A DNA stretch of 64,000 nucleotides from Eledone cirrhosa. Taxonomy: Eukaryota. The DNA lies in contig OZ024747.1 of assembly GCA_964016885.1 (NCBI GenBank), forward strand, positions 86,428,001 through 86,492,000. Direction: 5' to 3'. Below, one piece after another: positions 1 through 64,000 of this stretch. Below the pieces are notes generated by a model. That model was given only the letters and a program-made list of their open reading frames with translations, made no database searches and was not told the origin of the DNA. Within the stretch, counting starts at the first letter, position 1; each line of letters begins with the position of its first letter. The position numbers and the translations under genes were made by a program.

Positions 1-80
1 ATTTTTAATATGGTATTCCCGAAATATGTATAATGAAATAAATATGGTTATATAAATATAGTTTCCATTTGTTTAATATC

Positions 81-150
<70 letters not shown>

Positions 151-486
151 GATAACAAATTATCGTTATAGGTAATCCAGTTAGAATACTCCGCGTCGTG
201 GATAGTTTTAACGTACGGCTTTGTTTGACTCAACAAGATGTTTCCATAGTTATGCAGCGAGTTCGTGGTAATTTCTATGCAGGTTATACTTGGAGTAATA
301 ATAGTTAAAGAAAGGAGAGTAACATGGTTGGCTGATCAACGAAACAATTGTCAGTAATTTAAATAAAGCCCTTATTGTACAGCAAACCATGTTACTCTTC
401 TTCCTTTAACTATATATATATATCGTGGCGAAAGGTAACCTGGAAAGCAGGGCATGCAGTCCAATCGCCATGGCGGAAAGTGGTGG

Positions 487-760
487 AGTGTGTGCTGTCT
501 TTTTATGTGTCTAGGATTTAGTAAGCAGTCAAAATTCTGCTTGCCCCAAAGCTGTCGTGTGTTTGTGTGTACGTGTGTGTGTGTGTGTGTGTTTTCTTTT
601 TATGTGTCTACAATTTAGTAAGCAGTCAAAATTCTGCTTGCCCCAAAGCTGTCGTGTGTATGTGTGTGTGTGTGTGTTTGTGTGTATGTGTGTGTGTGTG
701 TGTGTGTTATCTTTTTTTGTGTCTATACGTTTTAGTAAGCAGCCAAAATTCTGCTTGCTT
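487..760 (+). repeat. Short tandem repeat, 3 copies of a unit containing TTTAGTAAGCAGTCAAAATTCTGCTTGC separated by (TG)n
   Basis: Core motif seen at about 517, 614 and 730. Confidence 0.8.
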
Positions 761-817
761 CAAACGACGCAATTGATCAACTCAAGATTTTATAACGCAA
801 GCACTGAGCCTTCGCCC

Positions 818-888
<71 letters not shown>

Positions 889-1019
889 GTGAGGTTTTTT
901 TTTACAAAATGAAAAATAACCGAGGTGTCCTACACGAGTGAAAGTGTAAAGAAAAAAAGATGAAATCGAAAATGCAACTGGAGTCTTATTTAAAAAAATA
1001 TATATATATTTATTTGATT

Positions 1020-1060
1020 CCTTTACCGGTTTCGCAGTTCTTCTGCTTTTCAAAAGTAGA
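1020..1060 (-). ncRNA. Minimal type-I hammerhead ribozyme motif, U3-A8 core variant
   Basis: Minus strand: ctt-UUGAAAA-gcag(aagaa)ctgc-GAAA-ccgg-UA-aag; palindromic stem III; stem I only 3 bp. Confidence 0.6.
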
Positions 1061-1099
1061 GTTGAGATGGAGGGTCTGTGGTTTTTCTCACATGTGAGA

Positions 1100-1268
1100 A
1101 AAACCCAGCACTCACTGTAAATGAGGTTGGTGTTAGGAAGGGCATCAAGCCAGAATCAGTTCCTGTATGAGCTAGACAAGGTCAGCTGACTGGACATTGC
1201 CCACAACAGGATAACCCGTCTAACCCATGTTAGCATAGAAGAACGGACGTAAAACGGTGATGATGATA
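1100..1268 (+). mobile_element. 3' part of a SINE with an RTE-like tail
   Basis: GGTGTTAGGAAGGGCATC...CCCATG.TAGCAT...GGACGTAAAACGGTGATGATGAT is shared with the RTE 3' UTR and with copies at about 26607-26860 (-) and 59930-60080 (+). Confidence 0.7.
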
Positions 1269-1329
1269 TATGTATATATATATATATACACGCACACACA
1301 TATATATATTTATTAAAATAACAGATTAA

Positions 1330-1380
1330 AGTTTAAGCAATGAATCGCTGCTTTCACCCTTAACGGGATCTTCTGAAACT
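1330..1380 (-). ncRNA. Degenerate hammerhead ribozyme motif
   Basis: Minus: agttt-CAGAAGA-tcccg ttaa gggt-GAAA-gca...tgc-UU-aaact; core U4 changed to A, probably inactive. Confidence 0.45.
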
Positions 1381-1443
1381 AAAAAAAAAATCAATCTGTG
1401 AACGCAGTCTTCACATTTATTATTATTACTATATATATATATA

Positions 1444-2480
1444 TTAGCAGATTTACCCGGCGTTGCTCGGGGTTTGAAATTATGCTAAGAATATACAGCT
1501 AGGAAGTAAAAGAAGAACATTATTTGTCCCCAACCTGTCAAAATAAGCAGAAGTCTTCAATAATCAATGCAAACGAATATTTAGTGCAATCTTTGTACAC
1601 ATAAAACTATGCTGATAATGAAGGAAAACACTGAAGAGGATGTAGTTATACAAATGATTAAAGACAATACACATTGCAAATCTTTAAAAAAACAGGAGTT
1701 TTGCTAAAGTACAAAAAGTTGTAATGAAAGCTGAGTTGTCTACAAACAAAAAAAACAATGAGAGTAGAATAAGAGAAAATCTATTCTTTGAGAGCATCCT
1801 TTGCTGTGCATGGTTAAATTTTTAACTTATCTCGTCGACTGCCAACTCGTGAGCAGGCAACTTAGAATTGTCCGTGCGAAAAGCAAGGTTCATCCAAGTG
1901 AATTCCAGCGACGGACAGAGTTTGACCTTGCGACTTGTTTATGGACATCGCAAAGGCAACACGAAGGGGAAATTGGGTTCGGCGAAAGGAGAAGGGAGTA
2001 TCCACGCCTGATGTAGTCAGGCTAATTTTTGTTATTATCACATCCTCGCCTTTTCCACATCCGGATAAAATGGTAGCGTCAATACTAAGTGGAGACAGTT
2101 TTTTAACCACAAGGCGTGTACCATTGCATAGTTTTGGAGGAGTGATATTTCTCAGCAAAATAACTGGTGTTCCCTCTTTCAGAACCAATGTATTAGGAGG
2201 TAAACCAATTTCTGAAAAGTTGGTTATCTCCCTTTTTTATAAGGATTGTCAATAAAGTTTGTTATCTCCCTTACATCAATTTTTCTACCGATAATTTTGA
2301 TATTGATTTTTTATTGCTCAACGTGGGTCGATTTGAAAAATGTTTGTGATGTGACAATCTTAGCGACTTGTGCAACGTGCACAGAAAATTTGGTCAAATT
2401 CAGTTGGTAATTGTGAAAGCCTTATCCATGCAAAGTTGTACACAGACACTCACACATCCTCGCTTTTATATATATAAAGA
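1444..2480 (-). mobile_element. Internally deleted Helitron with a PIF1-like helicase remnant
   Basis: Minus strand starts A|TC (2480), ends with the hairpin CCCGAGCAACGCCGGG followed by CTAA|T (CTRR, 1444). ORF 1862-2188 has the Helitron helicase motifs LLRN..PPKLCNGTRL and RxQFPLRVAFAMSINKSQGQTL..AG...CFSHGQ. Confidence 0.85.
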
Positions 2481-2482
2481 TA

Positions 2483-3444
<962 letters not shown>

Positions 3445-3645
3445 ATAAATGCTCTGAAATAGCGATATATATGTGAATATAGACATAGAATATTCGAAAA
3501 TATGAATGAAACGCGTAGATTACTTCCCTTGCTTTTATCGAGAATCTAATTGTAATACGTGACGTATTCTATTCTATAGCGATTAGGTCTTCAAAATGTT
3601 TATTATAAACATACAGAATATTTTCGAATATTCTATGTCTATATT

Positions 3646-3702
<57 letters not shown>

Positions 3703-3826
3703 CGAAGGAAATGTGGTAAGGAACCAGGTGGACCATAACGCACCAAAGTACTCAATACTTAGGGTAGTAGAGTCCAGAATTAGCCGTCGAAACGGCTTGA
3801 GCTCAGCCGTCGGAGTCTTACTGGTT

Positions 3827-3900
<74 letters not shown>

Positions 3901-3915
3901 CATGTATATATGGCT

Positions 3916-3950
<35 letters not shown>

Positions 3951-4724
3951 GTACATTTATCAGATGGCTGCATTTCAATTTCAAGAATTGCCACCACCTG
4001 ATTCCCCCTCCTCACACATGTGTGTCAGGAACATGACTATCTAGCCCTGCCAAAAATTTACATTCCTTTCTAGATATGTTGCAGTGATGAACATTACCTT
4101 CACTTTGGTTCCCTGTTTTGTTTGGTGAGCCTTCAAATGAGGCTCACCAAAGATCTATTGACTGAGACACATTGTGCAGAAAGAAATGCCAGAGACCATA
4201 ATAGGCAACATTTTGTTTATGGATTCTCTAGTGGTTTCTTAGACCAGCTTTACTGAGACAAATCTGGCCACACTCATTGCACATAAAGTCATTTTGAGCA
4301 TCTGAAAATGCAGGTAAAGTAATATCATGTACACCCTTTGCAAACCACTCTTTAATTTTTCATGTTCCATATGAGATTTTTCAAATTTCAGTTTTCCATT
4401 AAACACTGTTTCCTCCAAGATGATTGATCTAAAAAGCAATGTCATCCTAATTATCTTCTCTGCTTTTTTATTTATCAAAGCTCTTTTGATGCAGTCTATA
4501 CCTCATTTTTGGTTTATACCTTGGTCGTTTACCTTTGACTAACTTCCCCATACAGTAACTACTTAGGAATATGATCATCTGGAATTCTTACAACATGTGG
4601 CCACTCCAACATCACTTATATGTGACTGCCCATGTATATGGCGTGTTTGGCAAATACACTGTTGGTGAAAATGTTCAATCAATTTTATATTTTGCTGGTA
4701 TATGAACCAAGATTCATATGCATA

Positions 4725-5015
4725 CAATAATTGTTTCTACTTTTAGCATAAGGCCAGCAATTACCCAGTACATTACTGGTACTTTATTTTATCGACTACA
4801 TAAGGATGAAAGGCAAAGTTAACCTTGACAGGATTTGAACTCAGACCGTAACTATGCTAGAAAGCATGATGTCCAACCCTCTACTGATACTGCCAATTTA
4901 CTGTCCTTCATATGCATACAATAATTGTTTCTACTTTTTGGCACAAGGCCAGCAATTACCCAGTGCATTACTGGTACTTTATTTTATCGACCCCGTAAGG
5001 ATGAAAGGCAAAGTT
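4725..5015 (-). mobile_element. tRNA-derived SINE plus a tandem partial copy
   Basis: Same family as 31181-31363 (GAGTTCAAATCC B-box-like head, TTTGCCTTTCATCC, AAAGTACCAG); flank TTCATATGCATACAATAATTG is duplicated at about 4713 and 4907. Confidence 0.75.
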
Positions 5016-5018
5016 ATG

Positions 5019-5069
<51 letters not shown>

Positions 5070-5074
5070 GTATA

Positions 5075-5128
<54 letters not shown>

Positions 5129-5162
5129 ATATATAACAACCGTTGGGGGTCATGACTCTATT

Positions 5163-5293
<131 letters not shown>

Positions 5294-5329
5294 AGAGTCA
5301 GGACCCCAACGGTTGATATATATATATAC

Positions 5330-5418
<89 letters not shown>

Positions 5419-5448
5419 CATATATATATATACATATATATATATATA

Positions 5449-5535
<87 letters not shown>

Positions 5536-5559
5536 AGAGTCATGACCTCAACGGTTGTT

Positions 5560-5601
<42 letters not shown>

Positions 5602-5725
5602 GTAGGAGGTGAGTTTTATTGTAGTACAATAAAGCAATGCAGATATCGGATAAGAAGCACTCTACAGTTTGTAGGACTGGAGTATGCATAATATAAGATC
5701 AAAAGATGGTTAAAGGAGTTCCATG

Positions 5726-5796
5726 TATTTTATTATGCGCATTTCAAAAACAAACATCATCATGCAATAATATTTGTGTTTTCATCAGATAAAACA
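5726..5796 (-). ncRNA. Type-I hammerhead ribozyme (inverted copy of 7389-7459)
   Basis: Reverse complement of the 7389-7459 motif. Confidence 0.75.
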
Positions 5797-6132
5797 GGAG
5801 AACATGATATGAAGGCTAAAAAACACTTGTGGATAGTGCAGTTTTAAATCAACATATGAAAAGTGGTTTTAGATTGATGTGTGATATTGGGAAAAAATAT
5901 TTTATTTAGAGAGGGGGGGGTTTGGAAAGGATGAAAAGGGAAGGAGATGAGAGGGAGAGATGGGTGATAGAGAGAAAGAGATAGTTTTTATAACTGAGAG
6001 GAGATATATTTTTTACATAGAGAGGTTGAAAACCGTTGGAAGATACTGTATAAATTAAAAATTTTGAAAATTAACGAAGGGAGGATATGTGCGAGGAAAA
6101 AATATTTTATTTAGGGAGGGGGGGGGGGATGA

Positions 6133-6399
6133 AAATACAAACTTAAAAGAACTAACACTGCTCTCTCAGAACTCATATGGTCCTTAAAAGACAAAAACAT
6201 TAAATATACCATCTTTTGGAAGAAGATTTCTTCTGCATCCTCATACTTGAACAGCTCTCTATCTAAAATCTGTAATCTCTGCCTAAATGAAAAATTTACC
6301 ATTATCTCTAACCTAGATTCTATAATAAATAGACGCACAGATTTGTTTTCTATCTGCCTGCATAAATTCCATAGAACTTTTCACAAAGTATACAGTTAA
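6133..6399 (+). pseudogene. C-terminal part of a Penelope-type GIY-YIG endonuclease
   Basis: Open frame without ATG: TALSELIWSLKDKNIKYTIFWKKISSASSY...KICNLCLNEKFTII...INRRTDLFSICLHKF, resembling the PLE motif TELSKHIW.LK...W......Y....CNLCL.EK...LNKRSEL...C.H. Confidence 0.75.
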
Positions 6400-7388
6400 T
6401 ATTCAATTCTTTATCAATTTAGAATCTTTTCTCAAAGGCACATATACATACACCTCTTTAAAATATACCCATCTACCTTACTTTAAAGGGCATTATACAC
6501 TCTGTAATACTTGTTTACTCATTACCCTCATTCTATCTTCACCTTGTAAAATCATAACATATACAATATTCATCCGCAATCATTATTATTTTTTCTCTCT
6601 ATCATAAATCTTTTTAATCTCAATTTCATCCTTAATTTATTATTTTTTTCTCCCCATCAACGAACTCATTATTAATACATATTAACTCTTTATTCGCATA
6701 TATTATCAATTCAACCAATATACAAACTTTAACTTCACATTATTTTTCTCAAATCCTTCTACACACAAACCTTAATAATTTTTCTCTTCGTTAATTTTGA
6801 AATTGCCACAATATATACATTCCTTTTTTTGACGTTAGAATATTCATCCACAATTATTATTTTTTTCTCTCTATCTTCATACATAATTTCCCTTCGTTAA
6901 TTTTCAAATTCCTTTAATTTATACATTATCTTCCAACGGTTCCCAACCTCTCTATGTTAAAACAATATATCTTTTTCTCAGTTATAAAAACTATCTCTTT
7001 CTCTCTATCACCCAACTCTCCCTCTCCACCTTCACTCTCATCTCCTCCCCCCTTTTTTTCATCCCCCCCTCCCTAAATAAAATATTTTTTCCTCGCACAT
7101 ATCCTCCCTTCGTTAATTTTCAAAATTTTTAATTCATACAGTATCTTCCAACGGTTTTCAACCTCTCTATGTAAAAAATATATCTCCTCTCAGTTATAAA
7201 AACTATCTCTTTCTCTATATCACCCATCTCTCCCTCTCATCTCCTTCCCTTTTCATCCTTTCCACTCCCCCCTCTCTAAATAAAATATTTTTTCCCAATA
7301 TCACACATCAATCTAAAACCACTTTTCATATGTTGATTTAAAACTGCACTATCCACAAGTGTTTTTTAGCCTTCATATCATGTTCTCC

Positions 7389-7459
7389 TGTTTTATCTGA
7401 TGAAAACACAAATATTATTGCATGATGATGTTTGTTTTTGAAATGCGCATAATAAAATA
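7389..7459 (+). ncRNA. Type-I hammerhead ribozyme with intact core
   Basis: tgttttat-CUGAUGA(7397-7403)-long stem II-GAAA(7440-7443)-uGCGCa-UA^-ataaaata; palindromic minimal stem III as in PLE hammerheads; predicted cleavage after 7451. Confidence 0.8.
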
Positions 7460-7489
7460 CATGGAACTCCTTTAACCATCTTTTGATCT

Positions 7490-7527
<38 letters not shown>

Positions 7528-7928
7528 ACAAGGCGGTGCCCCAGCATGGCCTCAGCCGGATGGCTGAAACAGGTAAAAGAGTAAAAGAGTAATATATATA
7601 TACATATATACACAGTTCAAGAGTAACCAATCTTAAAGAGAGAGATGGAGATAGTAGAGGAGATATGAGAGGAGAGATTGGTGAGTTAGTTAGAAGCCGA
7701 AGCGTAAAGGTATGTGCTCAATGTGCAATATGCAGTAGAAAGCAGCTAGGTGGCTGGGTTCATGCAGAAGTTAGGTGCACAGAGCTGGAAATATTCATTA
7801 GTTAAGCAAAACAAGACCACAAATTTCACAAGGAAGACATTATTAAAAGATTGTCAACATATTTTAGTTTGATGTAAGGAATGTAGAGAATAATAATAAT
7901 AATATTAATAATAATAATGTCCGTTTAC

Positions 7929-8410
7929 AATTGTTTCGCTACTCCATATAATATTTCTGGATCAGATGACTATATATCATAATTGATCTGGTTCAGTTGA
8001 AAATAATTAACATATTTAAGAAACAGAGTGGCTCATCGGAACTTCAAAGGAATATAAATTAAAATAATGGGATAATGTTACATAATATAATGTTCCATAT
8101 ATTGGTTTATACCATGGTGTCTTGGTTGCATCAGCTGTCAGCCATAATCAAGCAGTATTCATCTGTCGAGGCTGCATTGTGTGAGATCTGCCTATGGCTG
8201 ACAGCTGATGCAACCAAGACACCATGGTATAAACCAATATATGGAACATTATATTATGTAACATTATCCCATTATTTTAATTTATATTCCTTTGAAGTTC
8301 CGATGAGCCACTCTGTTTTTTAAATATGTTAATTATTTTCAACTGAACCCGATCAATTATGATATATAGTCATCTGATCCAGAAATATTATATGGAGTAG
8401 CGAAACAATT
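7929..8410. repeat. Near-perfect palindrome (218-bp arms, 46-bp loop), probably an inverted Penelope pLTR junction
   Basis: 7929-8146 is the reverse complement of 8193-8410; decayed CTGATG../GAAAC motifs in the right arm and at 8549-8657. Confidence 0.85.
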
Positions 8411-9084
8411 TTCTCCTTGGTCACTCCATTCGATTAGTTCACTTCGTTTTTGCCTCTTTCCTTTTTTCTCTTTCTTCCTCTCTCTTCATTATCTTATCTG
8501 TTCTTCCCCTCAGGGCCTTTTGTGTGATAAAAGGCCTTGGGCACGCTGCTGATTGATTTCGATGTCCTGTTTTAAGTGCCGAAACATCTATGATCTGCAG
8601 TTAACAGCTGATGAAGGGTTTCTTCTCTTGTTTCGTCCATATTACCATCTTAAACTATATATATATTTATATATGTGTGCGTGTGTATCAGTGTCTGCAT
8701 ATATATTTACTGTGTTTTTATATCTAGTTCAACAAAAAGTGACAAAAGATTTGATACGCCACCCTCTCCTCAATGTAAAAACCTTGTTTGATGTTAAAAT
8801 ACTTAATCAAGAAACTTACATTAAAAAAAAAGACAGTTTAATTAATAATGCAGCTTTAAATTTACTATATTAGGTAAAATTATAAGACAAATATTCAACT
8901 TGCTCCCCTAAGGAAACTATGCCTAATTGGAATGGAAAGAAAAGGGCCTTCTCTGATCATGACTGACTGACTATCGGTTTGCCTTTCTAAGCTACAATCC
9001 CAAATAAGGTGTTTTTTGGAAGATTAGCAGTTGTTCATGTATATCATTATCCCTTCTTCTCAATAATAAACTGTTGTCCAAGAG

Positions 9085-9275
9085 AAAGATAAGGGTTGAT
9101 ACAGCTTGGTACTAGTACCATTGCAGCTCAACGTTTTCAGTTGAGTGTACTGGAACAACATGAAATAAAGTGTTTTGCTCAAGAACACAATGTGCTACAT
9201 AATTCGGGAATCAAAATCACAATCTTACAATCATGAGTCCAGCACTCTAACCCCTTAGCTACATTCTTTCACTTT
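9085..9275 (-). mobile_element. tRNA-derived CORE-type SINE
   Basis: Minus strand ..GGTTAGAGTGCTGGACT..GTTCTTGAGCAAAACACTTTATTTCATGTTGTTCCAGTACACTCA; related copies near 51750, 52020, 59760, 60130-60440, 61230-61460 and 63915. Confidence 0.65.
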
Positions 9276-10158
9276 TCTGTTAATAATAGCAACCAAATTT
9301 CCCTTAAGTCACACCCTTCTGTCTTGAGGAAGGAAGGTCCTAGATACACTGTGTTTGAAAACAAACCAGCGAGGAGGCATCTACATGCTAGAAATTGTAA
9401 CCAAATCTCCTTCAAATCCCATTGGATAATATAGTCAGGAAGAAGAAGGAAGATTAGATTAAATAGAAATCAGCAACAGTAACAACAACACTGACAATAG
9501 TATTGACAACAATGCTTAGAAGAAGTACAACAATAGCAACAACAAAAATAACAACAGCAGATATTAAACTATAGCAGAAATACCTCGAACAACAATAGTA
9601 GTAATAACAGTTGCAACATCAGTAACATCATCATCATCATCATCATCAACAACAACACCTAGATTAGCAGCAGCAGCATCATAATTACCACCACCACATT
9701 CACCCCCCCCCCCATCAACAACAGCATCAGCAACAGTGAGAGGATTAGAAAAATAAAGATATATCTACCTATACAAAAAAATAAATACAATAAGTAACAT
9801 ACACACACACATGCACAAAAGATACACACACACATGCACACTGTTAATCACAAACACATTAATATCTTGTCACACGCACACACACATGTACCAAGAAACA
9901 AAATTTCACCTGTCTAACAACAGGCTTATTTATAATACTACTAGTAATATTAAAAGCAGTGTCAGAGCTTGAACAGATTTTAAATACTCATGATGGAAAG
10001 GAGTAAAGTACTTCATTTATGCAGCGAGTGACTTGATTGTAAGATAACTGTAAGTGAAAGAGACCCAAACTCTTGGCTGTCAAGGTCTCTATATATTTAT
10101 CTATCTATCTATATATATCTCCCCTTTTCTCTCTGTCTCTCTCTCTCTCTCATTTATA

Positions 10159-10290
<132 letters not shown>

Positions 10291-10605
10291 ATGCATATAT
10301 GTATATGTATATATTTCACACACTCATCATCACCACCAACAACAACAATAAAAACAAGAGATCATATCTACAGACTCCAAGTGGTGAGATTGATTGTTGC
10401 ACAATGAAACAGCTATGACTGAGAATCAAACCTGGGGTGGCTAACTTAACTCATGGATTAAGCTATTCTTGCACATCAGGCCCTTCACTGCTGCAAACAT
10501 TAACACCATTTATAAAACAACAGCTGGTTATAAACTAATGTTTATTGGTACAGGAAAGGAGTACATTCATGTTTCTTTGTTTTCTTTTTTCTTTCTCTTT
10601 TCCTC

Positions 10606-11093
10606 CCTCTTTACAACACTAAAGTTAAGACCATGAGGCCACACCAATAAATGCACCCTCTCTTTACAACACTAAAGTTAAGACCATGAGGCCACACCAA
10701 TAAATGCACCCTCTCTTTACAACACTAAAGTTAAGACCATGAGGCCACACCAATAAATGCACCCTCTCTTTACAACACTAAAGTTAAGACCATGAGGCCA
10801 CACCAATAAATGCACCCTCTCTTTACAACACTAAAGTTAAGACCATGAGGCCACACCAATAAATGCACCCCCTCTTTACAACACTAAAGTTAAGACCATG
10901 AGGCCACACCAATAAATGCACCCTCTCTTTACAACACTAAAGTTAAGACAACACCAAAATACACACCCATATTTACAACACTAAAGTTGATATACACAAG
11001 TCCACATTAAGGCTACACCTCCTCTTTACAAAATCTAAAGTCGAGACCATGAGACCACGCCATCAACACCCCCCCCCCCTCTTTACAACACTA
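10606..11093 (+). repeat. 53-bp minisatellite (about 6 near-perfect and 3 degenerate units)
   Basis: Unit CTCTCTTTACAACACTAAAGTTAAGACCATGAGGCCACACCAATAAATGCACC repeated head to tail. Confidence 0.95.
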
Positions 11094-11665
11094 AGGTGCT
11101 ATAAAACTGATTGAGACCACAAGGATTCTCAGTGATTTAAATCTTAACATTCTGAACAGTATGAAACCATACTAGCAAGACAGTCTTGAAAAGTACTAAA
11201 CAGTACTATAACTGCATCACTTTATAATTAAAGTCATTAGTTTAATACTGCAAATTCTCACAATGATCTATCTACTATTAAAAGATAGTGTAAACAGTTG
11301 AATGAACAAACCTGTTTTTAGGTATTTTCTGCCATATCATTACAGGATGTTAAGAGTTAATGGAACATACTAAAATTAAAATTCTGATGTACAGACAATG
11401 ATACACAGAAAAATACACACTTATAACAAACACATCATAATTCACCCCAACCCCACTGTGAGATAACCCTGCCCTGCTGGCTGTCATAAGATCCCCATAG
11501 CAAAACTATTGAGAATGACTGTGAGAGAGGCAAAGTTTGAGTCTTTACATAAAGGTAAGAGAGCAAGTGGTTTGTTTGTTCCAGTATCACTATCATTGAT
11601 ACTTACCCACCTATAACAAATCAACACACCCACCTCATTAAACAATACATATATACAAACGAAAT

Positions 11666-11696
<31 letters not shown>

Positions 11697-11752
11697 TGTA
11701 TGGAACTAGCTGTTGAAATAGCAACAGGCTCAGCCATCGAGGACCTGACTCA

Positions 11753-11811
<59 letters not shown>

Positions 11812-12707
11812 TGCACTGCTTCCTCTTTCTCTGTCTCTTTCTTTCCTTTCACTATTGCCCTATCCATTTATCTAGCTACCTTTAAACTGAACAATGATAA
11901 CATCACAACGATGACACCACCACCACTACTATCAACACTAGCAGCAGCGAAAGAGCAAAAAATAATTTTCATACATTTCTTTCGAAAAACAAAAAGGCAT
12001 TTAAAAACAACAACCCAACACCTCCTAAAAATATACTTGTAGAAAGGGTGTAAATAAAGTAAAATGGAGCCTTTGTAAAGTTATATGGATATATATTTGA
12101 ATTTAACCAGAGAAACAAACGGATACAACTAATCTAACTTGTGTCAAGTGTCATGCTGAGTCAAATGTCCACTTTGGAAATTCTTAACAATGACCACTTC
12201 ATATAAACATTTCAGAAAAACTCAGTAGATTTTCAAACTATTTTTTCAAACTTTCACAAACATCACCACTTTATATACAAATTATTATTTTTGTTAGTAG
12301 GGGTAGTAGTAGTATTTTAAAAGATTTTTTTAATTATATATATATGGCAGGTCTGGCCTTGCTTCAAACAATCTAGTTTGAAGCGAGCAACCCTCTATTG
12401 GAATTGTACCATAAATTTATATCTATAACTACATCTATATCTACTCTGCACATAAATATGTATTGAGTACTGTCTGATTTATGCTCTTTCCAGTCTTTGA
12501 ATAAATAAGTACCTCCCTCACACACAAACACAAAGTGACATATACAAACATACACATATAACACTCATATATATATAGTAATAATAAATGTGAAGTCTAT
12601 AAATATAGAAGAATATATAGACACAGATATATAACGAGATAGATAGATATATCTCCACTGATATGCAGTTATAGAAATATTTATGTTTCTCTTTGAAATT
12701 GCTAAAC

Positions 12708-12791
12708 ATGGAAGTAAAAGCTATTGTGATACATTTGGGATTAATCTACCTGGGATTACTGCTGCCAAAAGTCATGGGAGAAGACAATTCT
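12708..12791 (+). CDS. Putative first coding exon (signal peptide) of an FN3-repeat cell-surface protein
   Basis: aaacATGG Kozak context; MEVKAIVIHLGLIYLGLLLPKVMGEDNS is a hydrophobic signal peptide; donor GTAAGT in phase 0 matches the acceptor at 39170. Confidence 0.7.
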
Positions 12792-13855
12792 GTAAGTAAA
12801 ATGTTTATATTAACTTTCCTTCTAATATTGCAGTTGTTGCTGAGTTGTGTGACATGGTGGTGTTGTGTATAGTCTGTTATGGTGTAGTGTTGTACAATAT
12901 ACTCTATTTTACATTAACCCTTAGTGCTAGTGCCATGTTAAAATGCATCCAGCTGTAGAAACCATGCTAAAAATTGAATGTATGAGCAAGATGGGTTTCT
13001 TTGACTTGTCTAGTCTTGAACCGTGATATCTCATAAAACCCATGGACATAAAATGATGATGAGCATAATGGGATGAGGATTGATGATAATGATGGTGGTG
13101 GTGGTGATGATGATGTTGATGATGATGATATATATATATATACAGTTTTCCCATGTTGAAAAAACGCGAATATTGGATATGGTCCATAAAAATGTCTATA
13201 AACATCAAAACATAATGTAAAATATAGGCTGGCAAATATGGTATATTGTTATTGATAATTTAGCATTAAAAAACATGAAAGAATATATGTTGCCTCAAAA
13301 AAAGCCATAAAATATTGTAGAAGATATTTACGATTCCGCGAATATGTGGTGGTTTCCACAAACAATTAGGTTCTAAGGAAAATTTCACGAATAACTGGGA
13401 TCACAAATGCCAGGAGTACACTGTATAAATATCTATATATCTATATATCTATATACATATATATATATATCTATCTATATATATATATAGATATATATAT
13501 ATAGATATATCATCATCATCATCATCATCGATTAACGTCCATCTTCCACGCTAGCATGGGTTAGATATATATGTGTACATGTGTGTGCGTATTGACTATC
13601 CTTTTGATAACAACTAAATATATATCTTGAAGATTCATATGAAAGATGCAAGCACTATATTCAAATTATACATGTTTTATTATTATTGTTTTCACCCAAC
13701 TGATAATTAATATCTTATTACATCTCCACATAATTATAGTTTATCAATATATACATATATATATTGATAGTCTGCAGTACTTGGACTAGGAAGACCACAA
13801 ATCAAAGAAGTACTCGACACATGGTATGATCAGAGTGGGTATATTAGTAAAAGTA

Positions 13856-13921
13856 GAGGATCTACCATGAGCTTGGCTGTTTCAGCTAGTTACTTCTAGC
13901 CTTCATCAGGAAAATTTCTCG
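13856..13921 (-). ncRNA. Hammerhead ribozyme motif in a short Penelope-type module (about 13760-13930)
   Basis: Minus: CUGAUGA-aggctag aagtaa ctagct-GAAA-c...g-UA-gatcctc; core intact, stem I weak. Confidence 0.55.
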
Positions 13922-13941
13922 AATTTCGATATGTATATATT

Positions 13942-13981
<40 letters not shown>

Positions 13982-14148
13982 CAAACATCATCATCCCCAT
14001 TTTTATGTCTGTTTTTCCATGCTTGAATGGTTTGGACTACATATATATATAATAATGAAGTCAGTGTATTTGAATATTACATCATTTTATTGATTATCTT
14101 GTTACTGTTATATATATTTCAGTGGTATCTATTATATAATAGATACAA

Positions 14149-14202
<54 letters not shown>

Positions 14203-14689
14203 AGGTGTCCATAAAGTCCACATGCAATTTAAAATACTTGTAGCTTTGTAACTATATTTGTTAGAAGCAGCCTGTAAAAAAGGATAAGAAAAAAGTATTT
14301 AATTTTTTATTGAAATTGTTAATTTTCAACATGTCTACCATCATAACTAATACAAAGAGTAATATGATTCTGTACTTCTTTGAAAACATTTATATATATA
14401 TATATGTATATGTATATATAGTCATATGTGTTTATATATATATATAGGCATATGTGTTTATATATGTATATATATATATATATAAAAACACATATGTCTA
14501 TATATAAACAGACACACACACACATTTTACGGGTGTAGAAATTGTCTCCGTAGTTTTTAAACACATTTTTAAAATAAGTATATAAAGATATAAAGTAAAA
14601 GCATAAAGTTATAAGCATGATATAAACATGTAGGTATTCACATATTTTACTAAATAAATATAAATTGTATATACAGATGTGACAACCTC

Positions 14690-15750
14690 ATCTTCTTATG
14701 TCTGTTTTCCCATACTTGCCTGGATTGACCAGCTCATTATCATAACATGTCAATACCAGTGCATTATTCTTTCTTGCACACTACCTTTGATTCCCCTAAC
14801 ACCCAGTTTCTCCCTTACCTCATCTATGCTCATTAACATCAAACATCCATCAAAGCATGCTCACTTCATTTCTCTGCAGCCCCTGCATCTTCACTGCCCA
14901 TGTTTCACTTCAATGCAACATCACACTTTGCACGCATATATCATATAACAACATTTTCATTCACAGAGAGAAATCTTTTGTTGTCAACAGAAGCAGTAGC
15001 TCTCTAAAACTTTTTAATTCAGCTCTTATTCTTGTTTCTATGCTTTTAGAGCATCCTTCTCCACTGTTAATCACGTTAACCATGTAATAGAAGCTCTCAA
15101 CTACTATGGAGCCTTCCTAAGACTAGATATGTTTATTTCACTAGGGCTCTATTCCTAACTACTGCTCAGCATCTCATACATACAATGTCTATCTTTTCTG
15201 TTTGTTTACCTACAACCCAACTACATTTCTTGTGTGCCTTTGTTTTACATTGTGTATATCGTAAAGTCCCTACATGCAAATAGTTAGGTCATATGCATCA
15301 CTGAATTAGATAAACCTTGAACCATATCTATACCAACTGTGTACTCTGAAGTATCCATCCTGGTGTTAACTACCATGTACATTAAAGTCACCAGTCAGAA
15401 TGATGAAGCCACTGTCATCTCTTGTCAAGTTCCTCATAGAAACAGTTTTTTGTTTTTTACTTAGTCATATGATCATTCTGAGCTTGATAATTCTGTCATT
15501 TACTCTAATTACATAAATTACATTATCTATCCACTTCTCAGGTAGTACATTGTCTAATCCACCTACCTCATCATCATTTCCTACCCAGAACAACATATAT
15601 CCATGCTGTTTGCCTATGAAGAATCAAGCAGAGGTTCCCTTCCAAGTCACTTCTGGAATATAGCATGCATATACATGACATCACTCAAGCATCTTCACAA
15701 TTTGCCCAGATTTATCTTTCAGTGTGCCAACATTAAGTGTGGCAGTCCTG
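14690..15750 (-). mobile_element. Old, degraded RTE LINE remnant
   Basis: Patchy similarity to the RTE endonuclease N-terminus and RT C-terminus (GGCSKSIETRIRAELKSFRELLLLLTTKDFSL); many stops. Confidence 0.6.
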
Positions 15751-16143
15751 AGATGTGTTATATATATATATATATATCTTCGACGTCACAACAGTAAACA
15801 TTTGAAGACTTTGATTGCTTTACTTTTTGTTTCTATGAATTGAGAAATGTTTTAAATAACGACATGATACTATATGAAAAAAGTAAAATAATACAGCAAA
15901 AAAAAAAAAAAATGTAAAGACAAGAACACAAAACCACAGGCCTTTAAACTTTTCGATACTATATTTCAGATGAAAAGCACTGCTTTTGATTTTCAAATAC
16001 TTTTGAATATAATCAAGATTTTGGAGGGTTTTTATGGTATAATTAACTTTCTCATTATTAAGTTGGTGCTTGAGGTATAACTCAATAAAGTGTTGTACAT
16101 AAAATTATAATGGAAAGTTTTTAGATAAATATAAACACATTAA

Positions 16144-16364
16144 CCCTTTAGCATTTACATTTATCTATATTTACTATTGTATTTTCATGGTAAACACTTT
16201 ATCTCACATAATTATCTCATATAATATTGAATCTATGAGATTTTGATATTATTTATTTTGAGTACAATACCTTAACATAAGTATGAGCAGCCAGTTACAG
16301 CTGGTTAGAACAGAAAGAAGTGAGAGAATTCTGGCCAAATACAGCTGGTTTAAATGCTAAAGGG
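16144..16364. mobile_element. piggyBac-like MITE
   Basis: TTAA target duplications and 14-bp TIRs CCCTTTAGCATTTA / TAAATGCTAAAGGG. Confidence 0.8.
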
Positions 16365-16613
16365 TTAACACAAACATAGGAACATTAGAGGATTTTAAGC
16401 AATTTGGTATCAAAAGAGTTTATTAACGATTCAAGTATCTGATTATATATTGAAACAGGGAAATATCAAGACATTTAAACAGATTAATATGATCTTAAGA
16501 ATATTGAGGAGACGTTAATGGCACATTGTTCTACAAATGGAAGCATATTTCATATACATATTTACATACATGTACAAAAATATATATAAATATAATACAT
16601 ACACACACACATC

Positions 16614-16645
<32 letters not shown>

Positions 16646-16874
16646 TGTATGTATGTATGTTCTGGTTTTATAATTTTATAAATTTTACCAATAGAGACAG
16701 AGTCGGTTTCTAACATAGGTACAAGACTATCTCATTGGAATTTAAACATCAACTAGGTAGATATGTATGCATGTGTGTGCAGGTATGGATGCTAATGTAT
16801 GGATGGATTTGTATGTTTTGAGTTATATGTGTGCATGTGTATATGCTTTGTATCTGTACATGTGTATATGCAGT

Positions 16875-18170
16875 TATTAGATGCAGAATTTTTGGAATGT
16901 TTTACATATTTTTGCTGTTCCATTAATGGAGTGTACTTGTAATTTCCTGACTAGTCATGTTCTTTCTGTTTCTGTGAAGCCCAGCTTCTCAAGATTTGTA
17001 TTGAGGCAGTTACTAACATATCCCAGTGCCCCAATAATCACAGGTATAAATCTGAAGGTATAATCAGGCTGGAATATCTGCAGATTTCTCATTAGTTCTG
17101 CACAGATATTCTCCTTTTCGCTAATCTTTAATATTATATTGGCATCTGCTGGGCAGCTAACTTCTATTATTGTGCATGCCTTCTTTTCCCTGTCCCATAT
17201 CATTATATCTGATCTGTTATGTTTGCATTTTATTGGGGTTTTGACTGGAACATTCCACCAGTACTCTTTCAGATTATGTATGTATATATCATTCCACTTT
17301 GAATGTGTTTATTCTGTGGATTGCATTGTACAGTATTTTGGTCACTACATCATGCTTCATAGGTAGATAGTACCGTGATAACATCTTTCAACAGCTGCTT
17401 ATGGCATGGGCAATGTTAATTCGGCAGAGTCCGCATTTGTTGTCACATCTAGTTGTTTTGCTTGCATCCCTATCTCTTTTGGGAATCAGGTATTTCGTGT
17501 TGATTTCCTGTTCTTGGGTCCTTCAAAGTGGGAGCCAAAATAGCGGTTATTGGTCGAGGATAGACTACTTTGCTTATTTTTATTACTCTCACTCTGAAGT
17601 TTCCTGGCAACATATCCATGCATGACCTTTTGCTGATAAGCATGCAGTTTTTCATCCATGGATTCACTGCAGTACTGCTGGGCAATTTCCCTGGGTGTGC
17701 GTTTTTCATTATCATGCAGGGAGTATCTTTCGAGGAGATCCTTCCCAACTTTCATGATCTTTTCTGTCTCATGCAGATAGACTTGCTCAATAGATGGGCT
17801 CCTACACCCGGAGGTTCGTAAATGTTGTCAGAAGGATATAATGCGACATTCAAATGCTGTCTGGACTGATGTTAGCCCTCTGCCTCCCTGCTTACATTTC
17901 AAGTAGAGGCAGTCTATACCACTGTTGATGTGGAAGAATCCGGTATTGTTTAGAATTTTCCGAGTTTTAACATCAATTGCTCGGATTTCGTCTATTGTCC
18001 ACTCGAGTATTCCAAAGGTTGGTGTTAGGATAGGCACAGCAAACACATTGTGAGCCATTGTCTTATTGTGTGCAGAGAGTTCCGATGACCATAATTTTCT
18101 TAATTGGGTGTAATATTCCATGGTTACGCATTCCTTATTACAAATACCATTATAGGATATATTCTCATCT
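16875..18170 (-). mobile_element. Degraded R4/Dong-clade LINE, 3' part
   Basis: Fragments LYLKCKQGGRGL, MHGY, IIEVSCPAD and FIPVIIGALG (RT C-terminus and restriction-like endonuclease), broken by frameshifts. Confidence 0.8.
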
Positions 18171-18584
18171 ATTGCAGTTCTCGTCAGTGAATATATATGT
18201 ATATGTATATGTATATATATTATATGTATACATGTTATATGTATATATATGTATACATATATATCATCATCATCATCATTGTTTAAGATCTATCTTTCAT
18301 GCTAGCTTGGGTTAGATGGGTTTGTCCCATTTAGAGGCAACATGGGTCAAGTGACTGTGTCTCGCTCATATAGGAGAGTTTATGGCTGGTTTTCTATGGC
18401 TGGATGCCCTTCCTAACACCAATATATGTATATATATATATATATATAAGTATGTACATGTACATACATATATGTACACAGACGTACAGTAGTATGTATA
18501 TATATATACATACACGCATATGCAAATTGGGCTACTCAGCCGTTAATATGCATATGGTAAGTATATACGTTCAACAATCTGGCA

Positions 18585-18639
18585 GGAAGGTATACGTTGC
18601 TGACGATAGTTAATAAGCTTGAAACTAGTACAGCATTCC
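18585..18639 (+). ncRNA. Type-I hammerhead ribozyme motif
   Basis: gttg-CUGACGA(18600-18606)-u agtt aata agct u-GAAA-cuag-UA^-cagc; palindromic ACTAGT stem III; U.U at the base of stem II; enclosed by inverted repeats at about 18448-18521 and 18770-18840. Confidence 0.6.
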
Positions 18640-18899
18640 TTTGTCAGTGTTGAACAAATGAGCAACGATGGTTGCTAGACGCTGTACGGCTTAATACGGG
18701 ATGTTTGTTTACAAACACACCAAGCATTATAATAAATGTTTGGTGAATCCATACGTACATATATATATATGTGTGCGTGTATGTATATATACATACTACT
18801 GTACGTCTGTATACATATATGTATGTACGTGTACATACTTATATTTAAGTAACAGCCGTACTAAGAGTGGGAAATGAAATTTATTTTCTTTTTTCCGTT

Positions 18900-19026
<127 letters not shown>

Positions 19027-19223
19027 TTAAGGATACTATTTATAGTTATGTATATACTAAAACCTTTTATAGTTATATATATTTTAAACCCTAAACAGTG
19101 AAAGACAGTAATTTATTACTACCTTATTACCAGTAAGATAAATAGCTCAATGTAATAACATCAGTTGTTCTACAGAGCAGTTATATAGAAATTACATGAA
19201 TCAAAGTTCTGTTTAAACCATTT

Positions 19224-19275
19224 ATTAGCTTACAATTGTTTCGTCCAAACCGAGGTTTGGAGTCTTCGGAGCAAT
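19224..19275 (-). ncRNA. Hammerhead motif with U4C change, same family as 23728-23787
   Basis: Minus: gct-CCGAAGA-c tccaaacc tc ggtttgga c-GAAA-caattg-UA-agc; the downstream ACATTGAGCTA is shared with the 23.7-kb module. Confidence 0.6.
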
Positions 19276-19872
19276 TTTTCAATGATTGTTTACATACATG
19301 ACCTCCTTTCCAACACAAGAGACATACAGAAACATATGTATATATCGATGCACAGTGGGTTGACATCCATTATAATATTTTAGCATGGCAATTTACATTC
19401 AAAGATTAAAATCATATTAAAAGAAAATTAAAACAAAATTAAAGTTAAAATACAACATCGGCAGTTTATGAAGATAATGCAAGAGGATAGTTTGAAGTAG
19501 TTAGTGTATGCAATAGTTACACGTGGGGCATGCACGTGTGTCTTATTTATATAAGATTATAGTGCGGCAAGGTGTTATATGGAATACAAGCACTTTAAGC
19601 GGGCAATCAAGAGTATTATGGGGGTTGTATTGGTAAAGTATTTTTTATGTATGATATAGAAGCTTGTGTGCAGAGAAATATTAAAAATGAGAAGCAAAAT
19701 AGTGTTATGGTTTTCGTATACACCACCATTTTCACAATCCAGGAAACGGAAATATATTTCTATATATATATATATATATATGTATGTAAAAGGTAAACAG
19801 AAATAACAACACAATCAGTACAGTATATGGAAGGTATATATTAGGTTAACGCTTGATATAGCAGGAAGAGGG

Positions 19873-19908
19873 TCTTAACGTTTCGGACGCTAGTCCTTCA
19901 CCAGAAGA
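19873..19908 (-). ncRNA. Minimal hammerhead motif with A6G change
   Basis: Minus: tctt-CUGGUGA-a ggac tagc gtcc-GAAA-CGUU-aaga; palindromic AACGTT stem III. Confidence 0.55.
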
Positions 19909-19943
19909 AAGAAGAAGAAATAAAATAGATTGAGGGGACGGGC

Positions 19944-20016
<73 letters not shown>

Positions 20017-20235
20017 GATGTATATATATATATATATATCATCATCATCGTCGTTTAACATCTATCTTCCATGCTAGCATGGGTTAGATGGGAATTGTCC
20101 CATTTGAGGCAAGATTTATCAGGTGACCGTGTCTCGCTCGTATAGGCTTTCTACGATTGGATGCCCTTCCTAACACCAACCACATTAACAGTGTGGACTT
20201 GGAGCTTTTTACCATGTTACTTACATGACATATGT

Positions 20236-20273
<38 letters not shown>

Positions 20274-20319
20274 GTATATATATATGTATATCCATATATA
20301 TATATGAACTCAATATATA

Positions 20320-20357
<38 letters not shown>

Positions 20358-20699
20358 GAGAGCATGATAATGCTTCACATAGACAACACCCAGTGTTTGA
20401 GTTCATAGTGACACCAGATATATATAAATCTATTAGCATACAAACTCTTGATTGCTGACGTCAATGTGATAGGGACTTTATCAATATTTATCAAAACCTG
20501 TACAAGCATGATAAATAAACTACAGACAATCACTTTGATATCATACTGTTGTTGCTACAGCTCACCACAAATGTAGATTTAGCTGGTTTCCTATGAGGTT
20601 GAATCACACTATTTTCCCTTAGCTGGTGTGGAGTGTAGTGATTAAGACGTGAGAGGAGTATGGAAGGGGGGAAGAAGTGGTGCATACTAGAGACCACTA

Positions 20700-22343
20700 G
20701 TGCACATAGGAAGACAGGTCTTCTGCAGTACTGCATGACACCAGAAATCATGATCCTGTGTCATCACCTTTGAGAGGTGCAATTGTGTGAGGTCAGTTTT
20801 TATCACCTCATCCCAAGCTTTCCTAAGTCTTCGTCTTACATAGCTATCATCAACTTTGAGTGCCTGGCACCTTTTTATACAGCTCTCATCACATGCCCTT
20901 ACATCAGAATCTCTTCTTTTGCACACTGCACCTGATCCTTCTTATGTCCTGTTTTTCTCTCAGTTCATTTCATTCCAATCTTTGTAGGTCCTCTGCACAC
21001 ACCATCCAGCCTTGTTGTTCATATCATACAACCTGCCCTTCTTTTTGAGGACAAAATCTTTTGTAGTTGGTTACGGTAGTAGCTTCCTGAACTTTCTCCA
21101 TCCCCTTCTCACTCTGGCTTCTGTACTTCTAGAACACTCATTTCCACTGCTAATTTGGTCCCCCAGGTAACAGAAACTATCAACTACTTCCATAGAGCCC
21201 TCTGGGCATTTAGAGGAGCTAGTATCCTGTGAACTCTTGCTACTAACTGCTCCTGTGCACCGATCACATATAAAACCTATGTTCTTTGAAAGCCTGCCTA
21301 AGATCCCACTACATCTCTTGTGTACCCATAGTTTTCATTTGGGATATAGGATGTAATTCCTCCCTCCTTCTTTCCTGCACACTGAGGGAATCTGGGTCCT
21401 ATATTCCTTTCAACATACTAGGACTTCAGTCTTTGTCAAGTTGACTTTGTCAAGACATTTTGATTCTAGGCCATGCTTCTAGGTTTGGACTTTCTTCTCT
21501 AATTTTAAAATAGATTCAGCTACAAGGGTTAGATTATCTGCATACAGTAGTTCCCATGGGTAGCCAGTCTTAAACTCTTTTGTTATAGTCTACAGAATGA
21601 TAATAAACAGGAGAGGGCTAAGAATAGTGTCCTGATGCACTCCTACCTGCATGCTAAATTCTTCACTATGGTCATTGTTAATTCTAGCCGTGCTGACAGT
21701 TCCACTATACATGGCTTTTACTGCCCTCACAAGCCACTCATCTATTCTTAGTTTTCTAAGAGCCCACCAGATAAGAGAATGGGATACTCTGTCAAATGCC
21801 TTCGCCAAGCCAACAAATGCCAAGTAGAAAGGTTTACTTTTAGGTAAATACTTCTCCTGCAGTTGCTTCATAAAGAAGAAGGCCTCAGTAGTACTTTTAT
21901 CTGGCACAAATCCAAACTGCACCTCATCTAAGTTAACTCGATCCTTAATCAGCTGTGCTATAACTCTTTCTGTGACTTTTATGACCTGGTCCATCAACTT
22001 CATGCTTCTATAGTTTTCTCTGTCTATCTGTCTAGAGCATCTCCTTCCTTTGCTCTTCTAACAGTTGACAATGATGCTGTTATACCAGACATTGGGCATG
22101 TCACCATTTTATATTACTTGTTTTACAATATGGATGGTTAAAGCATGACCTGCCATCCCAGATGCTTTCAGCATCTAGGCAACTATCCCCGAAGGTCTAG
22201 ATGCTTTGCTTGTCTTCATATCTTTGATTTCCTTACTTACTATATTGCTGCTGACTTGTACAACTGGTACCTCTGTTGGGTGTGCATTCTCCTCATTCAG
22301 TAGTCTTTCATAGTGGCACTTCCATGCTACTTTCTTTTCAGCA
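20700..22343 (-). mobile_element. Older diverged RTE LINE (RT region)
   Basis: ORFs 21590-22003 and 22175-22343 are homologous to the young RTE (QFGFVP, LAKAFDRV, GVHQ..LSPLLF); several stops and frameshifts. Confidence 0.85.
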
Positions 22344-22543
22344 TGTGTGTATGTGTGTGTGCAGGAAATATATGTAAAAATGCTCTCCATAAACTCTGTA
22401 AAGTGTTTGGCATTAAGAAGGCATCCGGCTAAAGGAACCATCTCACAAATGGAGAGTATGAGCAAAATCTAGTCACCATCCCATCAAGTCTAAGACAGAA
22501 AACCTGTCCAATTCATGCCAGTATGGCAAATGGAGATGAAATG

Positions 22544-22588
<45 letters not shown>

Positions 22589-22637
22589 ATACTTTGGGAG
22601 GGTCATGTTGCCAATAACAACAAATTCAGAAACGAAA

Positions 22638-22759
<122 letters not shown>

Positions 22760-22923
22760 CATATATACATATATATATATACATATATATATATATACAT
22801 ATATACATATATATATATATGTATATATATATATGTATATATGTATATATATATATATAGTTATATATATATATATACTTATATATATATATATATATAG
22901 TTATATATATATATATATATACT

Positions 22924-22994
<71 letters not shown>

Positions 22995-23269
22995 ATATGT
23001 ATATATATGTGTGTATATGTGTATATGTATATATATATGTGTATATGTATATATATATGTGTATATGTGTATATGTATATATATGTATATATATATGTAT
23101 GTATATAAATTAATAAAAATAATGAATAAACAAAGAAACAGTTCCTTATATTAAAAAATTCATTATGTTCATCTAAAATATTTTTTTGAATACATGATAT
23201 TCGGATTACATTGAGTTTTTCATACGGATTGGACACTACCGTACATTTTGGTAGATTTATCTACATATG

Positions 23270-23324
<55 letters not shown>

Positions 23325-23560
23325 GATTGCCGGTCATAATATAACCCTACCCAACTGTGAGTGATAACATTTTAGATCCGTATCCTTATTAGTATTAGTA
23401 TATTCCTCATATTCACTATCTTTTGCTTGATTTTATTTTTTATTTTTTATTTTTTAATTTTATTTTTTATTTTTTATTTTTTTATTTTTTTTTTTTATTT
23501 TTTATATTTTATTTTTTATTTTTTATTATTTATTATTTATTATTTTTTATTTATTATTTA

Positions 23561-23596
<36 letters not shown>

Positions 23597-23727
23597 ACTT
23601 TTTATTTTTTATCCTTTATTCCTTATCTTGTACATGAAAAATACTTTAAATTCCTCCCACCTTATGATATCCCCACATTATATTCTTCTGTTTTGGATTT
23701 GTTAATGCTTCTATACTCTGTATCTAC

Positions 23728-23787
23728 TCTTTAAGCTCTGAAGAGTCCCACTTTTAGTGTGGACGAAACATTGTCAGAAATTAAAGA
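23728..23787 (+). ncRNA. Type-I hammerhead ribozyme with fully canonical core and GUC cleavage triplet
   Basis: tctttaa g ct-CUGAAGA(23738-23744)-gtcc cact ttt agtg t ggac-GAAA-ca u ug-UC^-ag aaa ttaaaga; predicted cleavage after 23775; lies in a module of about 580 bp (23325-23910) bounded by (TA)n. Confidence 0.8.
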
Positions 23788-23983
23788 TATACCTATGTTC
23801 TAAGCACTCTTTGTTGTTAATTGTATTACGGCTGTCTTCAGACATTGAGCTAACCATATACTGCCTATCTGATAAGTTGAGTGTTATACACTCTCAATTT
23901 TCTCTTTTATATATGTATATATATATGTATGTATATATATGTATATATATATGTATATATATATGTATAAATATATATATATG

Positions 23984-24014
<31 letters not shown>

Positions 24015-24051
24015 GGGACAATATATATATATATATAGGACAATATAGGGG

Positions 24052-26573
24052 GACAGTGGGAATTTCTGAAAGCAAACCTGCTGATGGCGACAGACGAAGT
24101 CTGTGGCTGGAGCAGGCCTGTAGGTAGGAGGAGAGTAACATGGTGGTGGAACAGTAGGGTGGAGGGGTCAATTAAGGCCAAAAAGCAGGCTTGGAAAGTA
24201 TGGCGGGATGGGGGAAGTAGAGAAGACTATCAAGTGGCCAGGAGGGAGGCTAGGAGACAAGTGTACTTTGCAAGAAGGGAAGCAGAGGAAAGAAAGTTCA
24301 AGCATATTCTACAACGCGAGGACCAAAAACGTGAGGTGTTCAGGATTGCTAGGCAATGTGTCAAGGAAAACCGTGATATTGTCGGGGAGAAGTGTGTACT
24401 TAATGATGACGGCGTACTTGCCATCACTGACGCTGATAAGAAGGTAGCTTGGAAGTGCCACTATGAAAGGCTACTAAATGAGGAGAATAAATGGGAGAAA
24501 GACAGTCTCCTCCACATCGACCCAATAGAGGGACCAGCAGTGTTAGTCGAGGGTAGTATAATAAGTAAGGCAATCAAGGATATGAAGACGGGTAAGGCGG
24601 CTGGGCCTTCGGAAATAGTTGCTGAGATGCTGAAGGCATCTGGCTCGGTGGGACACACCTTGGTCAACCGGATAGTTAACCAAGCCGTACAGAATGGGAT
24701 TGTTCCGAAGGACTGGCATAGCAGCATCATCGTTAACTGTTATAAGGGTAAAGGAGATGCCCTAGATAGGAGTAACTATAGAGGCATTAAACTAATCGAC
24801 CAGGTCATGAAGGTCACGGAAAAAGTAATAGCGCAACTAATCAGAGAGAGAATTGACCTAGATGAAATGCAGTTCGGGTTTGTGTCAGGAAAAAGTACCA
24901 CAGACGCTCTTTTCATTGTACGTCAACTACAGGAGAAGTACCTAGCTAAAGGTAAACCCCTCTACTTAGCTTTTGTCGACTTGGAGAAAGCCTTCGACAG
25001 AGTCCCCCGTTCCATTATCTGGTGGGCCCTTAGAAAACTAGGTGTCGACGAATGGCTTGTGAGAGCTATACAAGCCATGTATAAAGAAACAGTCAGCAAG
25101 GTTAGAATTAACAACGAATATAGTGAAGAGTTTAGCGTAAAAGTTGGCGTCCATCAGGGCTCTGTTCTCAGCCCCCTACTATTTATTATTGCCCTTCAGG
25201 CTATAACAGAGGAGTTCAAGACCGGCTGCCCATGGGAACTCCTATACGCAGACGACCTGACACTCATAGCTGAAACAATGGCCGAGCTAGAGAAGAAATT
25301 CCAAATATGGAAGCACGGCCTAGAATCAAAAGGCCTTAAAATTAACCTGGCTAAGACTAAAGTTCTAGTTTGTAGGAAAGAAAATAGGCGGCGGTCCCTT
25401 CCGGGAAATGGCCATGCTCAGTGTGTAGGAAAGGCGTAGGTAGAAACTCCATTTTATGTCCCAAATGCAAAGTATGGGTGCATAAAAGATGTAGTGGGAT
25501 CACAGGTAAGCTAACTAAGAACTTAGATTTTACATGTGGGCGGTGCTCTGGTGCAATAAGTAGCAGCGAGTGCCCACAAAATACTAACTCTTTCAATTGC
25601 GCAGGGGGCTCTATAGAAATAGTGGACAGCTTCCGTTACCTGGGTGACAAAATCAGCAGTGGGGGAGGGTGCTCCGAAAGTACAGTAGCTAGAGTCAGAA
25701 CTGGATGGAAAAAGTTCAGAGAGCTTATAACACTATTAGCCGCTAAATGGTTCTCCCTAAAAATGAAAGGCAGGTTGTATGATGCCTGCATACGAACAGC
25801 AATGTTGCATGGCAGTGAGACCTGGGCATTGTGCACAGAGGATATACGCAGACTAGAGAGGAACGAAGCTTGCATGCTCCGCTGGATGTGTAATAGTAAT
25901 ATACGTGAACGGCAAAGCATAAACGAACTAAGGAAAAAATTAGAAATAAGAGGGATCAGATGTTGTTTACTCGAGAGAAGGCTACGTTGGTACGGACACG
26001 TGATGCGCATGAAAGTCGATAGCTGTATAACAAAGTGCAGAGCAATAAAGATAGACGGTAGCCACGGAATAGGCAGACCTAGAAAATCCTGGGACGAGCT
26101 GATAAACTCCGACCTCACACACTTACACCTCTCCAAGACAATGTCACTGGACCGAGACCTTTGGCGGTACTCAGTAACAGAGAAGACTCGCCTTACCTAA
26201 ATACATAGTAAAACCTACTACAGCCAGTAGGCATCTCTAACAAAATACACCCCCGTCCCACCACCCACACCACCCCCTCCTATGTAAAGTTATGTTGGTG
26301 CCACAACATCCAGGCCGAAACAAATGAGATCGTGTAGGTGTCACGACAAAAAAACATACAGTCCACGCTGTAATGTGGCCGTGTAGGCAACACGGTAAAA
26401 ACCTCCCAGTCCCACACTGTACATGTGGTTGGTGTTAGGAAGGGCATCCAACTGTAGAAAACCTGCCAGACAGTCCTATGCGAGCAAGACAATCACTCTT
26501 GCCTCAAGTGGGAATACCCCCGTCCAAACCCATGCAAGCGTGGAACACGGACGTTAAACGTTGATGATGATGA
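24052..26573 (+). mobile_element. RTE LINE copy B, 5'-truncated, one frameshift
   Basis: ORFs 24084-25439 and 25421-26200 carry RT motifs (DLEKAFD, GVHQGSVLSP, YADD); 1-nt deletion at about 25386; 3' UTR ends in (GAT)n. Confidence 0.95.
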
Positions 26574-27159
26574 TATGTATATGTATATATATATGTATGT
26601 ATATATCATCATCACCGTTTTACGTCCGTTCTTCCACGCTAGCATGGGTTAGACGGGTTGTCCTGTTGTGGGCAGTGTCTGGTCGGCTGACCATGCCTTG
26701 CTCATACAGGAACTGATCTGGCTTGATTTCTACAGCTGGATGCCCTTCCTAACACCAACCTCATTTACAGTGAGTGCTGGGTGCTTTTTCGTGGCGCCTA
26801 CACGTCCACTTTACAGTGTGGGCTGGGTGCTTTTTTGCCGTGGCACCTCCACGACCACCTTGCGGTGGGGGGGGGGGGGGCATATTGTTTATATGCTTCA
26901 GCATGTACCCATGGGAGGTCGGGTATATATATATATGTATATATATATATGTATATATATATATGTATATATATATGTATATATATATGTATATATATAT
27001 GTATATATATATGTATATATATATATATATGTATATATATATGTATATGTATATATATATATATGTATATGTATATGTATATATGTATATATATGTATAT
27101 GTATATGTATATATGTATATATGTATATGTATATATATATATATGTATATATATATATG

Positions 27160-27190
<31 letters not shown>

Positions 27191-27287
27191 GTATATATGT
27201 ATATATGTATATATATATGTATATATATATATATGTATATATATATATGTATATATATATGTATATATATATATATATGTGTATATA

Positions 27288-30215
27288 TCATCATCATCAT
27301 CATCATCAACGTTTAACGTCCGTGTTCCACACTTGCATGGGTTTGGACGGGGGTTTTCCCACTTGAGGCAAGAGTGATTGTCTTGCTCGCATAGGACTGT
27401 CAGGCAGGTTTTCTACAGTTGGATGCCCTTCCTAACACCAACCACATTTACAGTGTGGGTCTGGGAGGTTTTTACCGTGTTGCCTACACGGCCACATTAC
27501 AGCGTGTACTGTGTGTTTTTTTGTCGTGACACCTACACGATCTCATTTGTTTCGGCCTGGATGGTGTGGCACCAACATAACTTTACATAGAAGGGGAAGG
27601 TGTGGATGGGGTGGGGGTGGTGGGACGGGGGTGTATTTTGTTAGAGATGCCTACTGACTGTAGTAGGTTTTACTTTGTATTTAGGTAAGGCGGGTCTTCT
27701 CTATTACTGAGTACCGCCAAAGGTCTCGGTCTAGTGACATTGTCTTGGTGAGGTGTAAGTGTGTGAGGTCGGAGTTTATCAGCTCGTCCCAGGTTTTTCT
27801 GGGTCTGCCTATTCCGTGGCTACCGTCTATCTTTATTGCCCTGCACTTTGTTATACAGCTATTGACTTTCATGCGCATCACGTGTCCGTACCAACGTAGC
27901 CTTCTCTCTAGTAAACAACATCTGATCCCTCTTATTTCTAATTTTTTCCTTAGTTCGTTTATGCTTTGTCGTTCACGTATATTACTATTACACATCCAGC
28001 GGAGCATGCAAGCTTCGTTTCTCTCTAGTCTGCGTATATCCTCTGCACACAATGCCCAGGTCTCACTGCCATGCAACATTGCTGTTCGTATGCAGGCATC
28101 GTACAGCCTGCCTTTCATTTTTAGGGAGAACCCTTTAGCGGCTAATAGTGTTATAAGCTCTCTGAACCTTTTCCACCCAGTTCTGACTCTAGCTACTGTA
28201 CTTTCAGAGCACCCTCCCCCACTGCTGATTTTGTCACCCAGGTAACGGAAGCTGTCCACTATTTCTATAGAACCCTCTGCGCAGTTGAAAGAGCTAGTAT
28301 TTTGTGGGCACTTGCTGCTACTTATTGCCCCAGAACACCGGCCACATGTAAAATCTATGTTCTTAGTTAGCTTACCTGTGATCCCACTACATCTTTTATG
28401 CACCCAAACTTTGCATTTGGGACACAAAATGGAATTTCTACCTACGCCTTTCCTACACTCTGCGCATGGCCACTTCATGGAGGGGACCGCCGCCTTATTT
28501 TCTTTCTTACAAACTAGAACTTTAGTCTTAGCCAGGTTAATTTTAAGGCCTTTTGATTCTAGGCCGTGCTTCCATGTTTGGAATTTCTTCTCTAGCTCGG
28601 CCATTGATTCAGCAATGAGCGTTAGATCATCTGCGTATAGGAGTTCCCATGGGCAGCCGGTCTTGAACTCCACTGTTATAGCCTGGAGGGCAATAATAAA
28701 TAGTAGGGGGCTAAGAACAGAGCCCTGATGAACACCAACTTTTACACTAAACTCTTCACTATATTCGTTGTTAATTCTAACCTTGCTGACTGTTTCTTTA
28801 TACATGGCTTGTATAGCTCTCACAAGCCATTCATCAACACCTAGTTTTCTAAGAGCCTACCAGATAATGGAACGGGGGACTCTGTCGAAGGCCTTCTCCA
28901 AGTCGACAAAAGCTAAGTATAGGGGTTTACTTTTAGCTAGGTACTTCTCCTGTAGTTGTCGTACAATGAAAAGAGCGTCTGTGGTACTTTTTCCTGACAA
29001 AAACCCGAACTGCATTTCATCTAGATCAATTCGCTCTCTGATTAGTTGCGCTATTACTTTTTCCGTGACCTTCATGACCTGGTCGATTAATTTAATGCCT
29101 CTATAGTTACTCCTATCTAGGGCATCTCCTTTACCCTTATAACAGTTAACGATAATGCTGCTACACCAGTCCTTCGGAACAACCCCATTCTGTATGACTT
29201 GGTTGACTATCCGGGTGACCATGGTGTGTCCCACCGTACCAGATGCCTTCAGCATCTCGGCAACTATTTCCGAAGGCCCAGCCGCCTTGCCTGTCTTCAT
29301 ATCTTTGATTGCCTTACTTATTATACTACCCTCGACTAACACTGCTGGTCCCTCTATTGGGTCGATGTGGGGGAGACTGTCTTTCTCCCATTTATTCTCC
29401 TCATTTAGTAGCCTTTCATAGTGACACTTCCAAGCTACCTTCTTATCGGCGTTGGTGATAGCAAGTACGCCGTCATCGTTAAGTACACACTTCTCCCCGA
29501 CAATATCACTGTTTTCCTTGACACATTGCCTAGCAATCCTGAACACCTCACGTTTTTGGTCCTCACGTTGTAGAAAATGCTTGAACTTTCTTTCCTCTGC
29601 TTCCCTTCTTGCGAAGTACACTTGTCTCCTAGCTTCCCTCCTGGCCTCTTGATAGTCTTCTCTGCTTCCCCCATCCCGCCATACTTTCCAAGCCTGCTTT
29701 TTGGCCTTAATTGACCCCTCCACCTTACTGTTCCACCACCATGTTACTCTCCTCCTGCCTACAGGCCTGCTCCAGCCACAGACTTCGTCTGCCGCCGTCA
29801 GCAGGTTTGCTTTCAGGAATTCCCACTGTTCCTCTACCTTGTACGTCTCTAATTGCTCTTCCTCACTGTTGAAAGCATCAAGTAATATGCTTTGGAATTT
29901 ATTTTTGGCTGTGGGGTCCTTTAGCTTCCATATTTTTCTCCTGAGGATAGTCCTCTTCTGTTATCTAGTACGTCTCGTCCTGACTATTAGGTCGCTAATT
30001 ATCAGTCTATGTTGGGAAGTGCATTCTTCATGGGGGAGGGATTTAGTGTTTACGACAGTCACTTTGTCACATCTTCTGGTAAGGATATAATCTACCTGGC
30101 TAGTATGTTCCCCTGATCTGTAGGTGATCAAGTGATTGTCTCGTTTTTTGAAGTTAGTGTTGCAGATAGTTAGGTTATTTGCGTCGCAGAATTCCAGGAT
30201 TCTGGAGCCTTCCTC
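27288..30215 (-). mobile_element. RTE LINE copy C, 5'-truncated, nonsense mutations
   Basis: ORFs 28857-29723 and 27681-28823 are almost identical to copy E; TGG>TAG at 28857 and CAA>TAA near 29960; (GAT)n tail at 27288-27308. Confidence 0.95.
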
Positions 30216-30365
30216 TATATGTATATATATATATGTATATGTATATATGTATATGTATATATATATATATGTATATGTATATATATATATGTATATGTAT
30301 ATATATATGTGTATATATATATGTGTATATATATATGTGTGTATATATATATATGTATATATGTA

Positions 30366-30732
30366 TAGGCACCTCTAACAAAATACACCCCGTCCCACTA
30401 CCCCCACCCCATCCACACCGCCCCTTTCAATGTAAAGTTATGTTGGTACCACAACATCCAGGCCGAAACAAATGAGGTCGTGTAGCTGTCACGACAAAAA
30501 ACACACAGTCCACGCTGTAATGTGGCCGTGTAGGTAACACGGTAAAAACCTCCCAGCCCCACACTGTAAATGTGGTTGGTGTTACGAAGGGCATCCAGCC
30601 GTAGAAAACCCGCCAGACAGTCCTATGCGAGCAAGACAACCACTCTTGCCTCAAGTGGGAAAACTCCCGTCCAAACCCATGCAAGCGTGGAATACGGACG
30701 TTAAACGATAATGATGATGATGATGATGATGA
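30366..30732 (+). mobile_element. RTE 3' UTR-only insertion (copy D)
   Basis: Matches the 3' UTR of copy E (38713-39068), including the (GAT)n tail. Confidence 0.9.
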
Positions 30733-31180
30733 TATATATATACATATATATATACACATATATACACATATATACACGCAGAAAGAGAGAGAGAGAGAAT
30801 CATACATATATACTTACATGCATACATATAAGCATATATGAATCACAAAGTACTAACTTTACTATATATAGCATCAACACTGACAGTGGTCAAGGATGGA
30901 GGTCAATACAAGTGTAGAGTGACATCAACTATAGTTGAGGAAACAACTCAAGTAGATACTAACAGCTTCCTGTGGATACCATTAAAATTCATAAATATAT
31001 GACTGACTGTTTCATAATGAGCAAAGTAGATATTTGGAGTATTTACAGTTTCATGTTTGAGGAGAAGTTGCTATTAAGTAAATGCATGTCAGTTGATAAT
31101 TGTATACATCCGTCTAACCCATTTGATACCTAACTGCATGAAATTTCTCATAGTATTATGATACAAAGTTATATGTTTTG

Positions 31181-31363
31181 AGGTGGGTATTGGCAGTATC
31201 GGTAGAGGGTCGGACGCCATGCTTTCCAGCATAGTTACGTCCCTTTACGATCTGAGTTCAAATCCCGCTGAGGTTGACTTTGCCTTTCATCCTTATGAGG
31301 TCGATAAAATAAAGTACCAGTAATGCACTGGGTAATTGCTGGCCTTGTGCCTAAAGTAGAAAC
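31181..31363 (+). mobile_element. Full-length tRNA-derived SINE with target-site duplication
   Basis: A/B-box-like head (TGGCAGTATCGGTAG...GAGTTCAAATCC); direct repeat AGTTATATGTTTTGAGGTG at 31167-31185 and 31364-31382. Confidence 0.85.
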
Positions 31364-33399
31364 AGTTATATGTTTTGAGGTGTTTATATATATTTATCTC
31401 AAAAACCTTCCATCATAAGAAAACTTGTTAAACTATGCTCCAGGCACATTGGGAAAAAAATCAGTTGTAAATAAAAAATTTGATTATTTAAAATAAAGTC
31501 ACATCATAGTAAAACTAGGAAACATATTACCTGTTTCAAACCACACTTAATATAAAAAATATAACTGGACATCTGTTAATGATAAAGAAAAAACAAAACA
31601 AAACAAAGAAAAAACTTGCTTATCAGTCATAAATATGCTGAACATTTCAATAAGAATAATGCAAAATAGCTATAGCTGCATGGAAAACAGCAAATCGTTA
31701 CAAGAGTAGATTTCCTAGCAAAATGAGATACATTTATATGAGTGAAGGATCCCATGGCTGCTAAACCTCATTAGAACTGAATGAGGATTAACCAGTAAGA
31801 AAATATCAGATGACATTAATATGTGTATTATGAAAAATACTACAATGGAACAACAGCAATTCAGTGATATTCTGTTTTGTAGTTAAGTTCACATAGAGTT
31901 AGATAACTTCAACCAATTTTATATTGTAGACTTTTATCTCTTGAAAGCAAGACTATTTTTAATTAAGACTTTAGATTTTGCATGTAGGTTTGCCGTCATT
32001 AAGGACTATAACATAGATCTCAGGTCTGTTTGGATTAACAATCTGAACCAAAAGATCTATTTGATGTTTCAATAGGGTCACACGACAACACAGATTTGTA
32101 CAACCAGGTTAACCTTTATATCCTGGTCATACCGAAGTTCAGCTTCCCCCACCACAATGTCAGTTTATACTGGAATAATGGCCTGGCTTTCTTCCAGCAT
32201 TGTGATGGTCACATATTAGGTTCCTTCTGTAAAGAACTAATATCTACCTTCCATAATTGATGTCTTAAGATAACTGTAGATACTAACCTAACCAAGTCAG
32301 ATTTCTGGGATGTAACACTTGCCTTAATCACAGGTACTTATAAGCCCTTCAAGGCATGAACTGACAGAATCATTAGAACTGCTGATAGAATGCTTTGCAA
32401 TATTCATTTCCTGCTATGTCTATAATTGCTGTTTTCCTCATATGTCCATATGTAATGTCCATATTGTCTGGTCATGGATGTTTCGTCTTGACATTACAAG
32501 TTCCAATCTGTAGTAGTAAATTCTTTCTATTTATTTTATAGGTAGGTTGAATTCTTTGGTCTGTATTTCAACTTTTGGTTGATTTCTATCAACCCAGTAG
32601 GCAAACAGATTTGATGAGTTAGCAACTTTCTGGCCTGGGGCTGCTAGCTTAAGCAGGTGTTAGCCAACTACTGCAACAAAAAAGTTGCTCCCACTAGCAA
32701 AGGGAACCTATGATACTCCTTCTTATATCAATAAAGATACTTACAACCTGCAACTGTCTCTTTCAGAGTTATTTCCACTCACTTGGGAGTGATGAAGTGC
32801 TGTCCATATACAATGCCAATTTCATATTCCTCTTCACTATACCTCGGCTAATATCAGAAGCAAGTGCCTAGCTCAAAGTACACTTACTACATCTCCCCAT
32901 TCATAGATCACTACAAAAGAATGACAAGTCAGTATGTTCAAAGCATTCATGAGGTCGGAGGGGATACCAGATAGTGGTCAAGTATGAGCCTGCATATCAC
33001 TCTTAGGGTTCAGTCCACTCTGTAAATATGGTTGGCATTAGAAACGGTTCTGTATGAGCAAGACATGGTCATATCTCACAATGGGACAACTCGTCTAACC
33101 CATGCCAGCATGGGAAAATGGACATTAAACGATAATGATGATGATGATGACACATACACGCACACAACACACATACATGCACACAACACACATACACACA
33201 GACAACACACATACATGCACACAACACACATACATGCACATAACACACATACATGCGCACAACACACATAACACAATATATACATTTGTGCATTCAAATG
33301 GATGGCCGTTGTCTCATGTGAGTTCCTCCACACTTTGATGGATTTTTATTTTTATTTCATAGGATGTCCAATAATCATCCTTCTCACAAAGCAAGCTTA

Positions 33400-33870
33400 G
33401 CGGGTTTGCTTGTTTAGTCACCAATAACCCATCCATGTGACAGTTTGTACTGGCTTACATGTTACTAGTTGTGATCTGACATACATACATACATAATAAC
33501 ATCATACGAGACACAGATATTAACACTGATGCAACATTTTCACCATAAGAAAAAGGTCAACTGGCATTCTTCCCAGGTTTGTGCACATGAAAATAACAGT
33601 ATTAAGATAGCCACTGATCTAGAAGAGAGATATGAAATAAAACCTGATACAAATCTCTCTCCCATCAACACCAGAAGACTCTACTCAATGCTCAAACAAG
33701 ATGAAAAAAATGAACCATTTCACTGAGCAGATTATACATGGGTACTTGAGATGAAAAACACAGACCATAGATGGGATAAACCATACTAAAAGCTTGACAT
33801 GGAGTTCCGATAAGTTCATAACATCCCACCTTGAAGGATATCTCCATGCAATCCAGGAACAAGAAATCCT
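33400..33870 (+). mobile_element. R4/Dong LINE fragment
   Basis: LHGYL and FITSHLEGYLHAIQEQEI motifs, typical of the region before the CCHC finger. Confidence 0.6.
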
Positions 33871-34614
33871 CATACACACACATACATACATGCACACACA
33901 CATACACACATACATACACACATACATACATATAATCATACATAAGTATGTATTTATTATCATGATGATGATTATAATGACCAGGATTATTATGATCATG
34001 ATGATGATCATCATTTTCATCATTTTCGTAGTAATTGTCATCATCTTCATCATCATTAAGATCATAATCCTCATTTTCATTAGTGCTCTTACATTCACAT
34101 TCAATGTCACCTCAATCATCTTTATCATCATCATCATCATCATCATCATTCTATGAAATACAGTGTCTTTCTCAGAGAAAATCAACCCACTGCCAAGAAT
34201 GAACTTATGACCTTGCAATCGTGAGCTGAAAAACTCAACCACTTAGCCATGCACTTTTACTCATCAACATAACAATCATATTCACTGATATGTATGATAA
34301 AACATTACACTTATTTAGGTTTTTGAGCTCAATACTTGCTGTACATGTGGTCGCTTGGTTAATCCTCACCAGCTTAGTCATGTAAGAAAAACTGGTTGCT
34401 GATTAAGGTGCATGAAGCATCACTATACTTGTACTGTAAATCTGTAAAGTTTAAGTCTGTTACCGTGGATACTGTTGATATTAAATAAACAGCAATCACG
34501 CAAATACAAGAGTACTACAATATACACAATATTATGTGTTTATAAACATATATATATATATATAGATTAATTTCTATAAATTAATGTTTTGTCTCTCATT
34601 TCTTACTCCACTAG

Positions 34615-35340
34615 ACCGCGTTTGGCTTATGTCAGACACTGTGATCTCCGGGTGGACCAGCACTACCGTTGGTAGAGGTTGAAATTGCCAAAAGTCCATA
34701 TCAACATCGATGACCCTGGAATTCCCTGTCCTTCGTTTGTACTTTTATTTAAAAAAACAAATTTTTTAAGGTTTCCCCATAAAGATCTACAGTTTGAAGT
34801 TCAGAACTGGGAAGTGCTTTCTTTAAAGAGGGGTGAATGGAGAGCACATGTGAAGGAAGGCTGCATGAAAAATTGACCATGAATAACTTAAATCTCAGCT
34901 TCGAAAAGGCCACAGTATGAACATCAATAAGAACATAGGGAGCTGGATTTGTGAGGTGTATAGTCGTCTACAACTCTCTAAATCTGGCTACATCACTCAT
35001 TTAAAATCACATAAAAAGCCAACTGTATGCAGCTCTATCCCTCCCATACTAGGTGAGACAACATGTGTGGTGTGCAAAAAGATCTGCAAATCAATTTCTG
35101 GTCTTAAAAGGCATATGAGGTTACATAAGGATGACATCCCACAAACTGACGCAATCAATCTAATAGAGGGCACATCTTTTGTCTTTCACATTTGCTGCAG
35201 ACCGTGCAAATCTAATGCTGGACTTAAAAGCCACCAAACCACATGAACGGACATTTAGAGTTGGTGACGGTTGATGGGGGTGCATAGGGAGACGGCAATC
35301 ATCTGCAAAGATGAAGCAATCACCATGTATGTATGTATGT
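34615..35340 (+). mobile_element. 3' end of a second RTE/BovB-like LINE family with repeated C2H2-like zinc fingers
   Basis: NWEVLSLKRGEWRAHVKEG, then C..(Y)....SKSGYITHLKSH, CVVCKKICKSISGLKRHMRLH and HICCRPCKSNAGLKSH; ends in (ATGT)n. Confidence 0.65.
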
Positions 35341-35527
35341 GCATGTGTGTGTGTGTATCTATAAGTGTATGTGTGTATGTATGTGTGTGTGTGTATATGT
35401 GCCTATGCCAGTCAATTTACTCCATGCCTTTTTATATCGATAGTAAACAATATATCCCACAGCCTAGTGGTCAACATGTCTTCACAAATTCCTGCATATA
35501 TATAAATGAGTGATGTAGCCAGATTTA

Positions 35528-38500
35528 AAGACAATCACACCTCGTGGACGAGAATGCGAGCATGCCTCTTTGTTTCGGCCGCGGATGGCTAACATAACCC
35601 CATCTCCCCCCGCTCCCCACCTTTCCAACCCCCCAAACGCAATCCAAAACTTCAGATTTGGTACCTTGAATGTAGGCACCTTAAAGGGTCGCTCTAACGA
35701 GGTTGTAGAAATGCTTGAACGTAAGGAGGTCGATGTTTGTTGTATTCAAGAGACCAGGTGGAGGGGTGGATCTGCTAGATACATTGTGGGTAGAAAACGA
35801 TGCTATAAGCTTTTCTGGGTGGGAAACGACAATGGGCTGGGTGGAGTAGGAATCATGGTAGCAGAAAAGTGGGCAGATAAGATAATAGACGTAAATAGAG
35901 TGAACGACAGAATAATTAAAATAAGACTTGTCCTCAATAGAACTACGGTGACAGTAATATCCGCGTACGCACCCCAATCTGGACTGCCCAGCACTATAAA
36001 AGACAGATTCTATGAGACACTGATGCTCACTACCTCCCAAATAACCGACAGTGACTATATAATTATTGCAGGCGACCTAAACGGTCACGTTGGACAACAT
36101 TGTGACGGCTACGACGAAATCCATGGAGGCTATGGGTTTGGTACTAGAAATGAGGAAGGCTCCAGAATCCTGGAATTCTGCGACGCAAATAACCTAACTA
36201 TCTGCAACACTAACTTCAAAAAACGAGACAATCACTTGATCACCTACAGATCAGGGGAACATACTAGCCAGGTAGATTATATCCTTACCAGAAGACGTGA
36301 CAAAGTGACTGTCGTAAACACTAAATCCCTCCCCCATGAAGAATGCACTTCCCAACATAGACTGATAATTAGCGACCTAATAGTCAGGACGAAACGTACT
36401 AGACAACAGAAGAGGACTATCCTCAGGAGAAAAATATGGAAGCTAAAGGACCCCACAGCCAAAAATAAATTCCAAAGCATATTACTTGATGCTTTCGACA
36501 GTGAGGAAGAGCAATTAGAGACGTACAAGGTAGAGGAACAGTGGGAATTCCTGAAAGCAAACCTACTGACGGCGGCAGACGAAGTCTGTGGCTGGAGCAG
36601 GCCTGTAGGCAGGAGGAGAGTAACATGGTGGTGGAACAGTAAGGTGGAGGGGTCAATTAAGGCCAAAAAGCAGGCTTGGAAAGTATGGCGGGATGGGGGA
36701 AGCAGAGAAGACTATCAAGTGGCCAGGAGGGAAGCTAGGAGACAAGTGTACTTCGCAAGAAGGGAAGCAGAGGAAAGAAAGTTCAAGCATTTTCTACAAC
36801 GTGAGGACCAAAAACGTGAGGTGTTCAGGATTGCTAGGCAATGTGTCAAGGAAAACAGTGATATTGTCGGGGAGAAGTGTGTACTTAACGATGACGGCGT
36901 ACTTGCCATCACCGACGCCGATAAGAAGGTAGCTTGGAAGTGTCACTATGAAAGGCTACTAAATGAGGAGAATAAATGGGAGAAAGACAGTCTCCCCCAC
37001 ATCGACCCAATAGAGGGACCAGCAGTGTTAGTCGAGGGTAGTATAATAAGTAAGGCAATCAAAGATATGAAGACAGGCAAGGCGGCTGGGCCTTTGGAAA
37101 TAGTTGCCGAGATGCTGAAGGCATCTGGTACGGTGGGACACACCATGGTCACCCGGATAGTCAACCAAGTCATACAGAATGGGGTTGTTCCGAAGGACTG
37201 GCGTAGCAGCATTATCGTTAACTGTTATAAGGGTAAAGGAGATGCCCTAGATAGGAGTAACTATAGAGGCATTAAATTAATCGACCAGGTCATGAAGGTC
37301 ACGGAAAAAGTAATAGCGCAACTAATCAGAGAGCGAATTGATCTAGATGAAATGCAGTTCGGGTTTTTGTCAGGAAAAAGTACCACAGACGCTCTTTTCA
37401 TTGTACGACAACTACAGGAGAAGTACCTAGCTAAAAGTAAACCCCTATACTTAGCTTTCGTCGACTTGGAGAAGGCCTTCGACAGAGTCCCCCGTTCCAT
37501 TATCTGGTGGGCTCTTAGAAAACTAGGTGTTGATGAATGGCTTGTGAGAGCTATACAAGCCATGTATAAAGAAACAGTCAGCAAGGTTAGAATTAACAAC
37601 GAATATAGTGAAGAGTTTAGTGTAAAAGTTGGTGTTCATCAGGGCTCTGTTCTTAGCCCCTACTATTTATTATTGCCCTCCAGGCTATAACAGTGGAGTT
37701 CAAGACTGGCTGCCCACGGGAACTCCTATACGCAGATGATCTAACGCTCATAGCTGAATCAATGGCCGAGCTGGAGAAGAAATTCCAAACATGGAAGCAC
37801 GGCCTAGAATCAAAAGGCCTTAAAATTAACCTGGCTAAGACTAAAGTTCTAGTTTGTAAGAAAGAAAATAAGGCGGCGGTCCCCTCCGGGAAGTGGCCAT
37901 GCGCAGAGTGTAGGAAAGGCGTAGGTAGAAATTCCATTCTGTGTCCCAAATGCAAAGTTTGGGTGCATAAAAGATGTAGTGGGATCACAGGTAAGCTAAC
38001 TAAGAACATAGATTTTACATGTGGCCGGTGTTCTGGGGCAATAAGTAGCAGCAAGTGCCCACAAAATACTAGCTCTTTCAACTGCGCAGAGGGTTCTATA
38101 GAAATAGTGGACAGCTTCCGTTACCTGGGTGACAAAATCAGCAGTGGGGGAGAGTGCTCTGAAAGTACAGTAGCTAGAGTCAGAACTGGGTGGAAAAAGT
38201 TCAGAGAGCTTATACCACTATTAGCCGCTAAAGGGTTCTCCCTAAAAATGAAAGGCAGGCTGTACGATGCCTGCATACGAACAGCAATGTTGCATGGCAG
38301 TGAGACCTGGGCATTGTGTGCAGAGGATATACGCAGACTAGAGAGAAACGAAGCTTGCATGCTCCGCTGGATGTGTAATAGTAATATACGTGAACGACAA
38401 AGCATAAACGAACTAAGGAAAAAATTAGAAATAAGAGGGATCAGATGTTGTTTACTAGAGAGAAGGCTACGTTGGTATGGTCACGTGATGCGCATGAAGG

Positions 38501-39068
38501 ACGATAGCTGTATAACAAAGTGCAGGGCAATAAAGATAGACGGTAGCCACGGAATAGGCAGACCCAGAAAAACCTGGGACGAGCTGATAAACTCCAACCT
38601 CACACACTTACACCTCACCAAGACAATGTCACTGGACCGAGACCTTTGGCGGTACTCAGTAATAGAGAAGACCTGCCTTACCTAAATACAAAGTAAAACC
38701 TACTACAGTCAGTAGGCATCTCTAACAAAATACACCCCCCCCCCCCCATCCACACCTTCCCCTTCTATGTAAAGTTATGTTGGTGCCACACCATCCAGGC
38801 CGAAACAAATGAGATCGTGTAGGTGTCACGACAAAAAAACACACAGACCACGCTGTAATGTGGCCGTGTAGGCAACACGGTAAAAACCTCCCAGACCCAC
38901 ACTGTAAATGTGGTAGGTGTTAGGAAGGGCATCCAACTGTAGAAAACCTGCCAGACAGTCCAATGCGAGCAAGACAATCACTCTTGCCTCAAGTGGGAAA
39001 ACCCCCATCCAAACCCATGCAAGCGTGGAACACGGACGTTAAACGTTGATGATGATGATGATGATGAT
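35528..39068 (+). mobile_element. Near full-length RTE LINE (copy E)
   Basis: APE endonuclease (TLNVGTL, IQETRW, SAYAPQ, GDLNGHVG, QVDYIL, SQHRL), RT, 3' UTR and (GAT)n tail. The 5' boundary is approximate. Confidence 0.95.
35585..38685 (+). pseudogene. RTE APE-RT polyprotein (about 1033 aa) with an embedded PHD finger and a single 1-nt frameshift
   Basis: ORFs 35570-37690 and 37693-38685 join if one C is restored in the run at 37657-37660 (copies B and C have five C's). Confidence 0.9.
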
Positions 39069-39169
39069 ATATATGCATATTTAATTAATTCTTTATCTGA
39101 ATTATGATTTTTTACTCATTAAATTTCTGAAACTTTTATTGATAAATTCTTCTTATATCTATTCATTAG

Positions 39170-39545
39170 GCTTCCCCCTTAGAATTCTTCGATAATATTC
39201 TGACGGTGCTGATTTCATCAAGTTCAATGGCCCCAGATGAAAAGGATAATGGCTTAACATTGCAGTCTAAAACTAATATTATGCAGGAGACAGAACATTC
39301 ACAGAATAAGATTACAAGCAGAAACATGGGTCTGCAAACAAATGGAATTCAACCAAAATTGAATAAGCCATCATTGACTTTGGAAATGATGAAAGCTGAA
39401 ACAACTAACAAAGAAAGGTTTTTCACAAGTGCAATATCATCAATAGAGAGATCAGAAATTGGAAAGTATGAACATTCCAAGATTATGACAAAATCAAATA
39501 ACAAGCTTACTTCTACACAACCTTTTACAACAAAGGCTACAGCAG
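39170..39545 (+). CDS. Exon encoding a Ser/Thr-rich low-complexity (mucin-like) stalk
   Basis: Pyrimidine tract + TAG acceptor, open frame ASPLEFFDNILTVLISSSS...STQPFTTKATA, donor G|GTAAG; phase 0 to 1. Confidence 0.75.
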
Positions 39546-39706
39546 GTAAGTTTCTGTTATCCTTTACATATTTTGTGACCATTTCCAACAAGAATATACT
39601 GCTATTGTGTTTTAATTATCAAAATAAATAACAATTATGAGAGGTTTAGTGAAATAATAAACAAATATTTAACTACTGAAGTCTAATGTATGGTATGTAA
39701 TAATGA

Positions 39707-39920
39707 TTTCTAGTATAGGCACAAGGCCAGTAATTTTTGGGGAGGGGAAAGTCGATAAATCAACCCCAGTACGTTACTGGTGATTTATTTTATTGACCCC
39801 GTAAGGATGAAAGGCAAAGTTAACCTTTGTGGGATTTGAACTCAGACCGTAAAGGACCGTAACTCTTTGCTGGAAAGCATGGTGTCCGACTCCCTACCAA
39901 TACTGCCAATCCACCGCCCT
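39707..39920 (-). mobile_element. tRNA-derived SINE with 20-bp TSD
   Basis: TGTATGGTATGTAATAATGA at 39687-39706 and 39921-39940; same family as 31181-31363. Confidence 0.9.
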
Positions 39921-40859
39921 TGTATGGTATGTAATAATGAGATTTTAGTTGAACATTTTAAAAGAAGCAATATTGAGTGGGGTTGTGTTTAATGAAAGAC
40001 GTTTTTTTCTGTTTTATTTTATCAAGAATTTTTTCTGTTTTATTTTATCACAAATTTTTTATTGAATGGTGAATGAGTGGATTATTACTGAGAGAGGACA
40101 AACAATTAAAGAGAAATATAGCCTGTAATACATGTTGAGAAAATAAATTAAATGAGATGGTTGGGTCTTGTGTTGAGGAAGGGTGAAAGTTATTGGGTGA
40201 GAGGAGTGATGGAAATGAATATGGAAGGAAATAGAGGAAGAGAAAGACTAAGAAAAACAGCTAAAGATGATGGAGGGGTAAGTGAAAGTTAGGAGGTTGG
40301 TCACAGACAATAGAGTAAAATGCTAACTCCTGCTTTCGTTGGAAAATGGCTTTAATATACTTGTTATTTATTGTCTTCATTGAACTTTTATGTGTTCTAA
40401 ATTCTTCATGGATGTTCTTTTCAGTGTCCATTACCTTATTTAACAAATGTCCATATATCATAAAATCCCAGTTGTGGGTTTACTGGAACAGTGGTATTTC
40501 ACAAAATACTCTTCTGTCTCCTGACAGTGAAAAGACATGATTTCAGTTTAAGATACATTTTATCTTGATATATCATTAATCCATTTCTCAGAAACTGTTC
40601 AGATTAAAAGAGTATGAGTAACCAAGCTGTTTTAACAACAAAACTTGTCAGAGAGGCACCTTATCATCACATACTGGAGGCAGTATACCTTTTAATCCAA
40701 TTTGAAATTTAGTTTATCTATTTCAGTTTAGTTTATCAATTTCTTTGGAATGGAAGCTAAGTTATATAAAATGTTTCATATAAACTATACTGATGATAAA
40801 TACTCTGTTTCATTCTTTTTTCATTAGCTTTTTTTTTTAAATTGTTTTTTCCACTGCAG

Positions 40860-41126
40860 GAATGCCATCCATGCTACAAGTAACTAATGCAACAGAAACA
40901 AGTATAAGTTTATCATGGGATGCACCAACGAATATAACACAATTTTTTATCAATTTTGGATCAATTTTGGATCATGATAATAATGAAAATAAACATTTTA
41001 AAACTAACAACAAGAGTGCAACAATTACCAACCTTACATGCAGTGGGTGTGCTTACAATATTTCAGTAGCAAGCATATATAATAATAAAAAATGCAGCCA
41101 AGCAGTATTCATTACTAATTACACTG
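40860..41126 (+). CDS. FN3 domain exon
   Basis: CAG acceptor, MPSMLQVTNATETSISLSWDAP...ATITNLTCSGCAYNISVASI, donor G|GTAAGT; 267 nt, phase 1-1. Confidence 0.9.
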
Positions 41127-42500
41127 GTAAGTGATTAATTGTTGTTCATGTTGTTAATTAATTTTAGTTAACCTCAGCAGAATTTGAACTTGGAGCACAG
41201 AGAGCTGGAATGAATACTGCAAAGCATTTTATCACAATGTTCTAATGACTCCGCCAATTCACCACCCTATAGTGGAATATCCATCTATGAGCCCTAAACT
41301 TTTGAAGATAGCAATGTTCTTCCAGAGGGCAAGTGAGAGAAAGAGAGAAGAATCAATCTTAATACTAGACTGGGATTTTATTTATCAACCTTGAATGGAT
41401 GAAATGTAAAGTTGACTTTGGCAGGGTTTGAAAATTGGGATGAATGCAGCAAAGCATTATATGCAATGTTCTAATGCCTCTGCCAATTCACCATTTTATA
41501 GTGCACTATAGTAGGAGGGAAATGTAGGGTAGTACTTGGAATAGTTTCAAGATCCTAGTTTTATGCATGAAGTGCACAACATTTTTCAATATATTCTATA
41601 TTTCTGACATTTAAGTATATCTGTTTTAGAATAGATACACAATATCCCTGCATGCCTTAAGAGATGACTGAAATGATTTGGACTAGGAAGGGAACTCAGT
41701 TGCCATGATATATATGAAGCCTATCATGGGGGCCTACAAGTCTTTAGAGGGGAAAATCACCTTAAAACAGGCGTGTACATTTAGTGTAATTCTCAAAGAG
41801 ATTCAGCATAACATAGTGTGTAATAAAGTTGGCATTTTGAAGTATAGGTATAGTCCATCCGACAGGTTTCCAAACAGTTTCTATCTACCCAATTTGATCT
41901 GTGCCTATGGTAAGTGGTATTTGCTGAAGATGCTATGCAGTGGGATCACACCTGGAAGCTTACAGTTATGAAACAAACCTCTTAACAATTCAATCATGCT
42001 GTGTTTACACTTGGCAATACATTCATGTGTAAAAACAATTATTCCCACAATTTGAAAATTATGGAAATTTACAATCAAAAAGAACAAATGGGTCAGTCAT
42101 TACCAACATTCTATGGCACAATTGTTAGAGCATTGGACAGAATGTTGTCTGGTATTTATATTGGCTCTTTGCATTCTGAGTTCAAATTACATAATGGTCA
42201 TCTTTGTATGTCATCCTTCCAGGTTGATAAATAAAGTACAAATAATATAGCAGTCTAGTGTAATGGACTAGCAGAATTATTAGAGAGTCAGACAGGATGC
42301 TTTGGATTATTTGTTTGGGCTCTTTACATTCTGAATTTAATCCAACTATAATCTAGGTAAACTTAATCTGTTGTCCAGTTAAACACCACCACTTCAGTTT
42401 GAGGATGTCCTCTCTCTCCCTCTTTTTCACCAGTCTCTGAAACCCTGAAAAGTAACTGGGTATAAGCACATAGACATACACAAATATAAGTACAGACATG

Positions 42501-42551
<51 letters not shown>

Positions 42552-43199
42552 GCGCACGCACGCGCACACATATATATATGCATAGTAAACAGTTTGTAAA
42601 ATTGTACACAGATAATATATTAGTCAAATTTCAATACATCTGAATTTTCAAATTCTATTTCATATTTCCACAAGTACTTTCATGTCTTTTGCGAGATTCT
42701 TCAGGTGAATGTTAGCATCACCATGTTATCATATAGGTTGTATATATGTATACTCAATATGAGTATACATATATATAATAGGCTTCTGCAATTTCTGGCT
42801 ATGAAATTTCACACAAAAAGCATTGCTCGAACAGAAGCTATAGTAATAAACATTTGCCCAAGGTGCCATGCAGAGAGAGTAAACCACTTGGTTGCAAACC
42901 AATCATCTTAACCATAGAGGTCTTCCTGTGTCTGTACAAAAATCTTCAGTTTTAGACTAAGTCTAATATAACAAGATTTGTATAGTATTCATAAAGAATT
43001 ATTGTGTTTATAGTAAAAAAAATGTTTAATTCAATAGCATCGTAACCCTTTATAATTCCAACCGGCCATATCCAGCCAGAATTCTCTCACCTCTTTCTCT
43101 TCAAACTGGCCATAACTGGCCACTCATACTGACGTTAAGGTATTGTTCTCAAAATAAATAACATCAAAATCATATCTTTGCAAGATGCTTAGCATAGAC

Positions 43200-44390
43200 T
43201 TTACTGAGGCATCATAACAAAGAAATCCCTCTATAATTGGAGCAATCTTTCTTGTCTCTGTTTTTTGAAAATTGAGATTATCACTCCCATTTGTCATTGC
43301 TTAGGTGCTTTTCTAGAGGTCCAGGCCATCCGGCACTCATGAGTCAGCTAGAGATTACCTTCTCTTTTAAGGCTTTTAAAACCTTGGGCCGAATACGATC
43401 CTCTCCAGCAGCCTTGCCACATTTGAGTTCTTTAACTGCTCCTGTGACCTCACCCTCTGAGAGATTAGTCATTGCTCCCAGGAGCATTTCATGCACAGCA
43501 GAAGATGCTGTTGTGACTGGGTTTAGGAGATCAGCAAAACATTCTCTCTACCTCACGTGGATACACCTCTATGAAGAGAGGAGAATTCCAGATACATTCT
43601 TGAAAGCAGGCATGGACGAGAACTTCTTATAAAGTTGGCAGATAGTCTGCCAGAATACTTTATTTGCTTAGCTGAAGTTGGATTCCAGCTTAATCCCAAC
43701 ATCCTCCCATGTCTTAATTTGGATGGCTTTACTGTCACTGCTGCAATTTTTTATGCCTGCTTGCACCACAAGTGCAAGAAGGAGGACTTATTTCCTAACC
43801 ACACTTTATAAGTCTCCTTCTTTTCTCAGATAGCAACTTTGACCACTTGATTGAATCAAGGAGTCTTCTTGTTACCCCACACCACACTAACCAGTAACAT
43901 TTAACAGCTGAAGCAGAAACCACTAAGTTGAAAAGTCTCCACTCCATTTTAACGTCCTCAGTTTACTCAGGGAGTTCTCTGAATTTAGATGCAATAGTAT
44001 CCACATACCTTCTAACTTTATCCCGTAGGTGAAGTTGGACCTGTCAGTTTTGTGGGCTTTGTTAGCTCTAGGTAGTCTCGGATTGCAGATAACTAGATAA
44101 TCAGTTGACAGCTCAGCCCCTCTCTTAACATGAACATCCAACACAGAATTGAAGAGACAATAACACAATCAATTATTGATCTCTGTCTCTGATTCCCTTA
44201 TACCATGTGTATTTATGGATGTCTTTGTGTTGGAAGAAAGTATTCATAATAGAGAGCCCATTACTAGAACAGAAATCTAATAAGGCCTCTCCATTCATAT
44301 TTAGATTGGGATCGTCATTCCTTCCAATCACTCCATTCCATGTCAGGTGGTCAGTGCTAACATCTATGTTGAAGCCTCCTATTAGGTAAT
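43200..44390 (-). mobile_element. Degraded RTE-clade LINE fragment (endonuclease to RT start)
   Basis: LDVHVKRGAELSTD.LVIC and CGKAAGEDRIRPKVLKAL-like motifs on the minus strand. Confidence 0.7.
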
Positions 44391-44541
44391 AATAACAAAC
44401 ACCATTTGTATTTAATCATATCTATGTAAAGTGTATGTGTGTGAGTATGTAAAGTGAACTTCTTAACTTCACATGCTTATGCCTATATGAAAAAATGTAA
44501 AAGAAACAATGTAGTTTTTCACTCTTCACCTTGTTTTTCAG

Positions 44542-44796
44542 TACCCAAGATGCCAAATGTTACTGTGAAGGCAAAGCTGGATCATGTGATTATCAAAATT
44601 GATATAGGTGGTAAAGATTGTAATACCTTGAAAACTGACAATCACTGGGAAATAAATGCAGGAAGTGTTTCGGAGAATTGTCAAATAGAAAATGGTGAAC
44701 TAAAAAAATGTGTTAAACACTCTTTAAAAATATGGAGAAAAGTTGGTGTCTGGGAAAGTAAAAAACAAGTAATAACCTTCCAGCTTAAAAAAACAA
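44542..44796 (+). CDS. Divergent Cys-containing FN3-like exon
   Basis: TTTTTCAG acceptor, VPKMPNVTVKAKLDHVIIKID...LKKCVKHSLKIW, donor A|GTATGT; 255 nt, phase 1-1. Confidence 0.8.
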
Positions 44797-45024
44797 GTAT
44801 GTCCTTTTTGTTTTTAATATGCCAACCAAGCATTTTATTATTTTATTCATTTATTCAGGGTGGTGGATTGAAGAACTTTTATGGAGTTGACAAAATAAAG
44901 TACCGATAATGCACTGGGGTCAATTTAATTGACTTTCCCCTTCTTTTCGAATTGCTGGCTCTGCGCCAAAAGTAGAAACAATTATTATTGTTCTTGTTGT
45001 AGTTCTTTTTCTTCTTATTATTAT

Positions 45025-45200
45025 CACTTTGTCATGGAGCTGTCAAATCACAACAAAGACCTCAGATAGATACTGTTTTCCCTAAAATATTTGCAGTGCC
45101 TAGCAAGGCTGATTTTTGTATGACATCAATCTTGCATTGTATTCTTAACTGCTTTAAGAAGACTTAAAGATTCAATGAGATTGACCATAAAGCCCAATCA
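45025..45200 (-). mobile_element. R4/Dong LINE 3' stub
   Basis: Minus strand KIDVIQKSALLGTANIL followed by a short 3' UTR and TAA repeats. Confidence 0.7.
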
Positions 45201-45370
45201 CATAATAATAACTATAGGCACAAGGCCAGCAATTTTTGGGAGAGGGGAAAGTCGATTAAATCAAACCCAGTGCATTACTGGAACTTCATTTTATTGATCT
45301 CGTAAGGAGGAAAGGCAAAGCTAACCTCAGTGGGATTTGAACTCAGAACGTAAAGGGGCGTAACTCTATG

Positions 45371-45436
<66 letters not shown>

Positions 45437-46235
45437 CCTGTGGACTGAAATCGGAGACTGAAGGACTGATTATATCAGCACAAGATCAGTGTCTGCCAAC
45501 AAAAAATTACCAACCCAACATAATAAAAAATGGATGCAGCCCATTATGTAAAAAATAACCAGAGACTATTGATCATATAATTTCAATGTGCAGTCCTATA
45601 GCTCCAACCGAATACCTAAACAGGCATGACAGAGCTGCACAATACATAGGATAATGTGTAAGCATTTTGACCTGCCCCATTAAAAGAATTGGTGGGAGCA
45701 TCAACCACCTCCCATACTTGAAAAAGATCACATCTCAATCTTGTGGAACTTTAGCATCCAAACAGACTGAAAAATAGATGCAAATAGACCTGATATAATA
45801 CTGAAGGACTTTAAAAAGAGGGTATGCCTGCTAATTGATATGTCCGTTCCAATAGACAAGAATGTATCTATAAAAACATTTGAAAAATTGAGCAAGTATA
45901 AGGACCTGGAGATAGAAATTGGAAAAAATGTGGAAATTGAGAACTAAAACAATACCAGGCACTCTAGGAATGATACCTAAGGGGTCTAATGATTACTTAT
46001 CGCAAATCCCAGGAAACCCTTGTATAGGAGAAATACAAAAGATAGTACTAATGGGAACTGCCCATATACTAAGGAAGATTCTGTCAATATAAGTACATCA
46101 CAAGTCTAAACACCTAAAGATGCATGTGTGTGTATGTATGTTCCTTCTTGAACATGGCGGACCTTGTTGTCTCTTGAGGTCACTGGTTGTGACTTGGTGA
46201 TAACTCGTATGAACATAAAGCAAGATAAATGCAAC

Positions 46236-46237
<2 letters not shown>
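45437..46237 (+). mobile_element. R4/Dong LINE 3' fragment in (TAA)n
   Basis: ETEGLIISAQDQCL, ETIDHIISMC, RHD, RPDII and IQKIVLMGTAHILRK; bounded by TAA arrays. Confidence 0.85.
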
Positions 46238-46275
<38 letters not shown>

Positions 46276-46296
<21 letters not shown>

Positions 46297-48027
46297 TCAG
46301 ACAGTTGCTGGGCAGGAGTATGGGGTCCTGGGAGACAGAGTTGACATCAACTGGAGTATCCTTGGGAAGCGTGAAGATCAAGAGAGGTATCTTCCAGGGA
46401 GATAGCCTGTCCCCTCTGTTGTTTGTCCTTGCCCTGATGCCCTTGACCATTATGCTGCGAAAAGTGAGAGCAGGATACAAGTTGGGAAGGGGAGAGCTTA
46501 CCATCAATCACCTCCTCTTCATGGACGATCTTAAGCTCTTCGGGAAAAGTGAGGAGTTGGATGTGCTTGTTGACACTGTCCGTATTTTCAGCAGTGATAT
46601 ATGTATGCAGTTTGGTATTGGTAAATGTGGAGTCATTGTGATGAAGAGGGGTAGGTTGAGCAGAAGTAACGGGATCCAGATACCAACAGGTGAGATGATA
46701 AAGGAAATTGACTCTGAGGAAGGATACAAGTATTTGGGCGTTCTGGAGGCTGATGGCATAAAGAACAAAAAAATGAAGGAATTGTTAAGAACTGAATACA
46801 TTCGGAGAGTAAGGAGCGTATTGAAGTCACATCTGAACAGCAGAAATGCCATAAGCGCAGTAAATTCCCGAGCTGTGTCTATTATTAGGTACAGTGCGGG
46901 AATTCTGAGATGGAATGTTGCTGAACAAAAAGAAATGGATAGGAAGACTAGGAAGCTATTGACTATCTACAACATGTTCCACAAGAGGAGTGATGTCGAT
47001 AGACTCTACCTAAGGAGATCTGAGGGTGGAAGAGGTCTTATCAGCATAGAGGACTGTGTTCGGATGGAGAAAAACAACCTATACAAATACGTGACCTATA
47101 GTAAGGAGCCAATGCTCAGAACTGTACTGAAGGAGGGGACAGTAGGCCAGGGGATGTCCAAGGAGGAAGTAACATCAAGGAGGAAGAGCAGCCTTAAGGG
47201 AAAATCCCTTCATAGTACCTTCTTTGAGAAAACTGAATTTAGAGATCCACAGACATGGAACTGGTTGAGAAGAGGAGACCTCAAAAAGGCTACAGAAGGA
47301 ATGCTAATGGCTGCGCAGGAGCAGGCCCTCAAAATGAAGTGGTTGAAGCACCATATCTACAAGGAGGAGGCTAGCCCACTGTGCAGGATCTGTGGAGAGA
47401 GAGAGGAGACTGTGGCTCACATTGTGTCCGAGTGTAAACACCTAGCCCAGACCCACTATAAGGGCTGGAGACACGATGTGATGGGCAGGGTGATCCACTG
47501 GCACCTGTGCAAAGTAAACAATCTACCACATTCTGAGAAATGGTATGAGCATAGGCCAGAGGCGGTGATGGAGAACAGTCAGGTGAAGGTGCTGTGGGAT
47601 TTTAGGATACAGACGGACAAAAAACTGGAACACAATAGACCTGACCTGGTGGTTATGGACAAAGAAAAAAGATCGTGCCTGATTGTGGATGTGGCCTGCC
47701 CGTTCGACACGAGAGTGCAAGAGAAGGAGAGGGAGAAAATTAACCGATACCAGGACCTAAAGTGGGAGGTGAAAAGGATTTGGAACTGCCATGAAGTCAA
47801 AGTGATCCCGATTGTCATAGGCGCACTGGGGACTATCTCCAAAGGTTTCCAGGGATGGTTAAAGAAAATCGGCCCCTTCACGCTTTTTGGAACGCTTCAA
47901 AAGGCATGCTTGCTTGGAACAGCAAGAACCCTCCGATACGTCCTGAATATCTGAGGCTGCAGGTAGTGGCTTGATATTCAATCCAACGGACTTTCCAGTT
48001 AACCAACATCAATGACTGAGATTCAAG
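46276..48027 (+). mobile_element. R4/Dong LINE, 5'-truncated, uninterrupted RT-CCHC-RLE frame (stop at 47954)
   Basis: GIFQGDSLSP, HLLFMDD, CRIC..REETVAHIVSEC, RHD, NRPDLVV and IVDVACP; inserted in (TAA)n, the known Dong target. Confidence 0.92.
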
Positions 48028-48051
48028 GAATAACAATAACAATAATAATAA

Positions 48052-49030
48052 GAGTTTCCAAGGATGGTTAAAGAAGATTAGTCCAGCCCCGCTTTTTGGA
48101 ACAACCCTCTCCCATACCGAGAACAGACCTCACAATGAGCCACAAGGTGTATGCTAAAAAGCCACAACAAATATGGACCAGAAAGGAATACAAAGCAGTG
48201 ATGGCTGCACACTATACTGCCATCCTGTTTCCAAGAGAGATCTTGTCAACTCAAAAAAACCTACAGTATCTGGAGGAATTCCAACCATAACTCTAAAAAA
48301 TACATGGACATGAATAAGCTAGCAAATGTGAGAAGAGACATTATGAAGAATGAAAGACTTACTGAATCAGAACTGGAAACCATCAAAGTGGAGATAAGTG
48401 AGCAACATAACAACCCGAGTCAAGAAGGAGGCCTGCATCCAACAGAAGCAGCAGACGGTGAGAGTATTGCTGAAACTCCCACAGATGAGAACCTTGAACA
48501 TGTAACTGATGGCTCACTGGTTGATGCTGCTGTCTGGACAATGCATGAGCATTTTGAAAATGCAGTATCTGATAGAACAGACAATTCTTCAGAAAGTACC
48601 CAAAGTGATGCATCAGCTGAAGAAGAAGGTGAACCTAGATAATAGAGTGCTAGATGTAATCAAAAACAAACACAGAAAACCACTGACACTTGATGACATT
48701 AACCAGCTGCTATATGCCACTGCATTTGCTGGCAAGCTGTACCCCAAAGTACAAATAAGGAATAAAAACACAAATGCAAAATCGAAATGGCAGAAACAGG
48801 TGGTGAACAAAATTATAGAGTCGAAGAAGGATGTCTCTCATATCTGAAATAGATAAAAGAACTGAGATCAACTCCAACAAGCTTTCTAGTGTGAGGAAGA
48901 AATCCAAGGTTAATTGAGAATCAGACTGGAAAGAAATTGCTGAAGCAATCAAGCAAATGTTACAGGCGAAGGCACAGAAACTAAGAAGATGTAAAAAAAG
49001 AGCTAACTTCTTTAAACAGAAGGAGGATAA
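48052..49030 (+). mobile_element. Degraded N-terminal region of an R4/Dong LINE
   Basis: WTRKEYKAVM, NKLANVRRDIMKNERLTESELETIK, DINQLLYATA and KQMLQAKAQKLRR motifs; preceded by a short repeat of a Dong 3' coding segment. Confidence 0.7.
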
Positions 49031-49946
49031 CTGGGAGGGGGCACTTACACTAGCAGACAGAGGGAAAATGGTTTTTCGTGGACTTTCTCTACAAATGATG
49101 TTTGGAAGTTTCCTCTTATTGGGGAATTTCTTTTTGTTTGAATTTTTATGTGTTTTCTTGTTTTTTCCACACAAAAACCCACACTGTGGCATCCTGCACC
49201 ACCCTTAATGCTTTCTTGATGGGGATTGGAAGAATTCAGATGCACCAGACAAAATGCCAACAGTGTTTAGTTATGCCTTAGTTATGTATGCACAAGGACA
49301 TTGAAATACTCACATTGGTGTTTGAGCATGCAGTTAGCCCACCAGGAGTGAGAGACCCCTAGTTCTTGGTAAGACATCATTCTAAGAGAAGGAACACTGA
49401 TGTAAACTTGTGACTCGATGGCAGCCACTGATGGATACCTATCACCATTGTTCAGAGGGCGGGATTGGTCCACTTAAAAAGCTTCAAACCTAGGCATCAC
49501 TTTGCCCAAACAACTTTCACATGTACTGCACGAGCATGGCCTTTTCTTTTTTCATTCACTACAGCATATGCAGAAAGGAATCAAAGTCCTTGGAAATGCT
49601 AAAAGATCATGATCAAGCCACTTATGTATGAGAAAAATCTCAAGGAATTGCAATTCTTGAACTGAGAGTCAGCCTGTATGTATGTATGTATGTATGTATG
49701 TATGTATGTATGTATGTATGTATGTATGTATGTATGTATGTATGTAGGCATGCGTGCATGCATGTATTTATGTGTGTGCATGTATGTATGCATGTGTGTT
49801 TATATATATATATGTTTGTATAAAACTTGAAAAATCATGATGTGATTTGGTTAATAAGCAGAAGATGCTGCTATTTATACATAGACTTATATAAACACCA
49901 AAACACATGCCATTCAAACTCATGCACACACACAAATTTATGTATG

Positions 49947-49975
<29 letters not shown>

Positions 49976-49977
<2 letters not shown>

Positions 49978-50534
49978 GAAGTTTGTCAAAAAATATCCAA
50001 CTGTATTTTTCCATGAGAGTAATGTTGTTAGGAAGATAAAAGAGTGCAGAGGGTGCAACATATATTCATACGCATGCATGGATTTTGGTGAATTTGCTGG
50101 ATGCATCAGTTGTTTTCTAGCAGCTAGTTTGGCACATCCCCATGACTAACATCAATGTGATGCTGACTGTTTTCTTCAATTAATGAGGTATGGGCCATCA
50201 CAAATGCATCACAAGACGGATAAACAATTATGAAAGAGTACTATCAGGAATTCCTCTCATGTCATCATGATGCAGTTTGATGCAAGTGATCTGTATGCTT
50301 TGCAAAACTGGTAGCTCCATCAAGAAACTGCTCTGGCTCATTTGTCACAGCTCATCTGAGGTTTCTTGGCAAAGAAAAGCATTTTGCTCATTTACCAGGC
50401 AGCCTACTCCCCAAGAAGCTTTGCAGATGTACGTCGAACAGTGGAAAGATCGCTGGGTTAAATGTGTGCAGGTACAAGGGGCCTACTTCAAAAAGCATTT
50501 CCCAACCTAAGGTTGGATAGTTCTTTAGCCTCAC
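49976..50534 (+). mobile_element. Deleted mariner element
   Basis: C-terminal transposase motif [17 protein letters not shown]; degenerate TIRs (AATATCCAACT / GGTTGGATAGTT). Confidence 0.65.
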
Positions 50535-50585
50535 ACACACACATACATACACACACACATATGTATATATACACACACTGCACAT

Positions 50586-50658
<73 letters not shown>

Positions 50659-50721
50659 GTACATACACACACATATATATAACTAACAACTAGTTATTGC
50701 TCTACATGGCTAAATACAATA

Positions 50722-50899
50722 AATGTAATCTGAGTTTTTTTAATATTAATAATAATATTCGATTCGTTTGCAATTATGCAGTTCTGTTTGCGTGCCAACA
50801 CAAGAGCGAGAATGATGGGCTCATTTTACTGACATGGCTTATAAAAGAGGCTGTTTGCATAATTGCAAATAAATCGAATATTAAAAAAAATCAGATTAC

Positions 50900-50939
<40 letters not shown>

Positions 50940-51079
50940 GTAATTTGATTTTTTTTAATATTAATATTCGATTTATTTGCAATTATGCAAACAGCCTCTT
51001 TTATAAGCCATGTCAGTAAAATGAGCCCATCATTCTCGCTCTTGTGTTGGCACGCAAACAGAACTGCATAATTACAAAC

Positions 51080-51082
<3 letters not shown>
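50722..51082. repeat. Nested palindrome centred on (TA)n
   Basis: 50763-50903 is the reverse complement of about 50937-51082; the left unit has its own terminal inverted repeats (50722-50780 vs 50853-50903). Confidence 0.85.
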
Positions 51083-51125
<43 letters not shown>

Positions 51126-51375
51126 TATGATTAGAAAACTGGTGGCATTTGAAAATTGAATTGAATTAGTAACATCACCATATTTTTTACTACAGAAAAT
51201 AGACTAACAATAATGGCGTATAAGACCCCATTACAGAAAAAATGGCGATGCTTTTTTTTTCATTATAAGGGCTTTGTAGTAAAAAATATGGTGATGTTTC
51301 TATTTCAATTCAATATATATATATATATATATACATACATGGAGTATATTAATACTTTCCTTTAACACATTGCAG

Positions 51376-51564
51376 AACCTCTAGCAGTGAACAATCTGAC
51401 TTATATTTGCCAAAAACAAGATTTAACTATTTCATGGCTGAAACCAATTGGTTCATGTGTAACTTCATATCTGATCCGTATTCATTTTAAGAATCCTAAT
51501 AAGTCTTATATCACAAACACGAGTACAACAAATTCTTCTTATACAATAAAGTCTTACAAACCAG
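51376..51564 (+). CDS. FN3 domain exon, N-terminal half
   Basis: TGCAG acceptor, PLAVNNLTYICQKQDLTISWLKP...SYTIKSYKP, donor G|GTAAC; 189 nt, phase 1-1. Confidence 0.85.
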
Positions 51565-54500
51565 GTAACTATTTCAGTGACCTTTCATGTTTGAAGCTTC
51601 CCTTGTTTGAACAATCCAGAAACCCTTATTAATATTCTTTTCTTTTTGAATTAACCTAACTGTTTTCTACTTCTAACATTTACTTCTCTAGCAGAATTGA
51701 TAAACGACTTACAATATTAAGTTTTTACCCCCCGTCTCTCTCTTTTTCTCATTAAGGTGTGTGGCTTTGTGGTTAGATTGTTGAACTCACATTCATAAGC
51801 TCGTGTGTTCAATTCTTTAACCAAGTGGCATGTTGAGTTCTTGAGCAAGACACATTCTTTCACATTACTTTCCATATAACTGGAGCTCCTATAATTAAGA
51901 TACTCAAGAAATCTCTTATGAAGTATCAATTAAGGGGTTAGTTGAATTGGCATAAATGTCAGCAGTAAATTTCATTTTCATTTCGTTCTCCCTTTCTTTC
52001 CTCCTTTTTAGTTCAAATGCTGCCAATGGTTTAGGTGTTTGACACACAATCACAAAGTTGTGAGTTTGATTCCCAGACCAAACAGCATGTGGTCTTCAAC
52101 AAGACAGTATTTCACATTGCTCCAGTCCAGTTAGCTAGAAAAAAATGAGTTGTGATGACACTAGTGTCAAGGTGTATCAAAATTAACAGCATAGAGAGAT
52201 GTGACTGGCATGCATGGACAATGCTGGTCTTTCACAAAACAACCTGCCTAGGCTTGTACTTTGAGGAGGAACTTTCCAGCTCCAAACATGGATCAGTCAT
52301 GACTAAAGGGGGCCTATTCACTTTTCACCTTTCTGTCTCCTCATTTTGTATTCAAATATTGCCAAGTGTTGGAGGAAGGGGTGTTGTCTTTGCCTGCCTA
52401 TCATCATTCTAAGGTGCCGAAGGAAGGTTAATAAAATAATTAGCAGGCATGTACTTCATATGATTGACTATAACACTCACCTACAAAAATCAACCAATTT
52501 TATGCTTTCCTATTTAAATCAAAATCTTCCAACATAATTTTATATAAGAACCATATGTTAAATTTCTATCTTTCTAATGAAATAAATAATAATTTTAGTA
52601 AAACTATCAAACATCTTCATTAATTAATTGAAATAGAGTGCATTTCATTAAAAATATTGTTACAAAAGAGTTAAGCAATTTGGTAAAAAATAAATAAACC
52701 TCTAAAAAATATATTTCAAAAATTTTGAAAGTAGATATAAAAAAACCCAAGTACTTCACCAGTATTTTTTCTTTTACTATAAGACCTTTTTAAAAAAAAT
52801 CTGTTAGCTTGGGTATTTTGTTTTATTATTCTGGATGCTGTTATTTTGGAAGTGTGCAAATAGCTATTAAAGATATCAATTATGACTGCAAAGTTTGTTG
52901 GCAATAAGTTAAACATTTTATAAATCAGTGTCAATGGGAAGAAATCTGTTGGTCTTAATCATTGTCTTAGGGCTAGAGGAAAATGTTTCTTATGGGTCAC
53001 GACTCTCAGTGACTCTTTTACTCTTTCTCATCTCCTAGATGCCATGGCAAAGGTGGAGTGGGAGTCACTGCATCTGTAATAAAAGGAATAAACTACTCTA
53101 CAGAAATATACTTTATCAGTGAACAATCTCTTTTAGCTTGTGACATTCAAAACGTTTGAGGGTGTGGGTCAGTGATAATTACCGTATATGCTTGTATATA
53201 AGTCTAGAAATATATTAAAAAAAAAAAAAAATCATTGGTAAAATGAAGTCGACTTATATTCGAGGTCAATATTTTGACAATTTTCACCAAATTCAAATTC
53301 TACATAAATAAGATGCTAAAATATTTGGAGTGATTATTTTACAATGAAACACTGTTTTTCTACATTTACTACATTATTATGAGTGTTATTTATGCATTCC
53401 CTTGAGAACATTCTCAACAAATTTTTATAATTTGAACTTTTTATTATATAAATATCCCTTACACATATGTGCAAACGTGCACACTTACATACATGTGCAC
53501 ACATGCTCCATCTGTTTTGTGTTTTATTGCTCTCTCTGTCTCCCTTCACTCACTCTCACCCTCTCTTTTGCTACTCTGCTTCTTCTCCCTCTAGCTTGCT
53601 GTCTCTCCCTCTCCCTTCTACTCTGAATCCTTATTCAATGTTCTCCTTGTTGTTCTCTTTCTTTCAACTATTCCCTATTACTTATGTTCCCATGCACATA
53701 GTTTCAATTTCCCCCAAGTATTTTTAATGGTCTCCATAATGATTAATGAAATTTAAAAAGGAATATATTAAACTCAAAATATATCTCAATGGGCAATCGG
53801 ATAAAAGGGTAGAATTTGATATATTATTAATATATCAAATTTATCAAATAATAATCTGGCTGATTTAAACAAATTTAACCAGCTTACATGGCTTTAAAAA
53901 CATCGAACTGAATGTACTAATCAACTAATAAAGAAAACAATATTTTCCAAAACTATACTAGTGTTGAATATTGAATTGTTTAGTTAACATGCAGGTGCAT
54001 GACGTGTGTAAGTTTTAAAAAAACCTATCTAAAGCTTTAATACATTAAATTATTTCCAATTTTTAAAGGCACGCATTTTATTTGATGTGCATATTAAATA
54101 AAATCAGTTATATTTGGGAGATGGTGCTATTGTTGTCTACTCAAAAAATAAAAAAAGATGCAAAATGCTCCCTAATTTGAGTAGCCGGAAGTAAAAAAAA
54201 ATTTGAAAAACTTGTTTAAACTTTATAAAAATGGATGAAATGGTAAAAAAAAGACCCATTATGTAATGGAGTTGTGAAACAAAAACTATACTCTAAACAA
54301 TACTTAAAATGTTTTAAATGTCAAAACATTAAAACTTCATAAATATATTCTCCACTCATGAGAATTTCAAAATCACAAAATCTAAACATTATATTTAGAT
54401 CAATTTATATTTGAGTATATATATGATCAATTTATATTTGAGTATATATATATAAGTGAGTTCTTATCATTGCTGGCAATGATAAGAACTCACTTCACTG

Positions 54501-54964
54501 AAATATTAGGTGATGGTCATGAAGGTGCTTGGATATTTCTGTGTCATAGCATTGCTATCACCTGCAGTGAGTGGCTTGGCTTCTTTCAAAATATTTTATA
54601 GGGAAATACTAACATTTACTAACAGTTACCGAGTGTGCATCTCATTTTTTCCTCTCACTGATTTTAATCAATTTGTTTCTTTTGTATATCATACATTGTG
54701 TTTCTATGTACATGATATTCATAATATTGAATAAATTATATATACTAAATATAACAAATTTAATTGGAAATTCTGTTGATAATGGTGTTGCTAATCAATA
54801 TGTTATATTAATAACAGCCCATAAATTATATAAAAGAATGCTTAAAGTAAATTGTTTAAATAATTATATGTTTTAGAGAAATGTAGAATTCTGAAAACTT
54901 TTGCCATGAATTATATTGATTATATTTCAATTTTTTGTTTATTGATTTTTTTTATTTTCTGAAG

Positions 54965-55051
54965 CTTCCAATTACACAGTTTCTGTTTATGCTGTTAATT
55001 CTATTGGAACGGGTCCGAAAGCTGAGTGTATGATTCAAACCCGATCTGAAA
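54965..55051 (+). CDS. FN3 domain exon, C-terminal half (missed by the ORF track)
   Basis: Long T tract + AAG acceptor, ASNYTVSVYAVNSIGTGPKAECMIQTRSE, donor A|GTGAGT; 87 nt. Confidence 0.9.
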
Positions 55052-55169
55052 GTGAGTATATTCTAATCATTTGTATTTCGGGTATTTAGAGGTACAGATT
55101 AAGAAACTTTTACTCAAAGTACCAAGAACTGAAAACCTAAAATATCCAAATGCTTTCTAGTGCTAAAAC

Positions 55170-55350
55170 ATTATATTAAACTCCCCTCAGGGTACAAGTG
55201 TTATGTATAAAACTATATTCAGGGTATATATAATTTATATAAAACTAGCTTCAGGTTATTTGTAATAGACATAAAACTACTTTCAGGTTATAGATAATTT
55301 ATATAAAAGTATATTCAGGGTACATATAATTTATATAAAACTACCTTTAG
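55170..55350 (+). repeat. Degenerate minisatellite of about 33 bp (TATAAAACTACCTTCAGGGTATATATAATT)
   Basis: About five units; the unit reappears at about 56871, after the inserted elements. Confidence 0.65.
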
Positions 55351-56491
55351 TGTTATATTTGGGGAGGGTCATGTTGTCCTAATATTGTCAAAAATAATAA
55401 TAAAATACACTTATTGTTTGGTTTGGTTTTTGCTTCAGTATATTTTTATATTTCTATAAATAATTTATCTGGCAATCAGTGTTTATCATTGATTGACCAA
55501 CAGTTAAAAATATAAATATAAATATAATTTCTTAAAGTTCTTTCATCACACATTTCGGTGACATCTGTTTCTCCCTGTTGTGTTTCTATAATGTTTTATT
55601 TTTTGGTTGTCTCTGTTTATGTATGCATTTGTGGGATTTTATGGTAGTTCCTGGCTTTTCTACTACCTTAATACTTATATAGGTTTTTCTAAGGGCCTTT
55701 CTAAATTGACTAGCTAGTTCACTTCCAGGGGTTTCATCCATGAATATCATACTTTGGTATCTCTGGTTGTCATACCATGAGTTGGTTTTCCCTATTTTTT
55801 TCCTAGTCCTATCTATGCTATTCCATGGTTTGCTCCTGTTCATCTCTATGAGGGTTTTGTTTTTCACCATGGCCCCTTTGTACACTCTCATACCGTCTCT
55901 TTGGCTGTAGCTAGAGAACTGTAATGCAATGGATGAAGTGTTGTATGTGTCTTTCTAGTCCAGTTGGATTGCACTTGCGGGACACATTTTTCATTACTCT
56001 TAATAAGTCCGCGATCAGGGTATTAAACTTAGCACTATTGGACATCGCTGAGTTTTTGTGTATTAGGTAGTTGGAGGCCATAAGTTTAGCATAATGTGAG
56101 TGGAGGATTTGAGCTTTCTCGTTTATAGTATGTAACCAGAGTTCAGTGTCTAATACTGGTAGTTTATTGTTAGGGATTTTGGTAGGGTAGTCTAAAGTTA
56201 CTTTGATCCTCTGGTGTATGGAATTAGCTATTTGCTGGAAACTCTCCATTGTGTTAGCTTCTAATTCAAGTTCATAGGTACTCTCTTGTGGGGAGTGTTT
56301 TTATTACTATATTAATGTTGTCTACATAATGAGACTACATTATGAGAGCTATGGAGTTCTCTGATAAGCATTCTTTATTTATTATTATTTTTGGCAATAT
56401 TAGGACAACATGACCCTCCTCAAATATAACAATATCTGTTTCAACACACAATTTCATATAAAAAACCTTGCAAAACAAATACATCACTGCC
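55351..56491 (-). mobile_element. Penelope-like element fragment (RT thumb/linker) with inverted pLTR ends
   Basis: ORFs 55911-56249 (QIANSIH..IKVTLDYP....NKLPVLD..LW) and 55586-55891 (IF..ETPGSELA...IKVVEKPGTTIK); 53-bp inverted repeats 55351-55403 and 56379-56431; ACCTTTAGTGT repeated at 55343 and 56492. Confidence 0.75.
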
Positions 56492-56513
56492 ACCTTTAGT
56501 GTATATATATATA

Positions 56514-56787
56514 TCCAGTCCGAAGCAAATGAGATTGTGTAGGTGTCACGACAAAAGAACACACAGTCCACGCTGTAATATGGCCATGTAGGCAACACGG
56601 TAAAAACCTCCCAGTCCCACACTAAATGTGGTTGGTGTTAGGAAGGGCATCCAGCTGTAGAAAACCCACCAGACAGTCCTATGCGAGCAAGACAACCACT
56701 CTTGCCTCAAGTGGGAAAACTCCTGTCCAAACCCATGCAAGCGTGGAACATGGACGTTAAACGATGATGATGATGATGATGATGATA
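56514..56787 (+). mobile_element. RTE 3' UTR stub
   Basis: Matches 38793-39068 and ends in (GAT)n. Confidence 0.9.
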
Positions 56788-56924
56788 TATAGTGTATACA
56801 TATGTATATATATATATAGTGTATATATATGTATATATATAGTGTATATATACATGTATATATATCAGCAATATAAAACTACCTTCAGAGTATATGTATA
56901 AGTGGTATTATGATATAAATTTTA

Positions 56925-57043
56925 TGTTTAGGGTTGGGTTCCATCCCTAAGCTGTTCTATACAAATATTCCAAATTTCAAAAAGATCCCAAATCTGAAAC
57001 ACTTTTGATCCTAAGCATTTCAGATAAAGGGCTCTCAGCCTGT
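56925..57043 (+). mobile_element. Tigger/pogo-family MITE end
   Basis: AATATTCCAAATTTCAAAAAGATCCCAAATCTGAAACACTTTTGATCCTAAGCATTTCAGATAAAGGGCTCTCAGCCTG|TA resembles the 3' end of MER2-type Tigger MITEs as I recall it. Confidence 0.55.
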
Positions 57044-57199
57044 AGTAGTAGTAGCAGCAGCAACAATAGCAGCAGCAGCAGCGGCAGTAGTAGTAGTGGT
57101 AGTAGTAGTAGCAGCAGCAGCAGCAGTAGCAGCAGCAGTAGTAGTAGTATAACAGCATTTTCTTTATCTCACTCTCTCTTTTTCGCTTTCATTTTTCAG

Positions 57200-57387
57200 C
57201 ACCCGATGCAGTAAAAATCTTCGTTAAAGACACAACAGCTGTTAATGTCACCCTTTCCTTAGGTGAACCAAACGTTTTTAAGGGAGATATCCGTGGGTAT
57301 ATAATTGAAATTTCTGAGATAGACAAGAAAAAAAAAAATGGAAAGTCAACAATAATATATCATATTAAATTCCAAGACTGCTGGCTG
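57200..57387 (+). CDS. FN3 domain exon, N-terminal half (missed by the ORF track)
   Basis: TTTTTCAG acceptor, PDAVKIFVKDTTAVNVTLSLGEPNVFKGDIRGYIIEI...FQDCWL, donor GTAAAG; phase 1 to 0. Confidence 0.85.
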
Positions 57388-57631
57388 GTAAAGACTCATA
57401 CGTTTCAATATTACATATTTCAGTATTTTATTAGTCTTTTTGATATGAAACTGCATGAAATTGTACCTGGTTCTATGATACTAAGCAATTCCTTTTAAAG
57501 TATGTATATTTGTCCAAATCCTTATGGACTTTACCTGCAATTCAAAGAAACAACCTTGTCATCTTGTGTGACACTGATTCCACATGAAGATTATGTTAAG
57601 GAATATTCAGCTACTTTGCCTCCATATATAT

Positions 57632-57723
<92 letters not shown>

Positions 57724-57853
57724 AGAAGCAAGACATTGCTTATTGTGATCCAGTTCTTGGTTATAGCAATATAAGGTTGCACTTACCAATGAAACGGTCG
57801 TAAATACCTGGATAAAATCCTTCTCTTAATGCTTACCTGCGTTTTCTCTTTTA

Positions 57854-57905
<52 letters not shown>

Positions 57906-58044
57906 ATATATATATATATTCAGCCACTTTGCCTCCATATATATACATATATATATAGGTAAGTTATTCCGGGTTGAATCGGAGGTAACCACACTAAGTA
58001 AGGTACTCAATACATAGCAGAGTATAAAAGTTTTAATATAGATG

Positions 58045-58095
58045 AGATTCTACAGGACTAGAACTGTTTCATTCTTTAGAAATTATCAGGAATCT
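58045..58095 (-). ncRNA. Hammerhead motif with G8A change in a short Penelope-type module (57958-58095)
   Basis: Minus: agattc-CUGAUAA-tttc taaa gaat-GAAA-cag(ttctagtc)ctg-UA-gaatct. Confidence 0.6.
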
Positions 58096-58185
58096 ATGCT
58101 CTAACCACTAAGCCATGTGCCTCCATATATATACATATATATATATACATACATATATACACACACACACACATATATATATATA

Positions 58186-59756
58186 CAGTGCCCCGCAAAA
58201 GTTTACAACACATTAGGAAAAATGCGGTTTTAGATATTTTTAATAAAGTTAGAGTAATGAAAATTTAACTACTGATAGAACATATAATGAGGCATTTAAT
58301 GATACAATCATATTTAAAAAAAAATAACAAGGAAATAACTCATGAAAAAAAAATCAATATTTTTATAACGCAAAAGTTTACAACACATTTTATAGTCATC
58401 GCTTTTTTTTCAAGAAAATTCTTAAATTTTCAGATTTAAAATTCAGTAGAATGTTCTAGATTAGGTTTCAGGTAACTTCTAAGGACTATTAAAAACATTA
58501 CGTCATTATTTGTCTGACAACCATCCTGTAAACATTGACAACCGTCCTATAAACATTGACAATATGGGGAAAAATAAACTGATTGATCAAGACCTCCGTA
58601 AACGCATTGTAGACCTTCATACAAATGGTGTTGGTTATAGAAAGATATCTTGTCAGTTAAATGTGCCATTGAGTTCAGTTGGTACTATAATTCGTCACTG
58701 GAAATCTCATCATTCTATCTGTCCTCTAATTAGTTTTGGTCGTCCTAGAAAGATAACGGAACGTGCAGCTCGGTTATTGACGAGAAAGGTTGGCAACGAA
58801 CTCCAGTGTACTCATTAAAATCTTTAGGATGACCTAGAAGGAAGTGGAGTAAAAGTGAGCACAGATACAATTCGTCGTTCACTTCGTCGATATAATATCT
58901 TCTCGAGGTCTCCAAGGAAAACACCACTTCTTACGAGGAAACAAGTTCTTCGTCGATTAAACTTTGCAAATGAGCATCTCATCAAATCTGCGTCATTTTG
59001 GGAAGATGTACTTTGGTCAGACGAAACAAAAATTGAACTTTTGGGTCGAAATGCTGTGGCAAAAGTCTGGAGAAAGAAAGGTACTGAATATTCGCCGAAG
59101 AATACTATTCCAACTGTAAAATTTGGAGGTGGATCAATCATGGTCTGGGGTTGCTTTAGTGCCACAGGTGTAGGAAATATTGAAATAATAGAAGGAAGAA
59201 TGGGTGGCGCTTATTATAGAGGTATTTTGCAAAGGAATTTACATCAAAGTGCACATTCTCTCAGCTTAAAGCCAGGTTTGTTTTTTCAACAAGATAACGA
59301 TCCAAAGCATACTGCAAAGCTAACACAATCTTGGGTAAGTACGAATGGAATAAATGTTCTAAAATGGCCAAGTCAGTCTCCAGATCTTAACCCGATCGAA
59401 AAAGGAAACCCCAAAATATCCCTGATCTAAAGAAAATTTGTTGTGAAGAATGGAAAAATATTAGCCAAGAAACATGCAAGAAGTTTGTAGGAGGCTACTC
59501 CAAACGCCTACAGGCTGTAATTAGCAACAAAGGTTACGCTACGAAATATTAAGAGATGATTTAATAAATGTGTTGTATACTTTTGCGTTATAAAAATATT
59601 GATTTTTCTCTATGAGTTATTTTCTTGTTATTTAAAAAAAAATATGATTGTATCATTAAATGCCTCATTATATGTTCTATGAGTAGTTAAATTTTCATTA
59701 CCCTAACTTGATTAAAAATACCTAAAACGTATTTTTCCTAATGTGTTGTAAACTTT
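58186..59756 (+). mobile_element. Tc1-family DNA transposon (IR/DR type), defective
   Basis: TA|CAGTG start; TIRs of about 200 bp, each with two GCAAAAGTTTACAACACATT direct repeats; the outermost part of the right TIR is missing. Confidence 0.92.
58564..59552 (+). pseudogene. Tc1 DD34E transposase pseudogene
   Basis: HTH with [19 protein letters not shown]-(34)-[14 protein letters not shown]; in-frame stops at 58816 and 58825 and a deletion after NPIE. Confidence 0.92.
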
Positions 59757-60590
59757 ATATATAGTGGTTAGAACATTGGCCTTGCAATCGAAAGGTTGTG
59801 AGTTCAATTCTCAGACCGGGTGATGTGTTGTTTCCTTGAGTAAGACACTTTATTTCACATTGCTCCAGTTTACTCAGCTGTAGAAATGAGATGATAGGGA
59901 CTGGGGTCCATATCATTCCACTGCAAAGTGGTCGTGGAGGTGCCACGGCAAAAAAAGCACCCAACACTCACTGTAAATGAGGTTGGTGTTAGAAAGGGCA
60001 TCTAGCTGTAGAAATCAAGCCAGAATCAGTTCCCATCCCACCCTTGCAAGCAGGGAAAAGCGGACGTAAAATGATGATGATATGTATTATATATATATAT
60101 ATATTATATATATTATATATATATTATATATAACTAACTGGCACTTCGTTTACGACGGGTGTTCCAGCTGATCTGATCAATGGAACAGCCTTTTTGTGCA
60201 AGTAACTGAGCATTCCACAGACATACGTACCCTTAACGTAGTTCTTAGAAGGTTTCAGTGTGACACAGAATTTGACAATGCTGGCACTTCGAACTACAGG
60301 TAATTTTTCCAGCTGAGTGTACTGGAGCAATGTGAACTAAAGTTTCTTGCTCAAGGACACAATATACTGCCAGTAAACAAACTCATGACCATACGATTGT
60401 GAATCAAATACCCTAACCACAAAGCCATGTGCCTTCATATTATATACATGTGTGTGTGTTTGTGTGCCCACGCATGTGTGTGCATGTGTGTGTGTCTCTG
60501 TGTGTAATTATTGTTTAATCATTCTACTGTTCAATAAAGAAAATAATTATCATAAACTTAAGTATGTTTCCTTGTTGTTCTCTTTCATAG

Positions 60591-60786
60591 GTCAATTCCT
60601 CATCTAATAGCTGTTCTTGTCTAGGAAATGATCATGTGAATAATACAATCACTCTCCAGTCTTTGAATCAAAGTTTTACCTTGACTAGACTGACCCCATA
60701 TACAAGGTATTCCATATCAGCCAAAGCTTATACAGATGCTGGTTGTGGAGTGAAGAGCAACAAAACCATCAAGACAAATGAAAGTG
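60591..60786 (+). CDS. FN3 domain exon, C-terminal half (missed by the ORF track)
   Basis: TCTTTCATAG acceptor in phase 0, ...SFTLTRLTPYTRYSISAKAYTDAGCG...IKTNES, donor G|GTAAGT. Confidence 0.9.
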
Positions 60787-61591
60787 GTAAGTAGACATCT
60801 TCATGGCTGCATGCTTAACAGAATTCTGACAGGACCATGGGTTTAAGAATATGCTTAATAGAGTGCTGGAAGGACTGGGTGGTTATGGATATGTTGAACA
60901 GAGTATAGTGAGGTTAATAAGCTTAACAGGACACAGGAAAGCTTGTGTTGCTAAGAATATGCTCAACAGGCCACAGAGAGGACAGTTCCTTGCAAACACA
61001 TGGTTCATGATTCAATCTCAGTATGTGACATGTTGGAAAAGTATCATCTATCATGGCCTTCTTCTTCTTCTTCTTCTTCTTCTTCTTCTTCTTCTTCTTC
61101 TTCTTCTTCTTCTTCACATACTCAAGTTGTATTGGACCTCTGTTGGTTCCAATGACAAATGTTCCAGTTGTTCAAATGATGGAAGAACCTGCTTGTGAAA
61201 TAAATATTCAAATGACTGAATATTCCACAGATATGTGCACTCTAAACATAGTTCTTAAGGAGATCTAGCATGGCATAGTGTGTGTGACAAGATTGACCTT
61301 TTAAATTACAAGCACAACTCACATTTCCCAGCTGAGATGACTGGAACAACATGAAATAAAATGTTTTGCTAAAGACAAAATGTGTCTAGATGGGAATTGA
61401 ACTCACAATCTTATGATCATAAACTGACTACATAAAAGACTGAACCATGCACCTTCACACTTTCTCAAGAAAAATACAAATATTTCCACATCTCTTTTTT
61501 TGTTCAATAAAAATGTTAGTCTTCATGTTTGTGTGTCCAGCTTTTCTCACAAGACAATGAATTATGAAAATAAAGGTTTCATTAAAGTTAA

Positions 61592-61829
61592 CTCTTTTGA
61601 AAATAACTCAGCCAAAACCACCCCTGGTTTTATAAAACAAAACCATCCATTTTAAAGGGCTCTTATTTATATTGAAATCTTCCAACATAATATGGTGTAA
61701 GAATCTGTTATTATGTTACAAATACCATCTTAACAATGAAACAATTTTTAATTTTAATAAATCCCTCCAAATTCTTCTTCAATTAATTCAAATACAGTGA
61801 ATTTCTTTCGAAATATGGTACCAAAAGGG
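61592..61829. mobile_element. Degenerate piggyBac-like MITE
   Basis: TTAA-CTCTTTTG ... CAAAAGGG-TTAA ends. Confidence 0.55.
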
Positions 61830-61858
61830 TTAACTATTATTTTTTTTCTGTGTTTCAG

Positions 61859-62116
61859 CTCCATCTAAAGTGCAAAATTTTATGGTAGTTGATAAAGGAA
61901 GCAGGTGGATTAAAGTGAATTGGACATGTCCCATGTATCCTAATGGAATCATTCAGATATATCTTATCATATTCGACAATATCACGAAATATATCAATGC
62001 CACCAGCTTTCAATTTCAAAATCTCAAACCATATCACAACTATACAATTGATGTAGCTGCTATGACTATTATGAAGGGTGAAATCTCTAGGCTTAAAGTC
62101 CAAACATATTCTGATG
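61859..62116 (+). CDS. FN3 domain exon
   Basis: TTTCAG acceptor, APSKVQNFMVVDKGSRWIKVNWTCPMYPNGII..Y...NLKPYHNYTIDVAAMT..GE....VQTYSD, donor G|GTAAAT; 258 nt, phase 1-1. Confidence 0.92.
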
Positions 62117-62759
62117 GTAAATCATTCTATTTTAATTCATTTCATAATTTCTAAATGTGATAGAAAATAAATGAAAAAGATCAGAACCAATCATTGAATC
62201 AGATAAAAGAAACTGCTTCTTTTCTTTTATACCATTGCTGATATTATGTGCTGGTTGCAACTACTAGCAGAAGGATGGTGGATTTCACCTCAGAAATCAC
62301 AGAGCTAGTTCAGATACCACAAGGCATCTAGTTAAGCTCTGTAGCAATTCTACCAATCCACCATACCTAGACTGGTACTTTATTTATCAACTCCAAAAGG
62401 ATGAAAGGTAAATCTGACCTCAATGAGATTTGAGCTCAGTGTGCAGCACACCAAAACACACCCTGAAATATTTAATCCAACACTCTAACAGCTTTACCAG
62501 TTTACTACCTAAATGCAAATTAGATGCTGTTGTCAATATGATCAACTAAAATCTTTTCAAAGTGGCAGTGCTCCAGCATATAACTGAGATCAGTAAAAGT
62601 AAAACACAGTGGTGGATGAAATCCTTGTGTTATTTTGTTTCTTTCCTTGACATTTTGTGTTGAGAGCCTCCAAAGTTAACTTCTTATTTTATCAAGTACA
62701 GTGACTGATAAGCCAGCTATATCTTACCAAGTATAAATGAAAAGGGCTTAGTCCTACTG

Positions 62760-63085
62760 CCTTCCACATTACTTCCCACCACTCCTCTCACTTACTCACT
62801 TTCATCCTTCTTCAACACATGTCTGAACCATTTAACTCCATTTGTCTTTACAACATTCATCACTGACTCTATCCCTGTCATCCTCTCCTATTCATTGTTT
62901 ATCTCCCTCTCTCTCTCTCAGTGATACTCCAGTCTTCCCAGACCATTCTCATTTCTGTTCTCTCTAGCCTTCTCTGTTGCCCCATGTTCATCATCCATGT
63001 CTTACTCTTATAAATCACAGCACATCTCATACATGCAGCATACACCTTTCTCTTCAATTTTAATGACACTCTTCTCATAAGCATG
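62760..63085 (-). mobile_element. Old RTE C-terminal fragment
   Basis: SLKLKRKVYAACMRCAVIY.SKTW......RRLERTEMRM. Confidence 0.7.
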
Positions 63086-63269
63086 CCACTTATTGTGTAT
63101 TTCCCTTATTTAAAAAATTCTTTAACTTGTTTCAGTCATTAAATTGTGTCCATACTTTAAAGGTTCAATCAAACATATTGATCCCAGCACTTTATTTATC
63201 CTGCCTTGTATTGATCTTTATAGGTCAAATTGTAGAGTTATAGGACTTAAACAAACAATAGATGTAAAG

Positions 63270-63609
63270 CAGAGGTTCTCAAAGTAGGTGCTACCCCCCC
63301 CCCCCCCCCAAGAAGGTCCAGGGGGTGCTATGGCCTAAGGGAGCAGTGACGGAGTTGGGCGGTAGAGATGATATAATAGTATATTAAATATCAAATAGTA
63401 CATATTATATATAAATATAGTAAAATAAAAAATATATAATATTTATTTATACATAATATATATTATATTATTTATTATATATAAATTAACGATTTTATTT
63501 ATTAGATAATTTTTACAAGGCAGGTCTCTCTGGAAATAGGGCTGGGGGTGCTGAGGGTATTGCATGGCTGTGAGGAGGGCGGTGGCCCAAGATGTTTGAG
63601 AACCTCTTC
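63270..63609. mobile_element. hAT (Charlie-like) MITE
   Basis: TIRs CAGAGGTTCTCAAA / TTTGAGAACCTCT and 8-bp TSD ATGTAAAG (63262 and 63610). Confidence 0.75.
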
Positions 63610-64000
63610 ATGTAAAGACAGGCAAAGGTACACACACATACACAGACTCCTCCCCATACTCATGCACACACACACACAACAGGCTTCCCCACAGTTTCCA
63701 TCTACTAAATTTCACTCAAATGTCATTGACCAACTTGAGATTACAGAAGTAGATAGTTCCCAAGAGCCATGTAGTGGGACAGAACACAAAACAACTTGGT
63801 TGCAAAGCAAGTTCTTTAAACACACAGTCATGCCAACATCTATATATGCAATGTTATTTTTAGGGAAGGCACATGGCAAAATTATTAGAGTACTTAGCTC
63901 ATGGCTATGAATGTGAAGGCACATGGCTTAGTGGTTAGAGCATTGGGCTTGCAATCGAAAGGTTGTGAGTTCAATTCTTGGACCGAGTGATGAGTTGTTT

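What the first reader, a model, noticed from the sequence alone, without database searches (positions are those of the whole stretch)
35566..38813. RTE start-codon region is complementary to its own 3' UTR (about 31-bp panhandle)
Seen: 5' segment CTC-TTTGTTTCGGCC-gc-GGATGG-CTAACATAAC (35566-35598, containing the ATG at 35585) pairs with 3' UTR segment GTTATGTTGG-tgccaca-CCATCC-a-GGCCGAAACAAA-t-GAG (38774-38813). That gives helices of 3+12+6+10 bp with one G-U pair and small bulges. The 3' block is retained in copies B, C and D, partly deleted in copy A, and the 56514 stub is truncated inside it. Inference: long-range end-to-end pairing, like viral cyclisation sequences, that hides the AUG and could switch the RNA between translation and reverse transcription or favour full-length templates. 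I do not know of this being described for RTE LINEs.
Basis: partly seen in the sequence, partly recalled or inferred. Interest (0 to 1): 0.72.

Follow-up and report, generated by a model that had tools for sequence, protein, structure and literature searches.

The report
Likely chance end-pairing in RTE LINE
A young jumping gene carries two stretches 3.2 kb apart that are complementary over 31 bases, but the AUG they cover is not the start codon and sister lineages have lost parts of the match while still spreading, so the match is more likely a coincidence than a working RNA switch.

Summary
The complementarity is real and family-wide: both arms occur in 19 of 20 long copies. The window copy is 5'-truncated. 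Longer copies have an in-frame ATG 69 nt upstream, so the 5' arm is coding. The youngest sister subfamily (666 motif matches) reads ACG at 35585 and still has intact 1056-aa frames. The 3' arm is a decayed copy of a 3' UTR tandem unit, not an inverted capture. Across eight subfamilies the predicted duplex ranges from -24 to -44 kcal/mol. For selection: two compensatory pairs (p about 0.03), one re-pairing in a new register (p 0.05-0.09) and an A-to-G excess (p 0.01-0.07). Against: whole-element shuffles reach the score in 4-63% of runs, the arms vary as much as their flanks, energy changes match neutral simulations (P 0.22-0.44), two prolific subfamilies lost pairs, and stronger pairing does not go with more full-length copies. 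Verdict: incidental match 0.55, weakly selected clasp 0.33. The scan earlier noted end pairings in other LINEs on other DNA (unchecked AI notes). Eight literature searches found none described for RTE.

The parts
35524..39068 (+). 5'-truncated copy of a young RTE-type LINE (subfamily M here), ending in a (GAT)n tail
   Evidence: shared sequence begins near 35524; family copies extend more than 1 kb further 5'
35566..35598 (+). 5' arm of the complementarity; coding sequence of the N-terminal extension (reads SLFRPRMANIT)
35585..35587 (+). internal ATG; AAA in an older family and ACG in the youngest subfamily; the likely start ATG lies 69 nt upstream and is lost in this copy
35585..38685 (+). 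remaining ORF (endonuclease, reverse transcriptase, PHD-like segment), broken by a frameshift near 37660
38774..38813 (+). 3' arm; a degenerate copy of the roughly 49-nt tandem hairpin unit that builds the 3' UTR
38814..38934 (+). further tandem hairpin units ending in a motif that an older RTE family of this genome carries in its 5' leader
26289..26328 (+). 3' arm in a 5'-truncated copy (one pair fewer)
27542..27581 (-). 3' arm in a 5'-truncated copy, identical to the main one
30437..30476 (+). 3' arm in a short copy, older bulge type
2864..2903 (-). 3' arm partly deleted in a sister-subfamily copy
56514..56533 (+). stub truncated inside the 3' arm

Best explanation
The two stretches are complementary, and this is most likely an incidental match that arose by ordinary point changes in one RTE lineage and does little or no work. 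Shown: the 5' arm descends codon for codon from N-terminal coding sequence; the 3' arm descends from a tandem 3' UTR unit; the match grew one base at a time and peaked in the subfamily where it was noticed. Inferred: the duplex may form part of the time, but the element does not need it, because subfamilies that lost 5 to 7 of the 31 pairs, or the AUG, went on to make hundreds to thousands of copies.
For: A match this good arises in 4-9% of whole-element shuffles under the two schemes that favour it and in about 60% under the other two. The arms vary as much as their flanks across seven subfamilies: 8 of 33 columns against 17 of 70 and 18 of 60; 8 of 40 against 28 of 105 and 27 of 240. Duplex energy after the observed number of changes is within neutral simulations: M to O1 P 0.34-0.44, M to S 0.23-0.30, whole N lineage 0.22-0.31. 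Subfamily X (1535 matches) lost 5 nt of the outer helix in 13 of 14 linked copies. N broke two pairs from the 5' side before any 3' change (4 of 19 linked copies). The older family shows no such duplex (best -22.9 against -40.2). The 4029-nt minimum-energy fold of one intact copy lacks the duplex.
Against: The 12-bp helix is the longest of 65 helices and holds 2 of the 6 compensatory pairs among 483; my arithmetic from the other 4 in 471 gives p about 0.03 for 30 pairs, and analytic estimates span 0.005-0.08. After N lost the middle helix, two A-to-G changes in the 3' bulge made a new 5-bp G-C helix (P 0.05-0.09). A-to-G makes up 6 of 14 arm changes against 42 of 295 elsewhere (p 0.009). Local co-folds form the duplex in M copies (27-31 expected pairs).
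Confidence: 0.55

Rival explanations
1. A weakly selected long-range clasp. The start of the coding region would pair with the first 3' UTR unit when ribosomes are absent, competing with the local 3' hairpin, and would bring the ends together for protein loading or priming. Elongating ribosomes would open it. It would tune activity and not be required.
For: Two compensatory pairs and the longest helix. Re-pairing in a new register in N, followed by a change in the base left unpaired. Private changes in S (U-G to C-G) and X (G-U to A-U) improve pairs. The three young subfamilies keep -35 to -44 kcal/mol. The 3' arm has a competing local fold.
Against: No excess conservation, neutral energy paths, a C-U mismatch that lasted from O3 to S, losses in X, O2 and N. 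With 150-nt flanks the co-fold drops to 0-0.1 pairs for N copies and 0-4 pairs for majorities older than M. The rise towards M is expected from where it was found.
Confidence: 0.33
2. An editing ratchet. The duplex would form often enough for ADAR to edit adenosines at A-C mismatches, and reverse transcription would fix these as G-C pairs, so the match would improve without selection. The lead came from earlier scan notes on edited RTE copies.
For: 6 of 14 arm changes are A-to-G (p 0.009); four turn an A-C mismatch into G-C and two lie in bulges. Copies with the 3' C but still the 5' A exist (L235, L328, L331, L337).
Against: Random window pairs reach 6 such changes in 1.5% (whole element) to 6.7% (flanks) of draws. 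Copy-level A-to-G is not raised in the 5' arm (2 of 608), though many copies were picked by arm patterns. The 3' gains T-to-G, A-to-C and T-to-C are not edits. The test was chosen after seeing the changes.
Confidence: 0.08
3. One reading: the duplex hides the start codon and switches the RNA from translation to reverse transcription, favouring full-length templates.
For: The ATG at 35585 lies inside the middle helix and is the first ATG left in this copy.
Against: Upstream in-frame ATG in 7 of 7 majorities across frame-keeping indels. ACG in the youngest subfamily, with 1056-aa frames in 3 of 6 copies, and in contigs of two other organisms. Linked 5' ends are commoner for the weaker type (12 of 50 against 9 of 100).
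Confidence: 0.02
4. One arm is an inverted copy of the other, captured by a template switch in an ancestral element and decaying since.
For: O1 already shows a 28-29-pair match, and no intermediate between the older family and X/O1 was sampled.
Against: Both arms align without inversion to older, non-complementary homologues. The match grows with time, and a 1-nt bulge persists between sites corrected in separate steps.
Confidence: 0.02

Closest known systems
Ty1 CYC5/CYC3 genome cyclization (PMC3592414, passages read)
   Same: Long-range pairing between a stretch near the 5' end and one near the 3' end of a retrotransposon RNA.
   Different: Ty1 is an LTR element, the pairing lies next to the tRNA primer site, is seen in particles and is stated to be required for reverse transcription. 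Here there is no primer site, no probing, and subfamilies lose pairs.
RTE-clade LINEs and bipartite RTE-derived SINEs (Kojima 2018, PMC5786205; parts 1-4 of 5 read, supplement not opened)
   Same: Single endonuclease-RT frame, microsatellite tail; a leader-type block reused elsewhere; one internally deleted copy keeps both ends (L289).
   Different: The text I read proposes no 5'-3' pairing, and its retained 5' pieces are UTR domains. The 5' arm here is coding and limited to one lineage.
RTE-2_OV of Octopus vulgaris (PMC9115989, passages read)
   Same: Young RTE element of a cephalopod with a full-length frame. The host here is inferred to be an octopus from recall and earlier scan notes.
   Different: RTE-2_OV has a 1109-aa frame and a microsatellite directly after it; this family has 1056 aa and a 367-nt structured 3' UTR. 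Sequences were not compared.
HDV-like 5' ribozymes of non-LTR elements (review PMC6765202, passages read; the primary paper was not available)
   Same: RNA structure near the start of a LINE frame proposed to act on translation.
   Different: No Rfam ribozyme match in the window copy or six 5' loci; this pairing is long-range and inside the frame.

Membership tests
RTE-clade LINE | single frame with AP endonuclease and reverse transcriptase | tested here: met
   Pfam PF03372, PF14529, PF00078; 1033-1056-aa frames in intact copies
RTE-clade LINE | 3' microsatellite tail and frequent 5' truncation | tested here: met
   (GAT)n tail and truncated copies
RTE-clade LINE | RT phylogeny places it among reference RTE elements | not tested
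Genome cyclization element (Ty1 CYC type) | complementary 5' and 3' stretches on one RNA | tested here: met
Genome cyclization element (Ty1 CYC type) | pairing kept by conservation or covariation across relatives | tested here: inconclusive
   2 compensatory pairs but no excess conservation and several uncompensated losses; absent in the older family
Genome cyclization element (Ty1 CYC type) | duplex forms in full-length RNA | tested here: inconclusive
   absent from one whole-RNA minimum-energy fold; present in local co-folds of M, dependent on flank length for N
Genome cyclization element (Ty1 CYC type) | required for reverse transcription or transposition | not testable with these tools
   needs a reporter assay; the spread of X and N argues against a strict need
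Start-codon-occluding RNA switch | the paired AUG is the initiation codon | tested here: not met
HDV-like 5' ribozyme | nested double pseudoknot at the 5' end | tested here: inconclusive
   no Rfam match; the true 5' end was not reached

The most novel reading that the evidence does not exclude
An RTE LINE RNA closes into a loop through a duplex between its first coding bases and its 3' UTR, and the duplex can be watched being built, broken and re-registered over eight subfamilies, with host ADAR editing at A-C mismatches writing part of the compensatory changes into the element.
Probability: 0.15. Interest if true: 0.8.

Novelty: new member of a known kind. Interest (0 to 1): 0.3.

Why it matters
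If functional, it would extend genome cyclization from LTR elements and viruses to RTE LINEs and offer a natural series of intact, pair-broken and re-paired variants (M, early N, young N) for a reporter test. If incidental, as is more likely, it shows that a 31-bp end match in one LINE copy can look convincing and still fail on start-codon identity, conservation and full-length bias. That is a useful control for similar claims on other LINEs.

Tried and rejected
Ribozyme or known RNA family: only microsatellite-driven matches far below cut-off. A predicted compensatory sister 5' arm ending in GAC after the G variant: 5 matches only, 2 of them RTE 5' ends, not a subfamily. A degenerate endonuclease pattern gave 1 match and a 3' UTR query gave none; neither is informative. 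A second conserved clasp between the longer leader and the 3' UTR: only 8-bp A/T-rich matches in one copy and none in the older family. A splice-acceptor reading of the older 5' arm was set aside because the frame runs through it. My first estimate from genome totals suggested more full-length copies for the strong duplex; coordinate linkage reversed it. Sequencing runs: no RNA holder listed; two of four runs gave no 5' contig. No homolog, structure or complex jobs were run. Rows left out: 13 of 86 long copies without a 3' arm; L237 from the front tree and recombinant L452.

Full report
Observation. The status of the 3' arm in the five other window copies is as stated. With the query fixed, 0 of 500 shuffled UTRs do as well. 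When the best match may lie anywhere upstream, shuffles reach the score in 6, 91, 95 and 13 of 150 runs under four schemes. The match is the best in the element but only marginally beyond chance.

The element. It is a LINE with endonuclease and RT domains and a (GAT)n tail. The window copy is cut near 35524; relatives continue more than 1 kb upstream. The 5' region has 2704 first-look candidates in the genome. Of 20 long copies fetched, all have the 5' arm and 19 the 3' arm, so the 5' arm is not a capture unique to this insertion.

The ATG is internal. Longer copies carry an in-frame ATG 23-26 codons upstream in 7 of 7 subfamily majorities, across frame-keeping indels; 6 of the 7 run on in frame into the endonuclease, and the 3-copy O4 majority slips in a C-rich tract. 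An older family aligns codon for codon and has AAA at this place. Contigs of two other organisms show ATG to ACG. In this genome that variant marks subfamily N: 666 pattern matches, against 595 for the window's type. N is the youngest (mean pairwise distance 0.6% against 1.1% for M), and 3 of 6 copies tested have an intact 1056-aa frame from the upstream ATG. The AUG-hiding model therefore fails.

Origin of the arms. The 3' UTR of older families is an array of roughly 49-nt hairpin units, and the 3' arm is a decayed first unit. The 5' arm descends from coding sequence. Neither is an inverted copy of the other in any sampled stage, though no stage between the older family and X/O1 was found.

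History. From 73 of 86 long copies with both arms, plus X, N and outgroup copies, trees built without the arms give a ladder: older family, X, O1, O2 (side), O3, O4, S (side), then M and N; several nodes are weakly supported and some copies are recombinant. Cognate duplex energies are X -23.9, O1 -27.1, O2 -23.9, O3 -26.8, O4 -36.3, S -40.5, M -44.2, early N -32.8 and young N -34.8. Changes came one at a time and the bulges persisted. Because the match was noticed in M, a rise towards M is expected even without selection, so only double changes and side branches count.

For selection. Two pairs changed on both sides (A-U to G-C; A-U through C-U to C-G). The 12-bp helix is the longest of 65 helices of 7 bp or more between the front 1.1 kb and back 1.3 kb and holds 2 of 6 compensatory pairs in 483; from the other 4 in 471, I get p about 0.03 for 30 pairs, and analytic estimates span 0.005-0.08. 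In N, 4 of 19 linked copies have two broken pairs with the old 3' arm, and 15 of 19 have two A-to-G changes in the bulge that form a new 5-bp helix; neutral simulation gives P 0.05-0.09 and the gain is 2 kcal/mol. A-to-G is 6 of 14 arm changes against 42 of 295 (p 0.009); window controls give 1.5-6.7%.

Against selection. The arms vary as much as their flanks. Energy after the observed number of changes is ordinary: P 0.34-0.44, 0.23-0.30 and 0.22-0.31. X has 1535 matches, lacks 5 nt of the outer helix in 13 of 14 linked copies and changed the partner in 28 of 30 5' ends. The older family has no comparable duplex. The whole-RNA minimum-energy fold of one intact M copy lacks the duplex; local co-folds form it in M, but not in N with 150-nt flanks, and the interaction energy of this window (-22.1) lies inside the range of 12 control windows (-7.7 to -37.1). 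On the first listed places of one contig, linked 5' ends number 12 of 50 for the young N 3' type, 9 of 100 for the window's type and 4 of 50 for a third type; these are exact-match lists over different spans, so the comparison is rough. In the laid runs no 3' arm change was listed at 15% share; linkage there is not shown.

Mechanism. I commit to incidental complementarity (0.55). A weakly selected clasp that ribosomes would open (0.33) and an editing ratchet (0.08) remain open. Shown: sequence, ancestry, order of changes, internal ATG. Inferred: whether the duplex forms and what it does.

Literature. Searches listed no report of 5'-3' pairing in RTE elements; most subscription papers are not held. 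Seen: PMC5786205 parts 1-4 of 5, supplement not opened and could bear on shared RTE motifs; passages of PMC3592414, PMC9115989, PMC6765202 and PMC13282606. The RTE label, the leader-type motif and the octopus host rest partly on recall and on earlier scan notes. Earlier scan notes report end pairings in Rex1, L1 and RTE elements of other genomes; they are unchecked and were used as leads only.

Noticed in passing
L289 (G000:C1:101963224-101966245, minus strand): Internally deleted copy that keeps the 5' leader, most of the 5' arm and the 3' UTR, with the two arms about 110 nt apart. One copy only; no family search made.
   Followed up: partly
L470, L472, L009, L014 upstream of the ORF: Direct repeats of roughly 500 nt in the 5' leader, consistent with a monomer array.
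   Followed up: partly
window 35528-35538 and 35554-35562 versus 38963-38981: An 11-mer and a 9-mer occur as direct repeats in both the 5' region and the 3' UTR, in swapped order; sister S differs at both places. A second coincidence of similar size, not tested.
   Followed up: no
window 34975-35003 and 35503-35531: 29-bp inverted repeat whose right arm overlaps the 5' junction of the copy.
   Followed up: no
window about 37900-38031: PHD-finger-like segment after the RT domain, below Pfam cut-offs.
   Followed up: no
window 38923-38934; L052-L070: A motif found in the 5' leader of an older RTE family sits in the 3' UTR of this lineage, behind tandem hairpin units.
   Followed up: partly
L091-L120, L052-L070: Older families have a pyrimidine tract ending in CAG at or near the 5' arm, like a splice acceptor; it becomes CGG in younger subfamilies.
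   Followed up: partly
L232, L452, L328, L164, L034: Copies whose 5' and 3' parts come from different subfamilies, pointing to recombination or template switching.
   Followed up: partly
window 46209-47954: A 581-aa frame of another LINE type with RT-like and C-terminal nuclease-like motifs (motif reading recalled).
   Followed up: no
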